DNA of 61,940 bases, the filler included, from Sluysia triapertura (taxonomy: Eukaryota), in NCBI GenBank assembly GCA_046118255.1. It is 5 parts of 5 records of this genome, joined end to end, with 100 filler letters (N's around TTAATTAATTAA, not from the genome) between each part and the next. Parts side by side here need not be neighbours in the genome. Positions count along the whole stretch, not along the records: positions 49,551 to 61,940 come from JBJNIA010113975.1; 4 more parts are not named here. The stretch is one strand, 5' to 3'. The notes below the pieces were generated by a model. That model was not told the origin of the DNA. It worked only from the letters and a program-made list of their open reading frames with translations, and searched no databases. A program made the translations under genes and the position numbers. Positions within the stretch are counted from its first letter, which is position 1; each line of letters opens with the position of its first letter. This document shows, in pieces, positions 1 to 61,940 of this stretch.

Positions 1-189
1 ACAATCTTCACCAATTCATAACATGAATGGCCAATGAAATGCGAATTAGATTTAGGATAGCCAATTAATATTGATTGTGTTACTATAATCTAATTGTCAG
101 CCATGTTGGCTGGATTCATATGAAACAAAATTATTATTATTATTATTATTATTATTATTGCGAAGGTCCTATCTTAAAAGAAACCTTAC

Positions 190-890
190 TAGCAAAATTA
201 TGAATGTCTGGAAGAAAATTCGACTAATTAGATACGGTTTATGTCATTAGCTGACGACGGTCTAATTAGACTTAATGAATTACAATGTGTGTGGTGAAGC
301 TAGTGATAAAAACGCAAAAATTAACAACCTTAATTAAACGTTGAAACAGGCTTTTATGGTCTGCCAATAATGAATTGGATTTTATAAGTTAAGATAGCCT
401 TTTTACGGTCTGTCGAATATTTAATGATTTTAAAATTAAATCAGCCTTTTTACGGTCTGATTAAGTTTGGTAAATGATTTTAGATACAAGAAAACTTTAC
501 GATGTAAAGGTTTATTAACTACAAATCAAACTTCAAATAAAATAAAACTTAGACAAAAATTAATAATAAAATTTTAAATATTAAGGTATTGATCCTACCA
601 CAGATTACAATGTATTTTAGTTGAATGTTTAAGTCAGTCTTTTTACGGTCTGACAATAAATTAAAGATTTTAAGTAGGCATTTAGCCCTGTTTGATTAAA
701 ATTTGTACTTGAAAAAACTTATTAAAATAGAATTACTTTTTCATGAAAAAAATCGAGATCTTATAAGAAGTGGAATATTTTAACTAGATAGCTCTTCCTT
801 GCAAATAATTTTATTTTCTGTATTGTGACTGTCTAAAATTTTGTTAATTACTTTGTATTTTTATACCTGTTTTGTGTCACTATCTTGTTT
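190..890. repeat. Structured dispersed repeat, copy 1: long hairpin (~222-270) plus array of bulged hairpins (347, 393, 439, 633)
   Basis: Motif [stem]AG-CC-(N)TTAC-GG-T-CT[stem] recurs at ~47-nt spacing; homologous blocks at ~7.45-8.0, 27.4-27.65, 28.3-28.75 and 50.4-52.06 kb. Confidence 0.75.
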
Positions 891-1212
891 AATTTAAACA
901 ATTTTTTAATTGATCTATTTAAACAAAAGTTTTTTAAAAACAATTTCTCATTTTTATTTGGCTAAATAATAATTTTATTTAGATAATTAATTTATTATTA
1001 TATAATAATAATATTTACAATAAATAACACAAACAATATAAAAGTTAATCAAATCAAATAAATCAGTTTATAATCAAATAAATAATATAAACAAAAAATC
1101 AATCAAATCAGTGTAAACCAAATGAATAAAAATCAATCAAATCAGTTTAAATCAATTGAATAGGTTTTCTTCCTCCAACCTCCAACAATATAATAGAAGG
1201 TGTAGAAGTAAG

Positions 1213-1416
1213 TCAAAGTTCGAAGAAATTACGAAAAGAACCTTTAAAGAATAATCTGTAACCTATTATTTCAGTTCGACAAAGAGCACAATTGGGAAAT
1301 TTTGTGCTGTTAGTATTAAATACGCTTACGATGCATTTATGATCATATTTATGATTACAGGGCAAATTCTCAATATAATATTCACTTAGACAGTTTTTAC
1401 AAATTGGACAATTCAT
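1213..1416 (-). CDS. Small RING-finger protein (degenerate RING-H2), probably retroelement-borne
   Basis: CPIC-x13-C-N-H-K-Y-D-H-K-C-I...CALCR; fifth ligand is D instead of H; lies directly 3' of gypsy pol remnants on the same strand. Confidence 0.6.
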   Translation of the reverse strand: MNCPICKNCLSEYYIENLPCNHKYDHKCIVSVFNTNSTKFPNCALCRTEIIGYRLFFKGSFRNFFEL

Positions 1417-1639
1417 GAATTATAACTTGTTAAATATTGAAAAAAGAGCCACCGAAAGAAAAGTATTAACTTACGTACAAATCCTATGTTTTTCATGATC
1501 GCCGATCATGTACTGACTACACAGCTAGGCTGAGGTCAGTGGACTTCATGTATCGAGATTGAGAATTATGACAACTATAATAATAAAAATGTAAAAAAAT
1601 GTGTTTATACAAATGCGTTATTTCCACCTTAACCTTATT

Positions 1640-2010
1640 TATTCATCCTTATAGAATTCCAGCAACTATTCATTGAATTTATAGGTGCTAAACCAGTAAT
1701 AGGATGAACAACTACATTGTATGTTATCTAATCCAATAATTCATGATGTAGGGTAATTTCTAATAACTACAAATGTAACTATAATTCTTCGGTCCAAAAT
1801 GGCAACTTCGTTTGCTATTATTCCAACCCATGCAATCGACTAACTGACCGTCAGTTGGTCGAATAAATGGCAACTCGTTTACCTTCAATGATATGAATTG
1901 TTGTATGGTGTGCGGGGCGACGATGTCGAGAAGTGCATGTACCGGTATTCCATATATAAAGTTTGTCGAATGTAGGGTTTCCAGCGTTAATAATGGAATT
2001 GGATTAGATG
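1640..2010 (-). mobile_element. Ty3/gypsy pol remnant (aspartic protease and integrase C-terminal fragments, internally deleted)
   Basis: YGIPVHALLDIVAPHTI resembles the retropepsin ALLDTGA motif; ITYNVVVHPITGLAP resembles integrase YNxxxHxTTGxxP; stops and frameshifts present. Confidence 0.65.
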
Positions 2011-4629
2011 TGATTGGACTTTTCTTTTGTCTCGACTTTTGTGTTTCGACCAGCGAAAAATTGAAATAATAATAGAGATTACAGTCCAGCTGAATTCTAT
2101 TATTACTGATACAGTCGAGGGTTTTATTAACTGAAGTGAATAGGTGCATGTTGATTCATTTGTTAAATGGGTTAACTCAATAGATCTTTTTATTGAATTT
2201 ATCATTTTAGTGTGATTATGAGTAACAAAGTATCGTGTGATGTTACATCTCTGTATTGTAGTTGTTATTTCCTTCTAGATGAAATTCATTATCTTCATAG
2301 GAATCAGTTATTTTATATATGAAGTCGTAGTTGGAATTTTAATAATTCCCTAATGCTTGGGACCAAATTTAAAACTACGGTGTTCCTTAAAGATGGATAT
2401 CAATAAGTGGTGTCAATTGTTTACAAGCAATAGGTTGATTTGGTCTAATTACTTCTATTTTTGCATTTATATTTTTGGTTTCCAAACATTTATTTTGAAT
2501 TAAATAAACAGAATAAAATTTAACTTAAATAAAACTTATAAATGCCATTAAATAGAATTATTTGAATGATTATTAAAAGGAAATATCAGTATTGCATAAA
2601 AGCTAAATAAAAATAAGTTTGTGTTGTTGGTATATTCGTATGTTACATTTCGTTTAAAAGTATCTGCTTAAACAGTTCGCAGAAATAAAAATAGAATTCA
2701 AATTATTACGAAATGAAATTCAGTGGTTTCAAGAATATTCTATTAGTTCACTTAAATGACCGGGTTTAATTTAAACCTTATAAATTTCACGAATAAGTTA
2801 ATGCTTGCTGTAATCATTCGTACAAGTTAAAATTCATTGTGAATGTATGCGTTAAATATCTATATTAGTTAAAACTCAATATTATGACCCTTCTTTAAAT
2901 ATTGTTCCATTTTTAATTTTTAACGTGATCTCTGGCTCCATTATAGTTTTTTTATATCTTGAGGTTTTGTCCGTTTTTGTAATTATGTTTATTACTTCCA
3001 GGATATATTCGTGACTTTTACAGATTGGTCATGCGTCACTTATTGTCATAGTTTTAAATTTTTTAAATTCCAACAATTCCGAAATAACTCGAGCTAACAA
3101 ATCATATCCGTCACTTAATCATGATTATCAGGAATTTTCGAAATTTTACCAGAATTTGTAAATTCATACAAAGTTTATTGATGACACGAATAATTGAAAG
3201 GCAATAATTGAAAAGATACTTTGAATCCAATGAATTGTGTACTTTTATTCCTAAAATCGTACTCGTTTAAGATATTTTAAATGATCTAGTAAATGTGGCC
3301 GCATTTTTTCTCATTAAGAAAATTTTCTTAATTACTCATATCTCATTAGCATGTTCGACTTAAATTTAGTAAAGATAACTGAATACGAAATTATAATCAT
3401 AACGATTATTGATAATTAAGTTGCGAATAACTTAAATAAATATTTATCTCATTAAAATATTTCTCTAAAATAAAACCTCTAAACAAAAAGCAAATAAACT
3501 TCCTACTTGTATGAAAATTTATAAGCGTAATCTAGTATTATTCGTGTCTTTATTAGTTTATCATTTACCAGTAATTCACTTCCATCTTGTAAAAAATATA
3601 ATTTACAAGTAAGATAGAAGTAAAATCTTGACATAATGTAAATTAACTAAAATTTACAATAAAAACATTTCAATTAACAAGTGGAAATCAACAAAAAAAA
3701 TTAAACGCCAGCAATCCCATTAAATCTTAAGTCTAATGTCATTAAAGTATCTGGTCCGTTGTTTGAAAATTAATTTGATTGAAACAGTCGGTACTTATTT
3801 AAGGATATCGAAAAATAAGAACAGGCCTAAATGACAATTATTTTTGAATAAACAAACTATTATTCGATTTTATTTGAGTTAAATGTCGTGTGATGACAAT
3901 TCAGATTAATAGAAGGTATTGAAAATTTATTAAAATGTAAATTTATGTTTATCCTGTAATTTTTATAGCTGACACTCCTAAGGTATATTTTTAACATTTC
4001 ATGATGCTTTACTCTAAAACTATTATTGTAACAGTATTTTGTACATTATTTACTTCAAATTAGTTTTTAAGAAGTTTATTTTATTATTCGGTGTGATTAT
4101 CTGAATTTTAAAACCAAAAGTCTTGAATGACTATGAACTTGTTAAAATAAGAATGTAAACTTTAAATGTAAAATACGTGATTAGAGTCAACATATTTTCA
4201 TGTAATTTATTTTTGATTCTTTTGTACTATATTTTTTCTTAATCATACTCACTATGCTTTCATCTGGTTTGTTTCAATTAACAACTATGTATCTAGTTTA
4301 ATTTTATTTCAAATAATATTAATTAGAATGTAATATTAATTTTTAAAATTCAAAATTTATTAATTTAAATAAATATTTAATATTATAAAACTAATTTAGA
4401 CCTATCGATTTCTTGGACTATTTCTATAATGTACATGAACAAATCAAATTTATATCCTCTACAATTCTGTATATGACAAAACATTTAATTACCAATCGGA
4501 ATTATTATATTGATGCAATGACAGAAAAAGTAAGTTTTTATTTCATGATCAATAATAATAATCAATACGCGTGATAATAATTAAACTGATATTTATTTTG
4601 CTTATACATATTTAAGTTTGAGAATATCA

Positions 4630-4658
4630 ATGATGATGATGATGATGATGATGATGAT
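4630..4658. repeat. (GAT)n microsatellite at the 3' end of the REL LINE
   Basis: Directly visible tandem GAT units. Confidence 0.9.
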
Positions 4659-4680
4659 AATAACAGCAAAAATGTATTAA

Positions 4681-6270
4681 TTATTTATAAGTAAAATCTT
4701 CGCCCGAAGGCTGTACAAATAATGATTTTTTCTGCAAACTAGATACTTCTTCAGAATCTTCCTTTGAGTTTTCCTTTGGATTCACAAGGGCAGAATTTGC
4801 TGTATGATCTGGAACACTAACTGGAAGTGGGGTTCTATTGGCTGTAGTTGTTGATTGTCTGATAGTTGGGTACCGGGACAAGACATGATTCATGTAGATT
4901 CTATATGACATTTTTACCATTCCCATAGAAATATCAACAAGCAATTTATTTATGGATGATCTATTGAATTTGAAAGTTCCAAGTATGCTAATATTCTCAG
5001 GATTCATAGTGCCCATAACAGGAAAGATTAAGGTAGCGTTTTTAACCTTACGCCTGACGATTCTGCTAAGATGTAGGGAGAATGATGAATATTTCACAGA
5101 TTCCTATCCTTATGAATGTCTGGATAGGACTCAATTTTATCAAAAGGGGTTTTAACGTCAATAAGAAAGTAACAGTCATTGTATAGAAAGAGTAAGTCAG
5201 GGCGTTTGATGTAGTCAGGAACATCAGGTCGGTTAGAAAAGAGGTCCCATTGAGTATCACAGTTAACATCGATGCCATTATCCCTGAAGAGAGAAGCGAC
5301 AAGTCCAAGTGCTGAGTTGTGGCATAGGGCATTAAGACTGGAATTGAAACGGCAGTGATTAAAAACGTGGGGTGGAGATTCACACTTAAAGGAACATCGA
5401 CGACAGTTAATGGGAAGATTTTCTTTCAAGTTTCGCACAGTGAAGTTTAGAGATAAAGTATTTGTTCGGGCTCTGAGTAAGAAGAAAGTGTCAATATCCG
5501 TTCATTTTAATGGACTTATTCAGAAAACACAAATAGCGATTTTGTGGGCTATTGCACAATGAACAAAAACTAACACGAGTCTTAAAATCAGCAACAGAAT
5601 CAGATTGAGATTTTGGATTATGTGATCTTCGGCCCCTCCGCTACTGGGCTGAATATGCGAAGTATTATTTATGGGTTTAGAATTTTCTTCCATGAGGTAT
5701 CGAGCAGAAGCTAGTTTTGGTAGAGGATTTTTTTGGATGGATTCCTTTTGAGATGGGATGATTTTGGATTTTCGGGCCCCTGCGCTACTGGGCCGCACAT
5801 GCGGAGTATTATTTAGGGGTTTAATTGGTTTGCCTGCGTCCGTAAGATAGCGCGCGGGAGCTGGTTTTAGCAGTTCCTTGGTCTGGTTCAGTTGGGCTTT
5901 GGATCCTAGCAGTTTGATTTTTCGGGCCTCTCCGCTACTGGGCCGAACACGCGGAGTATTTTTTAAGGGATAAGTTGGTCTAGCTGCGTCTATAAGATAA
6001 CGGGCTGGTGCCAGTTTGATCATAGTCTCGGTATGATGCATTTTGGTTTCTGATCCGATTGATTTTCCACTATTGATCCTGAAGCGTGCTTGCTGAGAAT
6101 TTCGCTGCAGATATGGGATCTTCGGAAGATGCGGCGATTGGCTCCAGTGAGACGAGACTTTCCAGATTTGGTTTTGGAATTTGAATTGCAAGGGAACTGA
6201 TTCGTAGAATTGGTCTTGGAAAAACGGTGTTTCTTCATATCTCCAGCGACTCCTACTTTGACGATGATCC
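4681..6270 (-). mobile_element. Internally deleted REL-type non-LTR retrotransposon (R2/NeSL-like): CCHC knuckle plus PD-(D/E)xK endonuclease, no RT
   Basis: FFLLRARTNTL, CRRC-x4-ESPPHVFNHC, HNSAL, RPDLLFL..LIDVKTPFD, then a frameshift near 5095 into KYSSF..IFPVMGT; upstream basic Pro-rich N-terminal region. Confidence 0.85.
5625..6020 (-). repeat. Three ~145-150 bp coding tandem repeats (PARYL...RPSSG) in the LINE N-terminal region
   Basis: Core cgctactgggc..a.gcg.agtatt at ~5640, ~5783 and ~5933. Confidence 0.85.
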
Positions 6271-6614
6271 GTTTTATTTGCTAAATCATTAATTAAATCC
6301 TAAATTTTTAATTGGTTATCTCAGCACTGGTATGTGTGACAAACATAGTTAAAGTTGAAAAACTTAATTTTTCAAAGATAAAAATACGTGTGAATAGTTT
6401 CTTTAAATAGAGCGATTGATTTTGTTCCTAAATTATTCTTACTAGATAAATTAGTATTATTAGATGACTAAGGGATTGGTCTTCATTATATTGTGTGCAT
6501 TAGGAATGGTAGTAAAATTGAAAAATATGAATTATGCAATTTCTCTCTGGTAATTATTTTATATGATTACAAAAATGTTTTAATGCACTATAGTTTAAAA
6601 TTCTGCTTGATTAT

Positions 6615-7025
6615 TTATTGAGGTTTCCTGCTTTTTGGCATTATGTTCATGAAAATTAAAAAATCAGTCTTTGACTGAAGATCGGAAAATTTGAAATTTG
6701 GAGCTTGAATAATGAGTGTTGAAATATTTTGTAAAACTGGCGACCCGATTACTTGAATTTGAACCCAAACTGGTTTGATACGTTCAGTTTGATTTAGTGT
6801 TTCGTTAGTGGATTGAATTTTGTCTGCCTTTAATGAGTTCCAAACCTTTCCGTTGTATTGCATATTGTCATCCGACAAGTACCTAATAAAATTATTTCCT
6901 GGTAAGAAAAATAAATTTGGCACAATTATTGGTTTAATTTGATTTTCCAGATTGTGAATTAACTTAATTGTTTGAAAAAGATTTCTGGCGCATTCACAAA
7001 TATTTGGATTCGATGTTGCATCCAT
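6615..7025 (-). CDS. Hypothetical 136-aa ORF, no recognised domain
   Basis: ATG-initiated open frame in AT-rich DNA only. Confidence 0.25.
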   Translation of the reverse strand: MDATSNPNICECARNLFQTIKLIHNLENQIKPIIVPNLFFLPGNNFIRYLSDDNMQYNGKVWNSLKADKIQSTNETLNQTERIKPVWVQIQVIGSPVLQNISTLIIQAPNFKFSDLQSKTDFLIFMNIMPKSRKPQ

Positions 7026-7449
7026 AAATCAAATTAAGCGGCATGTACATTTGCAATAATCAGTTCGTTAAGTTTTCCAAGAGAATTATTGGAAATATAG
7101 TAACAGCTAATAATAATAAAGTAACTGTTAATCATATTTCAGTCTCACAATGCCAGTAAAACACAAGATGTGAACCAATTGCTCTGTCGCAATTAGTGAG
7201 GCTGTTTGTACTGTACTTAATTAAAGTTAAAGTAAATAATTCTTGTGAATACAATTCATTCATACAAATACTTCAATGGAGATGATACTGCATTTACATT
7301 TGCATGTAAGATTACTGAGTATTTTTTTCGGTTGCTTTTCATCCAAATTTGTTTATATTTGACGGACAGTTACGGCTTGATGAGCAAAGGTACTTTTCTT
7401 TCTAATAAAGATGACATCTAATCATGCCTAATTGCAAGTGTTTTATCAA

Positions 7450-8050
7450 AAAATAGACTTAAAAGCTTATGCTTGCAAAATACCTGAGGGTTAGTTCGCC
7501 TAATATCCACGCTTTATACCAATTCCGGAGACGTTAAAATATTCAAACTTAAATTGTGTACGTTAGTTCCTTAGAGATTCAAATTTTATATCGTTCACTT
7601 TAAAGTAAATTATATTTTTATTACGTTTCACTAGCCTTTTTAAGGCCTAGTGTTGAAAAACAAAGTTACTTTATTAAAAATCAACTCTTAACTAAACTTA
7701 TATTATCAAAAAATGCTTAATAATTACAATATTTATAAACTTAATTAACAAAAATTGTTCAATAATAATATAAATATGATTTTATTCTTCGCTCAAAGTG
7801 TTTTGACGAGTTTTTAAGTTTAAAATTATATTTCGCTAGATCTAGCTCCAAAAATTATTAACTATTTTGAGTATGATTAAAATTACTTGTTTCTTATAGA
7901 CATCATAAACAAAATTGGAACTAAAATTTTTCTTTAAAATTTTCTGAATTTGTACTAAAATTTACCTTAATTTACAGTAAATTGGCTGACGCCATATTAA
8001 AACTTACCTTTATCTAAAAATTAATTAATTAAAACAAATTTACCTAAATT
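7450..8050. repeat. Structured dispersed repeat, copy 2
   Basis: cttgcaaaa..tagttcgcctaata block (7473-7510) and hairpin CACTAG-CC-TTTTTAA-GG-C-CTAGTG at 7629-7652. Confidence 0.6.
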
Positions 8051-8229
8051 GATTTAAAAATTTTTTTATTTTAATATTTTATTTGAATTATTTAAAGTCT
8101 CAAAATTTAATATTTTATTTTCTTTAAATTATTTTATTTCTTAATTTCATTATAATATAGATAATTATTTAAAATATAAAACACAAAATATTACAAATTT
8201 ACAATTATATACAAAAATACAAAACATAA

Positions 8230-9550
8230 AATGAATCAATTGTATCTTGACATTATAGATATATTTCGTTCTCTGTTACAGACGTTATTACTTGTAATGA
8301 GGTACAACTTTTCATTTAATATTATACAATTTTTATTGAGTTGGTTACAACCCTTGTAGCCGCAAAAGCATAAAATAATTCCGTAGTGTTTTTTGTAGAA
8401 AATAAAGCTCTCTTTTATTTTGTTTCTAATATCCTCTTACTTTTCTTCTTCGTAATTGTCGAAGATATGTGGCCTTGGCCAACTACTATTCTCCTCTCCT
8501 TTAATTGCAACAGTAACTTCACTTTTTAGAGTATTGTGTCCATAATCAAGTAAATACATTTTCAGTATTATGATTCTTTGATATTCTATCTTTTATATGA
8601 TACGGATACTTACGCGTGCTTTACCAGAAAGTAAAATATTAAAATAGTATTTAATACAATATGTTGTTGCTTATGCTTGGTAATGTAAATAGAGTTTAAT
8701 TGAATGCATCATTTATTCATTAGTGCGTATTGGCGTTTCAAATTTAATTAAGTGATGATGAAAGTACTGGAGGCTTTCGTACTTTACATATTGTAATCTA
8801 TGAAATATGAAGATAGATTAATCTGTGATCAAACAATCGCAATCATTGGGAAAAGTTATTTAAGTTCCTCAATCATCCCCCATGCAGTTCCGATCAGGTT
8901 CTAAGTGAGTGATACTTCTTACACCTTAACATATTGAAAATGGATAAGGGAAATTCACGTATTTTGGAATTTCGCGAAATATCACATAAATGTTAATCAA
9001 TGTTACACTCTGTTATGAATATCTCATCACTTTTTTATTAAATATTTGCAAAAAAATTCCGGTTATATGCTTTTCACTGCATATCGTCATTAATGTATAG
9101 AGAGAAAATCTTTAAAAATTCAAATAATCTGAGGAATAATAAAGTCAATTTTTTGAGCGAATAGTCCAATGCATTTTTCAAAAATACATTCTTTGATTAT
9201 TTTAAACTCTGAAAAGTTTATGGAGAAAGACGATTCTTATATTGAAAAATAAGTGTCATACGCATGTTCTATTAAAGTATTGTCAATTAGGAGTTATTTT
9301 CTGATGTGGCATAGCTGCTTCTTACTCGTACATGTATGTTCGTAGTATCTACATTGATTATGTATTTCTACCCTAAATCGACATTTTCTTCTCACTGAGG
9401 ATCCAATACTTTGTATCTATTAAAGTCTCTTTATATCTTTTGGTTTATGTGATAATAATCTTGTGACTTTTGAGGAAGCAATTTCTAATTTATATGAATC
9501 TACTGAATCAATGAGGGCTTCTAATTTTTTGCAGAGTAAATGTATAATTT
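8230..9550 (-). mobile_element. Highly decayed gypsy integrase-like remnant followed by a decayed small Cys-containing ORF
   Basis: Weak integrase C-terminal-like translation at ~8.7-8.95 kb; same layout as 1.2-2.0 kb. Confidence 0.3.
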
Positions 9551-10551
9551 TGTTTGGGTAATGTTAGTTTATCAAAAATTAAATATTTCATAATTAACAC
9601 AATCAGAATCTATAAATTGTTTCTCTTAGTTATTTTAATTTAAAATTATCAATTATTTAAACTGTATCAAGTAAAAACAAAAACAATTAATTTATATTAT
9701 GATTCCAATAAAAAATTCATATAATTTATTAATATAAAAAAGGTAACGAATGATTATAATACAATTTTAAAAATTTGGCAACAATTTGCGTGAATTTATG
9801 ATGGCGCGCTTAAAGCTTAATAATTTTCGTGGCAGACATTTTCGAAGAATTTAGAAAAAGACAAATTAGGATGATTTGTTCAAGTTGGATATCATTTAAA
9901 TCAAAAGATGATAAATTACTCAAGTTAACTGATCCTTATATGTTTAGTTTCTTCGAATATGATGTACATATTTTCGATTAACTTGTCCATAGACATTAAT
10001 AATTTATATGTTTAGGTTTTTAACGTAACAATACCACAGAATGACTTCAAATTCATTTATGATATAAATAAGTTAGATAATCTAATTGTAAATTTCCCAA
10101 ATACTAAATTGAGTTTTTACATTCGGAGTTGACTTGATCATTCCACTTCATGTACATAATAAGTTACATGATTAACTTTTAGTTCCTGAATCAAAATGTT
10201 CAAATTTAAAAATAAAATAAATATTGTATAAATGTATATAAAATTAGGAGCAGTTGCTAGTAAAATTAAATCACATGTATTTTTAAACACCTGTGTATTT
10301 TAAAACGTTATAAATAAGCAAACAAAAACGAAATATCGTAAAATTTTTGCGAGTTTTAATTCATTTCACTTTTGGTAATAGAGAAGAAAATATAAACGAT
10401 GAACAAATATAAGATTTATAAAAATTAGTCATGTACATATGTATCAACCCAGTTCCAAGCTTGTAGATAAACTTAAGAACTTCTGTACTTCAACACATAA
10501 GTTCTGCATTGAAAATTATGTCCTTGCCTTTCCTAAATTTGTCTCAACGAG

Positions 10552-12063
10552 TTATAAGGCCAAAAGCGAATTGAATCTCAATCTTGTGGTGAATATTAGT
10601 TGATGAAATAGTTTATTATTGAGGTTCGTAAAGATATTATTCTTATTAGCTGTTAAGTAGTGATAAAATCGTTCATTGAGAACGTTTGTCTTAGAGCTAA
10701 TGACACTTAAAATTTGGCCGTAAAGAAATTTGTTACACAAAACTTTTGGTGGAGGGTCAATATATTTAGAATTTAGTTTACGGAGATGTGAGATAAAATC
10801 TGATACGTTTATTAATATATTATATAATACTACTTGACAATCGAAGTCATTATTAAATTTTAAATTATAGACACGCAAATTAACGCTTAACACATTTATT
10901 TGTATTTTACATAACAGAAAAAGGTATTTAGGATTATTCTTGTTGTTCTTCATCTGGATCTGCCTCCTCGTAGCTTCACGTTTATTGTATATAATTCTGA
11001 AATTAGAATAACAAGATATAACATAATAAATATTTACAAGTGCATATATAGAATCAAGAGTAGTACCTTTTATCTGATTCAATTCATTGGCCTTAACTGG
11101 AAATTCTTCAATGTCACTGAATATCTTCATAACTAAACTAGATAACATCTCTTCTGTTATTTTTATTAGATCATCATAATTAGCATATGTAATATAAAAT
11201 TCACACGTTGTGAATTCCAGGTTATGAGTTAGATCTGCATCTTCATTAAGCCATTGTTTATTAATTTCGAAAACACGAGGAAAGCTGCCAACTGCCAATT
11301 CATTTAAACATAATCTTAGTGCAATTCTCGTGTAAGCATCTAGATAGAATACATAATGGTGAGTTATAAAAGGTTTTGCTGTAGCACCACCAGGAATAAT
11401 ATTCATAGTAAGTGTCTCTACTTCTAAAATCCCCATGTTATCCAAAAACTCTCTAATATGATTAATAACTTCTGGCCTTACTAAAAATGTGTCTCTGCTT
11501 TCTGCTTTAAACATTAAATCTACGTACCTGAGTCTATATAGAGCTTCTTGATCCTTCAATCCAAAACGTTCATGTGGCATTTGTCCCAAACACGGATTGA
11601 GCAATTGTATCGATGTAGCATATATACTATTTTCGTCGTTCTTCGATTTGCCTGGATATCCTTTAACACATATCTGATTGTCTGACTTCATAATTTTACG
11701 CGTAAAATAGGATGATTCCTCTGATTCATAGTCATTTTGTCGTGCAATAAATTGAACCATTTCGCTTCCAAAAACTGTATCAAGAAAATTGAGTTTTGAA
11801 CCACCTTCTCTTTTACTCATCATTCTCCCTGCTAACGACACAAGTTCTCTTGCTTTATCACCGTAATTACACGCCTCGCCTAATTCTAAAGCTGCAGAGA
11901 AAGAACTCTCAACATTATACTCGTGTAGTTGGATTTCAATGCTTTTATTTCTCATATCTCTAATAAACTGCTTGCACTGTTCATTATAAGTATTAGCATC
12001 AACTCCTGCAGTACGTCTAACTTGATTACTTAGTGCGTTTTCTCTTCCGACTTCTTTCTTCAT
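10552..12063 (-). pseudogene. KARS1: Truncated, intronless class II lysyl-tRNA synthetase copy (anticodon OB fold, motifs 1 and 2) fused in frame to a ~190-aa unrelated tail
   Basis: VSLAGRMMSKR, FGLKDQEALYRLRYVDL, LEVETLTMNIIPGGATAKPFITHH, DLTHNLEFTTCEFY; motif 2 FRNE changed to WLNE; similarity stops at ~aa 316 (~11115); motif 3 absent. Confidence 0.85.
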
Positions 12064-12697
12064 CGCTTTTTGTCTTTAGATAATAGTTCTGATGATGAAA
12101 CCACAAAATTTCGTGATTTTTGACAAATTATTTTTTACCAAATATATTTATTAAACCTTTATTATCGCTGCGTAGTCTGCTTTATTTTTAAAAATCTGCT
12201 GCTAAATTTCTTAAAACCAATATGGCCGTCTGTATTAATTTTTCTCTCACTGTTTTTTGATTGCCAAATTTTCTGTTGTGTACTAACTAATGTCTGGTGA
12301 TTTGTAATTTCCTTGTCTGAATTTGTCTACCCAATCAGATCATTGGAAAGTAATTAGTATTTTGTAATGCTGTTATCTGATTGGGTGACATTTGTTAGAT
12401 AGCTTAAGGTGTAGAGAAATGCCAAATTTGTGTCGATGAAATTATTATGTAATATGTTTATGTTACAAATCATCAATACACGTGTTAATAATATCAATAA
12501 TGTTGATGAATGATAATAATAAAAGTGCAAATATTACTAGTTGATATTTGAAATGATAAGTAATAATAATAATAATAAAGTTAGGATAATAATAGTAATA
12601 AATAGTAATAATGTAATAACTGTACTAATAAGAATAATAACAATAATAAATATTAACAAGGTGATACTAAAATAAAATTAAAATGCATAAATCTTTT

Positions 12698-12797
12698 NNN
12701 NNNNNNNNNNNNNNNNNNNNNNNNNNNNNNNNNNNNNNNNNTTAATTAATTAANNNNNNNNNNNNNNNNNNNNNNNNNNNNNNNNNNNNNNNNNNNN
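12698..12797. other. Assembly gap/linker (44 N + TTAATTAATTAA + 44 N)
   Basis: Identical 100-nt structure four times; six-frame stop linker. Confidence 0.97.
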
Positions 12798-14924
12798 AAC
12801 ATAAGTAACTGATTTTATTTTAATTTGGATAATTTTAATATTATATCATTTTCAGTTAATTTTTAAGCTGTTTTCAAAATAGGAAACTCCCTGCACAATT
12901 TTTGTTAAAAGTTATATTTAATTTTCAGTTATTTTTAAGGTAATTTTTAAAAAACACTTTACTTAGATTTGGTTAAAATTTATATTTGATTTTTAGCTAA
13001 TTGAAAGATAATTTAGTGGGAGACATTCTGCCCAATTTATTTTTAAAGTATTTTTAATTATCATTACCATTCTAAACTTTCTGGATATTCATTTTTTGCG
13101 TCACTCCTGGTTGTTTTATCTTACTTAGATTGTAGTGTCTTTAATTTTATTATAAACGTTATTGTTATTTTTGTCATTTTAGTGATTCTCAGCATTTAGT
13201 AAAGATTTTCGTTGACAATAAATTGTATTACAAATTTTTGTTTAATAGTAGATTATTGACTTAGTTTTGATTTTGATTGTCAAGAACTTGAATTTGGAGT
13301 AATTGTTATTAATATTAGGAAATAAGATTACGGCAAAATTATATTTGATATATTAACTACAGAAATTATTAAGACTATTTCAAGCTACACCAGATAATAA
13401 TACTGAGTCGTAATAGCTAGTAATTTTAAAGACGCAACAGTAAGAAATAGTGAATTAAAGAAAGCTTGAATTAATTAATATAATAATAATAATACTGCAA
13501 AATTAAATTAAGTAAGAATTAATCTCGTAAACTATTACGTAACTATTTTTACGAAAATTTTTATGCAATCAAATTTTGGGCATGCTCCCATTAATAGTCT
13601 TACATTTTATTGGTGTATGTTATTGATTAACGAATAAAGAAAATTTCCATAAATTTTAGTCATAAGTACTATATAGCAAAAAGTAAAAGTAATAATATAG
13701 TAAAAAATTAGTATTAAAAAAATGAAATTATTAAAATTTTGGATGGATAAAAAATTAATTAGTGAATTACTAAAGGAAGAAATTCAATTTAAATAAATTA
13801 ACTGAAACTGGCGATAAATTATCAGAATTAAATTTTAAATTTTTATATATAACCGTTTTTATATCTTATTTCTCTTCAAAATAAAATATACCCACCAAAA
13901 TAAACTTTCACTTTTCAAAATATTGCGAACCTACAATCTCATAGCAAAGAATACCATCAATTCACATTAAGCAATTCATCAAAATTATTTATTTGATACC
14001 TCATAACATCCAAACCACAATAACGCCTTAAACCATTAAATTAGAGTTAAAAGATCATTCAAAACATTTTATTTTCAGTTTTAAACAATTCAATTTCAAC
14101 CACATTCAAAATCAACCATCATACACTTTCAAATCATCTTAAACATTTTAAAATTCCCATATTTATCTCTCTTCAACTTAAAAACATTAATCAGCATCCA
14201 AGTCATTGTAAATATTTATATTTCAATACACTTTCAGCTTGAAACATGATTTTCTTTCAAAACACCAAGCATCATTTAAAAACTAGTTTAAAATAGCATT
14301 CAAGGTGTATATTAAAAAAGCCTCAACACCACAAGTTCCTTTCACTTCTACTAAATATATGTGTCAAGAAATATCAAGAAAGAAAGCAAGATCATGTAAA
14401 ATTAGATATTTAAAAGAAATGTAGAAATTTATGTTTTAGTATAAAATAATAATAGTAACACTAATGTTATTATTATTATTATCATTTTATCATTATCAAT
14501 TTATTTTATTAATTTTATATCTAAATAAATCAGCAATTATCCATATTGACATAACTAATCACTGTGTACAAATGAATGTCAACATGGATGGTGGCTCATC
14601 TCTCAAGGAATCTGTATTAAACAATATTACTGGTCGTCCAACCAGAGTTGTTATCATCACTACTTTATATTTCTCTGGTTGGACGACAAATCAGATTGTA
14701 TGTTAAAAGTAACGGTTCACAAATTTATTTACCACAATTGCATTGATGAGGATTCAAAAATTATAATTAAAACGGTAGAGTTGACATAAAATAATTTTTC
14801 ATTTTAACAATCTTCAATATTTCGATTTATTTCACTTTGTAATTTGATTTAAATTTTAATTTTGTTCTGGCAACATTTAAACTCACAGTGAAGTAAAAAA
14901 ATGGAACTCAACTATTATGATAAC

Positions 14925-15080
14925 GAATATAATAAAGATGATAGTAATTATGTCAAGCATTATAAAGATGGTAACGATTATTTCAAGCATTATGAAAACG
15001 ATAACGAATATGTTAAAAATTCTATAGACGATAACAATTATGTCAAGAATTATAAAGATAAAGATGATAACAATTATTTG
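14925..15080 (+). repeat. ~30-bp minisatellite (gataac.attat.tcaag.attataaa)
   Basis: About five degenerate units; produces the repetitive ORF 14901-15119. Confidence 0.7.
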
Positions 15081-15274
15081 AAGCTGTTGGGAGGGCTTTT
15101 TATGTTTTGTAGATATTAAATTAAAATTATTTTTAGTTAATTTTTTGATTACACAAGGATTATTAAAAGAATGATATTTTATTTTTATTTTTTTATTTAA
15201 TAAGTTTAAAATTTTAGCTAAATGAGAATATTTTAATATTTTAATATTTTAATACTATTAAATTTAAGAATTAA

Positions 15275-16000
15275 TAAACTAGGCTTAAAGCCTTTAAAGA
15301 ATAAACGATTTAACAAAACGAAATTTAACTTTTATTAATATAATAAAATAGAACAAAGACACATAAAAACACTTACACTATTGTATCACTGTACAAACGT
15401 TATAGTATTCACATTGTTTGATTTGTTTACATATTAAAACACATGTTGTTTAGTTATACTATTGAGCAGAATAGCTTTATGCCAATACATTTGAACTTGT
15501 TGTGCTATTTTAATTTCCATTCTTGGATAATGCATAAAAACACCTTTATAATGTAATGATCGTAAAAATCTTAAATATAATCCATTAAAAAATGTCAAAA
15601 GTAATAATATAGAGAAAAATACTATCATGACGTAATTTTTCGAATATTTGAAAATGCTTGAATATTTAACTCTATTCTAACATACTCTTTACAACGGGTT
15701 TTAAGGATGCGTGTCAGTTATAAAGGAAAAGGTCAACAATATGGCACAGTCAGTTTTTTATCTTTCAATACGGATTCAAGTTAATTATTAGTCGGATTTG
15801 AGGAAGCGCATGTCGATATGTGGGCCATAAATTCAGGCCAACATTGTTGCAATTCATGGATGCTCAGAAAAGTTCTAATATCGTTTGCGTAATTTCCGCT
15901 ATAAAGTTTCTAGAAGATACTATTAAAGCTCTGCATATGTTCTACTTGGCATTCAAACGGAGTATATCGGGTCGATCAGCAGATTCAGATTTTTTTAGTG
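15275..16000 (-). mobile_element. Gypsy 3' remnant (post-integrase KKLTVPYC*PF motif) with small accessory ORF 15434-15628 and a conserved 3' block
   Basis: KLxxxYxGPF-like motif at ~15.73 kb; 15281-15390 is homologous to 20599-20712. Confidence 0.4.
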
Positions 16001-16649
16001 GAAGAAAAATGATAATAATGGACATGCTTTGTCAATTACTTTTTAGTAAGTATATTTTATTATAATAATTTATTATAAAAATAATAAATTTTATTGTAAT
16101 ACTATTTATATATTTGCTTCTTATTGTCTTATCATTTTAGGGTAGATCATCGGCCAGTTAATATAACCTTGATTTGAGTAACGGTAAAAAAATTTTGTTT
16201 AAAAAATATGAAAATGGATTGTAAATTATATAAAGAATGTTTTCATGTGTACACAATGGGAATAACATATGTAAATATTATTTATTAATATTAAAGTTTA
16301 TTTGTGGAATTATTTAAAATTTAACTCTGTATTAAAAACAACAAAATTATTGTTAAATTTTATAATATGGAAATAATAAAATGTAAATTAAAAGTTAAGA
16401 CAAAAAGTAATAACATAATAGTAAACAATCAAGTGGATAAAATAACAGTAATTAAAATTAAGAGAAAAATAATAACACATATACTATAAAATAATAACAA
16501 ACTATAGTTTAAATGAAATAATATCAAAAAAGTAATTATACTGTATTACAAAAATTAGAAAATGTCGTTATTATGAAAAAATCGTTATTATAAAAAATAG
16601 AAGTGTTCTTTTCAATCATTCAAGTTAGTTAGTTATTATTGGAAGTTGT

Positions 16650-16830
16650 TGATTGAAGGTGTTTGGTATTCGATTATTGTTCCAGTTATTTACTGAAGGT
16701 ATTTGGTATTCGATTTGAATCATTTATTGAAGAAGTTATTTTCTGAAGATATTTGACATTTGATATTTGACTACTGTTCCAGTTATTTGGTATATAATTA
16801 CTGTTCGAGATAAGGTATTTGGTATTTGAA
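16650..16830. repeat. Degenerate minisatellite (gaaggtatttggtattcga..ttccagttattt)
   Basis: About four imperfect units. Confidence 0.65.
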
Positions 16831-17309
16831 TAACTGACATTTTATAATTTAAAATACATTAATATTTTACTTTGAATATTTATCAAAATAACATTTAAAA
16901 TAATTAAAGTGTTAAATTTAAACTTAAAAGAAATTTACGATCACCAAAAATATTTTATATTGCGAATATTCTCCGAATTATTTTGTAGACGTTGTACTTG
17001 TTACTTACGTTTGATAAATAAATTTTTAGTCGGTTCAGTTTATATTATTTGATTTTAAGGAGAACTTGAATTTTAACATTAATTAAACAAAATTGAACCA
17101 TCTCTTACACCAGAGACGAGTGAATTTGCTGATTAATGTACCAACACTGATGATGGTCAATCATCAGTATTAACAATTTTCTAATCTGGTTTATCAACGC
17201 TGCTCATCATCCAATCAGGACTTATTTTCTCATTTATCTTATTAAAGGCCTGATTGGATGACCAATAATAATACTTTTTAATCAACATTAATCTAAAAAT
17301 AAAAACAGA

Positions 17310-18470
17310 ATGATTTTACCATTATATATACAACTTAAGCAAAGTGGAAGTTCAAATATTAACTTTTCTACGACTAGCATTATCGGTAAATTATGCCTCG
17401 AAAGACTACCATCTAAGTTTGGATCAAACGCATCAGCCAAATTTAAACCTATGATTTCAACTAATAGCGATGGTTCCGTTACAATTTCGTCACCATATGC
17501 TCCGAACCTAATTAATTAATCATTATCATCAAGACATACTGAGAGATGTCGAGGTGCATATAAAAATAATTTAGACGCAAATGAAATGATACAAGATTTA
17601 TTAATGATTTATGTGGTGATTTGAGAGTCACAACACTTGGTTTTATAATTCTTCAAAATGTGAGTCTACTAAAAAGAGCAGATAGCTGTTCATTAATTTT
17701 GATAAAAGAGGATCTGGTAACTCTTCTACCGATGCTCGTTAGCAAATTGTGTGATTTAATCATAGATGATACTTCGTACGAAGTTGAAAGGCATTGTCAT
17801 GACAATACTATTCGATTTTCATTTAGTCAGAGTATGATGTGTCACGTGGCACAATTGGAAATAGATAAACCCGTTAAAGATGTATATATAGTTAAACGAA
17901 CGTATGTAGAAATGGATAAACCGACTATTAATGTGGTAAAGTGTGTTTTGTACATGATTCTAAAAGACAATATCATTATCTTAAGCGGAATATTACGATC
18001 AGCTAATAAAGTTAATCAACAGCAGTATCCATTCAGTCGAAGAGATGTTGAAGTTTTTCAAAGCTTTCTAAGTCCTAGTCGAATTAGTATCAAAAAGACA
18101 GAAATTTGTGGTCAATCTAAATTAAAAATTCGACGAAATCAGTAGAGACCAATGATAGAGCAAGACATAATCGCAGATGTAATTACAGTTGAAAGTAGAA
18201 ATAATAATGTCCGTGACGAAAAAGTATTTCTGGTAAAAATTAATTTTTTAACTTTCAATTCATTCACGTTGTTTATTTCAGATAATCTACCCAACAGAGA
18301 GGCTCATTACATGTGGAAAGACGCAGCAACAGATTCAACCCATTCGAATGCGATGACAGATAAATGTTTAAATTTTAGACGTTTGAATTTTGCTACAAAT
18401 CATAAAAAAATAAAATTTTTCTCTTTTGTGACTTTTAATAATTTATTTTACTGCGTATATAAATGTTAAA
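17310..18470 (+). pseudogene. Decayed coding-like region of unknown origin
   Basis: Consecutive ORFs 17310, 17621, 18152 with raised GC; no recognised domain. Confidence 0.3.
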
Positions 18471-18931
18471 TTGAAGTCAAAGTAAATGCATCTAAGTTAA
18501 TAATAATGAGCATACATTATAAAGTATTACATGAACAGTATATCAGCAACGATTTTATCGACTTCAATTCTGTAGGACCCCTTACTAGTATACTTTACCA
18601 AGTTCTAAATGTGTAGTAGATAAATCAGTAAGTGTTATTGGAACTCAATTATTTCATTTTAAAGTTACATTCTTTAAGTCGAATCGAATCTCTTACGTTA
18701 AATTCCAACAAAACTCAAATACATAAACTACTAAATCAGTCACGACTATAACGTATTAAATTGGTATCCGACATTCAATATAAACCCAATACCAAACTGA
18801 ATACGAAAAATACAAAAAATCTCCATATCTTATGCGAATTGTAAATATAACAGCAATAGAACGAAAATGATAGATAAAATAATAAAAAATTTCCATTTGA
18901 TAATATAAAAGATCCCATACAATTTGAAAAG

Positions 18932-20400
18932 TCATGTCTCTGAAATCAGCAACGTCTCGCGCATAGAGGTTCCGATATATTCTCCGGGCGATCCACCTGT
19001 CTCATAAATAAGCTCATTGATACTATCTGACGCGTCTATGCTAAAGCTTGGTAACTTAAACGATTCTAAATAAAACATAATCATATAGGATTCTCTAACT
19101 GATGTCATTAACCGTTCAAAAGTTTGTTGCATAAATATACAAGTCTTTTTTCTTTCAAGACTTCATAGGCCTTTAATTCTAATTTAAAATTTTAAGTAGT
19201 CTTTGTGTTTTATTGTTTAAAGACGGTAGAGTCGACGTACTTAGTGTCAGACGACTCACAATAGTCATCAAATGTGCAACGGACTTTAAACATTTTACTC
19301 TATAACTCTTTATCTGAATCTTTCGAAAAAAGAAACAAGGAAATTTAGTAAATAATAGATTTGAGAACGTTCATAATAATATTTTAAATTATCATAATAT
19401 CTTGAATCATCTTGCAAATTGAACAATTTGCTGCGTATAACTTGATTATTTAACGTATAACTATATGTAATGAACATTAGTCTAACTGGTTGAGAACAAT
19501 TTTCAAAATTACTAATTGTAAATGTTTTTATTGAAATTGTTATGTTAATTCTTTCACGAGATCTTATTAAATATACTTGAATTTTATATTTTAATTTTAA
19601 ATGAAACTGAAAAGTTTGAAAATTATTTATAACAACTAAGAATTTACAAAGACACAAGAATTTATTAATTAATTTGAGCATAAAAATTTTAAAGTTTGAT
19701 GTTTTAAAGTTGTTAGCCCTGTATACTTCGATTGTTGAAGCCCACATTTCATTATATAAAATAAAATGAAAAATTAAATTATCATTTATGTCAGAATAAA
19801 AATTATTTACTTTATGATTATCCATGAATGCAATGCTGTCCGATGTTTCTGAAGTTGTTATTCCGATGCATTTGAGTAGATTCGTAAGTCTGGAAAGGTT
19901 ATCTGTGTATGATATATCATCGAGTTCAGGACTCGGTAACTGGTTAACTGTGTGTGCTTATACGCATTTAACTCCAAATTTCGTGCATCAACCATTTAAG
20001 TCACTACTGTATAGGCAAAGTGCCCTTCTCATACATTGAATTGAACTTAATGCATTATTGAAATAGTTGTGAAACATTGACTTGCCAGGAACCGATGGAA
20101 GGTACTTTACATTGTTAGATGTATGGCTAAATTGACGTTTATGAGGAACTGCATATTGATATACAGGAAGTATATTAAAATCTTCTTTATATTTATCCTT
20201 ATAATCGGTATTTAACTGGGACAAATTCATTCTTAAAACCTTGTTTGAAGTTAATTTTAGGTTTGTATACATTGTTCTTATGATAAAAGATTTGATCATA
20301 TTTTTCTTTAGTAGATTATCTTCTTTATTTCGAATGTAGGTCATGAACACACTTTCACGTAGAACGGAGTAATCGTAAACTTTATCAGCAACTAACGATG
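18932..20400 (-). pseudogene. Decayed long ORF of unknown origin
   Basis: ORFs 19988-20350, 19310-19825 and 18932-19132 share one reading frame, interrupted by stops. Confidence 0.4.
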
Positions 20401-21399
20401 CGAATCTATGACATCCACATGACTAATTGTATTTACACCTTGTGGGGCGCTTAAGTTTCAAAAGAGATACTATATTATAATCTTTAATATTTAATTTTAT
20501 TTTTTTTAATTTAAACATAAAACTTTTGACTCAAGAATAACCATTAACGTTTAATTTTAACAATGTGAAAAAGCTATGAAATTTATAAACTAACAAATTA
20601 GGCTTAGGGCCTTTAGAGAATAAAATATTAAACACAACGATATAAAACTTTTTTTTATTAAAAAAAGACAAAATATAAGAAAAACACACATAAAAATGCT
20701 TACATCATTACAGTTAGGATTTAGAAAATAATCTTCAGCCAGAGATGTAATTACATTCGACGGTTTCAAATCTTCCAGAATCCTGAAGGACGGACAATGG
20801 AATACTTTCCATATGATGATATGTGAAAATATTTTGCATCGGGTCAGATCCTGTCAATGCAGGATTCCAATGATCCACTTGCTAAAGCTGGTACAATTAG
20901 AGACGGTAGTGACATTGTGAGGTTTGGATGGTTCAATGCAATTTTTACATATGAAATTTTCAGCCGCCATATTATATTGCATACAAAAGGCATTAAATAA
21001 CGACATAAACATTGCGTGATTTAAATTTATGGTAAATATGGTAAAAATTGCTTTCTTTTTAATACAATTGATTAATTTTTTAATTATTCTTTATATTTTG
21101 ATGCAATAATTATAAATATCCAACAAATTAAACTAAACTATTATTGATTTTTTTTGCTAAATTCTATTAATAATTTGTATTTATAACATATACTTAAGTT
21201 TTCAAATAACTTCAGTCTCTGACAAAACTTTCATAATAATATTAATAATGAACTTTGCTAATATTCAAAAGTTTCTTAAATTTAATCATTTGCTCATGAT
21301 TTAATTTTACTTCATTTCAAATGCATTTATCTCAGCTCTTTATTTTTCTTCCTTTATAGCCTTCAAATCATTCAAATAATAATTTCTCATTTTGTACTA

Positions 21400-21962
21400 A
21401 ATTTTATTATTGTGTAGCTGAGGATGAATATTGAATAAAGTAGAAGGTGGTGACATCGTAGTTGCATTTGTTGGTGTAGTTGGCGTAGTTGTCATTGAAA
21501 ATTGTGTTTTTAGACCTTTACGTGACAAAGGGCCTATTCGACATTCCATTGCATTTTGCTTGAGTGCAAATTTCACTTTCAGATTCGGTAGCGAAGGTAT
21601 TTTTCTAATAGGATATTCATCTTTTGATGTAGAGTTTGTTGTATTGTTGGTATTTGTGGGAGATATTTCTGTGGTTGTTAATGATTCAACTGGTTTATTA
21701 GGAAGAATTGAAAGTTGATTGTTTTGATTCGACGAGATGGCAGGCTTCTGATTCTGTGTGTATGAACAAGATGTAAAAGAAATAGATATTGAGGTAGGAG
21801 TTTTCTAATTCAAACTATTATAATCTTCATTAGATACAGTATCTGTAGAACTAGAAAGAGTAGGATTCGAAATAGACGGCGAATTAGTGGAATTTGATGT
21901 TTTCATTTTACTTAATACACATTCCTTAAGTCGTTGTTTTACTTCGGAAGATGACAATCTTG
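21400..21962 (-). pseudogene. HDAC4: Class IIa histone deacetylase (HDAC4/5/7/9-like) N-terminal pseudo-exon
   Basis: After acceptor tttag: RLSSSEVKQRLKECVLSK (MEF2-binding helix) and DEYPIRKIPSLPNLKVKFALKQNAMECRIGPLSRK (cf. DFPLRKTASEPNLK..LKQK..ERRSSPLLR); one in-frame TAG at 21805-21807. Confidence 0.8.
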
Positions 21963-22049
21963 CTAAATTATATAATTATTTAACAATAAAACAAATTAAA
22001 AAAGTAAAAATTTCTAATTATGTTTTCTTTCCACAAATTTTAATGTTAA

Positions 22050-23900
22050 TAGTCATGATATCTGCGACAGTGTAATATTCGGTGTAACAACGATTCTTAT
22101 TCACTATAATTCTGGTCGTTTTAAAATCTTAATAATTTACAAAATCTGGTGGTATAGATTTACCTCATGAAGATGTTCGAGTAACTAATTATATTTGATG
22201 TAATTTTATCATTTTATAGTAATCAAGGTGAACATGAAAATAGTCTTTATACACAAAAGGCACTATTTGAAAAAATTTTATATCATAGTCATATTAAGTG
22301 TTATCGGATGCGATTCACTGTAAAATGGACTGAAAAATCGAATGTTTGCAATGTGTTTATATTATTGCTGAATTTTTCAATCAACTAAAATATTTGATTC
22401 GATGTATGAATGCTTACTTGAAATAACAAAGAAATTACAAAGAAATGTGATAAGATACTAGTAGTTATAATGTTAACGAGTTATAATTATATTAAGTTAT
22501 GAAGAAAAAGTCTTGAAAGAGAAACTTTGTAAACTATGTCATTTGATTATAAATGTGAGTTTAATGATCATAGTAAATCAATATCACCACCATTTTTTAT
22601 TTACGTAGAATTTCAATCAACATTACCACCAGGTTTATTATTAGTAAACTAAAACTAAATACCACAGTTATACTGGCTATAAATTAGATTATCAAGAAAA
22701 CAAATTAGTTTATCTAGTTGCGAGCAATTTGAGTTTAATAATGCAAAATGATATTTGTTTAAGAAAACCATTAACTGATCTTGTTATGTTATTTATCATG
22801 AGTATTTTAATATTAAGTGTTTAGATACATCTTGTAATAAATTTAATTTAACAATTATTTCATAATTTAAGTGAATTTTATATTCACCATATATAAAATT
22901 ATGCATTCAGTAAATTAATGAATTGGGAAATAACTTGATACTCCAAATATTTTAAAAAAATTTCAAGCTTTATTTGCTTTTCCCAAATCAGTAAAATTGT
23001 TTCAATTAAATTTATAGATAAGTTATTAATTTTTAACAAATAAACTGGCACATTTAATTAGCACTATGTCAGCATTACCAGTGAAGAGTGAAGTATTGTC
23101 AAAAGTATTAAAATCAAAATGTGTTTTTCCATTTATAGTTACTTTATCTTGTGCACTACAAAATATTAAATCATTACCACCAAAATTGAATAATGATATT
23201 AAGCATTAAAGATGTGGCAATAATTTATTTGTTTACGTATGGCTTCCTTTAAATTAATGCCTAATTTTGAAGAATTTAGAAAAACAACCATAAATTAAGA
23301 TCAGTTAGATCCAGTCAGCTTTTTATTATTACTTGGTTTAAGTTGGGCATCAACACTTTACTCGAAATATCAGTTAGTGGATTTAACTAATTCTAATATG
23401 TTTAATTTTTTCGAAAACATTGTAAAGTGTGGAATGACATTTGTCAAGAAACATTACACGATTGCCCATAATAATACTAGTTTATTCTACATATATTAAC
23501 AATTTATATGGTTGGGCTTTATCACAAGCATTACCACATAATGGCTTCAAATGGATATATTATGTAAATAAATTAATTGTCAATTTATCAAATACAGATA
23601 GGCTGCATATTCGAAGTTGACTTGATTATTTCATATCATGCACACGATAAGTTAGGTGACTTACTTTTTGCTCTTGAATGTAAGTGTTTACAAAATTCTA
23701 AAGTTAAAAAATTATTATTAACTCATGAATCTCAATTTAATTATATAGAGCATTCGCCTATTATACAAAAGTATATAAAATTAGGACCAATTGTTAGTAA
23801 AATTAATAGAGCAGTTGAATTTAATCAAATCTGCATTATATATATATATATATTGATTTTAACTCACATAATCCTAATCAAACAACAACAAAATTCCTGA
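22050..23900 (+). mobile_element. Decayed Polinton/Maverick (adintovirus-like) protein-primed family B DNA polymerase
   Basis: SPPFFIYVEFQS (exo I-like, ~22.6 kb), KCVFPF, FEEFRK, LGLSW..MFNFFEN..GM, NNLYGWALSQALPHNGFKW (~23.5 kb), GCIFEVDL..HD..SKVKKLLL..NY.EH..KINRAVEFNQ. Confidence 0.8.
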
Positions 23901-24669
23901 AAATGTTTACAAGCTTTATTGTAAGACTTTAGAGAATTTAAAATGTCGTACTAAATGTAAGATTTTGCTGTGCTGCTAATAATTTAAACATATACCACAA
24001 GTAAAGCTAATTTAAAAATTCAATTAAAGTTGCTGATGATTTGATTGCAGTTTTACTAGGAAAAGAAGTAGTGTGCTCCTATAGATAAAGTTGTGTAAGA
24101 CAAGCTGTATCAAATACATTAGGAAGAATTAGAAAAATATCGTCAACTATTTAATTTTAAGAATGAATTAGATAGATTCTTTTTTAATACTTTTTTAATG
24201 CATTAATACTTTAGTAAATGAAATTGAAGATGAATTATTGGATGCAAAATCATGGTATAAACTATCTATTGCATTAAATCTCAAGATATATAGATAAATT
24301 TAAAGACAAAAATCAAGATAAAATAAATTCCACTGAATTGATATTTTTGAGGCCCAAATGCTACTTCTTACTTTCTACTTAATTGATTACCAAAGAAAAC
24401 TAGTCTTTATTTATCATTTTGAAAAAGAAATGAGTGAGACATACCAAAGCAACAGTGACAGAATTATTTCTTTCCATATTTTAAAATAACTATAACAGAA
24501 TGTTTTAAATTATTTCTACTGAACTTTATGAAAATATTTGTTTTTTGGTACCTGAAATATTGTAATAATAAATATTACTATTGTTATTATTATTATTATT
24601 TTAACTTTTGAACATGTTAAATAGGGAAAAAATATTAATTTTAAATTATAAAAGACATGCTCAAACTAA

Positions 24670-25094
24670 CTAGGGTCCCATGACTGCTGCTTTACCAATC
24701 CATTAGATGCCGAACAAGTTCTATTCGTGTGATTAGTTGACTGAGACGACATAGTTGTTGAATTAGATGAAGTAGGCATGAAATTTGGTGAGGTTTTCAT
24801 ATTTTTTAACGAAAAATGATTGGTTTCATTATTTTTGGATTCATATGAAGATTCATTATTGATTGATCTAGAATAACTGGAAGTAACAATAAAATTCCGC
24901 TTATGTTGACCATTATTGTTAATGTTGTTGCTTTGTATTACAGTTTCAGAAGGAACACTATCGTCATACATCTTAGACTCAAGATCCATACTTCGTGATT
25001 GGTACATAAATTTATTTCTACTTACTTTATTAGATGTTGATGAGGTAGTACTTAATAAGTTTGAATTTGATGATAAAGGATCAACAAGGTTCAT
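24670..25094 (-). CDS. Ser/Asn-rich exon-like fragment of an unidentified gene
   Basis: 142-codon frame ending LVKQQSWDP at a GTTAGT donor; no recognised domain. Confidence 0.35.
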
Positions 25095-25842
25095 GAATTT
25101 GGAAAATGAACATGTTTATTGTCTAGATAATTATGAAATTGAAAACATGTGTCAAATATTTAAAGAAATTTTTCAATTTATAATTTAAATTATAAAATAT
25201 ATAATATAAAATATAAATTATTTAAAGCCCATGGACCTGTAACTTATCTTTATCTTTAACATAATTCAATTTTTCTCCAATTAAAATGTTTTATGATTAA
25301 AACAATTATTTTCCCTAATCGGAAAGAATTTTTAGATTTAAAACTTCATAAAAGTGTTAGAGACACTAAAAAAAATTCAAATAAAGAGATATTAAAAGTC
25401 ATGCTGAGCTTGTATGATAATATGATATTTCCGAAATCATCATTATTCAACTTGACCATAGATGCGCGGGTAAAATGAAATGCACAATCTTGGTACTACC
25501 GTAATTATTAAATTTTATTATTAAATTGAATTTAGTGTACACAGTTTTTCAATATTAGATGTACACCTAATACAGGTCTTACATATTATATTTAAATATT
25601 AATTTTAATAATGCGTTACAATAAAAAAACAAAATAATACGATAAAGCGTATTTCAATAACAGTTTAATATAAGATATTTTCTTTACAAATTTAACAATT
25701 AACTTTATTCTATTTCAGTTTTAGTGCTTCGTTTTAAACAGCTATTGTTCTAATGAAAATGTTTGTTAGCTATTTATAAAATTTCTTACAATATTCTCTT
25801 ATAGACTACAAAAAATTACAGTTTTATTATTAATCTGAAACA

Positions 25843-25847
<5 letters not shown>

Positions 25848-25924
<77 letters not shown>
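25848..25924. repeat. (ATT)n microsatellite
   Basis: Direct; runs into the gap. Confidence 0.95.
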
Positions 25925-26024
25925 NNNNNNNNNNNNNNNNNNNNNNNNNNNNNNNNNNNNNNNNNNNNTTAATTAATTAANNNNNNNNNNNNNNNNNNNN
26001 NNNNNNNNNNNNNNNNNNNNNNNN
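25925..26024. other. Assembly gap/linker
   Basis: N44-TTAATTAATTAA-N44. Confidence 0.97.
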
Positions 26025-26546
26025 TATAAAATAAATTCAAAAATTACTTAAAGCATGGATCTTCTTATTTGCATTACTAATTGTTATTATTGTTGTATTG
26101 TTTAATAAAATTTTTAAGTTTTCATTTTTATATTTTCTAACCATCCAATAATTTCCAGTAATAATTACATATCACTACAACATTCTTTGAGAATTAATTC
26201 GACAGTAATAACTTTGAACTACATAGTACAGACTAGTCAAGCTTTATTAGGTATAGAACACAAAAATTTGATTTACGATTATCTATTATTTCCTTTGCTC
26301 TACTTAATCTAATTCTCACATTAATATAACAATCATTATTATTGTAGACATACATAAAAAATAAGTAATTTAATTTTAGTTTTCAGAATTTAATTAATTT
26401 CTGGTTTTTCACACCCAATTTTCTAATGAAAAATGTTTTAAACTTCTTATTCTCAAACAAACCGCTCTACAAATATTTCAAACTCACTTCTAGATTATCC
26501 TCTTTTATAGCAATCATCTCATATTCCATTCATTACTCTTAGATTT

Positions 26547-26675
26547 CGTTAGATTCCGTAAAATGGACTGACCGGGATCAAACACAGACCTCTTGTTGAG
26601 CGGTTCGATGCTCTACCACTGAACTATCAGCCCCGTCTAACAACTCTAGATAATTATAGTCCATTATTCCCAACA
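26547..26675 (-). mobile_element. tRNA(Cys-like)-containing short element, copy 1
   Basis: Reverse complement: TGTTGGG..TGTTAGAC-GGGGCTGATAGTTCAGTGGTAGAGCATCGAAC..GATCCCGGTCAGTCCA..ATCTAAC; A and B boxes. Confidence 0.75.
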
Positions 26676-26677
26676 GA

Positions 26678-27010
26678 ATAAAAATTCAATATTCCATAAT
26701 TAAAAATTAATTAAATTTTACATTGCTCAATATTAAGGCTTTCCTTGCATGAACTCGGTTAAAACATACCTTCATCGAGAGGTCTTTGCGAAACAAATAC
26801 ATACACACTTTCAAATTTAACATAGCGTTCCGCATTCAATAGTTATTCCCAAAAACGTACTTTTTCTTAATTAAGTTAATTAAGATTTTTAATTAATTAA
26901 TCTATTTTCAGACTTAATCTTATTCTATTTTTAAAGATTTTATTGAGAATCTAAAGGCATTCGGGAGGCTCTAGATGTTTTCACCTTCACCTCTCTGATT
27001 CTTTTTTCTA
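26678..27010. repeat. Dispersed repeat, inverted copy at ~41350-41698
   Basis: e.g. attcaatattccataatt..gcatgaactcggt vs accgagttcatgc..aattatggaatattgaat. Confidence 0.8.
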
Positions 27011-27424
27011 TTTCTTCATGCTAATTATTACTATACTAGATTTATTCTTAATACCCATAACAGACATTTTATTTCTCAAATATTTGAAAGATTTTAAACA
27101 CTTTATAAGATTACTAAAGGATCTCAAATGTTCATCGATGTTCCAAGATACTTAAAGGTTACTAAAGTCTTAAATGATCTAAAGGTTCTAAAGTTGAAAG
27201 GTACCTTAATGCTTCTAAAGGTTTTTCAAATCTCAAACCCTTGTATAGGTCTTTGGAACCTTAAGATATTTTTTAGCTGTTAAGATCATTATAAATGTTT
27301 TATTTTTCATGATTCTTATTTCAACAATGTTCAATCCACCACTTTGTATCAGTTCTTCCTTGATTTTGTAGTTCTGTCTCTTACTTATCTCCTAATCCAC
27401 AGTTGGACAATCCCAACATTGACA

Positions 27425-27650
27425 CATTAGAATTTAATCTAGCCAGTTACGGTCTAGGATAATAGTTCAGATTTTAAGTAAGGTTTTATAAACTCTATTT
27501 ATTAAAATTAGAGTGTTTTATGAACCTATAAAAAATTTATCGCTGCATGAAAACGTTTGGATGGCTGCAAAATCCTATATCGACGAATTATTGTGTTAAT
27601 AACTGTGTTAATTCTAAAATTCCGTCATATTGGCATCCATAGTTGAAAGT
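27425..27650. repeat. Structured dispersed repeat, partial copy (hairpin 27438-27458)
   Basis: TCTAG-CC-AGTTAC-GG-T-CTAGG; flanks align with 51360-51480 and 51830-51960. Confidence 0.7.
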
Positions 27651-28329
27651 ACATAAATTGATTTACCTAAACAAATTTGAAATTTTTAATTATTTAATCA
27701 TTTAATTATTTAATTAATTATTTTATTTTAAAATTTTTTTATATTTATTTGTTTAATAAAATTATTTGCTTTAATTATGTTATAATAAAAGTATTATTTA
27801 AATCAAATAATATTTACAAAATTGTTTATTTCAAACTCAAATCATCAAATCATCAATCAAACAATAATAATAATATAAAATGTGCAATAAAATATTTTAA
27901 AATGTTCAAAATTGCCAGATAATCAAATATCGATAATGTCGATCCAAAAGTATTAAGAGTCATTTGTTATTTTAAAATGTTAAAAGGTTTTCAGCATGAA
28001 AGACGATTTACCACTTTAATTCGTCAACATCTTTTAAGAAATATTTGTCTGGATATTTACATTTATGATACACTTAATACTGTCATCCAATACTGTTTTA
28101 ATTAAGAATAATTAACATTCTTAGGACAAACTTGCTAAATTAGTTATACGGTAAAATATAGTTTAATGAAGATAATAGCATTTATATTCATTTATATGGA
28201 ATTTATAGATTAACATTGATTTTTTAAAACTTAAAATATTAAGCATTTGTGATCCACTGTCCGTAGAGCATATTTAATTGACATACATTCATTGCAATTG
28301 TGTTTATTTTCTATTTATTCAAATTGACT

Positions 28330-28740
28330 TACTTCGTTCAAAAATTAACCTGAACCTGGATACCAGCACACCCTAATAAAATCAGTAGATCCCAAAGGGT
28401 TTGATTTTTTTGTAAACACTTGTATTTAGTGAAGGTGAGTTCGCCTGTAATCTAAGATTTGCAAGATTTTTCCATGTTATCAATTAACTTATCCTTGCAA
28501 AATGGCTGGAGTTTGAGTTCACCTAATAAGCGCGTTTTATATTTATCAAGATGACATCCTATTAGGATTTTTTAGTACAGTTACGTAATTAAAAGACCAC
28601 TTAGCCTCGTAGAATTGGTAAAATAAAATTGGTAAAACAAATAAAAATTGTAAAATAAAAGTTGAGTTAGCGTACAGGTTAAGTGATTTTAGTTATTTTA
28701 AAAATTACAAGTTAAGCTACCCTTCTTAAGGTCTGTCAAA
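28330..28740. repeat. Structured dispersed repeat, copy with two GAGTTCR-hairpin modules
   Basis: 28333-28410 matches 30158-30230; gtgagttcg-hairpin-atttt at 28435; gagttca-cctaata..ctattagg-atttt at ~28515. Confidence 0.65.
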
Positions 28741-30479
28741 TGACAATATATGTTGAGAATTAATTTATTAAAAAGACAATAAAAGCTAAAATCCTTATAT
28801 TAATAATACACTCAAAAGTTATTCACAAAAATCAAAATTATAGTAATAGTAATATTTTAAATAATAATATTTAAAACTGAAGTGGACATAAAAGTTATAA
28901 TTTATAGTGTAAGAATAAAGTAAGTATTACTGGAAAATAAGATAAAACATTACGCTTAATTGTGTTAATGGAATACGTGTATCAAAAAAATCAAAAAAAG
29001 AGAAAGAACCATTTATAAGACTTTGCTTGTTAAAATTAAAAGTACATTAATTAATTAATTTAAAATAACATTAGAATTAGTGTGTAATGTTTAATTTTAT
29101 TAGAATTCCTAATGTAACTTAACAATTAGTTATTTTAATTAGTTTTATAATCTAAAATTAAATTTATATATGTTGGAATGCCTAAGTATAATTAAAGTAT
29201 ATATTAAATTGATGCTCACGAAGATACCACTGAGAAATCGACGTGCGACTAGGTTAATGAAAAACTTCCTATAGAAAAGAAAATTGGTATTTGATTGGTT
29301 TTATGTTTATTTTAAGTTGACATATCATGTTAATATCAAAATATTCGTGTAATTTTGATTGAGGTATGTTGAAAAGATAAGGGGATTGTTGATCACAAAT
29401 CCATGTCTTTGGGTAATTGCAAGAGACAATAAAATTGAAATACGAAGGAAATATGATTATTGAAATTGGTCGGTTTACGACTAACTAAAAGAAGTGAATA
29501 ATTATTTCAATTATTTCATTTTTAATCTCCTAAGCAATTACCCAACTACTATACAAACTGTAGCATTTTTGTAATAAAATCAGCTGAATAAGGCAGAAAA
29601 CATAGAGCTTTATTTCCAATAAGATAGCTGTCATAATACATTTGTGATAAACATTGTGCTTGAGGACTTATCGTCAGTAATTGATTAAACTTTATAAACT
29701 TTACGATTTAAGCAATAGTATATAAGTAATTAAATCATAAGTAGAATCAAAAGTTTTGATTCTACAATCATACAATCATAAAAAGAGTTTTTCAACGCTG
29801 TGAGTCCGCCCATGATCCTAGCCTTACTCACTTAAGGGTTAGTCCGGAGGTTAAAAGAATTTATTTTTTACTTTTTATTTTATAAGCCTTATTTTTTATT
29901 GTTAAGGTTAGTGATTACGTTTTATTATTTTATTTTAAAAAATCGACGTCAACATTTATCGCGTCGTGTCATCCCTGGAATCTTTTTATTGAAAAATTCT
30001 ATGCAGACAATGATTTATAATTCTGAATTTTTATGTTGTTTTTAAAGAATAATTGGTAATTTTCACATCTCTGTATTATTAAAATATATCGAGATTACCA
30101 GTTAATTTAATTTAATTATTGAGTTTACGTAGAATGTTCTGAATAAAGACACAACACTTCGTTCTAAAAATTAACCTAGACCTGGCTACCAGCACTTACG
30201 CATTCAACGGCTTATCCAGAGGAATTTGAATAATGTCAAGTCACTAAAAGTATGGATAACTTATATAATCAATAAATTATCATACACTACTTCTGTTCAG
30301 AAATGATTGTCTCATTTGACATGTGTTGCTAACTTAACAATAAAAGATGACAATAAGACATTTGTTCATGAACAATAGAATCACAAAATCATAAAATAAT
30401 TTTGGGGAAGTAATTGTTCAGTTTATAATAATTTTATAAATAACTAGCAATTTCTGAAATTTGTAATTTTTGGCTGTGT

Positions 30480-30715
30480 ACCAAATAATCTTCTGCTATT
30501 TTCTTTTCAGTCCAAATAACTTTAAATTATGGAAATCAAACGTTCTGGAGTAAAGTACAGAAATTTAAATGCCATCCTGCAAACACTTCTGGTGCGTTTT
30601 AACAATAGGAAATTGCTAAAATGATTATAAAAACTGGACATACGAACAGATGGAATATCAACTTAATCTGTCAACCTCCTAACAGTCCAGATTTTAATGT
30701 ACTTACCTGGATAAA
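30480..30715 (+). mobile_element. Tc1/mariner transposase remnant, DD39D (plant-type mariner)-like
   Basis: GHTNRWNINLICQPPNSPDFNVL. Confidence 0.65.
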
Positions 30716-30728
30716 TTATTAAATCATA

Positions 30729-30895
30729 TGTTGGGATAAAAGCGTAAAGTGCCATGTAAAATTATGATAGTAATATCGACTATAATAAAATAAAATTGTT
30801 AGACGGGATTGATAGTTCAGTTGTTAGAACATCGAACTGTGCAGCGAGAAGGTTCGTGTTCGATTCCTGGTCAGTTCATTGTATGAAGTCTGACA
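30729..30895 (+). mobile_element. tRNA(Cys-like)-containing short element, copy 2, with TG..CA ends and a CATA target-site duplication
   Basis: cata|TGTTGGG...TGTTAGAC-tRNA-like-GTCTGACA|cata. Confidence 0.75.
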
Positions 30896-31799
30896 CATAT
30901 TTTGACCAATGAAAGTAGCCATAATTAAATTAATTGTCAAAATTAAATTAAAAAATATTTTTAAAAAATCAATATATAAAATTGCCTCAGTAATATACAG
31001 AAGATGATGTATATTAGATGCTTTTAATTGTTATGATAGTACAGAAAACAATTGCTGTGAAAACATTGTATATTCCATTATAAATTAACGATTGTACAGA
31101 AAATCATTCTAAAGTATTTATTGGTCAATTAATGAAGATAATATTGGTAAAATTTCATTTAAACCCTTGCTTTAGGATTAAATCTCGAGGATTAGTGCGA
31201 TCAGTTCAGACAATTCTGTGTGGAATTATCGCAAAATAAAACTTTAAAAAATTCATATGGTTTTTTAAACATTAAAATATCTTGCGGGCGAGGCCTGTCA
31301 TTTCCACTCAATAGGGTTAATTACAATTTTTCAAATACGCCTCAAAATACAATAAGAATGTGATTCGATTGGTGTTTCAAGATCAGAGGACATGAATGTT
31401 TTATTAAAACCTTTCAAAAATCCAAGACATGTTGATTCTTGAAAAGAAATTATTTCTACACCAAATTACTTATAAAAACAATAATAATTTTAGTATCAAT
31501 CGTTGTAACATAAAACCTACAAAGAAAGTTATCGTTATCGTTATCCGTCGTCATCACCTTATGATTCAGATTGTGCTTATCATAATTGAATTGGAAAAGA
31601 TACAATGAAAATCTTGGTAAAAAGGTGAAGTTAACGTTTTTAAAACTTTCTGTCTTATGTTAATTTCAATTGTTTTTTTATATGGATTAAATTCTATTTT
31701 TATATATTAAGCTGTTTAAAGAAATCATTGTAAGCTTTAAAAATGATTAAAAACGTTTTTTTAAATTAATTTTGTCGAAATACGTACTATTATGAAGTA

Positions 31800-32060
31800 T
31801 GACTTCTTACAAGGATGGCTCGAAACATTAACAGCCTAGATTAGTAAATATATCAACTCCTACCTCATTATATTATAAGGCTAGACTACACAACTACAGA
31901 AATTAGAGTTAGAACTTCATCATCCACCAGACATAGCTGCCACTGACTACCGCTTTCACAATTTTGACAATATTTTAAAGCTGGCCTTACAGAAATTACC
32001 AGGATTTTATACCGGTACATAAACAATATGGGAATACTTTGATAAATAAAACAAACCATT
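31800..32060 (+). mobile_element. Mariner (DD34D-type) transposase C-terminal remnant
   Basis: HPPDIAATDYRF (cf. HPPYSPDLAPxDYHxF) and terminal EYFDK*. Confidence 0.5.
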
Positions 32061-33308
32061 ACATTTGTAAGTTATCAACCAACTTTGCCTTTTTTCTTTA
32101 TATACATTCAATAAAAAAATAAACTTTATTAGATGGAACATAATCAAAATTTAATTAGTTTATAAAAATAGTAATAAATAAATGTGCGTCAGTTCTTAAT
32201 TTTATTAAAAATTCAAATCACAGTACAATCGCAATAAAATCTATATAAATAATATAATATTGCAACAGCTTAAAATGTAAATATAATAAAAACAAAATTC
32301 AATCTTGAAAATAAATTCTTACAGCCAATTAAAACTAGATAACACACAATCACACACAATTTCGCATGAATAATCAATAAATACCAAAAATAATCCTTAT
32401 TATTCACCAGAGAATTACATTCTTGACATAATAATAATTTTTAAAATAATTTTACAAATAAAAATTACGTCCATTATCTAATTAATTACTTTATCAATTA
32501 AATTATTTATGTTATTTACTATTGTAAATAAATAATAAATAAGGATACATATTGTAAAACTATAAATTATTAGAATAGTGATGCCTTAACATAATTAATC
32601 TGAATTAAAACAAATAAATGAAAGAGATACAAACAAACAAAAATGGAAACTTTATTTTGAATTTAGCACAAATAAGAAAATTTTAAAATCACTATTACTA
32701 TTTGAAAAGTATTTTACATAATAAACAGTACAAAGGATTTGTTAATTACTACTTTAAATTGATTATTACAGAAGCACATACTCTACCCAAACCCCACACA
32801 GAAAGAGATAAAATGAGCAATTTGAAAATATTAAATTTTTAATAACCTTGACATTTTATTAAAGCAGCATTTAAAAATGATTATACTAATTAAATCTGAC
32901 ATTTTGCTGTTTTAAAATCAATTCAGTATTCGGTTGTTGAATATAGTTTTCGTAGAAAAATGCTCAAATAAATTGCAGCGAAAGAAAATTGTACTAATAT
33001 AATAAGTAATCAGAATATTTGAAGAAACAAATAAAATAATCAATAAAAAAACAAAATAGATCAAAACAATGCTTATTTTTACAAATGAAAAATTAAAGCG
33101 GTTTCATCAATTTGATAAATGTATCAAGAAATAATTATTGAAAGACTAATGGTAAAATAATAATGTAATGAATCAAATAAAGAAAATAATTGTGAAAATA
33201 TAGCAAACAATCCATACTGTTAAAATTTCAGTCTTAAACGATATTTAATACAAGCCGCAGCAAAACTAAGTAAGTTAAATTGCAATTGTTTCTCTCACTA
33301 TGATTAAA

Positions 33309-33662
33309 TTAAAATAGTTCAATTAACGAAGGATATTGATTATTATCAGAACCAATAGTTGTCGCTAATGCGGTATTAAGAGATACTTTGCTTGAGGAAT
33401 AACCAGGTAACACTTCTATAATTGGTTGAATGTGCAAATCATATCTTTTGGTGTTATGATGACGATGACTGTGTGAGTCAGACAAAGATCCCAGAGAAAC
33501 TATATTGGAATTGGAAGACGTTTTGTAACATACAGAACTTAGCTGTGGTAATCGATCAAGTAATTCTGTCAGGTCATGTTCTCCTCGACAATAAAAACCG
33601 ATTGCACAACTGGGATCTAGTTCCGAAAATGGAACCAAGAACGGTGTAAAACAATGATACGA
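33309..33662 (-). CDS. ATG4: ATG4 cysteine protease, terminal exon
   Basis: Acceptor tttcag at 33663; SYHCFTPFLVPFSELDPSCAIGFYC; phase 0 matches the upstream exon. Confidence 0.9.
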   Translation of the reverse strand, partial: SYHCFTPFLVPFSELDPSCAIGFYCRGEHDLTELLDRLPQLSSVCYKTSSNSNIVSLGSLSDSHSHRHHNTKRYDLHIQPIIEVLPGYSSSKVSLNTALATTIGSDNNQYPSLIELF

Positions 33663-34799
33663 CTGAAATTATACTTAGTTTTAAATTATTTTAAAATACT
33701 GTGTTATTATAAATGAGATTATAAAATTAAATAAACATCGTAAAATGTCCTAAAATCAAAAATAAAAATAGAATGTTCTTACATCTTATTAGCATGTAAA
33801 AGCGGTAGAGTCGGAAAAACAAGAAATATGACCTTGTGAATTATGTACTATCAGAATTATAATATGGTGAAACACATATTATTATAACAGAAAACTAAAT
33901 GTATAGAAAAAATTCGCCATGTAAAAGAATAAAAAATTAAGTGATTGTGATAAATGATAACAGATTCTACTATAAAAAGAAAACACTGCAACAATAATCG
34001 CTCAAAATCAAAAGATATTGTATTATAATAAACATTCGATATTTGCTAGAAATTTTGTAGATTGTGTGGCAATCCAAACTTAAAAAATTAAAGCAAATTT
34101 AACCTTTTTTAAAAATTAAATTGTAATATTAGAATTTTAAAATTTATTATATTTTTAATTTTGTATTTATTCTTTGTATTGTAAAAAGAATCCAAGATTT
34201 CATAGATTCGGTTAGAGTTGAAACAGATAATGTACACAGATTTTCAAGTTTGCACATTAATTAATTATCGACAGTTTCGAAAAATTTGAATTACGATTTC
34301 CAAACATTGTGATACTGATTATGCCGAATAGTTTAGGTATATTTAATCGAGTCGTATTCAGAAACATATTATCGTGTTGCCCCACTAAGACTCGATTTAA
34401 TAGCAATTTGTAAAGTTAGTAATGTTCATGTTCAGTTTCGATTTTCTATTAAAATTAAGACAATTCGTAAAAAAGGAAAGTTTCCAATATTAACACGGAT
34501 CATATTTGAGCCATTAGTTTTTTCTAACAGACCAAGGACTCACATTTGGGACGATGACATAGGCATATTCATTGTATAAAAAGACTCATGTATGAGACAG
34601 TTAGTCTACTCAGTGACCATATATGAGTCATGTCAAAATAAATGTGATGCATATTTTTGAGTTAAATTTATCTAAATTCTCACAATGGTTTTAGGTAATA
34701 CTATTCAAAAATAGATCACTGGTCCGTGGGAGACGGTGAATTTTTTCAAAATACATCGACTGAAAAACCGAGATTTATGACAATAATAATCGACTAATA

Positions 34800-34945
34800 T
34801 AATTTACAATGTATCGAGTAAAGTTAAATATCTGTAATAGAAATAGATATTCAGGACTTCTATAATGTAAGCACTTATAAATTATTGTTACGATTCTGAA
34901 TTCTATCCTTGCTTTTATTGGTAACCAATGCAATAAGTTTATATT
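34800..34945 (-). mobile_element. L2/CR1-clade LINE ORF2 C-terminal fragment (intronic)
   Basis: LHWLPIKARIEFRIVTIIYKCLH..SPEYL. Confidence 0.8.
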
Positions 34946-35007
34946 ACAAAGTTGCATTTATTAAAATAAGGAAAAATTTTGTAGAATAGTTTATATAATG
35001 AGCTAAC

Positions 35008-35252
35008 ATTAGTCTGAAATATACCGAGTGACATTTCAATAGTATTCTGGAGAAAATGTGGATCTAGTACAAGAACATTGTTGTCTTGATAACCTATCAT
35101 ATAGACAGAATGATTAGGTTTTCCGCCAATAATTCCCAAGCAATTCGGATCATGCAACCAACGATGTAAAACTCCATGATATACAGGGTCCAAAAACTTA
35201 TCATGTCCTAATTGAATCGGTACAATAATGATGAGTCCGCGTTGTGATGGGT
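35008..35252 (-). CDS. ATG4: ATG4 cysteine protease, penultimate exon (catalytic Asp/His)
   Basis: tttag acceptor and GTTAGC donor; GLIIIVPIQLG..CLGIIGGKPNHSVYMIGYQ..VLVLDPH. Confidence 0.92.
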
Positions 35253-35339
35253 CTAAAAATAAAGGTTTATGATCATTTAATGAATCAAATAATAATCATT
35301 TTAGAAAAACTATAGTATAATTAGTAATAATGGTGCTCA

Positions 35340-36349
35340 AAACGGACGAAATGACCGAAAACAAAGTGAAACTCTAATTTAATGAGAAGAATCTTCGATT
35401 TATTATTAAATGTCCTAGAATCACAATTAAAATTCATTGTTTGATTAAAATAATGTAAAGTACTCGACAATTCAAAGAATACAAAACAGCAAGAAACCAA
35501 GATGTTTTAAAGGATTTAATGTTTCAAGATACTGTAATTACCACACAAATTCGAAAGCAAATTCGAATGCAGCATCTTGATGATGAACTGAGAAAATACA
35601 AAAAGAAATTTTATCTGTTTCTTGATAACGCTCAAAGTCATAACTTGAAGAAATGTTTCCAGAACATTGAAGTTATAATGCTCATTTTCAATCCATGGAG
35701 GAGGTATAATAAAAAATTTTAAGCATTATTACAGAAAAAAGTTGGCAGTCGCTTGATCAAACAAAATCCTTTGTTGTTAATCTTAAGAAAGCCATATTGA
35801 TACTCCATGAAGCTTGGGAAGATGTGGAATTATTCCAGGTCTTCACGGATCTTATGCTGAGGAAAACTTGTCATCAGATGCCGTTCTTGAGACACACAAG
35901 AATGAGCTTGACCAAATAATATGATTCAAACAGAAGAAGTCATTGATGATAATGAAATCATTGCACTGTGTCAAGAAGAATACAATGTTGAAGATATTGT
36001 ACTTAGTGCTGAAGATGGTCAGGTCGATGACAGTTACAAAATAAGTCCAAGCAATTTATTCCATGCAATTGAAATTGTTATCAAAGCAAGTTCTTCAAAC
36101 AGCTCTATTCAAAAAATAACCAATGATACAGTAAAAAATTTAAAAGAAGTCAAAGATGATTTACAGAAATTCATTCAAAAGAAAACTCTACAAAAAAACT
36201 TTAGATGATTAAAAAATAATTGACTTTTTCTTAATAATTTCATCATTAATCTGGCGATCATATAGATTTTAAATTCCTTCATTATTTGAATTAATTCATA
36301 ATCCGAAAGGAAATCGATTTCTAATTTTTCGGATTAATGAGGTTGACTG
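35340..36349 (+). mobile_element. pogo/Tigger (DDE_1) transposon remnant with 3' TIR
   Basis: KFYLFLDNAQSH, GIIKNF*/HYYRK, acidic C-terminus; ends cggattaatgaggttgactg|TA. Confidence 0.8.
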
Positions 36350-36656
36350 TACTTGAAAATCAATGAAGAAAAGTCAGAATTTATGATCTTCAGTAATAAA
36401 ATAGCTATATACCAAGATAACTGAATCAAAGTTTGGTTTAATACATTTATTTGGATTAAGAATTATCGTTATGTATTATTTAAAAGAATTTTATTTGGAT
36501 TAGTTTCATTGTTATACTTAATATCAATTATAAACTGAAATAATACAATATTTGCTTTAAAAAATACTTTAATACAAAAATAAAACTTCAAAACTACTTT
36601 ATTATATGAATAAGACATTGAGAGGAAACATTTAAAATAATAGATATAAGATAGAT

Positions 36657-36856
36657 CAGGGTTTCTCAACCATTTGGTTGCGTTAAATTTTTATGGGTCG
36701 CAGACTCGCGGCTTAGTATAAATAATATAAATATAAACTACATACAAAAAAATTAATCCAAACGCTAATTAGCGCCTTTATGTAATAAAAAATTGGGTTG
36801 GTGAACAATTGGAAAAATTTCATTGGGTAGCAGGGTAAAAATGTTGAGAAACGCTG
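36657..36856. mobile_element. hAT (Charlie-like) MITE
   Basis: TIRs CAGGGTTTCTCAAC / GTTGAGAAACGCTG; 8-bp flanks agatagat / aaataaat (6 of 8 match). Confidence 0.8.
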
Positions 36857-37689
36857 AAATAAATGATATATGATAATTAGGTAATGTTTTATGAATTGTA
36901 CAACGTACTTTCAGGAACTTGTAGAAGTAGTCATTATCTTCAATAACCTGACGACGTGTTACACCAGTGGAGTATAAATCATTATTTTTCTTTTCGCAAA
37001 TTTTTATGATCATACAAGAAATGTCAGACGTGGAACATTGTAAGAAACGAATACCGCATAATCACGGGAACTAACTTTACCAATAGACCTATTCACAGGC
37101 TTATTGTTCTTTCCATTTTTATTTAAGCAGCATTTATCAATTTTGTAATGTTCGCGCGAATAAGAGATTCGTCTAATATAAAGCTAAACATAAAATTAGA
37201 ACCTGATTTAATATCATAAAATTCGCCGACATAACAGTTAACTAAATATTATAGAAAATACTCACCCAGTTGAGTACTAAAAGTCATGACATGATGATTT
37301 CTGGTAGCATTGGTCCTGAATGTTGGAATAGATTCAAGAATATTCGCGTGTTGTCGACATAATAGTGGTCCATTTGTATCATGATTCGTAGGTCATGGCC
37401 ATCGTGACGAATAATTTGGTGGATTTGTAGGTGGGGTTGTTTTGCGTTAAAGATGATATGGAGTTACGAAGAATAGAAAATGGAGGTGAGAATAAGAGAA
37501 ATTGGAATTGTTTTTATATAGAAATTTCATTTTATAACAAATTTTGAATTTTTTTCAACTGAAAAGATTTTAAGTTATTGATTTTTAATATTGTAAGTTA
37601 TTTATTGTTATGTGGTTGTGAGGTTGTTTATATTTTCTGTAACATGTATAACGAAATTCTGGATGATGAGTTGGATCATGACACAAAGT

Positions 37690-37801
37690 TAAAAGGTTGT
37701 TATACGGATTCAAGAATGAACAAGGAAGAAAATATTAATTGTATTGTTAGAAAGTGTAAATATCAATTAAATAAAATATCACATATTCGAAAATTTATTA
37801 A
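37690..37801 (+). mobile_element. L2-like LINE RT C-terminal fragment
   Basis: ENINCIVRKCKYQLNKISHIRKFI (cf. HIxxVxKxCxxxLRxIxxIRxFL). Confidence 0.5.
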
Positions 37802-37901
37802 NNNNNNNNNNNNNNNNNNNNNNNNNNNNNNNNNNNNNNNNNNNNTTAATTAATTAANNNNNNNNNNNNNNNNNNNNNNNNNNNNNNNNNNNNNNNNNNN
37901 N
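37802..37901. other. Assembly gap/linker
   Basis: N44-TTAATTAATTAA-N44. Confidence 0.97.
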
Positions 37902-37903
37902 CT

Positions 37904-37905
<2 letters not shown>

Positions 37906-37977
<72 letters not shown>
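37906..37977. repeat. (TAA)n/(TTA)n inverted microsatellite
   Basis: Direct. Confidence 0.9.
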
Positions 37978-37979
<2 letters not shown>

Positions 37980-39294
37980 TCATTAAAATTAATTAGGAAA
38001 ATAATAATAAAGGGTGAATTACGTAGAAGAAAACAAATTCAATACAGTAGTGGTGAATTCTTAAAGTTTTTATTAAGTTTTGAAATATAAATATTAATTA
38101 AAATGTTTTGTGTGATTGAAAAGGTATTTAGAGTAGTCATATGTGGTAAGTCTCACATCTTTGTCCTAAATTGTAACTATAAGAATAATATACTAAATTA
38201 CAATGAAAATAAGGTAAAAAATAAAAATCTTAATTGTAAATATAAATGTATCTAAGATTTTAACCCAACGAAATTTATTTTAAAATGTCTTGATGTTGCA
38301 TAATATGGCACCTACTGAAATTTAAGATTATGTATAAAGCTGTGCATAAAATTGTTTCACTTTTTCATTTTTGATTTTTGTTGAGACTGCCCAACTGTGG
38401 AATAAGAAATGAGTAAGGAAAATGTGTAATTGAAGGATGTAGGAAAAAGCATTCTTGAAGTAAGAATGATGAAAATGAAAACAAATACGGTCATTTTGAG
38501 AACGGAAGAATTCCTTAGAGTTTTATTTGTTTAAATTAAAACACAACACAAATAAATAAACAATCAAAACTGAAGGTTCACTAACCACAAATAAGTGGGC
38601 CTAACAATAAAATTCAGTCCGATTTCTAAAGAATTGTAAGATTGAATCAGTGTTTGCCACTACTCTATTGAATCAGCTTTCTTAGAGCAAAAGTATATAA
38701 TTTTCTTTTATTCTGTTTTTGTTAAATGATAGAAAAATGTGATTCTTTATATAGTGTTTGGACAATCACTAGGAAGTCGGGAATTCGACTTAATTATTGT
38801 GCTTGTGGACAAAATATGCTTACTTCTTAGAGTCGGTTTTATGCTGACCAATTTTATTAATCAAATTTGAACATAAATTTCCGTCTTAATATTGTCTAGC
38901 AATTATCCAAAGATAATGAGTTTTGTGGAAAGTAAACTCTTACCTTTAGAACATAAAAAACTAAAATTTAAGATCTTAGTTATAGTAATAATTGTAAATA
39001 CAACAATAGATTAACTTAAATTGAATATAAATCTAATCAAATATAAAACTAGTTTTCAATTATAACTTTTGATATAATACGTTGACGGCAAGTCACATGT
39101 CAATTTCAATAACATATTTAGAATGATCTCTTAATGAGCATTAATTTGATATATACTTTTATTACGCATGCTCATTATAGCACATAGAAATTTAACTTTA
39201 CAGTAAATAAAATTAATTAAAAATAATGATTTTACGTTATCTACGTTGACGTGTTTAGCATTGCCTTGGTGTTCATAACAATGACACTTTTAGA

Positions 39295-40330
39295 TTGTCA
39301 TCACAACCCTCCAAAATCATGTAAAATCATGGTATTAAAACACTCTAAAACCATTTAAAAATCTTTCAAAGCTTTTAAATCACTTAAATATTTCTTTTCC
39401 AAAAAAGAAATTGTTTTTCGAAAAAAGAAAATTCGCTTCTAAAAATAGAATAGAAGCTAGACTAGTATATAAACTAGCATCAGTTTAAATTTAGTTGCCA
39501 TTAGTTAATCGCCATTTTGAAAACATAATTAAATTTATTAGCAGCCATCTTTTCAAGTTCTCTATTCAATCAATTTTTAAAACAATTTGAGTTTATAATC
39601 AATCATTTCTACAGTAAAATAATGCAACAAGGAACCCTTCCTCGTTCCAGTTTTGTCTGCTTATTCCAAACTTTTCCTTAATATGGTAAATTATTTTATT
39701 TTAAGGCAATTTTGATTTTTTAAAATCAAGATTATAAAATATACGTAAAATTCGAATTTTATCAATTTATTGAGGGAAAATTTTTGACTTACATTCAAAA
39801 AGGAAGATGATTAAAGATGTTAGGTCAGCCATCACGACTTAAAATCTCACAAAATGCTTTAAAATTATTTATGTCAAAAAACACCTAAAAAATATTAATT
39901 TTCCAAAAAAGAAAATAAAATTTCTAAAAAAGAAAGTTTGCTTCTATGAATAGAATAGAAGCTTCTAGAATGTTCTAGAACATTCCATCGATTTTCATTG
40001 GCTGATGACTAATATATGAACTAGCATCAGTTTAAAGAAAATGGTCATTTTAATTATTCAGCCATTGTAATTACACATTCATTTTAATCAGTCAGTCATT
40101 TTGGAAAATTTTAGTCAAGCTAAATTATCAGTGCTAATTGCAATTTGGTGTAAAACAGCTCAGATTGGATTGCAGTCAAATCAACGGATTTTTGTTCCAC
40201 GCAAGAGTAAATTATTTTATTATTAAGGTGATTTTGATTTCCTAAAATCAAAATCTTAAAATCCACTTAAATCAATTTTAGTTATAATATCAATTTTTTA
40301 GTAAGGACTCCGACATATTGAGGGAAATGT
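39295..40330 (+). repeat. LTR-like repeat starting TGTCATCACAACCC with an internal ~520-bp diverged tandem duplication
   Basis: ttttccaaaaaagaaa..aatagaatagaagct..aactagcatcagtttaaa at ~39395 and ~39899; reverse-complement terminus GTTGTGATGACA also at ~44045 and ~56831. Confidence 0.55.
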
Positions 40331-42729
40331 TAAACTTAAATTTTAAAAACCATCAGATCGAATATCCCAAAAGGATTTAGATCTTAATATATTTAATATC
40401 ATTGTATTATATTTTATTTTGTCTTACAATCTGATCTACGTGTGTATTTAATTTAATAAACTTCAAAAATTAATTGAGGTTTTATTCATTGTAATATTTG
40501 AAGTTTAATACCCTCTAAACGTGTTTAAAATGATATTTTTAAGTGATTTAAATAAGATTTTCAGCTTATAAGTTATAGAGGTGCCAACTACTAGTTGTAA
40601 GACGCTTACTGTAACCGGACCCTGCTCAATTTTTTACTTTACCGTAGGTTTAGCATTAAGGAAAACCATAGTAAAGATCTCAACAGGATTTTAATCGTAA
40701 AATAACATTTGGATTCTTGATTTTTCGAATAATTTTACTTATTGTGTAAATTTTGTTTTTTGAACTCTTGATTGTTGTATTTAATTTAATATAATTACAG
40801 TTGATTTAGTTTTTTATTGTGACAAATTTTATGACTCTCTTAGAAGTCATTAAGTTAGAGATGTGTTAAACGTATGTTTTCGAGTAAATATAGTAAGATT
40901 ATTAATTTTAAGATTACAGAAACGCCAACTACACGTTTTAAGACGTTTAATGTAACCGAATCCTTCTCAACCTTTATTTTGCCGTAGGTTAAGAGTTAAG
41001 AAAACAACATCAATGCATTTCATGATTATGTTTTATTATGTTTGATAATGTGTGATACCCGCTCTTACTCAAAATCATAAGGAAATTTATTAATTAAAAA
41101 TGATTTTCAAACAATTATAATTAAATTAATTAATTAATTAATTTAATTTTTTAAAACTTTATAAAATATGGATCCCTTTACCTTCAAGCTACAATATCTT
41201 TATAGTCAATTTAAGTTCCGACAACCCCTTGCAACCTTGATAAGCATTTTAGTAACATTATTAGGTAGTAGAAATCTTTAAAATATTTCAGAAATAAAAG
41301 CATTGCTATTAATATTTAAAATAAATTTGATAAACTAGTAATTAACACAAAGACGTGGAGAAGTGAATCAGAGTGTTGAAGATGAAAACATCTAGAGCCC
41401 ATTGAGTATCTTATAAAGTACTAAACAATTTTAGAATCCTAATAAAACCTTTAAACATAAAATAAGATGAAAATTAAAAATAAATAAATAAATAAATTGA
41501 CTTAATTATAAAAAGTAGGCTTTTACGAATAACACTTGAATGAAGAATGCTATATTTAATTTGAAACTGTGTAAGTATATGTTTTAAAAAGACCTTTCAA
41601 TGAAAGTATGGTTTGACCGAGTTCATGCATGGAAATATTTAATATTGAGCAAAGTCAAATTTTAATTAATTCCTAATTATGGAATATTGAATTTTTATAC
41701 GTATGTGATGACTAAGACTAATTTATGTCGAAAATCATGTGTGTATTATAATTTATGTTGAAAATCATGACTAATTTATAGTGAATGTACATTGATATTT
41801 ATAACAATATTTATGATTTTGTTTTGGTTTTGTTAATTTTAATTTTGTTTCACTTTTATTAATTTTATAAAAATTACAAATTTTATCTTGGAATTATAAA
41901 TTTTATTTGGGGATTTCATGTAATAATTTTTATTATTAATTAATTAATTTTATCATTTAATTTTAACTTTTAGCGAAACTAATGTCACTAAGATTTAAAA
42001 AAATTTTTATTAATTGTTTGAATGTTTTAATTCGATATTTTTGTTTTAGTCTGACTAAGGTATTTTCAATGATACGCACACAAAAAATTTTTAAGATTAT
42101 AAAATCAGAGTTTTACTAGAGCTTTTTGGATTGCAAATAGACAATTCTGCGAAAAGACTAATTGTTTAGTGACGTTAGTTTATTTTCATTAAGTTGGATA
42201 ATTATTATTATCATCAATAAAATCAACTAAAAATAATTTTTTAAATCTTGAGATCATATAATGATCTACTGTAAATTATAATTTTTAAAATTTTAAATCC
42301 TCAGTCTAACTAACTGAGAAACAGTTAGTCTACGTAATTTAATTATTGATATTTTTATTTTGTACTTTTTGAGAATAAAAAATTTCATTTTTCTTTATTA
42401 ATTGATCTACTAATTTATATAGTTTTAAATTATATTAAACTACTACTTTTTATCGATTTCGGGAGACTAGAATTTAATTCTAGGAGGAAAAATTTTTTTA
42501 ACGATTCCATACAGAGGAATCAACGCAAAATCAATAACTAAATTTTATTCTTTATTTAATTTAAATTATTAAGATTTTTAAACTTAACAAATTCACCTCC
42601 AGATAAAAGAACTCTACTGACATATTTTTCAAACTTATCTTGCAAAAATCCAACGCTGACCCTAGCTGGTAAGTCTAGGACTCACATACTCAACTTCTTT
42701 TATTCTATTTACTTTGCTTACCTTTCTCA

Positions 42730-42730
<1 letters not shown>

Positions 42731-42787
<57 letters not shown>
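42731..42787. repeat. (ATT)n microsatellite
   Basis: Direct. Confidence 0.95.
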
Positions 42788-45700
42788 TATTGTAAAAATA
42801 ATAATAATACTAAAAAAAACTACAGTTGTCGCACCTAGTGATTCTATTATGGTCAGAGTAAATAAAAAGCCATATTGAAATCCAGTTTTTCTACAACGTA
42901 GATTACTTCTTAAAATAACACCAACAAATGTTTGTGACCCATCTTATTAGAACCAATATCGAATCATATAATAATTAATTGTCCTTCATCCTAATGTAAA
43001 TGTTTATGTAACAGTTATACTAAAACTGAAAATCACATGCCTTTAATTTTAATAAGTTAAAAAAGAACATATTTTATAATTCAAATTCAAAATATTGATG
43101 TGTAAGTGCTATTAATAAAGACAATTATGGTAAACATTTAAGACATGTTTTAAAACACCAAATGACAGACAACAACACGATGGCACTTGGTAAATGAAAA
43201 ATCTTATTTCTCAATCTATACGTTATTTAATGAAAGAATGTTTGAAACATATGTATACTCTAAAAACTTTCCTGAAAAATCAAATATACAATGTATAATA
43301 TGCTATCCAACAATAATTAATTTATATTCATCACTATTTTTTGATGATACTTTATTGACGAAAGCTTTAAGTAAATCAAGTGGTTGGTACGAATAGTCTG
43401 TTCACCACTTCAGTTTCTCGAATAGTAGAAACATATGGAGTTAGATTGATATTTCAATTACAATTATTAAATTCAATGCACGTTATTCAAAAGCTAATGA
43501 AACAGAAGAACCTGATCTTAATCGAATGCTAGGAAAATCTGGATTTCTAACAATCCAATATTTCCATATATTGACATTGGTTTTAAATTTACTAATTTTT
43601 TAAGTATTTTAAATGTTTTCGTTTTTGATTATATATATTATTTATTATATATTAAATTAATTTAATTTAACTTCAGTGAAATCCCCACCTCCCGTGAAAC
43701 TAAATAATAAAACCAAAATACAATTCAAAAATCTTTAAAGTATATTAACACAAAAAATTATCTTAGCAAATATCTTAAGATTGATAGAATATGAACAGGA
43801 TTCAAAGAAATAAAAAAGAAAAAACAATATTTAAAAATTAAAACCTGAAGCTCCAATACGGTAGTGGTATTGAATAATCAAAATTGATATTAAATAAAGT
43901 GATAATTCCAATAAATTGTGTTACTACATTGTGATTGATCTTCAACTGAAACTAATGTCCAATCACAATTAAGCAGAATTCCCGAACTTTTCAGAAAATT
44001 CTAGATTACTATTTTCTTTTTTAGAAATTTTGTAATTTTAAGAGTTGTGATGACAATAATAATAAATATTTATGGTGATGACAATAAATAAATTTTTAAA
44101 TAAATATTTTTAAAGGTTTAAAAACGTTGATTATTCTAAACTATAAAAGGTATTTTGGCAAGTACTTATCAAATAAAAAATTAAGAAGACCCCTAAAGCC
44201 AATAAACGCTCGAGCGCATGAGAAAAACACACACAAGTATCACACTATACTTTTAAATATAATTTTGAAATTACTGATGATTTAAACTGTCAAATATAAA
44301 TTTATTTCTTAAAAAATAATATTGATGTAAACGTCACTCATATACAAGTTTAAAGCATTTCGAATAATAAATAGTTAAATAGTTATGTCGGGATCAGGAC
44401 CATTGAAATTAGTAACTGAAAAAATAATTATAATAATAATGAAAATATGATGATAATAATAATAAATAATAACAATAATAAATCTAACCTTATGTGACCT
44501 ACAATGAAAATGAATAATATAATAATCCACTTACCTCATATGACCGATTTGATTACCTAAGTATAAATAATTAATAATGCTACTAAAAATATACTTACGG
44601 AAAATATATAATGGAGTCATTTTTCTAAATTTCACAACAAAGATAGAGAACAAACAATCGTTAAAAGTGTTAATAAATTCTTTGTGGTCATTATAATTTG
44701 AAACTCAGTGTTTTGTGGTATTCATCGTTGGTTATCGATCGATCTGGGCTTATTAGTTTGCGGTGTTTGTTCCAGTTGCCATTCATCAAATTGATTTACT
44801 ATTTTACTGTTCCAGTGACTATCGATTTAAATTGATTTTGTTACCTGCGAATTGAGTTATCCATCAGTTTTTTATATTAAGGTTTTATTTCCGTTAGGAA
44901 GTAAAATATCATACTTAGATTCATTTAACTGAACATTTAGCCTAGGCTAAATATAATTTTATTTTTTAAAATTTTAAAAGAGTACTAGAAGTGATTCTAG
45001 ATATTACAAACTACTATTTTGCCATTATATTTGAATTTAATAATTTAACTGTGTTTTGTGTTCAATAATTTTTGTATTCGATATTTTAGCAATTTTAGTA
45101 ACATACCTTAGAATTTTTTGTTGATTTATTAATTATTGAAAGATTTTTAAACATAATTTAGGTTGAAAATTATCTCTGTGAAAAGAATAATCATACCTAT
45201 TCAAGAATAAAGTAGTAATTAAAGTAATAATCAAGTTCTTAATAACTAAAGTAATTGAGGAATTAAAGAAAATAACAACGCTGGACAAGAGAATAATTTT
45301 ATGTAATAATTGAAAAGCGGTAATAGTTAAAGACATAGATACCATAAAGGTAACATAAAATACCATAGGTAACATAAAGGTATTGATAAGAATAAAAGAA
45401 AGTTTTTTCTTCACAAAAAGTATATTAACAAATTTTTACGAAATATACCCTAAACATATTTTTTGAATTCATTGGCAGATCTGAATAAAATTACTTACAT
45501 AATTTGATATAAAATTATTAATTCGTTATCATTTATAAATAAGGTAAAACGTGAATTAACCTATTAAATTAAGCGACTCGTTATTTAAGTAACATTTTAA
45601 ATGGAATAGATTCTTGAGTTCTTAAACATTGAATAAAGTTTTATTGGTTAAACTCTCATTGGGGTAATTGTAAGATTTAAGGGTTCATCTATTGAAGAAA

Positions 45701-48700
45701 ATTAAGATTGATTTAAAGAGTAGATTTCAAGAAACGCAGTATTATTTAAGGTTAATTCTTAAGTAGAAAGGTTCGATCTCGATTTTATAATTGCTATACC
45801 TGCGAGTGCGTATCTTTTGGTTTAAACAGTACATCATAGGCGGACCATTATTCGCATAATTTGCTATGTAATAAGAAGAAAGCACAACAATTAAAATTCA
45901 CTACATTTAAATTAGTATAAAATCAAAGATAAAATCTTTTAATTAATGTTTATGAGTTGCATTTTTAACAGCAAATAAAACTGTTAAATAAATTATTTCG
46001 GTAAATTTTTAAGTGTCATAATTTTGAAAATATAAATTTATATTGTGTAAAAATTTTTACTGTTTATAAAAGTATTAGAAACTAATTTACACATTACATA
46101 ATTTTATTGAATTAAACTGTTAATTGATTCTCCAGAAGTATATTTAAAATAAAGATACTAATTTGTATAGGTATAAATTATTCGTCTATTTTTTAGCGTA
46201 ATTTTAATAGACTAAACTTATTCTAACATCCTATTTTAAAGATCTTAAAATCATTTATTAAGTAATCTCGCAAATACGAGGAATATAATCATTAATGAAC
46301 CAAGGACTCAATCTAAATTTATTAAGGATTAACAATTATCAAAAACATCATTATTTGAATTAAGTAATCATGATCTGATTAAGTAATTATCTGATTATAA
46401 ATCCAGTGGACAAGTCCTTAAGTGCGAAATACTTGGATCACAGGCGAACTAACTTATATAAAATTTAAAATTAATTGTTATTATAGGTTTTCCATAGAAA
46501 CTACATCGCAATGTACATTCAAATTTATGTATTTAATTAGAATATTAATTACTTTGTTTTTAGTTAAATATTTCATTTGTGATATTGATTATGTTAAATT
46601 GAATTTATTCAGATAAAAATTATCTAAGAATAATATTGTAAGAATCAATTAATGACACAAATTATTTTACTAGCTTCAGATTAAAATGTATTTAGTTAAC
46701 CAAGACTAAATATGGCATGTCAGAGTACTTTTATTATTACATCTTCTTTTACTTATAATTATAATTATAATAGTAATATTTTTAATAATATTTTAATAAT
46801 TATAATAATATTTTTAAAAAGTTATGAAACCTATAGCTAATTGGTGAAAAGAAATTATAAATATGATTTTGCTGATAATGTTTAATTTGAAATAAATATT
46901 AAGTTAAAATAAACGTTTTATAAATTAATTGTATTATTTGTTCATTGTTTTAAGTATAAAAATACAAGCATTTTCACAAACATAAAAAAAACTTTTAGCA
47001 AGACTTATCAATCTTCTCATAATCTTGGTAAACACAGACATCAATTAGCATCGGAATCCTTCATAGCACCATCACCATAGGATCTTGGATAATGTATATT
47101 ATTGCCAATCCTGAAACATTTTGATGTTGGAAAATTTTTATGAATTAAAATCCGTAAGTTTATTCATGCTAAGTTTTCCTTATTTAAGTAAGATATAAAA
47201 TCTCTCTTGATATCAATTTTTAAAATACTAATTAATTGAAGAAATCTAGTGCAATAATAGCATTATTTTCATTTACTTTATTTTTACAGAAATGTGGAAA
47301 TTGAAACTTATAGAATAAAGTAAAAGCTTAGCGTGAGTTCACCAACGTACTGGGCTTACCGGTTAGGGCCAGCCGTTGGATTTTGTAAATCAAAAGGTCT
47401 CTATTAATGCTGAAAAAAAATTACTAGAAAAATTCAAAAGTTAATTACTCTTTTAAATATCTGGAGGTAAGTTAAAGATTTCGTTAATTTGATAATAATG
47501 TTGATTCCTTGATATGGTATCTGTAAATTGATTTTTCGTAGTTAGAAATAAACTTTTTGAAAACGTGTATATCGATCAATTTTATAATTGAAACTATAAA
47601 AAATTAAGTATAAGTACAAATTAATTGTTAAGGATTTATTTTGAAAAAAACGTTAAACGTATACAACGCGATAAATATAAATGATATTTTTCACAAATTA
47701 ACTACTGGAGTTAATGAAATAAAAATAATTGATTTTAATCTGACATTCATCCAAGATAAAAAATCAGAATAAATAATCAGAATATAAAATATAAATTAAT
47801 TTATTGTTCAATGTTATGTACAAAATTCAATAATTCAATGAAATAATCAAATCAATAATTCAATCAATAAATAATAAAAAATCAATAATTCAATGTTCAA
47901 TGTTGTTACAGAAAGTATACATCTTGGCTTTCATATTCTTATTTAATATTTTTATTATTTAGTTTTGTTATGTAATAAAAAATAGTTCGTTTGTTATTAA
48001 TGTTTAATGTATGTTAAAGTATAATTTTGTAAATGTATAATTTATAAATGGCATAAATAATTTTAATGTTTTAATTTAATTTAATTTTACATTAAAATAA
48101 TTTTAAAATGTAATTTAATGCTTAGTTTTTGTTTTTCTATAATGATTTGATAGTTGTCAATATTATTATTTGTTATTATTAGTATCATTATTAACATTAT
48201 ATTATTATTGTATTATTAAATCATTAAATTATTAAAAGTATTTATATTATTGTTGTTGTTTCATTATAATTAATTATTAAATATTATTATTATAAAATTA
48301 TAAAAGTTCATTTATTAGAAGTTTATCAATCATAACATTTAACATCATAAAATGTGTAGTAGCATTAACAGTTAATAATGAGTAGTATCATGAATCAGCA
48401 TTTATTAGTCAATGACCTCATATATCAAAAGATATAAAAACTGAATAGTCATCATTAGTAAAGCATAAATGAGACTCACAAACGATTCATTGTTTAAATT
48501 TTGATTTAACAATAATTATTTGTTTCATTCAAGAAAATTTAATTTTTGAAAAGTCGTCAGACATTAATCATCTATTCAATTCAAAAAATTTGATCTGTTT
48601 ACTAAGTCTATTTGTTGAATAATCCAATTAATTAAAAAAGAAAGAACAATAATCATTAGTATTTAAAAGTTAAGTTTGATTTAATATTTTGTTAACATAA

Positions 48701-48708
48701 TATTTTGA

Positions 48709-48838
48709 TGTTAGACTTCGTAAAATGGACTGACCGGGGATCGAACCCGAGACCTCTCGCTGCGCAGTTCGATGATCTACTACTGAGCTATCATTTCATT
48801 TTTAATATATTCAATTTTTTAGGCCTTTTACCCCAACA
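48709..48838 (-). mobile_element. tRNA(Cys-like)-containing short element, copy 3
   Basis: Reverse complement: TGTTGGGG..TGATAGCTCAGTAGTAGATCATCGAACTGCGCAGCGAGAGGTCTCGGGTTCGATCCCCGGTCAGTCCA..GTCTAACA. Confidence 0.8.
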
Positions 48839-49450
48839 ATAATATTATAGTAAAATTTAAGTTAATTACATATATAGACTTTATTAAACACAGTAACGAA
48901 AATATTATTGTTAAATAATATTATTAAAATAAATAGTATCTTAATTTTCCGTTATTATTTAAATTCGTATTATTTATTATTTTGTCAATGCTCAACACTA
49001 ATTATTATTGATTTTAGTTGACTTTGTTTAATTGATTTAAATTTTAACATATTTATTTCGGATTTTACAATTTTATTCTATTTTTATTGTTAGTCTTTTT
49101 TGTTAATTTTTATTAATATTTTTTAATTTTGAATTATGTTTAAAATTCAAATTTATTAATTAATTCTTAAATATTTATATTTGCTTAATTGTTAATTTTA
49201 TTAGTTTAAGCTGCAAATTTATTAATTTTGTTTTATTTAAAAATTCATCTCCAAGGTCGATCCACAAGGGTATGTTGTGTCTTTTAATATTTTTTAACCT
49301 TCCCAAATTATTAATTCAAAAATCAATAATTAAATAAACTCAAAACCTCAGTATATTTGATATAATATCAACGCTACAATCAGATTATATAAATTATAAT
49401 AATACGAATTGTCTCTATAAAAATGACGATACAACTATTCTTTATAAAAA

Positions 49451-49550
49451 NNNNNNNNNNNNNNNNNNNNNNNNNNNNNNNNNNNNNNNNNNNNTTAATT
49501 AATTAANNNNNNNNNNNNNNNNNNNNNNNNNNNNNNNNNNNNNNNNNNNN
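49451..49550. other. Assembly gap/linker
   Basis: N44-TTAATTAATTAA-N44. Confidence 0.97.
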
Positions 49551-49794
49551 ATATATTGTATAATATATTCAAATGTATGTGAAAAAATATAATTTTTAAT
49601 TTTCAATAATTTAAATTTGAAATTAAATAATTCTTTATCATAACCTTTACTCTATTAAAATTACACTCATAAACAAAACAATAAAATTTGACTAATTAAT
49701 TATGCAACACACTAAGTTTAATTATAAAAATTTTTGGATAAAAATAACGAATATAAGCACCTAAAATTTTACATTTAATAAATGACAAACTTAC

Positions 49795-50370
49795 AATTAA
49801 AGATTGGTTACAACTGCTATTTGGTGAAATTATACACAGGTTATTAGATATAAAAGCATTATAATCAGTTTGCTCTGCCATTATTATAGAATCTTCATTT
49901 TTATGATGTGGATTTAAAAGAATCACTGGTAGCACTTCTCTACTATTATCATTATGTTTTCGAACTCTGTAAAATTGATAATCAGCACAATATTGTTCAC
50001 TAAAGGCACTTGAAAAATTTGATAAATTTCTATGTTTATCGGTCTTGTTTGATGTTCCAGGTGAAGAAATAGATGTTGGTAATGTATCATAAGAAATAGA
50101 ATCATAAATACGTTCATTGTTACAGTCAGTATTCGCTTCTTTTTCAATTAACATATTCGTAGTTACTCTACTTTTCAAAGCTTTGATCAATTGTATCATT
50201 ACAGCTTACATTTAGTGATAGTTTACTTTGATTTAACTCAAAGGAATTGAATGTAATTTTCATCGTAATAAATGCACTTATCATCAGATTGACGAAATCG
50301 AGTTTCAGAATTGTAAATAACAAGTTATTGACGAAGCCTAAATTTTTCTTACTGACTACTTTTTGTGTTC
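49795..50370 (-). pseudogene. Exon-like fragment of an unidentified gene, apparently frameshifted
   Basis: Long frame ending at a GTAAGT donor (49794); the frame from the candidate acceptor at ~50370 stops near 50170. Confidence 0.3.
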
Positions 50371-50419
50371 TAATTTAAATTTTATAATGTCTATATATGT
50401 ACAAGTGTTTTAACTTAAA

Positions 50420-52065
50420 AAGACTTAACTTATTCTTGCAAACAAATTCAGTGTGTCTAATTAGACACGATTTAAATATGGACGAAGACGTTCTAATTAG
50501 GATTTAAATCTTACAACAAATCCAAAGCACTTATGAGGTACTTGAAAGAGTTCATATAAATTTAAACGAAATGGCCAAAATATAATAGTTAAATTATATG
50601 AACTTTCTTAACACGTGAAAATGAAATTATCTAAATGAATGTATTTTTATCGATTCACAAATTAAATCAGCCTATTGTGGTCTGACAAATGTTTCAGGAT
50701 TTTACATGTTAAATCAGCCTGTTACGGTATTATATACATATGAATATTTTAATCAAATTTAATAACAGTTAACTTACAACGTAAACTCACTAAAATGTAT
50801 CATAAAATTAACTTATGAATGTGCAACAATCGAATTGAAAAAAATATAAGTAATACACAATTAAGATGATATAATATTGCGAAGTTTTTATCTATGAAAT
50901 GCAAAATGATAATTCTGGAGAAGAGTTCACCTAACAGAGGCGTCTTATATCTTGCCGAAGGCGATCTATTAGGATTTTAAAATGAGTCACTTTAAACTAT
51001 GATTTGCCGCGTAATCTCCAAATTAGATTTGGTAAAAAATCAATCTCGGATATTTTATAATATTTTGAGTTAGCCTTTTTACGGTCTAATTAAATAATGA
51101 GGTATTTTAGGATCTTTAGCTAGCCTTATTACGGTCTAGCAAATAATATTATAATTTAAATATTGAGCTAGCCTCTTACGGTCTAGCGGGGAAAATAATA
51201 TTTTTATTTATTCACAATAATAGGATACAACCTCAAAGTATATTACTAAACAACTAAATTATACAAGATGCTATAAATAACTATTGACAAGAAAAATTTA
51301 TAATATAGATAAGCAATTTACCAACGTAAATCAATATGATTTAGTTGATAAAATTTAAATGTATTTAACTTAGCCGGTTACGGTCTAAGTAAAAGATTAT
51401 TTAGTTTAAGTTGATTTTATATTCTCCCGGTTACAGTGAGAATAACAAAACCTATATAAAATATCTTACTTTCATGGACATTGAGGAATTGACGAAGAAC
51501 AAAGTTTTGATCTAAAATCTAAAAATCTCAATAAAATTTCAACACTTACATGGTGAATTTCTAGTCACCATATTTGTTTTTCTTTTTAATCCAATAAAAC
51601 AAATATATTAATTAATTAATTTAAACAAACATTTAAAATATTTTTATTTTATAATTTTTTAGTAATTTAGTTTTTTACTTAATTTATTTATTCAATTAAA
51701 AATATTAATATTAATATAATAATCTAAAATAAAATTTTATTTAAAATTCAGTCCTAATTCAGTTGTCACAATGTACATAGAATTTTAGTACCTCAAGAAT
51801 AAATCTTAGGTACCAAATTTATGTTTTAGTTTGAGAATAACCTATCTAGTTACGGTCTAGGACAAAAAATTTAGAATTTGAGTGTGATTTTAAAAACCCT
51901 ATCAATTACGATTAAATTGAATAAACTTATACAAAAACTTTACCTATGCATGGAATTGATGATATATTCTATCGGATAACTTGATAAAATAAACTGTGAT
52001 AATAAAACGATTCTTTAAATCCAAATTTTCACTGTCTATTTATATTAATAATCGCCATCTTGTTT
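50420..52065. repeat. Structured dispersed repeat, largest cluster (two long-hairpin modules, about 8 bulged hairpins)
   Basis: Hairpins at 50667, 50714, 51068, 51119, 51167, 51368, 51421, 51841; long hairpins at ~50455-50502 and ~50927-50973. Confidence 0.8.
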
Positions 52066-52559
52066 TTTTATTTAGGAATTGATTTATTCAAACAAATTAA
52101 ATATTTCTCTTTTTATAAAAATTAATTTATATCAAAATTGAATGTCTTATTTTTTATTTTATTAGAATTTTGTTTAATTTTAATTTTAGTATTTATAATA
52201 AAAATAATATTGAAAATTTATAATATAACAGATAAATATATTGTTTTATTATTATATTCACAAGATAAAACAAATTATTAACAATTTTTTTAAACATTAA
52301 TTTCAAAATAAAATGTTTGTCAAATAAAATTGTTAAATTTGATTTTCTAACATTAATTGCGAAAATCCATTAAGTTATTCAATTAAAAATAATTCCATTA
52401 AATACTTATAAGTTCCATAAAATAATGCTACTAGGGAAATATTTTCATTTTTTATTAATGCATTAGTTTAATTGCAATCCATTATCTTAATGACGCTGTT
52501 TATCAATTAATTTGATCACATGTTTTCTATATTTGCATCCGTATCATTAACAATAGGTT

Positions 52560-52960
52560 TAATCTTGATTAGAATTTGCTGCCGCACAAGATAAACCTTG
52601 TAGTGTTTAATCAGCGTTGCGGAGACCAAATGGCATACGAATATACTAAAAGAGTCCAAAAGGTTACTGCTGCCTTCGGTATATCTTCAAGATATAGTGA
52701 AATTTGATGGATGAATTGATGCAAGAAAATATAATGCAACCTGCAAATCTGTGTAAAATGTCACTAGTACCCAGGATTGTGATTTTATTTAACATTCGGT
52801 AGACACCGCATATTTCTTTCTTTTTAACTATTTGCAGATGTGTTGCCCAGGAACGCCGTACAATTCCTTGTTTTTCCACGTTCAGGAATTATTGCTCTGT
52901 TTGTGTCCGAATTTCTTATGATAGTTTGCGACATCGTACATGTATGGTGCTGTCTGTAAA
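52560..52960 (-). mobile_element. Ty3/gypsy reverse transcriptase N-terminal remnant
   Basis: EKQGIVRRSWATHLQIVKKK.ICGVYRMLNKIT..GCIIFSCIN; PFGL..RMPFGLRNA. Confidence 0.85.
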
Positions 52961-53339
52961 TGATCTGTGGAAAATTCTTTCGTTGGTTTGTTGCTGAACT
53001 ACCATTAAATGGGATACCTGTTCTTTTAGGTACACTAGGTTCGTAATACAGGTCTGTTATATATACGTCTACCCGGAATTCGTGATGCTGAAAGAAATAA
53101 TCTCCTATTATTGGATGATATACTGCAGCGGTGATGAAATTCCATTCAAATTCTATCTTGAATTGTTGAGTTTCATAACAAAGTACGGAACATGTAAAGA
53201 TTTGATACTCATGTAAAGGATAGTGATAACGTTCTGAAAAGATTGAAAATAAAACCAACTGAATGTTTATACGTTGAATTTTTAGAACACATTGTAAAAT
53301 AAAGACGGCATTAAACCAAATCCAAAAAACATCGAACAA

Positions 53340-53778
53340 GCAGTCAAATTCTCACAAGTCCCTAATTGTGACAGAAGTTTTTTGAGTGATTTCGCAAAAA
53401 TTACACAACCTTTAAGAAAATTGACTAAGAATGATGTCGAATTTAGATGCACTTTTAAAAGAAATATTTACCACTGCATGAATGTTGATTCTTTCAGACG
53501 TCAGTAAACTTTTTATATTAACCAATGATGTAAATAATTGCTGCATAGGAGCAATTTTAGGACAAAAATATAATAATAATTTAGAAACTGTCACAGCTTA
53601 CGCAAGTCGTCGGCTGATAAAGACGAAATGAATTACTCGACTATAGAAAGAATGCTTTGAAATTGTATGTGCATGCAAAGTATTTAGACGTTATTTGGTG
53701 GAACATTTCAGAAAACTGTCTCAATTTGATTTAGAAATTATATATGAACCAGGAAATCAAAATAACGGAGCTGACTAA
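53340..53778 (+). mobile_element. Ty3/gypsy RT-connection/RNase H remnant
   Basis: DFAKITQPLRKLTKNDVEF; FILTNDVNNCCIGAILGQ; TAYASRRL; LSQFDLEIIYEPGNQNNGAD. Confidence 0.85.
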
Positions 53779-55714
53779 ATGTTAATTTCTGGAAAAGTTG
53801 AAGACCCCAAAGAGAAGACAGGAGACTTCTTTTATTATAGATTCCGTTTTTAAAAGGAGTATTAAATGAAAACCGGCCCCTTCGTATGTTCATAGCAGAC
53901 TTTTAATTATGTAAGATTACCTTCTGAATTGGTCTAATTATTTGGTCTTATTAAGGAAAAAGGTGTTTCTTTTAAACCATAATGTTTTAATTCGCCTCCT
54001 TCTTTGTTCTATTCTACTAGAAAATCTGCATTTTTGGTTGATACACCATCAGGTACAACAGCATCAGATTCAATATGTTCATCGCAAGTGGAGAAAACAA
54101 TGTCGGAATTGAATGGATCACGGACAAAGCAACAATTCGTTGATCTTGATTTTAATATATCTGACTAATAAACATTATTTTATTATTAATTATTAACTAT
54201 TATTTTATTTATAATTCTTTTATTTGAGGAAGTATTTGCAAAAGATACATAAAATTAATTCTAATTATATCAATTCTAATTAATTCTATTTAATGCTAAT
54301 AACTGAAAATTTTAAACAGGAAATAAAATTATTTAATTAATTAATTAAATTAATTTAATTAATGAACTTCGTAAATAAAAATCACTTAAGTAAATATAAA
54401 TATCGAAAAATTCACATAAAAACTGAAGTTTGATAGATTTCGATATCATAATGCTTTTATTTTTAGTATCCAAAGTAAAAATACAAGTTATATCTTTGAC
54501 ACGGATTTTTCAAAAATTTAATTATTTAATTGTTGCATCAAATATACAGAATTTTCAGTTCAACTATATTTTGTAAATTGTAAATAGTTGTAAATGGTGA
54601 TGATGAATTTTGTAAATTAATTGATGAATTTAGTGTTTTTAAAGTTCTGATAAAAGGGTTAATATTAATTTTATTTAATATGGATGACAGAGTAATAACG
54701 AAGTTTTAGAGAGGCGTAAATGGGCCATTTTTATGGATTGCGTGCGGTAGTTAGTTTATAGTATTTCAGTAGAATATGTATCTTAATAGGAGAGGAACGA
54801 TGTAGAAAATATTTTGGGCAGTTTGTGCATTAATTGAATAAGGTAATTATATTGCTAATTGTAATGTTTTATAAAATGTATCTTAAAATTATCTTTATCT
54901 GAAATTGTGTTCCTTTAAAAATAAATAATCTATTATTTTTAAGATTAAACATATAAGAAAATTGTATAAAACTATATTTATTGGTCTTAAGGACCTTAAA
55001 GACATTTAAAACTAGAATAATATTATTAAAATAAAATTGGTCTCATTTATTATATGCACAACATTGTTTAATTATAATAAAAGATATCAAGTACATTCAC
55101 AAATAAAATATTAAGGTTTCCATAAAAATAGATAAAATTATGTACAATGGATAGACGAATAAACCAGACTAAAATGAATGAATTGTTTTTATAAGTACTT
55201 AGCAATAATGATTAATAGAGGATAATTCTACTAATTGAAAGGTATACTTAGGTTCTCTGAGATTGTTTGACGTTATAGAATTGGCACCATTAGTTTTTTT
55301 GTAGGTGCTTTCCATGCACTTGGCAAGAGTTATGCACAAATTCTTAATTTGGTTAATTTATATTCCAATAAACAAAATTTTGCAATAATATGGTAATAAC
55401 ATATTGTTATTGTAATTTTAATTCGTAATATTATTATCAATGTAAAATTGTGCGGATTTTTGAATAATTTCCGTTATTTAATAACGTGTTTTTTATTTTC
55501 TTCATGCATTTCTGTAATATAATGCAATAATTGGGCAAGTTAAAATGTCATTTAGAAAGTTATCAGTCATTTAATATGATGTGCAATGTTTTCTAATGAA
55601 GTTTCGATATATTGAACATGCATGCAATGCATTTTAAGTTAAGTAAAATAGTAAATAGTAAATATAAATACTAAGTATATAAGTTATTCTTACTTATTTT
55701 ATTTATTATTTTAG

Positions 55715-55844
55715 ATGAACTCTACAAAACCTTACATTCGCAAAAAAGCAGTTCTTTTAATGTACAAAGTATTCCTGAAATTTCCTGATGCTTTAAGACC
55801 AGCATTTCCAAGATTAAAAGAAAAATTAGAAGACCCTGATCCAG
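55715..55844 (+). CDS. AP3D1: AP-3 complex subunit delta, internal exon
   Basis: ttttag|MNSTKPYIRKKAVLLMYKVFLKFPDALRPAFPRLKEKLEDPDP(G)|gt. Confidence 0.95.
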
Positions 55845-58800
55845 GTTATCTAAATTGATTGCTTAATGAACAATTTATTTGTAATAAATAGAACAATAGT
55901 AAACTATCAAAAATTTAGTCAGAATGTAATACATTTGTTCCTGACACGATACAAACGTATTTTTATTCTAATAAAAATAGAACTAAATATAAATTTTTCA
56001 ATCAAATTAAGAAGATTCGATCCAATAATATATTCTATGCTGTTTCATGATAATACATCTTAGTTTTTGGTATTTTATTTTGGTTTTCATTTTTTATATT
56101 TCAAGTTAAATTTATATTTATTAAAAGCTGTTTTATTTATGCTTATTTAGTTCTTTAGTCTCATTTAATAGTGATTCAATAATTTTGTTGGAATTTTTCT
56201 CCAAACAGTCCCAAAACAAATTGCTAAGCAATTTGTGAGAGTTTTATTTAATTTTACTTTCCCTAACAAAATAAAACTTGTTAAGCAAGAAATACCTAAA
56301 TCTAAAGGAGAATGTCTAACATCTATAATAATTTTTAAATAATACTAAAAAAGTAATAATGATAATGACAATAAATAACAATGATAATAATAATCATAAT
56401 AATAATAAATGATTACAAAAAATTTATAAACGTATTATTAATGGTTGAAAACACAAAAATTGAATACAGAAAAGATCTTGATAAATTCTTAAAGTGATTT
56501 TAGCCCTCATTAAATCGGGAACAAAAATAATTTGAGTATAATGTATGATTTAATTTAAAGTTAAATCGATTTTAAAACTTGCTAATAATCGTTTTCCATT
56601 TGATTAATTCTTATAAAAATTTCAACAACATTGTAATGATAAATCAAGAATTTGTTATTTCCAGTGTACGAGAGAAATTTTTCTCTCCGATATTGATATT
56701 TTTTGTTAATATTGTTATCTACTGTCTTAACTAGTATATTATTAATTTTATTTTTTGTAATTATTTTTATAAGTAATATTTTCTTATTATATTATTGTTA
56801 TCATTATTATCATTTCAAATCTTTTCCAGGGGTTGTGATGACAACTTAACAATATATTACTTTGTGATTTGACTTTGCTAAATTACACAAAATTATTTAT
56901 TTTCAATTATTATTATAGCTTTATTTATTTTATTTTAACAAATATCTTTTTCCCTTTACTAAGAATGTTGACCTTATTTTGCACTTTTAGTAGTTAATTT
57001 TTAAATCATACTCAGAAAATCAACTTATTACAAGAAGATTTATTAAAGATTTATTCAATTATATTTCATAAGAAAAGAATACAATTAATTAAATATACAT
57101 TTAAATTAAATTAAGTATATGTTTAATTAAATTAAACATGTTAATCCAAATAATAATTCAATTATTAGTCCAAAAGTTATTTAAATTTAAATAACCTATT
57201 AATATTCAAATTTAAAAAATCAAAGTTATAATTAGATGCTAGTGTTACTTGTGATACTAGTAACACTAGTATATTTTCTAAAAATATTATATTATTGTTT
57301 TTGATACAATATTGATAAAGTTTGGTGAAGGATGCATCAAAGTATAGGTGCATAAACATATTAACATCTAGCGGAAGGTCTTTAAAATTAATTATGTAAA
57401 CTTCGTTGAGATTCTTAAAGCATTATAAAAATTATAATGTTATTTAATTCTTTATAGAATTTGAATGCTGTTTTATATTTAATAGAATTCGTTTGTGTTT
57501 GTAGTGGACTCTTATTCTCTAGTAATAATTTGAGTTTTTTTGCTAATATGGATTCTTACTTTTTAATAATTTAAACTTCTTAATAATATTCTCACTTTCT
57601 ACTTGGATTGTGCTTGAAGTATAATGTGAGGTCTAAAATTTTTTAATATAAAAATTGAATTTAAATGTTAATACTAGTACAACTTCTTCAGCTAACGATT
57701 AAATCTTCAAAAATTTATATATACATGTTTATACTTCTTTAATTGATTTACCAAACTTCAAATTCAAAATTTGTGCTATAACTATTAACTTTTTAAACCT
57801 TAAGTTTTATTTTACTTATACAAATCTTCTGGGGGTATAAATTCATACTTGCCCTAGATGTTCAGGATAGAAGTGCTAAATATTCGATTATGTAATCAAA
57901 TTATCAATATTGACCGTTAATATATTCTTATAACTTGTTGTCTTAGCTTAAATATTATTAAGGAAATATGAATTTTATTTAATTTTATTATGTGGGCTCT
58001 ATTGTGAACTCCTTTCTATTTTATATTCAAGAAATAAAAAGAAAAACGAAATTACAGCAAAGATTTATTCAAATTTTAAACGAATATTATTATTAATAAA
58101 ATAATTTATTTCTATTATTTTAATTAACATATAAGTATTACTAAAATGATTAGGATTTTTATTAATTTTGATTTATTTTAAATGACTGGAAATAATTATA
58201 ACCTTTACATTAAATAGCTTCTAATTTTGCAATTATTTGAATAGATATGATATATAATGAATTCCACTGGTTCTATAAATCTTTCACCAATTTAGTCTTT
58301 ATTCTCCTTTTTAATATTAAATAACTTCGAATTTCGGAATTATCAGGACTTATACTAATGATAGTGAATTCCACCGATTCTAGAAATATTGTCTTTTTGT
58401 TATATTTACTCTTATTTATAGTTGTAAATTATATAGCGTTCGTCTTTTTACAGTATTTGTATTTTTAAATCAGTAAATTAATCAGTGGTTGTACAAAATC
58501 ATCAGTTATTATCAAAAGTTATTTATATAGTCTACAAACATTGCAAATAAATTATATAGTTATACAAATCAACAGTTATAATAAATAATAATAAATAGAT
58601 TCTAGTTATTTCCAGTTTATTAATATTTTAAACAACGTTCTTAAATTTTGATTTTATGTTATTCTTATTAAATCTCAATTTAGTATGATTTTATTCGATT
58701 ATAATGTTTTTAAATTTTGATGACATATAATTTTGTCTATTCTATCAAATCTTTAATTTAAATTAATTTTGATCGAGAAAAATGTTATTTATTATTAATT

Positions 58801-59699
58801 ACATAAAAATTCAATTCAATCTAAATTTAGCATAATTTATCGTTTATAATATAAATCATGTTTTTAGGATAATGTTAATAGAGTTTTATGCTCTTAAAGT
58901 TTGATTTCATATTATTATTAATTCCTATTTTAAGATGATTTCTTAACTATAATTTTAATTTCACATTGTCTCTATTGAACCTTACTTTAAAATGATTACT
59001 TATACCAATTTAAATTTGATTGTTATTTGTTACTAAATTTTGATTTTATATTAACTGTATGTAATCTTATTTTAAATTGGTACTAAAGCATTATAATCTT
59101 AATAATTTCTGAGCATTATTCTTTTAAAATTATTTTAAGATGAAAGATTATTTTAAAAATAAGTTTATTTTTAAAATGAATGTTAATAATAAAAATGAGC
59201 ATTATGTTAAAATTCTTTTACAAAATTATATTACTAAACTAAATATTTACATTTAAAATTACAAACAAAATATTTACCGCATTTGTAATAAAATTTACAG
59301 TACCTCAACTCATATGATAACATTTAATATAAAAGGAAGACGGTATTTTCATCACAAATATTAATACTAAATAAAATCCGTTAATTAAATCTAATTTAAT
59401 ATAAAACATTTGGCTAAGTACGATAAACACCTTTCGATAAACAACTATTACCCTGTGGTTTATTATGATTCTTACTATAAAATAATTTACTTCTTATTCT
59501 TTCTAATTGTCTTTAAATTATCCTCTTAAAATTAGAGTCTTTACTCGTCTTTGATATTCTGATATTAAAATTTTCTCCTTTTAATAAATTAAAAGATTGA
59601 ACACAATAAGTTTTATTAACTACGATATGACGTAAAAATACAAAAGAAAATATTAAAATTGACAATAAGAAAGATGTTATAAATTATTAACAGTGTTAA

Positions 59700-60171
59700 C
59701 CCTTTGCGGTCCTATTTTATTTCCATTGAATCCTCCGCAGGTCCTAATTAATTCCAGCGAAAACACAAAATTTTCACAATTAAACGCCTGATTTAAAAAA
59801 CATACTCAAATCGAATTTAAATTATTTATTTATTAATGTAATCGCATTATATTATGTTATATTATACTATATTATATTATGCTTAATTGTAGCAAATTAA
59901 AAAATTTAAATTCTAACTTAGCAATATAATAACACGAATAATCCTATTTGTTTACGATATTACATTTGCACAACTCCGATAAAACTAATCTGCATACTTC
60001 ACATATAGTACTTTGGTAGTATAGTGGTCTGAACCTGACGATAATGAGTGTCGGTGAAAATAAAAATACGAAATGTAAATATTTTCTTATCGGACTATCT
60101 TCGACATGACAGATTACATAAACGTTTCAATGGTAAGCGTCGGAGCAGCCCCAACAGTGGACCGCAGAGGG
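59700..60171. mobile_element. piggyBac-type MITE in an AP3D1 intron
   Basis: TTAA|CCCTTTGCGGTCC ... GGACCGCAGAGGG|TTAA. Confidence 0.9.
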
Positions 60172-60279
60172 TTAAATGTAACAGAAGTTTAAACACTTAT
60201 TTTAGTTTAAATTTTAAAGAAAAATTAATTTATGTTTTATTAAAATTTATCTCTAACGATAATATCTCGATATAATAAT

Positions 60280-60482
60280 ACTTCGTAGTTAATATTTCAC
60301 CAATAACGGCTTCTTAAATAATGGATTGAAACTTTATGGAACGGCCAAAATTCTTTTCGATGAATACCAAATTCGACTGTAATTTTCAAAGTTCTTCGAC
60401 GAATGACACTTCGCAGTTAATATTTCACCAATAACAGATTCTTTTACAATAGACTGAAACTTTGTCGAACGGCCAAAGCTCT
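60280..60482. repeat. ~129-bp-period tandem duplication
   Basis: cttcg.agttaatatttcaccaataac..tgaaacttt..gaacggccaaa occurs twice. Confidence 0.8.
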
Positions 60483-61008
60483 GGAATTATACTGGAATCT
60501 TTAAGTTTCTCCGACAAGTGATTGAGACTTTCTTGGGACAATGCCAAATTTTATTTTCAACGTTTTCAAAAATCTTCGAAATTTCCAAATTTTTCAATAT
60601 AATGATTTCTTTATTTTTTGTGAGAGTTTATTGTGTTTTGGTAGATTCTTTATAATATTCTTTTTCATTAATAATACTGTTCCATGAATAATTTTATTAC
60701 ACTAAAAGTAATGAAATTCCATGTTGTAGATTTCTATCTGTATATGTAAAATTTTATCTTATGTATTTATTTAGTGCTTATGTGTTAACTTTTATTTGTT
60801 TTTTTATTTCTATTTTGATAAAGTATTTTTTCATTTCTACGATGTTCCATTTAATTAGCTAATATTTTCTATTTGGTGGGAATTGTGTTCAGTTGTAATT
60901 TCTTTCTTGACCATCAAAAAGTATATTAACTTAAAAAATATATTTATTGCGTAAATTAAATTCGAATGTATTTAAAAATTATGATTATGTAATTGTCATA
61001 TTTTCTAG

Positions 61009-61148
61009 GAGTTCAGTCTGCAGCAGTTAATGTAATCTGTGAATTGGCTCGTAAAAATCCGAGAAATTATCTATCATTAGCTCCATTATTTTTCAAACTT
61101 ATGAATTCATCAAATAATAATTGGGTGCTCATCAAAATTATTAAATTG
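61009..61148 (+). CDS. AP3D1: AP-3 complex subunit delta, next internal exon (GC donor)
   Basis: ttctag|(G)VQSAAVNVICELARKNPRNYLSLAPLFFKLMNSSNNNWVLIKIIKL|gctagt; phase matches the previous exon. Confidence 0.95.
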
Positions 61149-61174
61149 GCTAGTGCTATTTTTTTTTAATTTAA

Positions 61175-61309
61175 CTCATTACTGGCCGTTGACGTAGTAA
61201 TACGTCATTTTTTGTCCGAAATCCAGTAACCGCTGACGTAGTAGTACGTTTTTTGATAGAATAACTTTGTTTGTGTTGCCATCAAGAATTTTTAACGGCC
61301 AGTTATGAG
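61175..61309. mobile_element. 135-bp TTAA-targeting (piggyBac-like) MITE
   Basis: TTAA|CTCATTACTGGCCGTT ... AACGGCCAGTTATGAG|TTAA. Confidence 0.85.
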
Positions 61310-61847
61310 TTAATTTTACTTTTAAAACACAAATCTTTATATAAATAATAAGTTATGATCGAATATAGTATAATTATTACATTTAAACATGTTTTGTTAG
61401 TTGAACTAACTATGACATTTTATATAATATTACATCCATTTAATATAAACGTGATGATAACATAAATGTGTAAAATTTTTTAGTGCATAACGTGTAAAGA
61501 AAATATTTTTTCATTTCTACGATGCTCCATTAAATCAGCTAATAATATTCACGGTTAAAAGTCATTATCAATAGAAATGAGTTTTAGCATATTAGCATCA
61601 GCATTTTAAAGCAATTGGCCATACAATACAGTCAGATTATCTTTTATGTGCTTTTAAAGTTGCTCATTACATATTATATTGCGTTTAAACAATGCATCCA
61701 ACACCACAATGTATGCCGGAAATTGATCTGGAATGTTTATAGTACTTTTTTTAACTACGAGTTCTTTTATTTCTAGGGTAATTGTACTATAGGATTATAC
61801 TGTCTTAATTAGACATATTAGACATCTCAGATACGATCGATGTAGAG

Positions 61848-61940
61848 CAGGCCTTCTTAAACTATGGATCGCGACCCCAAATGGGGTCGCGTAGCAAAAT
61901 TCTGGGGTCGCGAGAGATTTTAATGTCAAATATTTAAATA
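61848..61940. mobile_element. hAT (Charlie-like) MITE left end, truncated by the window
   Basis: CAGGCCTTCTTAAACT followed by the cgcgacccca..tggggtcgcg palindrome typical of these ends. Confidence 0.6.

What the first reader, a model, noticed from the sequence alone, without database searches (positions are those of the whole stretch)
50667..51861. Periodic arrays of a covarying bulged hairpin in a dispersed element, apparently folding antisense to gypsy pol
Seen: about 14 copies of outer stem-CC-loop(6-7 nt, usually ending TTAC)-GG-bulged pyrimidine-outer stem, at 347, 393, 439, 633, 7629, 27438, 50667, 50714, 51068, 51119, 51167, 51368, 51421 and 51841. Outer stems change sequence but keep pairing: AATCAG/CTGATT, GTCAG/CTGAC, GCTAG/CTAGC, ACTTAG/CTAAGT, CACTAG/CTAGTG, ATTCTC/GAGAAT. 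Neighbours are spaced 46-51 nt with unrelated AT-rich spacers. Non-Watson-Crick pairs at 393, 633, 27438 and 51068 are G-T wobbles on the + strand (A-C on the - strand), and nearby pol remnants are on the - strand. Inference: structure rather than sequence has been selected, as in a protein-binding or processing array (packaging signals, repeat/spacer-like small RNA precursor, or folded ssDNA sites with an extrahelical base). I do not recognise the motif.
Basis: partly seen in the sequence, partly recalled or inferred. Interest (0 to 1): 0.82.

Follow-up and report, generated by a model that had tools for sequence, protein, structure and literature searches.

The report
Bulged hairpin repeats in dispersed element
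A short foldable DNA motif (a bulged hairpin with a loop ending TTAC) is repeated eight times in 1.2 kb of a high-copy, unclassified repeat in an intron of an animal gene; its stems change sequence but keep pairing, so the shape seems to be maintained, but what reads it is unknown.

Summary
All eight copies lie at the stated places, all on the + strand, within 50665-51862. Each has a 4-6 bp outer stem, CC, a 6-7 nt loop (seven of eight end in TTAC), GG, one unpaired T, then the return stem. No such hairpin with a TTAC loop appeared in 300 shuffles. Each left arm pairs with its own right arm far better than with other copies' arms (P about 2e-4; covariation 0.54 against 0.235).

Contigs of one public DNA run show that 49551-53950 is a dispersed repeat with hundreds of copies. 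At the four hairpin positions where most other copies differ from this one, their letters restore the motif in its three degenerate copies. Units are gained, lost and reordered between copies.

The spacers are weakly related, not unrelated. The array is a decayed tandem repeat of 47-53 nt whose core is conserved.

Pol remnants flank the array in both orientations, and wobble pairs show no strand bias.

Nothing matched in Rfam, phage, bacterial or metagenome collections.

Best reading (0.4): a structure-selected recognition site used by the repeat family on single-stranded RNA or DNA. Rivals are a double-stranded binding-site array and palindromes kept by template switching.

The parts
50665..50687 (+). 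Hairpin h1. Four outer pairs (50667-50670 with 50682-50685), CC, a 6-nt loop ending TTGT instead of TTAC, GG, and an unpaired T.
   Evidence: 29.8 bits
50712..50734 (+). Hairpin h2. It has the same 5' arm as h1 and a loop ending TTAC. The 3' arm is lost in this copy; most other genomic copies have C at 50729, which restores the first pair.
   Evidence: 30.8 bits
51068..51091 (+). Hairpin h3. Six outer pairs including one G-T, and a 7-nt loop ending TTAC.
   Evidence: 31.8 bits
51119..51140 (+). Hairpin h4. Five outer pairs and a 7-nt loop ending TATTAC.
   Evidence: 33.9 bits
51167..51187 (+). Hairpin h5. Same arms as h4, with a 6-nt loop.
   Evidence: 30 bits
51368..51390 (+). Hairpin h6. Six Watson-Crick outer pairs whose arms differ from h4 and h5 on both sides.
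   Evidence: -11.3 kcal/mol, z -3.9; 37 bits
51421..51443 (+). Hairpin h7. It shares the core with h6, but four of its six outer pairs are replaced on both sides relative to h6. AG stands for GG in this copy; 43 other contigs have G at 51435.
   Evidence: 29.9 bits
51840..51862 (+). Hairpin h8, degenerate in this copy. The majority letters of other copies (51845 G, 51847 C) give a perfect 5-bp outer stem plus CC/GG.
   Evidence: 30.7 bits
50930..51150 (+). Highest-copy block of the repeat. It comprises a GC-richer leader at about 50930-51060, related to 50466-50510, plus hairpins h3 and h4. Summed contig depth in bin 50951-51150 is about 11,400, against about 18 in the one low-depth bin taken as single-copy (53951-54150).
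   Evidence: tables 2, 3
52551..53180 (-). Neighbour, not shown to be part of the array: a decayed LTR-retroelement pol piece (retropepsin and the N-terminal part of RT, with stops and frameshifts).
   Evidence: translation; query residues 63-113 align to the gag-asp_proteas domain of P0002. The RT part is read by eye only; Pfam found nothing.
53298..53775 (+). Neighbour: a decayed RT C-terminus and RNase H of a Ty3/gypsy-type pol, on the same strand as the hairpins.
   Evidence: (PF17919 E 1.5e-6 and PF17917 E 6.3e-6 on 53482-53628)

Best explanation
The motif is the conserved core of an old, decayed tandem repeat with a unit of about 47-53 nt. That repeat lies inside a high-copy dispersed repeat of unknown class. 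This copy sits in an intron of the host's AP-3 delta gene, next to dead Ty3/gypsy-type pol fragments.

The repeat family keeps the core: CC, a loop ending TTAC, GG and an unpaired T. It also keeps the ability of the flanking 4-6 nt to pair, while the arm sequence itself drifts. This particular copy is inert and has begun to lose hairpins.

The most likely mechanism is inferred, not shown. The hairpin forms on one strand of a single-stranded form of the element, either its transcript or a single-stranded DNA intermediate. A protein reads it through the loop, the two G-C pairs and the bulged T, and needs the outer stem only as a helix. Several copies in the same orientation would raise the avidity of binding.

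Shown: the motif, its clustering, its single orientation, the covariation, the high copy number, the family-level conservation and the tandem-array dynamics.

Inferred: that the structure forms at all, which nucleic acid forms it, and that a protein binds it.
For: - Motif and chance: (0 of 300 shuffles give a TTAC-loop hairpin).
- Conservation profile: core 0.88-0.89, arms 0.44-0.57, spacers 0.40-0.44, random 0.32.
- Pairing kept despite arm divergence: 38 own-partner pairs against 24.4 (P about 2e-4); 84.4% of cells paired and covariation 0.54, with 0 of 500 shuffles reaching either.
- h6 and h7 share an identical 11-nt core, but four of their six outer pairs differ on both sides.
- Family level: 2,319 contigs of one DNA run lie on 49551-55550 at 80% likeness or more. 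The best-supported differences inside hairpins all restore the motif: 50729 A>C, 51435 A>G, 51845 T>G and 51847 T>C. That pattern is expected if master copies are constrained and this copy decays neutrally.
- Joints in other copies skip or repeat single units: 51077 to 51129 skips 51 nt, 51089 joins 51370, and 51388 joins 51103.
- All eight copies share one orientation and an asymmetric core, with the bulge always 3' and TTAC always at the 3' end of the loop.
Against: - There are only eight copies from one locus, and h4 and h5 have identical arms. No tree-aware test such as R-scape was possible.
- The family evidence is a summary table from contigs of a single run, which may be the very sample the window was assembled from. 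Other units of the array could be laid on the wrong unit at 80% likeness.
- The stems are short. Single hairpins fold at -5 to -11 kcal/mol with z-scores of -1.1 to -3.9, and h8 does not fold as it stands.
- There is no RNA evidence, no partner protein, no defined element boundaries and no strand signal from wobbles.
- Template switching can create compensated stems without selection on structure (PMC8794818).
Confidence: 0.4

Rival explanations
1. The array is a set of double-stranded binding sites for a host or element-encoded DNA-binding protein, and acts as an enhancer, insulator or transposase-binding array. The known analogue is the cluster of Su(Hw) sites with AT-rich spacers in the 5' untranslated region of Drosophila gypsy. 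On this reading the palindrome reflects a dimeric binder.
For: - The core is conserved and includes a CpG, and it sits between AT-rich spacers, in clusters of two or three at 47-53 nt spacing.
- The inner positions (AG-CC and GG-T-CT) are nearly invariant in seven of eight copies.
- The array lies next to LTR-retroelement remnants.
- Related short motifs (TCTAATTAG and a 16-bp perfect palindrome at 50453-50468) lie nearby in the same repeat.
Against: - A dimer reading two half-sites predicts conserved arm sequence, not arms that change on both sides. The outer four positions pair 24 times against 13.4 expected (P 2e-4), and h7 has almost wholly different arms.
- The centre is asymmetric and the extra T breaks the dyad.
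- The Su(Hw) consensus itself is absent from the array.
Confidence: 0.2
2. The hairpin potential has no function. The array is a satellite-like tandem repeat whose short palindromes are made and repaired by intra-strand template switching or gene conversion during replication. Core conservation would then reflect recent homogenisation rather than selection.
For: - Other copies show unit gain, loss and reordering, which is typical array turnover (tables 5 and 5c).
- h4 and h5 have identical arms, and so do h1 and h2.
- Template switching is documented to create and maintain perfect stems in one event (PMC8794818).
Against: - Spacers have decayed almost to random (0.40-0.44 against 0.32) while the core stays at 0.88-0.89. 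Homogenisation would carry the spacers along with the core.
- The single-nucleotide bulge and the asymmetric loop are kept in all eight copies. Copying one arm from the other would tend to erase the bulge.
- Family majority letters restore the motif at four separate positions.
Confidence: 0.25
3. The array is a host non-coding RNA or small-RNA precursor processed from the AP-3 delta intron into phased products of about 48 nt.
For: The hairpins are on the same strand as the host gene's exons, so they would be transcribed as part of the pre-mRNA.
Against: - Hundreds of copies are dispersed in the genome, and this copy is decaying at the hairpins.
- The stems, at 6-8 bp, are too short for known Dicer- or Drosha-type precursors (established knowledge).
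- There is no Rfam match.
- No RNA run holds the stretch.
Confidence: 0.05

Closest known systems
Su(Hw) binding-site cluster (insulator) in the 5' untranslated region of Drosophila gypsy (established knowledge)
   Same: Both have many copies of a short conserved motif, separated by AT-rich spacers, in one orientation, inside or beside a Ty3/gypsy-type element.
   Different: The Su(Hw) consensus is absent. Here the motif is a bulged palindrome whose arms covary, which a double-stranded zinc-finger site does not need. Whether the array belongs to the gypsy-type element at all is not shown.
Subterminal imperfect palindromes of IS200/IS605 elements (IS608), read as ssDNA hairpins by the HUH transposase TnpA (PMC3201880, PMC5027513); also bacterial REP sequences read by related TnpA-like enzymes, and IS608's extrahelical T (both from my own knowledge, not checked in a paper)
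   Same: Both are short hairpins read as a structure. Both carry an unpaired T in the stem (own knowledge for IS608). Function is strand-specific. TTAC is the tetranucleotide that IS608 needs.
   Different: In IS608 the TTAC lies in the flank, not in the loop, and there is one hairpin per end rather than clusters. Those are bacterial systems. No HUH gene was seen in this piece. The host here is an animal.
Origin hairpins of CRESS-DNA viruses and the 3' hairpin of Helitrons (rolling-circle Rep enzymes; established knowledge)
   Same: Both have a stem-loop whose loop ends in TTAC (viral nonamer NANTATTAC). In Helitrons the stem sequence varies between families while pairing is kept.
   Different: No hairpin loop here matches NANTATTAC. 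The loops are 6-7 nt. The CTAG lies inside the stem, not 10-12 nt after it. There are eight copies per 1.2 kb, and no Rep or helicase remnant was found.
Integron attC sites (established knowledge; PMC5371416 turned up in a search but was not read)
   Same: Structure is conserved while sequence varies. Extrahelical bases mark the strand that is read. The sites are repeated along an array.
   Different: attC sites are bacterial, 60-140 nt long, read by a tyrosine recombinase, and separated by gene cassettes.
Tandem repeats inside transposable elements that seed satellites, such as the internal repeats of Helentron/DINE-1 elements (the DINE-1 paper PMC2374699 turned up in a search but was not read) and the variable untranslated regions of LTR retrotransposons (both from established knowledge)
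   Same: A short tandem unit sits inside a dispersed repeat, the unit number varies between copies, and the block has very high copy number.
   Different: I know of no described case in which the units share a bulged hairpin with covarying arms. The class of the carrier element is not established here.

Membership tests
Any Rfam RNA family | Match to a curated covariance model | tested here: not met
   In one search the permissive E-value mode over 49551-61940 gave only one chance-level hit (sn2429, E 4.1, at 51951-52023), and it lies outside the hairpins. One search found no tRNA.
CRESS-DNA virus type replication origin | Nonanucleotide NANTATTAC in the loop of the stem-loop | tested here: not met
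   In one search none of the eight matches to the nonamer lies in a hairpin. Only the final TTAC is conserved.
CRESS-DNA virus type replication origin | Adjacent Rep (HUH) gene | tested here: inconclusive
   Two of the five ORFs of 70 aa or more and eleven other stop-free pieces, all within 52519-54165, were scanned against Pfam. The only match was RT_RNaseH. The whole piece was not scanned in six frames.
Helitron 3' end | One hairpin 10-12 nt upstream of a CTRR terminus, inserted between A and T | tested here: not met
   The CTAG or CTAA is part of the stem itself. There are eight hairpins in 1.2 kb. No constant CTRR follows at a fixed distance.
IS200/IS605 and REP/RAYT hairpins | Imperfect palindrome with an extrahelical base | tested here: met
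   An unpaired T follows GG in all eight copies. This is a resemblance of form only.
IS200/IS605 and REP/RAYT hairpins | Y1 HUH transposase (TnpA or RAYT) encoded in or near the element | tested here: inconclusive
   None was seen among the ORFs and pieces scanned. The rest of the genome could not be reached.
Gypsy Su(Hw) insulator | Repeated YRYTGCATAYYY sites | tested here: not met
   One search gave three one-mismatch matches, at chance level (expected 3.0). All three lie outside the hairpins; one, at 50817-50828, falls in the gap between h2 and h3.
Part of a Ty3/gypsy LTR retrotransposon (LTR or untranslated region) | Array lies between, or inside, paired LTRs and is collinear with gag-pol on one strand | tested here: inconclusive
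   There is no long direct repeat pair in the piece. Pol remnants lie on both strands. Depths of the array block and the pol blocks are of the same order, which neither shows nor excludes linkage.
Tandem repeat (minisatellite-like) array | Head-to-tail units with recognisable similarity and variable unit number | tested here: met
   Units 50 nt apart are 76-79% alike over 33-34 nt. Spacers are 0.40-0.44 alike against 0.32 expected. Other copies gain, lose or reorder units. Tandem Repeats Finder itself reports no array here because the units are too diverged.

The most novel reading that the evidence does not exclude
An animal repeat family carries arrays of bulged single-strand hairpins with a TTAC loop. 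These would be recognition or cleavage sites for a structure-reading enzyme or coat protein. It could be a eukaryotic counterpart of the bacterial REP/RAYT or IS200/IS605 hairpin systems, or a multi-hairpin packaging signal of a Ty3/gypsy-type retroelement. In either case the fold, not the sequence, is what is inherited.
Probability: 0.08. Interest if true: 0.85.

Novelty: new variant of a known kind. Interest (0 to 1): 0.45.

Why it matters
Tandem repeats inside mobile elements are common. Units that keep a bulged hairpin through compensated stem changes, while the spacers decay to noise, are not a described feature of animal repeats as far as I know.

If the fold is read by a protein, this would be a compact and testable cis-signal, for packaging, for single-strand processing or for chromatin. 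It would come with hundreds of natural variants in one genome on which to test the rules.

If the pairing is instead kept by template switching, the array is a clean natural example of that mutational process. Either outcome can be decided from the full genome plus simple binding assays.

Tried and rejected
- **Rfam and tRNA scans:** nothing.
- **Tandem Repeats Finder:** no array called at the hairpins.
- **Pattern scans of public collections:**
  - Viral contigs, two-copy pattern: five unrelated tandem repeats in phage-like contigs.
  - Viral contigs, single-hairpin pattern: three lone hits at chance level.
  - Bacterial and archaeal genomes: six unrelated repeats.
  - Metagenome contigs: one eukaryote-like contig, L006, has five tandem units sharing the 11-mer of the 3' half. 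It has no CC...GG hairpin array. The model finds one weak match of 18.9 bits, at the spot my pattern had selected. I treat it as probably unrelated.
- **Protein route to other copies of the element:**
  - ORF 49696-50199(-) and ORF 52824-53339(-) gave no Pfam hit and no word-search homologue, not even themselves. This genome's ORFs are therefore not in that collection.
  - The exhaustive search gave four weak hits, only one of them informative, a retropepsin.
- **Sequencing runs:** only one run holds the stretch. It is kept as contigs and is not on record as RNA (its kind is not recorded), so expression, strand and phased products could not be tested.
- **Full-text search for the 10-mer:** only unrelated primer sequences.
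- **Self-comparison by blastn:** swamped by AT-rich low-complexity matches.
- **Larger units:** aligning the blocks that carry the second recurring motif (ATTGACGAAG at 50288, 50327 and 51488, with related blocks at 50481 and 50954) did not resolve a larger repeat unit.
- **Ideas rejected:** hammerhead or other ribozyme (no Rfam hit); miRNA-like precursor (stems too short); histone or IRE-type hairpins (different loop and bulge side, from established knowledge); intrinsic terminators (the hairpin is followed by A-rich, not T-rich, sequence).

Full report
**What is there**

The piece 49551-61940 is AT-rich animal DNA, with GC mostly 0.17-0.32. Two consecutive exons of an AP-3 delta-type adaptin lie on the + strand at 55715-55846 and 61011-61151. 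They match Pfam Adaptin_N positions 123-166 and 167-214. The finding therefore most likely sits in an intron of that gene, upstream of these exons and on the same strand.

Each has:
- a 4-6 nt arm;
- CC;
- a 6-7 nt loop, which in seven of eight copies ends in TTAC;
- GG;
- one unpaired T;
- the complementary arm.

Five copies fit a strict definition. Three are degenerate in this copy: h2 lacks its 3' arm, h7 has AG for GG, and h8 has CT for CC plus an arm change.

**Is it more than chance?**

Yes.
- The 10-mer spanning the loop end and the 3' arm occurs five times exactly within 800 nt.
- Strict hairpins with a TTAC loop number four on the + strand and none on the - strand. None appeared in 300 dinucleotide-preserving shuffles of the piece.
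- A covariance model built from the eight copies, run with filters off over all 12.4 kb and both strands, recovers only those eight. They score 29.8-37 bits and are all on the + strand. The next hit scores 13.8 bits.

**Is the pairing maintained?**

I anchored the copies on the core and measured mean pairwise identity:

| Region | Identity |
|---|---|
| CC and the TTAC-GG-T block | 0.88-0.89 |
| The two arms | 0.57 and 0.44 |
| 20-nt flanking spacers | 0.40-0.44 |
| Expected from base composition | 0.32 |

The arms have diverged almost as far as the spacers, yet they still pair.
- 38 of 48 arm positions are Watson-Crick with their own partner. When arms are exchanged among copies the mean is 24.4 (P about 2e-4).
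- The outer four positions alone give 24 against 13.4, P 2e-4.
- The tool count gives 84.4% of cells paired against 68.6% in column shuffles. Five of eight pairs change on both sides. The covariation score is 0.54 against 0.235. Neither the paired fraction nor the covariation score was reached in any of 500 shuffles. Sliding the partner by 1-3 columns gives 19-41% paired.
- The clearest case is h6 against h7. They lie 53 nt apart and share an identical 11-nt core, but four of their six outer pairs are replaced on both sides.

Caveats: there are only eight copies, two pairs of copies share arms, and the shuffle control ignores relatedness.

**It is a decayed tandem repeat in a high-copy dispersed element**

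Neighbouring copies are 47-53 nt apart and come in clusters of two or three. Adjacent units are 76-79% alike over 33-34 nt including part of the spacer. A weak A/T-rich motif recurs about 10 nt upstream of the stem. The spacers are therefore degenerate, not unrelated.

One public DNA run holds the stretch. I laid its contigs on 49551-55550 at 80% likeness, and 2,319 contigs lay down. Summed depth is about 18 in the one low-depth bin I take as single-copy (53951-54150). It is 200-1,100 over most of 49551-52350 and about 11,400 in bin 50951-51150, which holds h3 and h4. That implies hundreds of copies.

Three further results:
- **Restoring differences.** The best-supported differences inside hairpins all restore the motif where this copy is degenerate: 50729 A>C (11 contigs), 51435 A>G (43 contigs), 51845 T>G (22) and 51847 T>C (20).
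- **Unit turnover.** Other copies skip one unit (51077 to 51129), join h3 to h6 (51089 to 51370), or join h6 back to the h4 unit (51388 to 51103).
- **Limits.** The run may be the sample the window was assembled from. Contig depth is a poor copy-number measure, and only the best-supported rows are shown.

With those limits, the pattern is that of a repeat family that keeps the hairpins while this inserted copy decays.

**Context and the strand question**

Next to the array lie two dead pol fragments.
- On the - strand, about 53180 down to 52551, there is a retropepsin-like stretch. Residues 63-113 of the ORF align to the gag-asp_proteas domain of a library protein. It is followed by what reads by eye as the N-terminal part of RT. 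Pfam itself found nothing there.
- On the + strand, 53298-53775, there is an RT C-terminus and RNase H. Pfam RT_RNaseH_2 and RT_RNaseH match 53482-53628 with E 1.5e-6 and 6.3e-6.

Pol therefore lies in both orientations, and the claim 'antisense to gypsy pol' cannot be made from this piece. No LTR pair is present, so it is open whether the array belongs to that retroelement.

Wobble pairs give no strand signal. h3 has one G-T on the + strand, and h1 has an A-C on the + strand, which would be a G-T on the - strand. The two private transitions in h8 and h7 split the same way. Single hairpins fold at -5.2 to -11.3 kcal/mol as RNA, with z-scores of -1.1 to -3.9. h8 does not fold as it stands. The 161-nt stretch 51040-51200, which holds h3-h5, is not outstanding on either strand.

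**What it is not**

- It matches no Rfam family and no tRNA.
- The Su(Hw) consensus of the Drosophila gypsy insulator is absent.
- No loop matches the rolling-circle nonamer NANTATTAC.
- The Helitron layout does not fit, because the CTAG lies inside the stem and there are eight hairpins in 1.2 kb.
- Scans of viral, bacterial/archaeal and metagenome collections found only chance or unrelated repeats.

**How it most likely works**

The core is strongly conserved while the spacers have decayed. The arms drift but stay complementary. The bulge and the loop asymmetry are kept in every copy, and all copies point the same way.

The explanation that fits all of these is a structure-specific recognition site. 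It would form on a single-stranded version of the element and be read through the loop, the two G-C pairs and the bulged T. Multiplying it by tandem duplication would raise avidity. I give this 0.4.

- A double-stranded binding-site array (0.2) explains the conserved core and the AT-rich spacing, but not the two-sided arm changes.
- Template switching or conversion without selection on the fold (0.25; PMC8794818) explains compensated stems and array turnover. It does not explain why spacers decay while the core, bulge and loop persist.
- A host small-RNA precursor (0.05) is unlikely for a decaying copy of a repeat present hundreds of times.

The resemblance to single-strand hairpins read by HUH enzymes is only one of form. 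IS608 needs TTAC and recognises subterminal imperfect palindromes as hairpins (PMC5027513, PMC3201880). That the IS608 hairpins carry an unpaired T is from my own knowledge, not checked in a paper. The resemblance is nonetheless the most novel reading the data leave open.

**Verdict**

The strand and 'antisense to pol' claims are not supported. The function is inferred only. The full genome, which I could not reach, would settle the covariation, the strand and the class of the carrier element.

Noticed in passing
window 55715-55846 and 61011-61151 (+): Two consecutive exons of an AP-3 complex delta-type adaptin, matching Pfam Adaptin_N positions 123-166 and 167-214. The whole repeat-rich stretch upstream, including the finding, is probably intronic.
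   Followed up: partly
window 59696-60175: A MITE-like insert of about 480 nt. Its 17-nt terminal inverted repeats are 94% complementary and begin with TTAA-CCC, as in piggyBac-type elements.
   Followed up: partly
window 61168-61316: A second small MITE-like insert of about 145 nt, with 23-nt inverted ends containing TTAA. Inside it are two copies of a short palindrome built on GACGTA...TACGTC.
   Followed up: partly
window 50453-50468, 50492-50503 and 50963-50975: A perfect 16-bp palindrome centred on TAATTA, plus two related TCTA(A)TTAGGA motifs, lie in the high-copy leader blocks of the same repeat. They share GTCTAA with the 3' arm of the hairpins.
   Followed up: no
window 50288, 50327 and 51488 (related blocks at 50481 and 50954): A second recurring motif, ATTGACGAAG, lies on the + strand of the repeat. 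The blocks at 50466-50510 and 50940-50975 are about 80% alike and are among the highest-copy parts, carried by 83-88 contigs.
   Followed up: partly
window 51437-51446 and 51832-51841: The 10-mer TGAGAATAAC, which includes the 3' arm of h7, recurs directly before h8. It brackets about 385 nt that include a very AT-rich stretch. This could be a target-site duplication of a nested insertion, or an array rearrangement. At least one other genomic copy has the same arrangement up to 51640.
   Followed up: no
window 61870-61891: A 22-nt GC-rich perfect palindrome (a 9-bp stem around AAAT) is followed 17 nt later by a second copy of its 3' arm. It looks like the end of another repeat cut by the edge of the piece.
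   Followed up: no
window 60274-60354 and 60402-60482: An 81-nt direct repeat, 83% alike, spaced 128 nt apart, just after the piggyBac-like insert.
   Followed up: no
window 49696-50199 (-): A 167-aa open frame lies in a moderately repeated stretch (about 20 contigs carry majority differences). It has no Pfam match and no homologue in the word-based protein search, so it may not be a gene.
   Followed up: partly
L006 70-180: A eukaryote-like metagenome contig has five tandem units sharing the 11-mer TTACGGTCTAG, but without the CC...GG hairpin. It is probably coincidental.
   Followed up: partly
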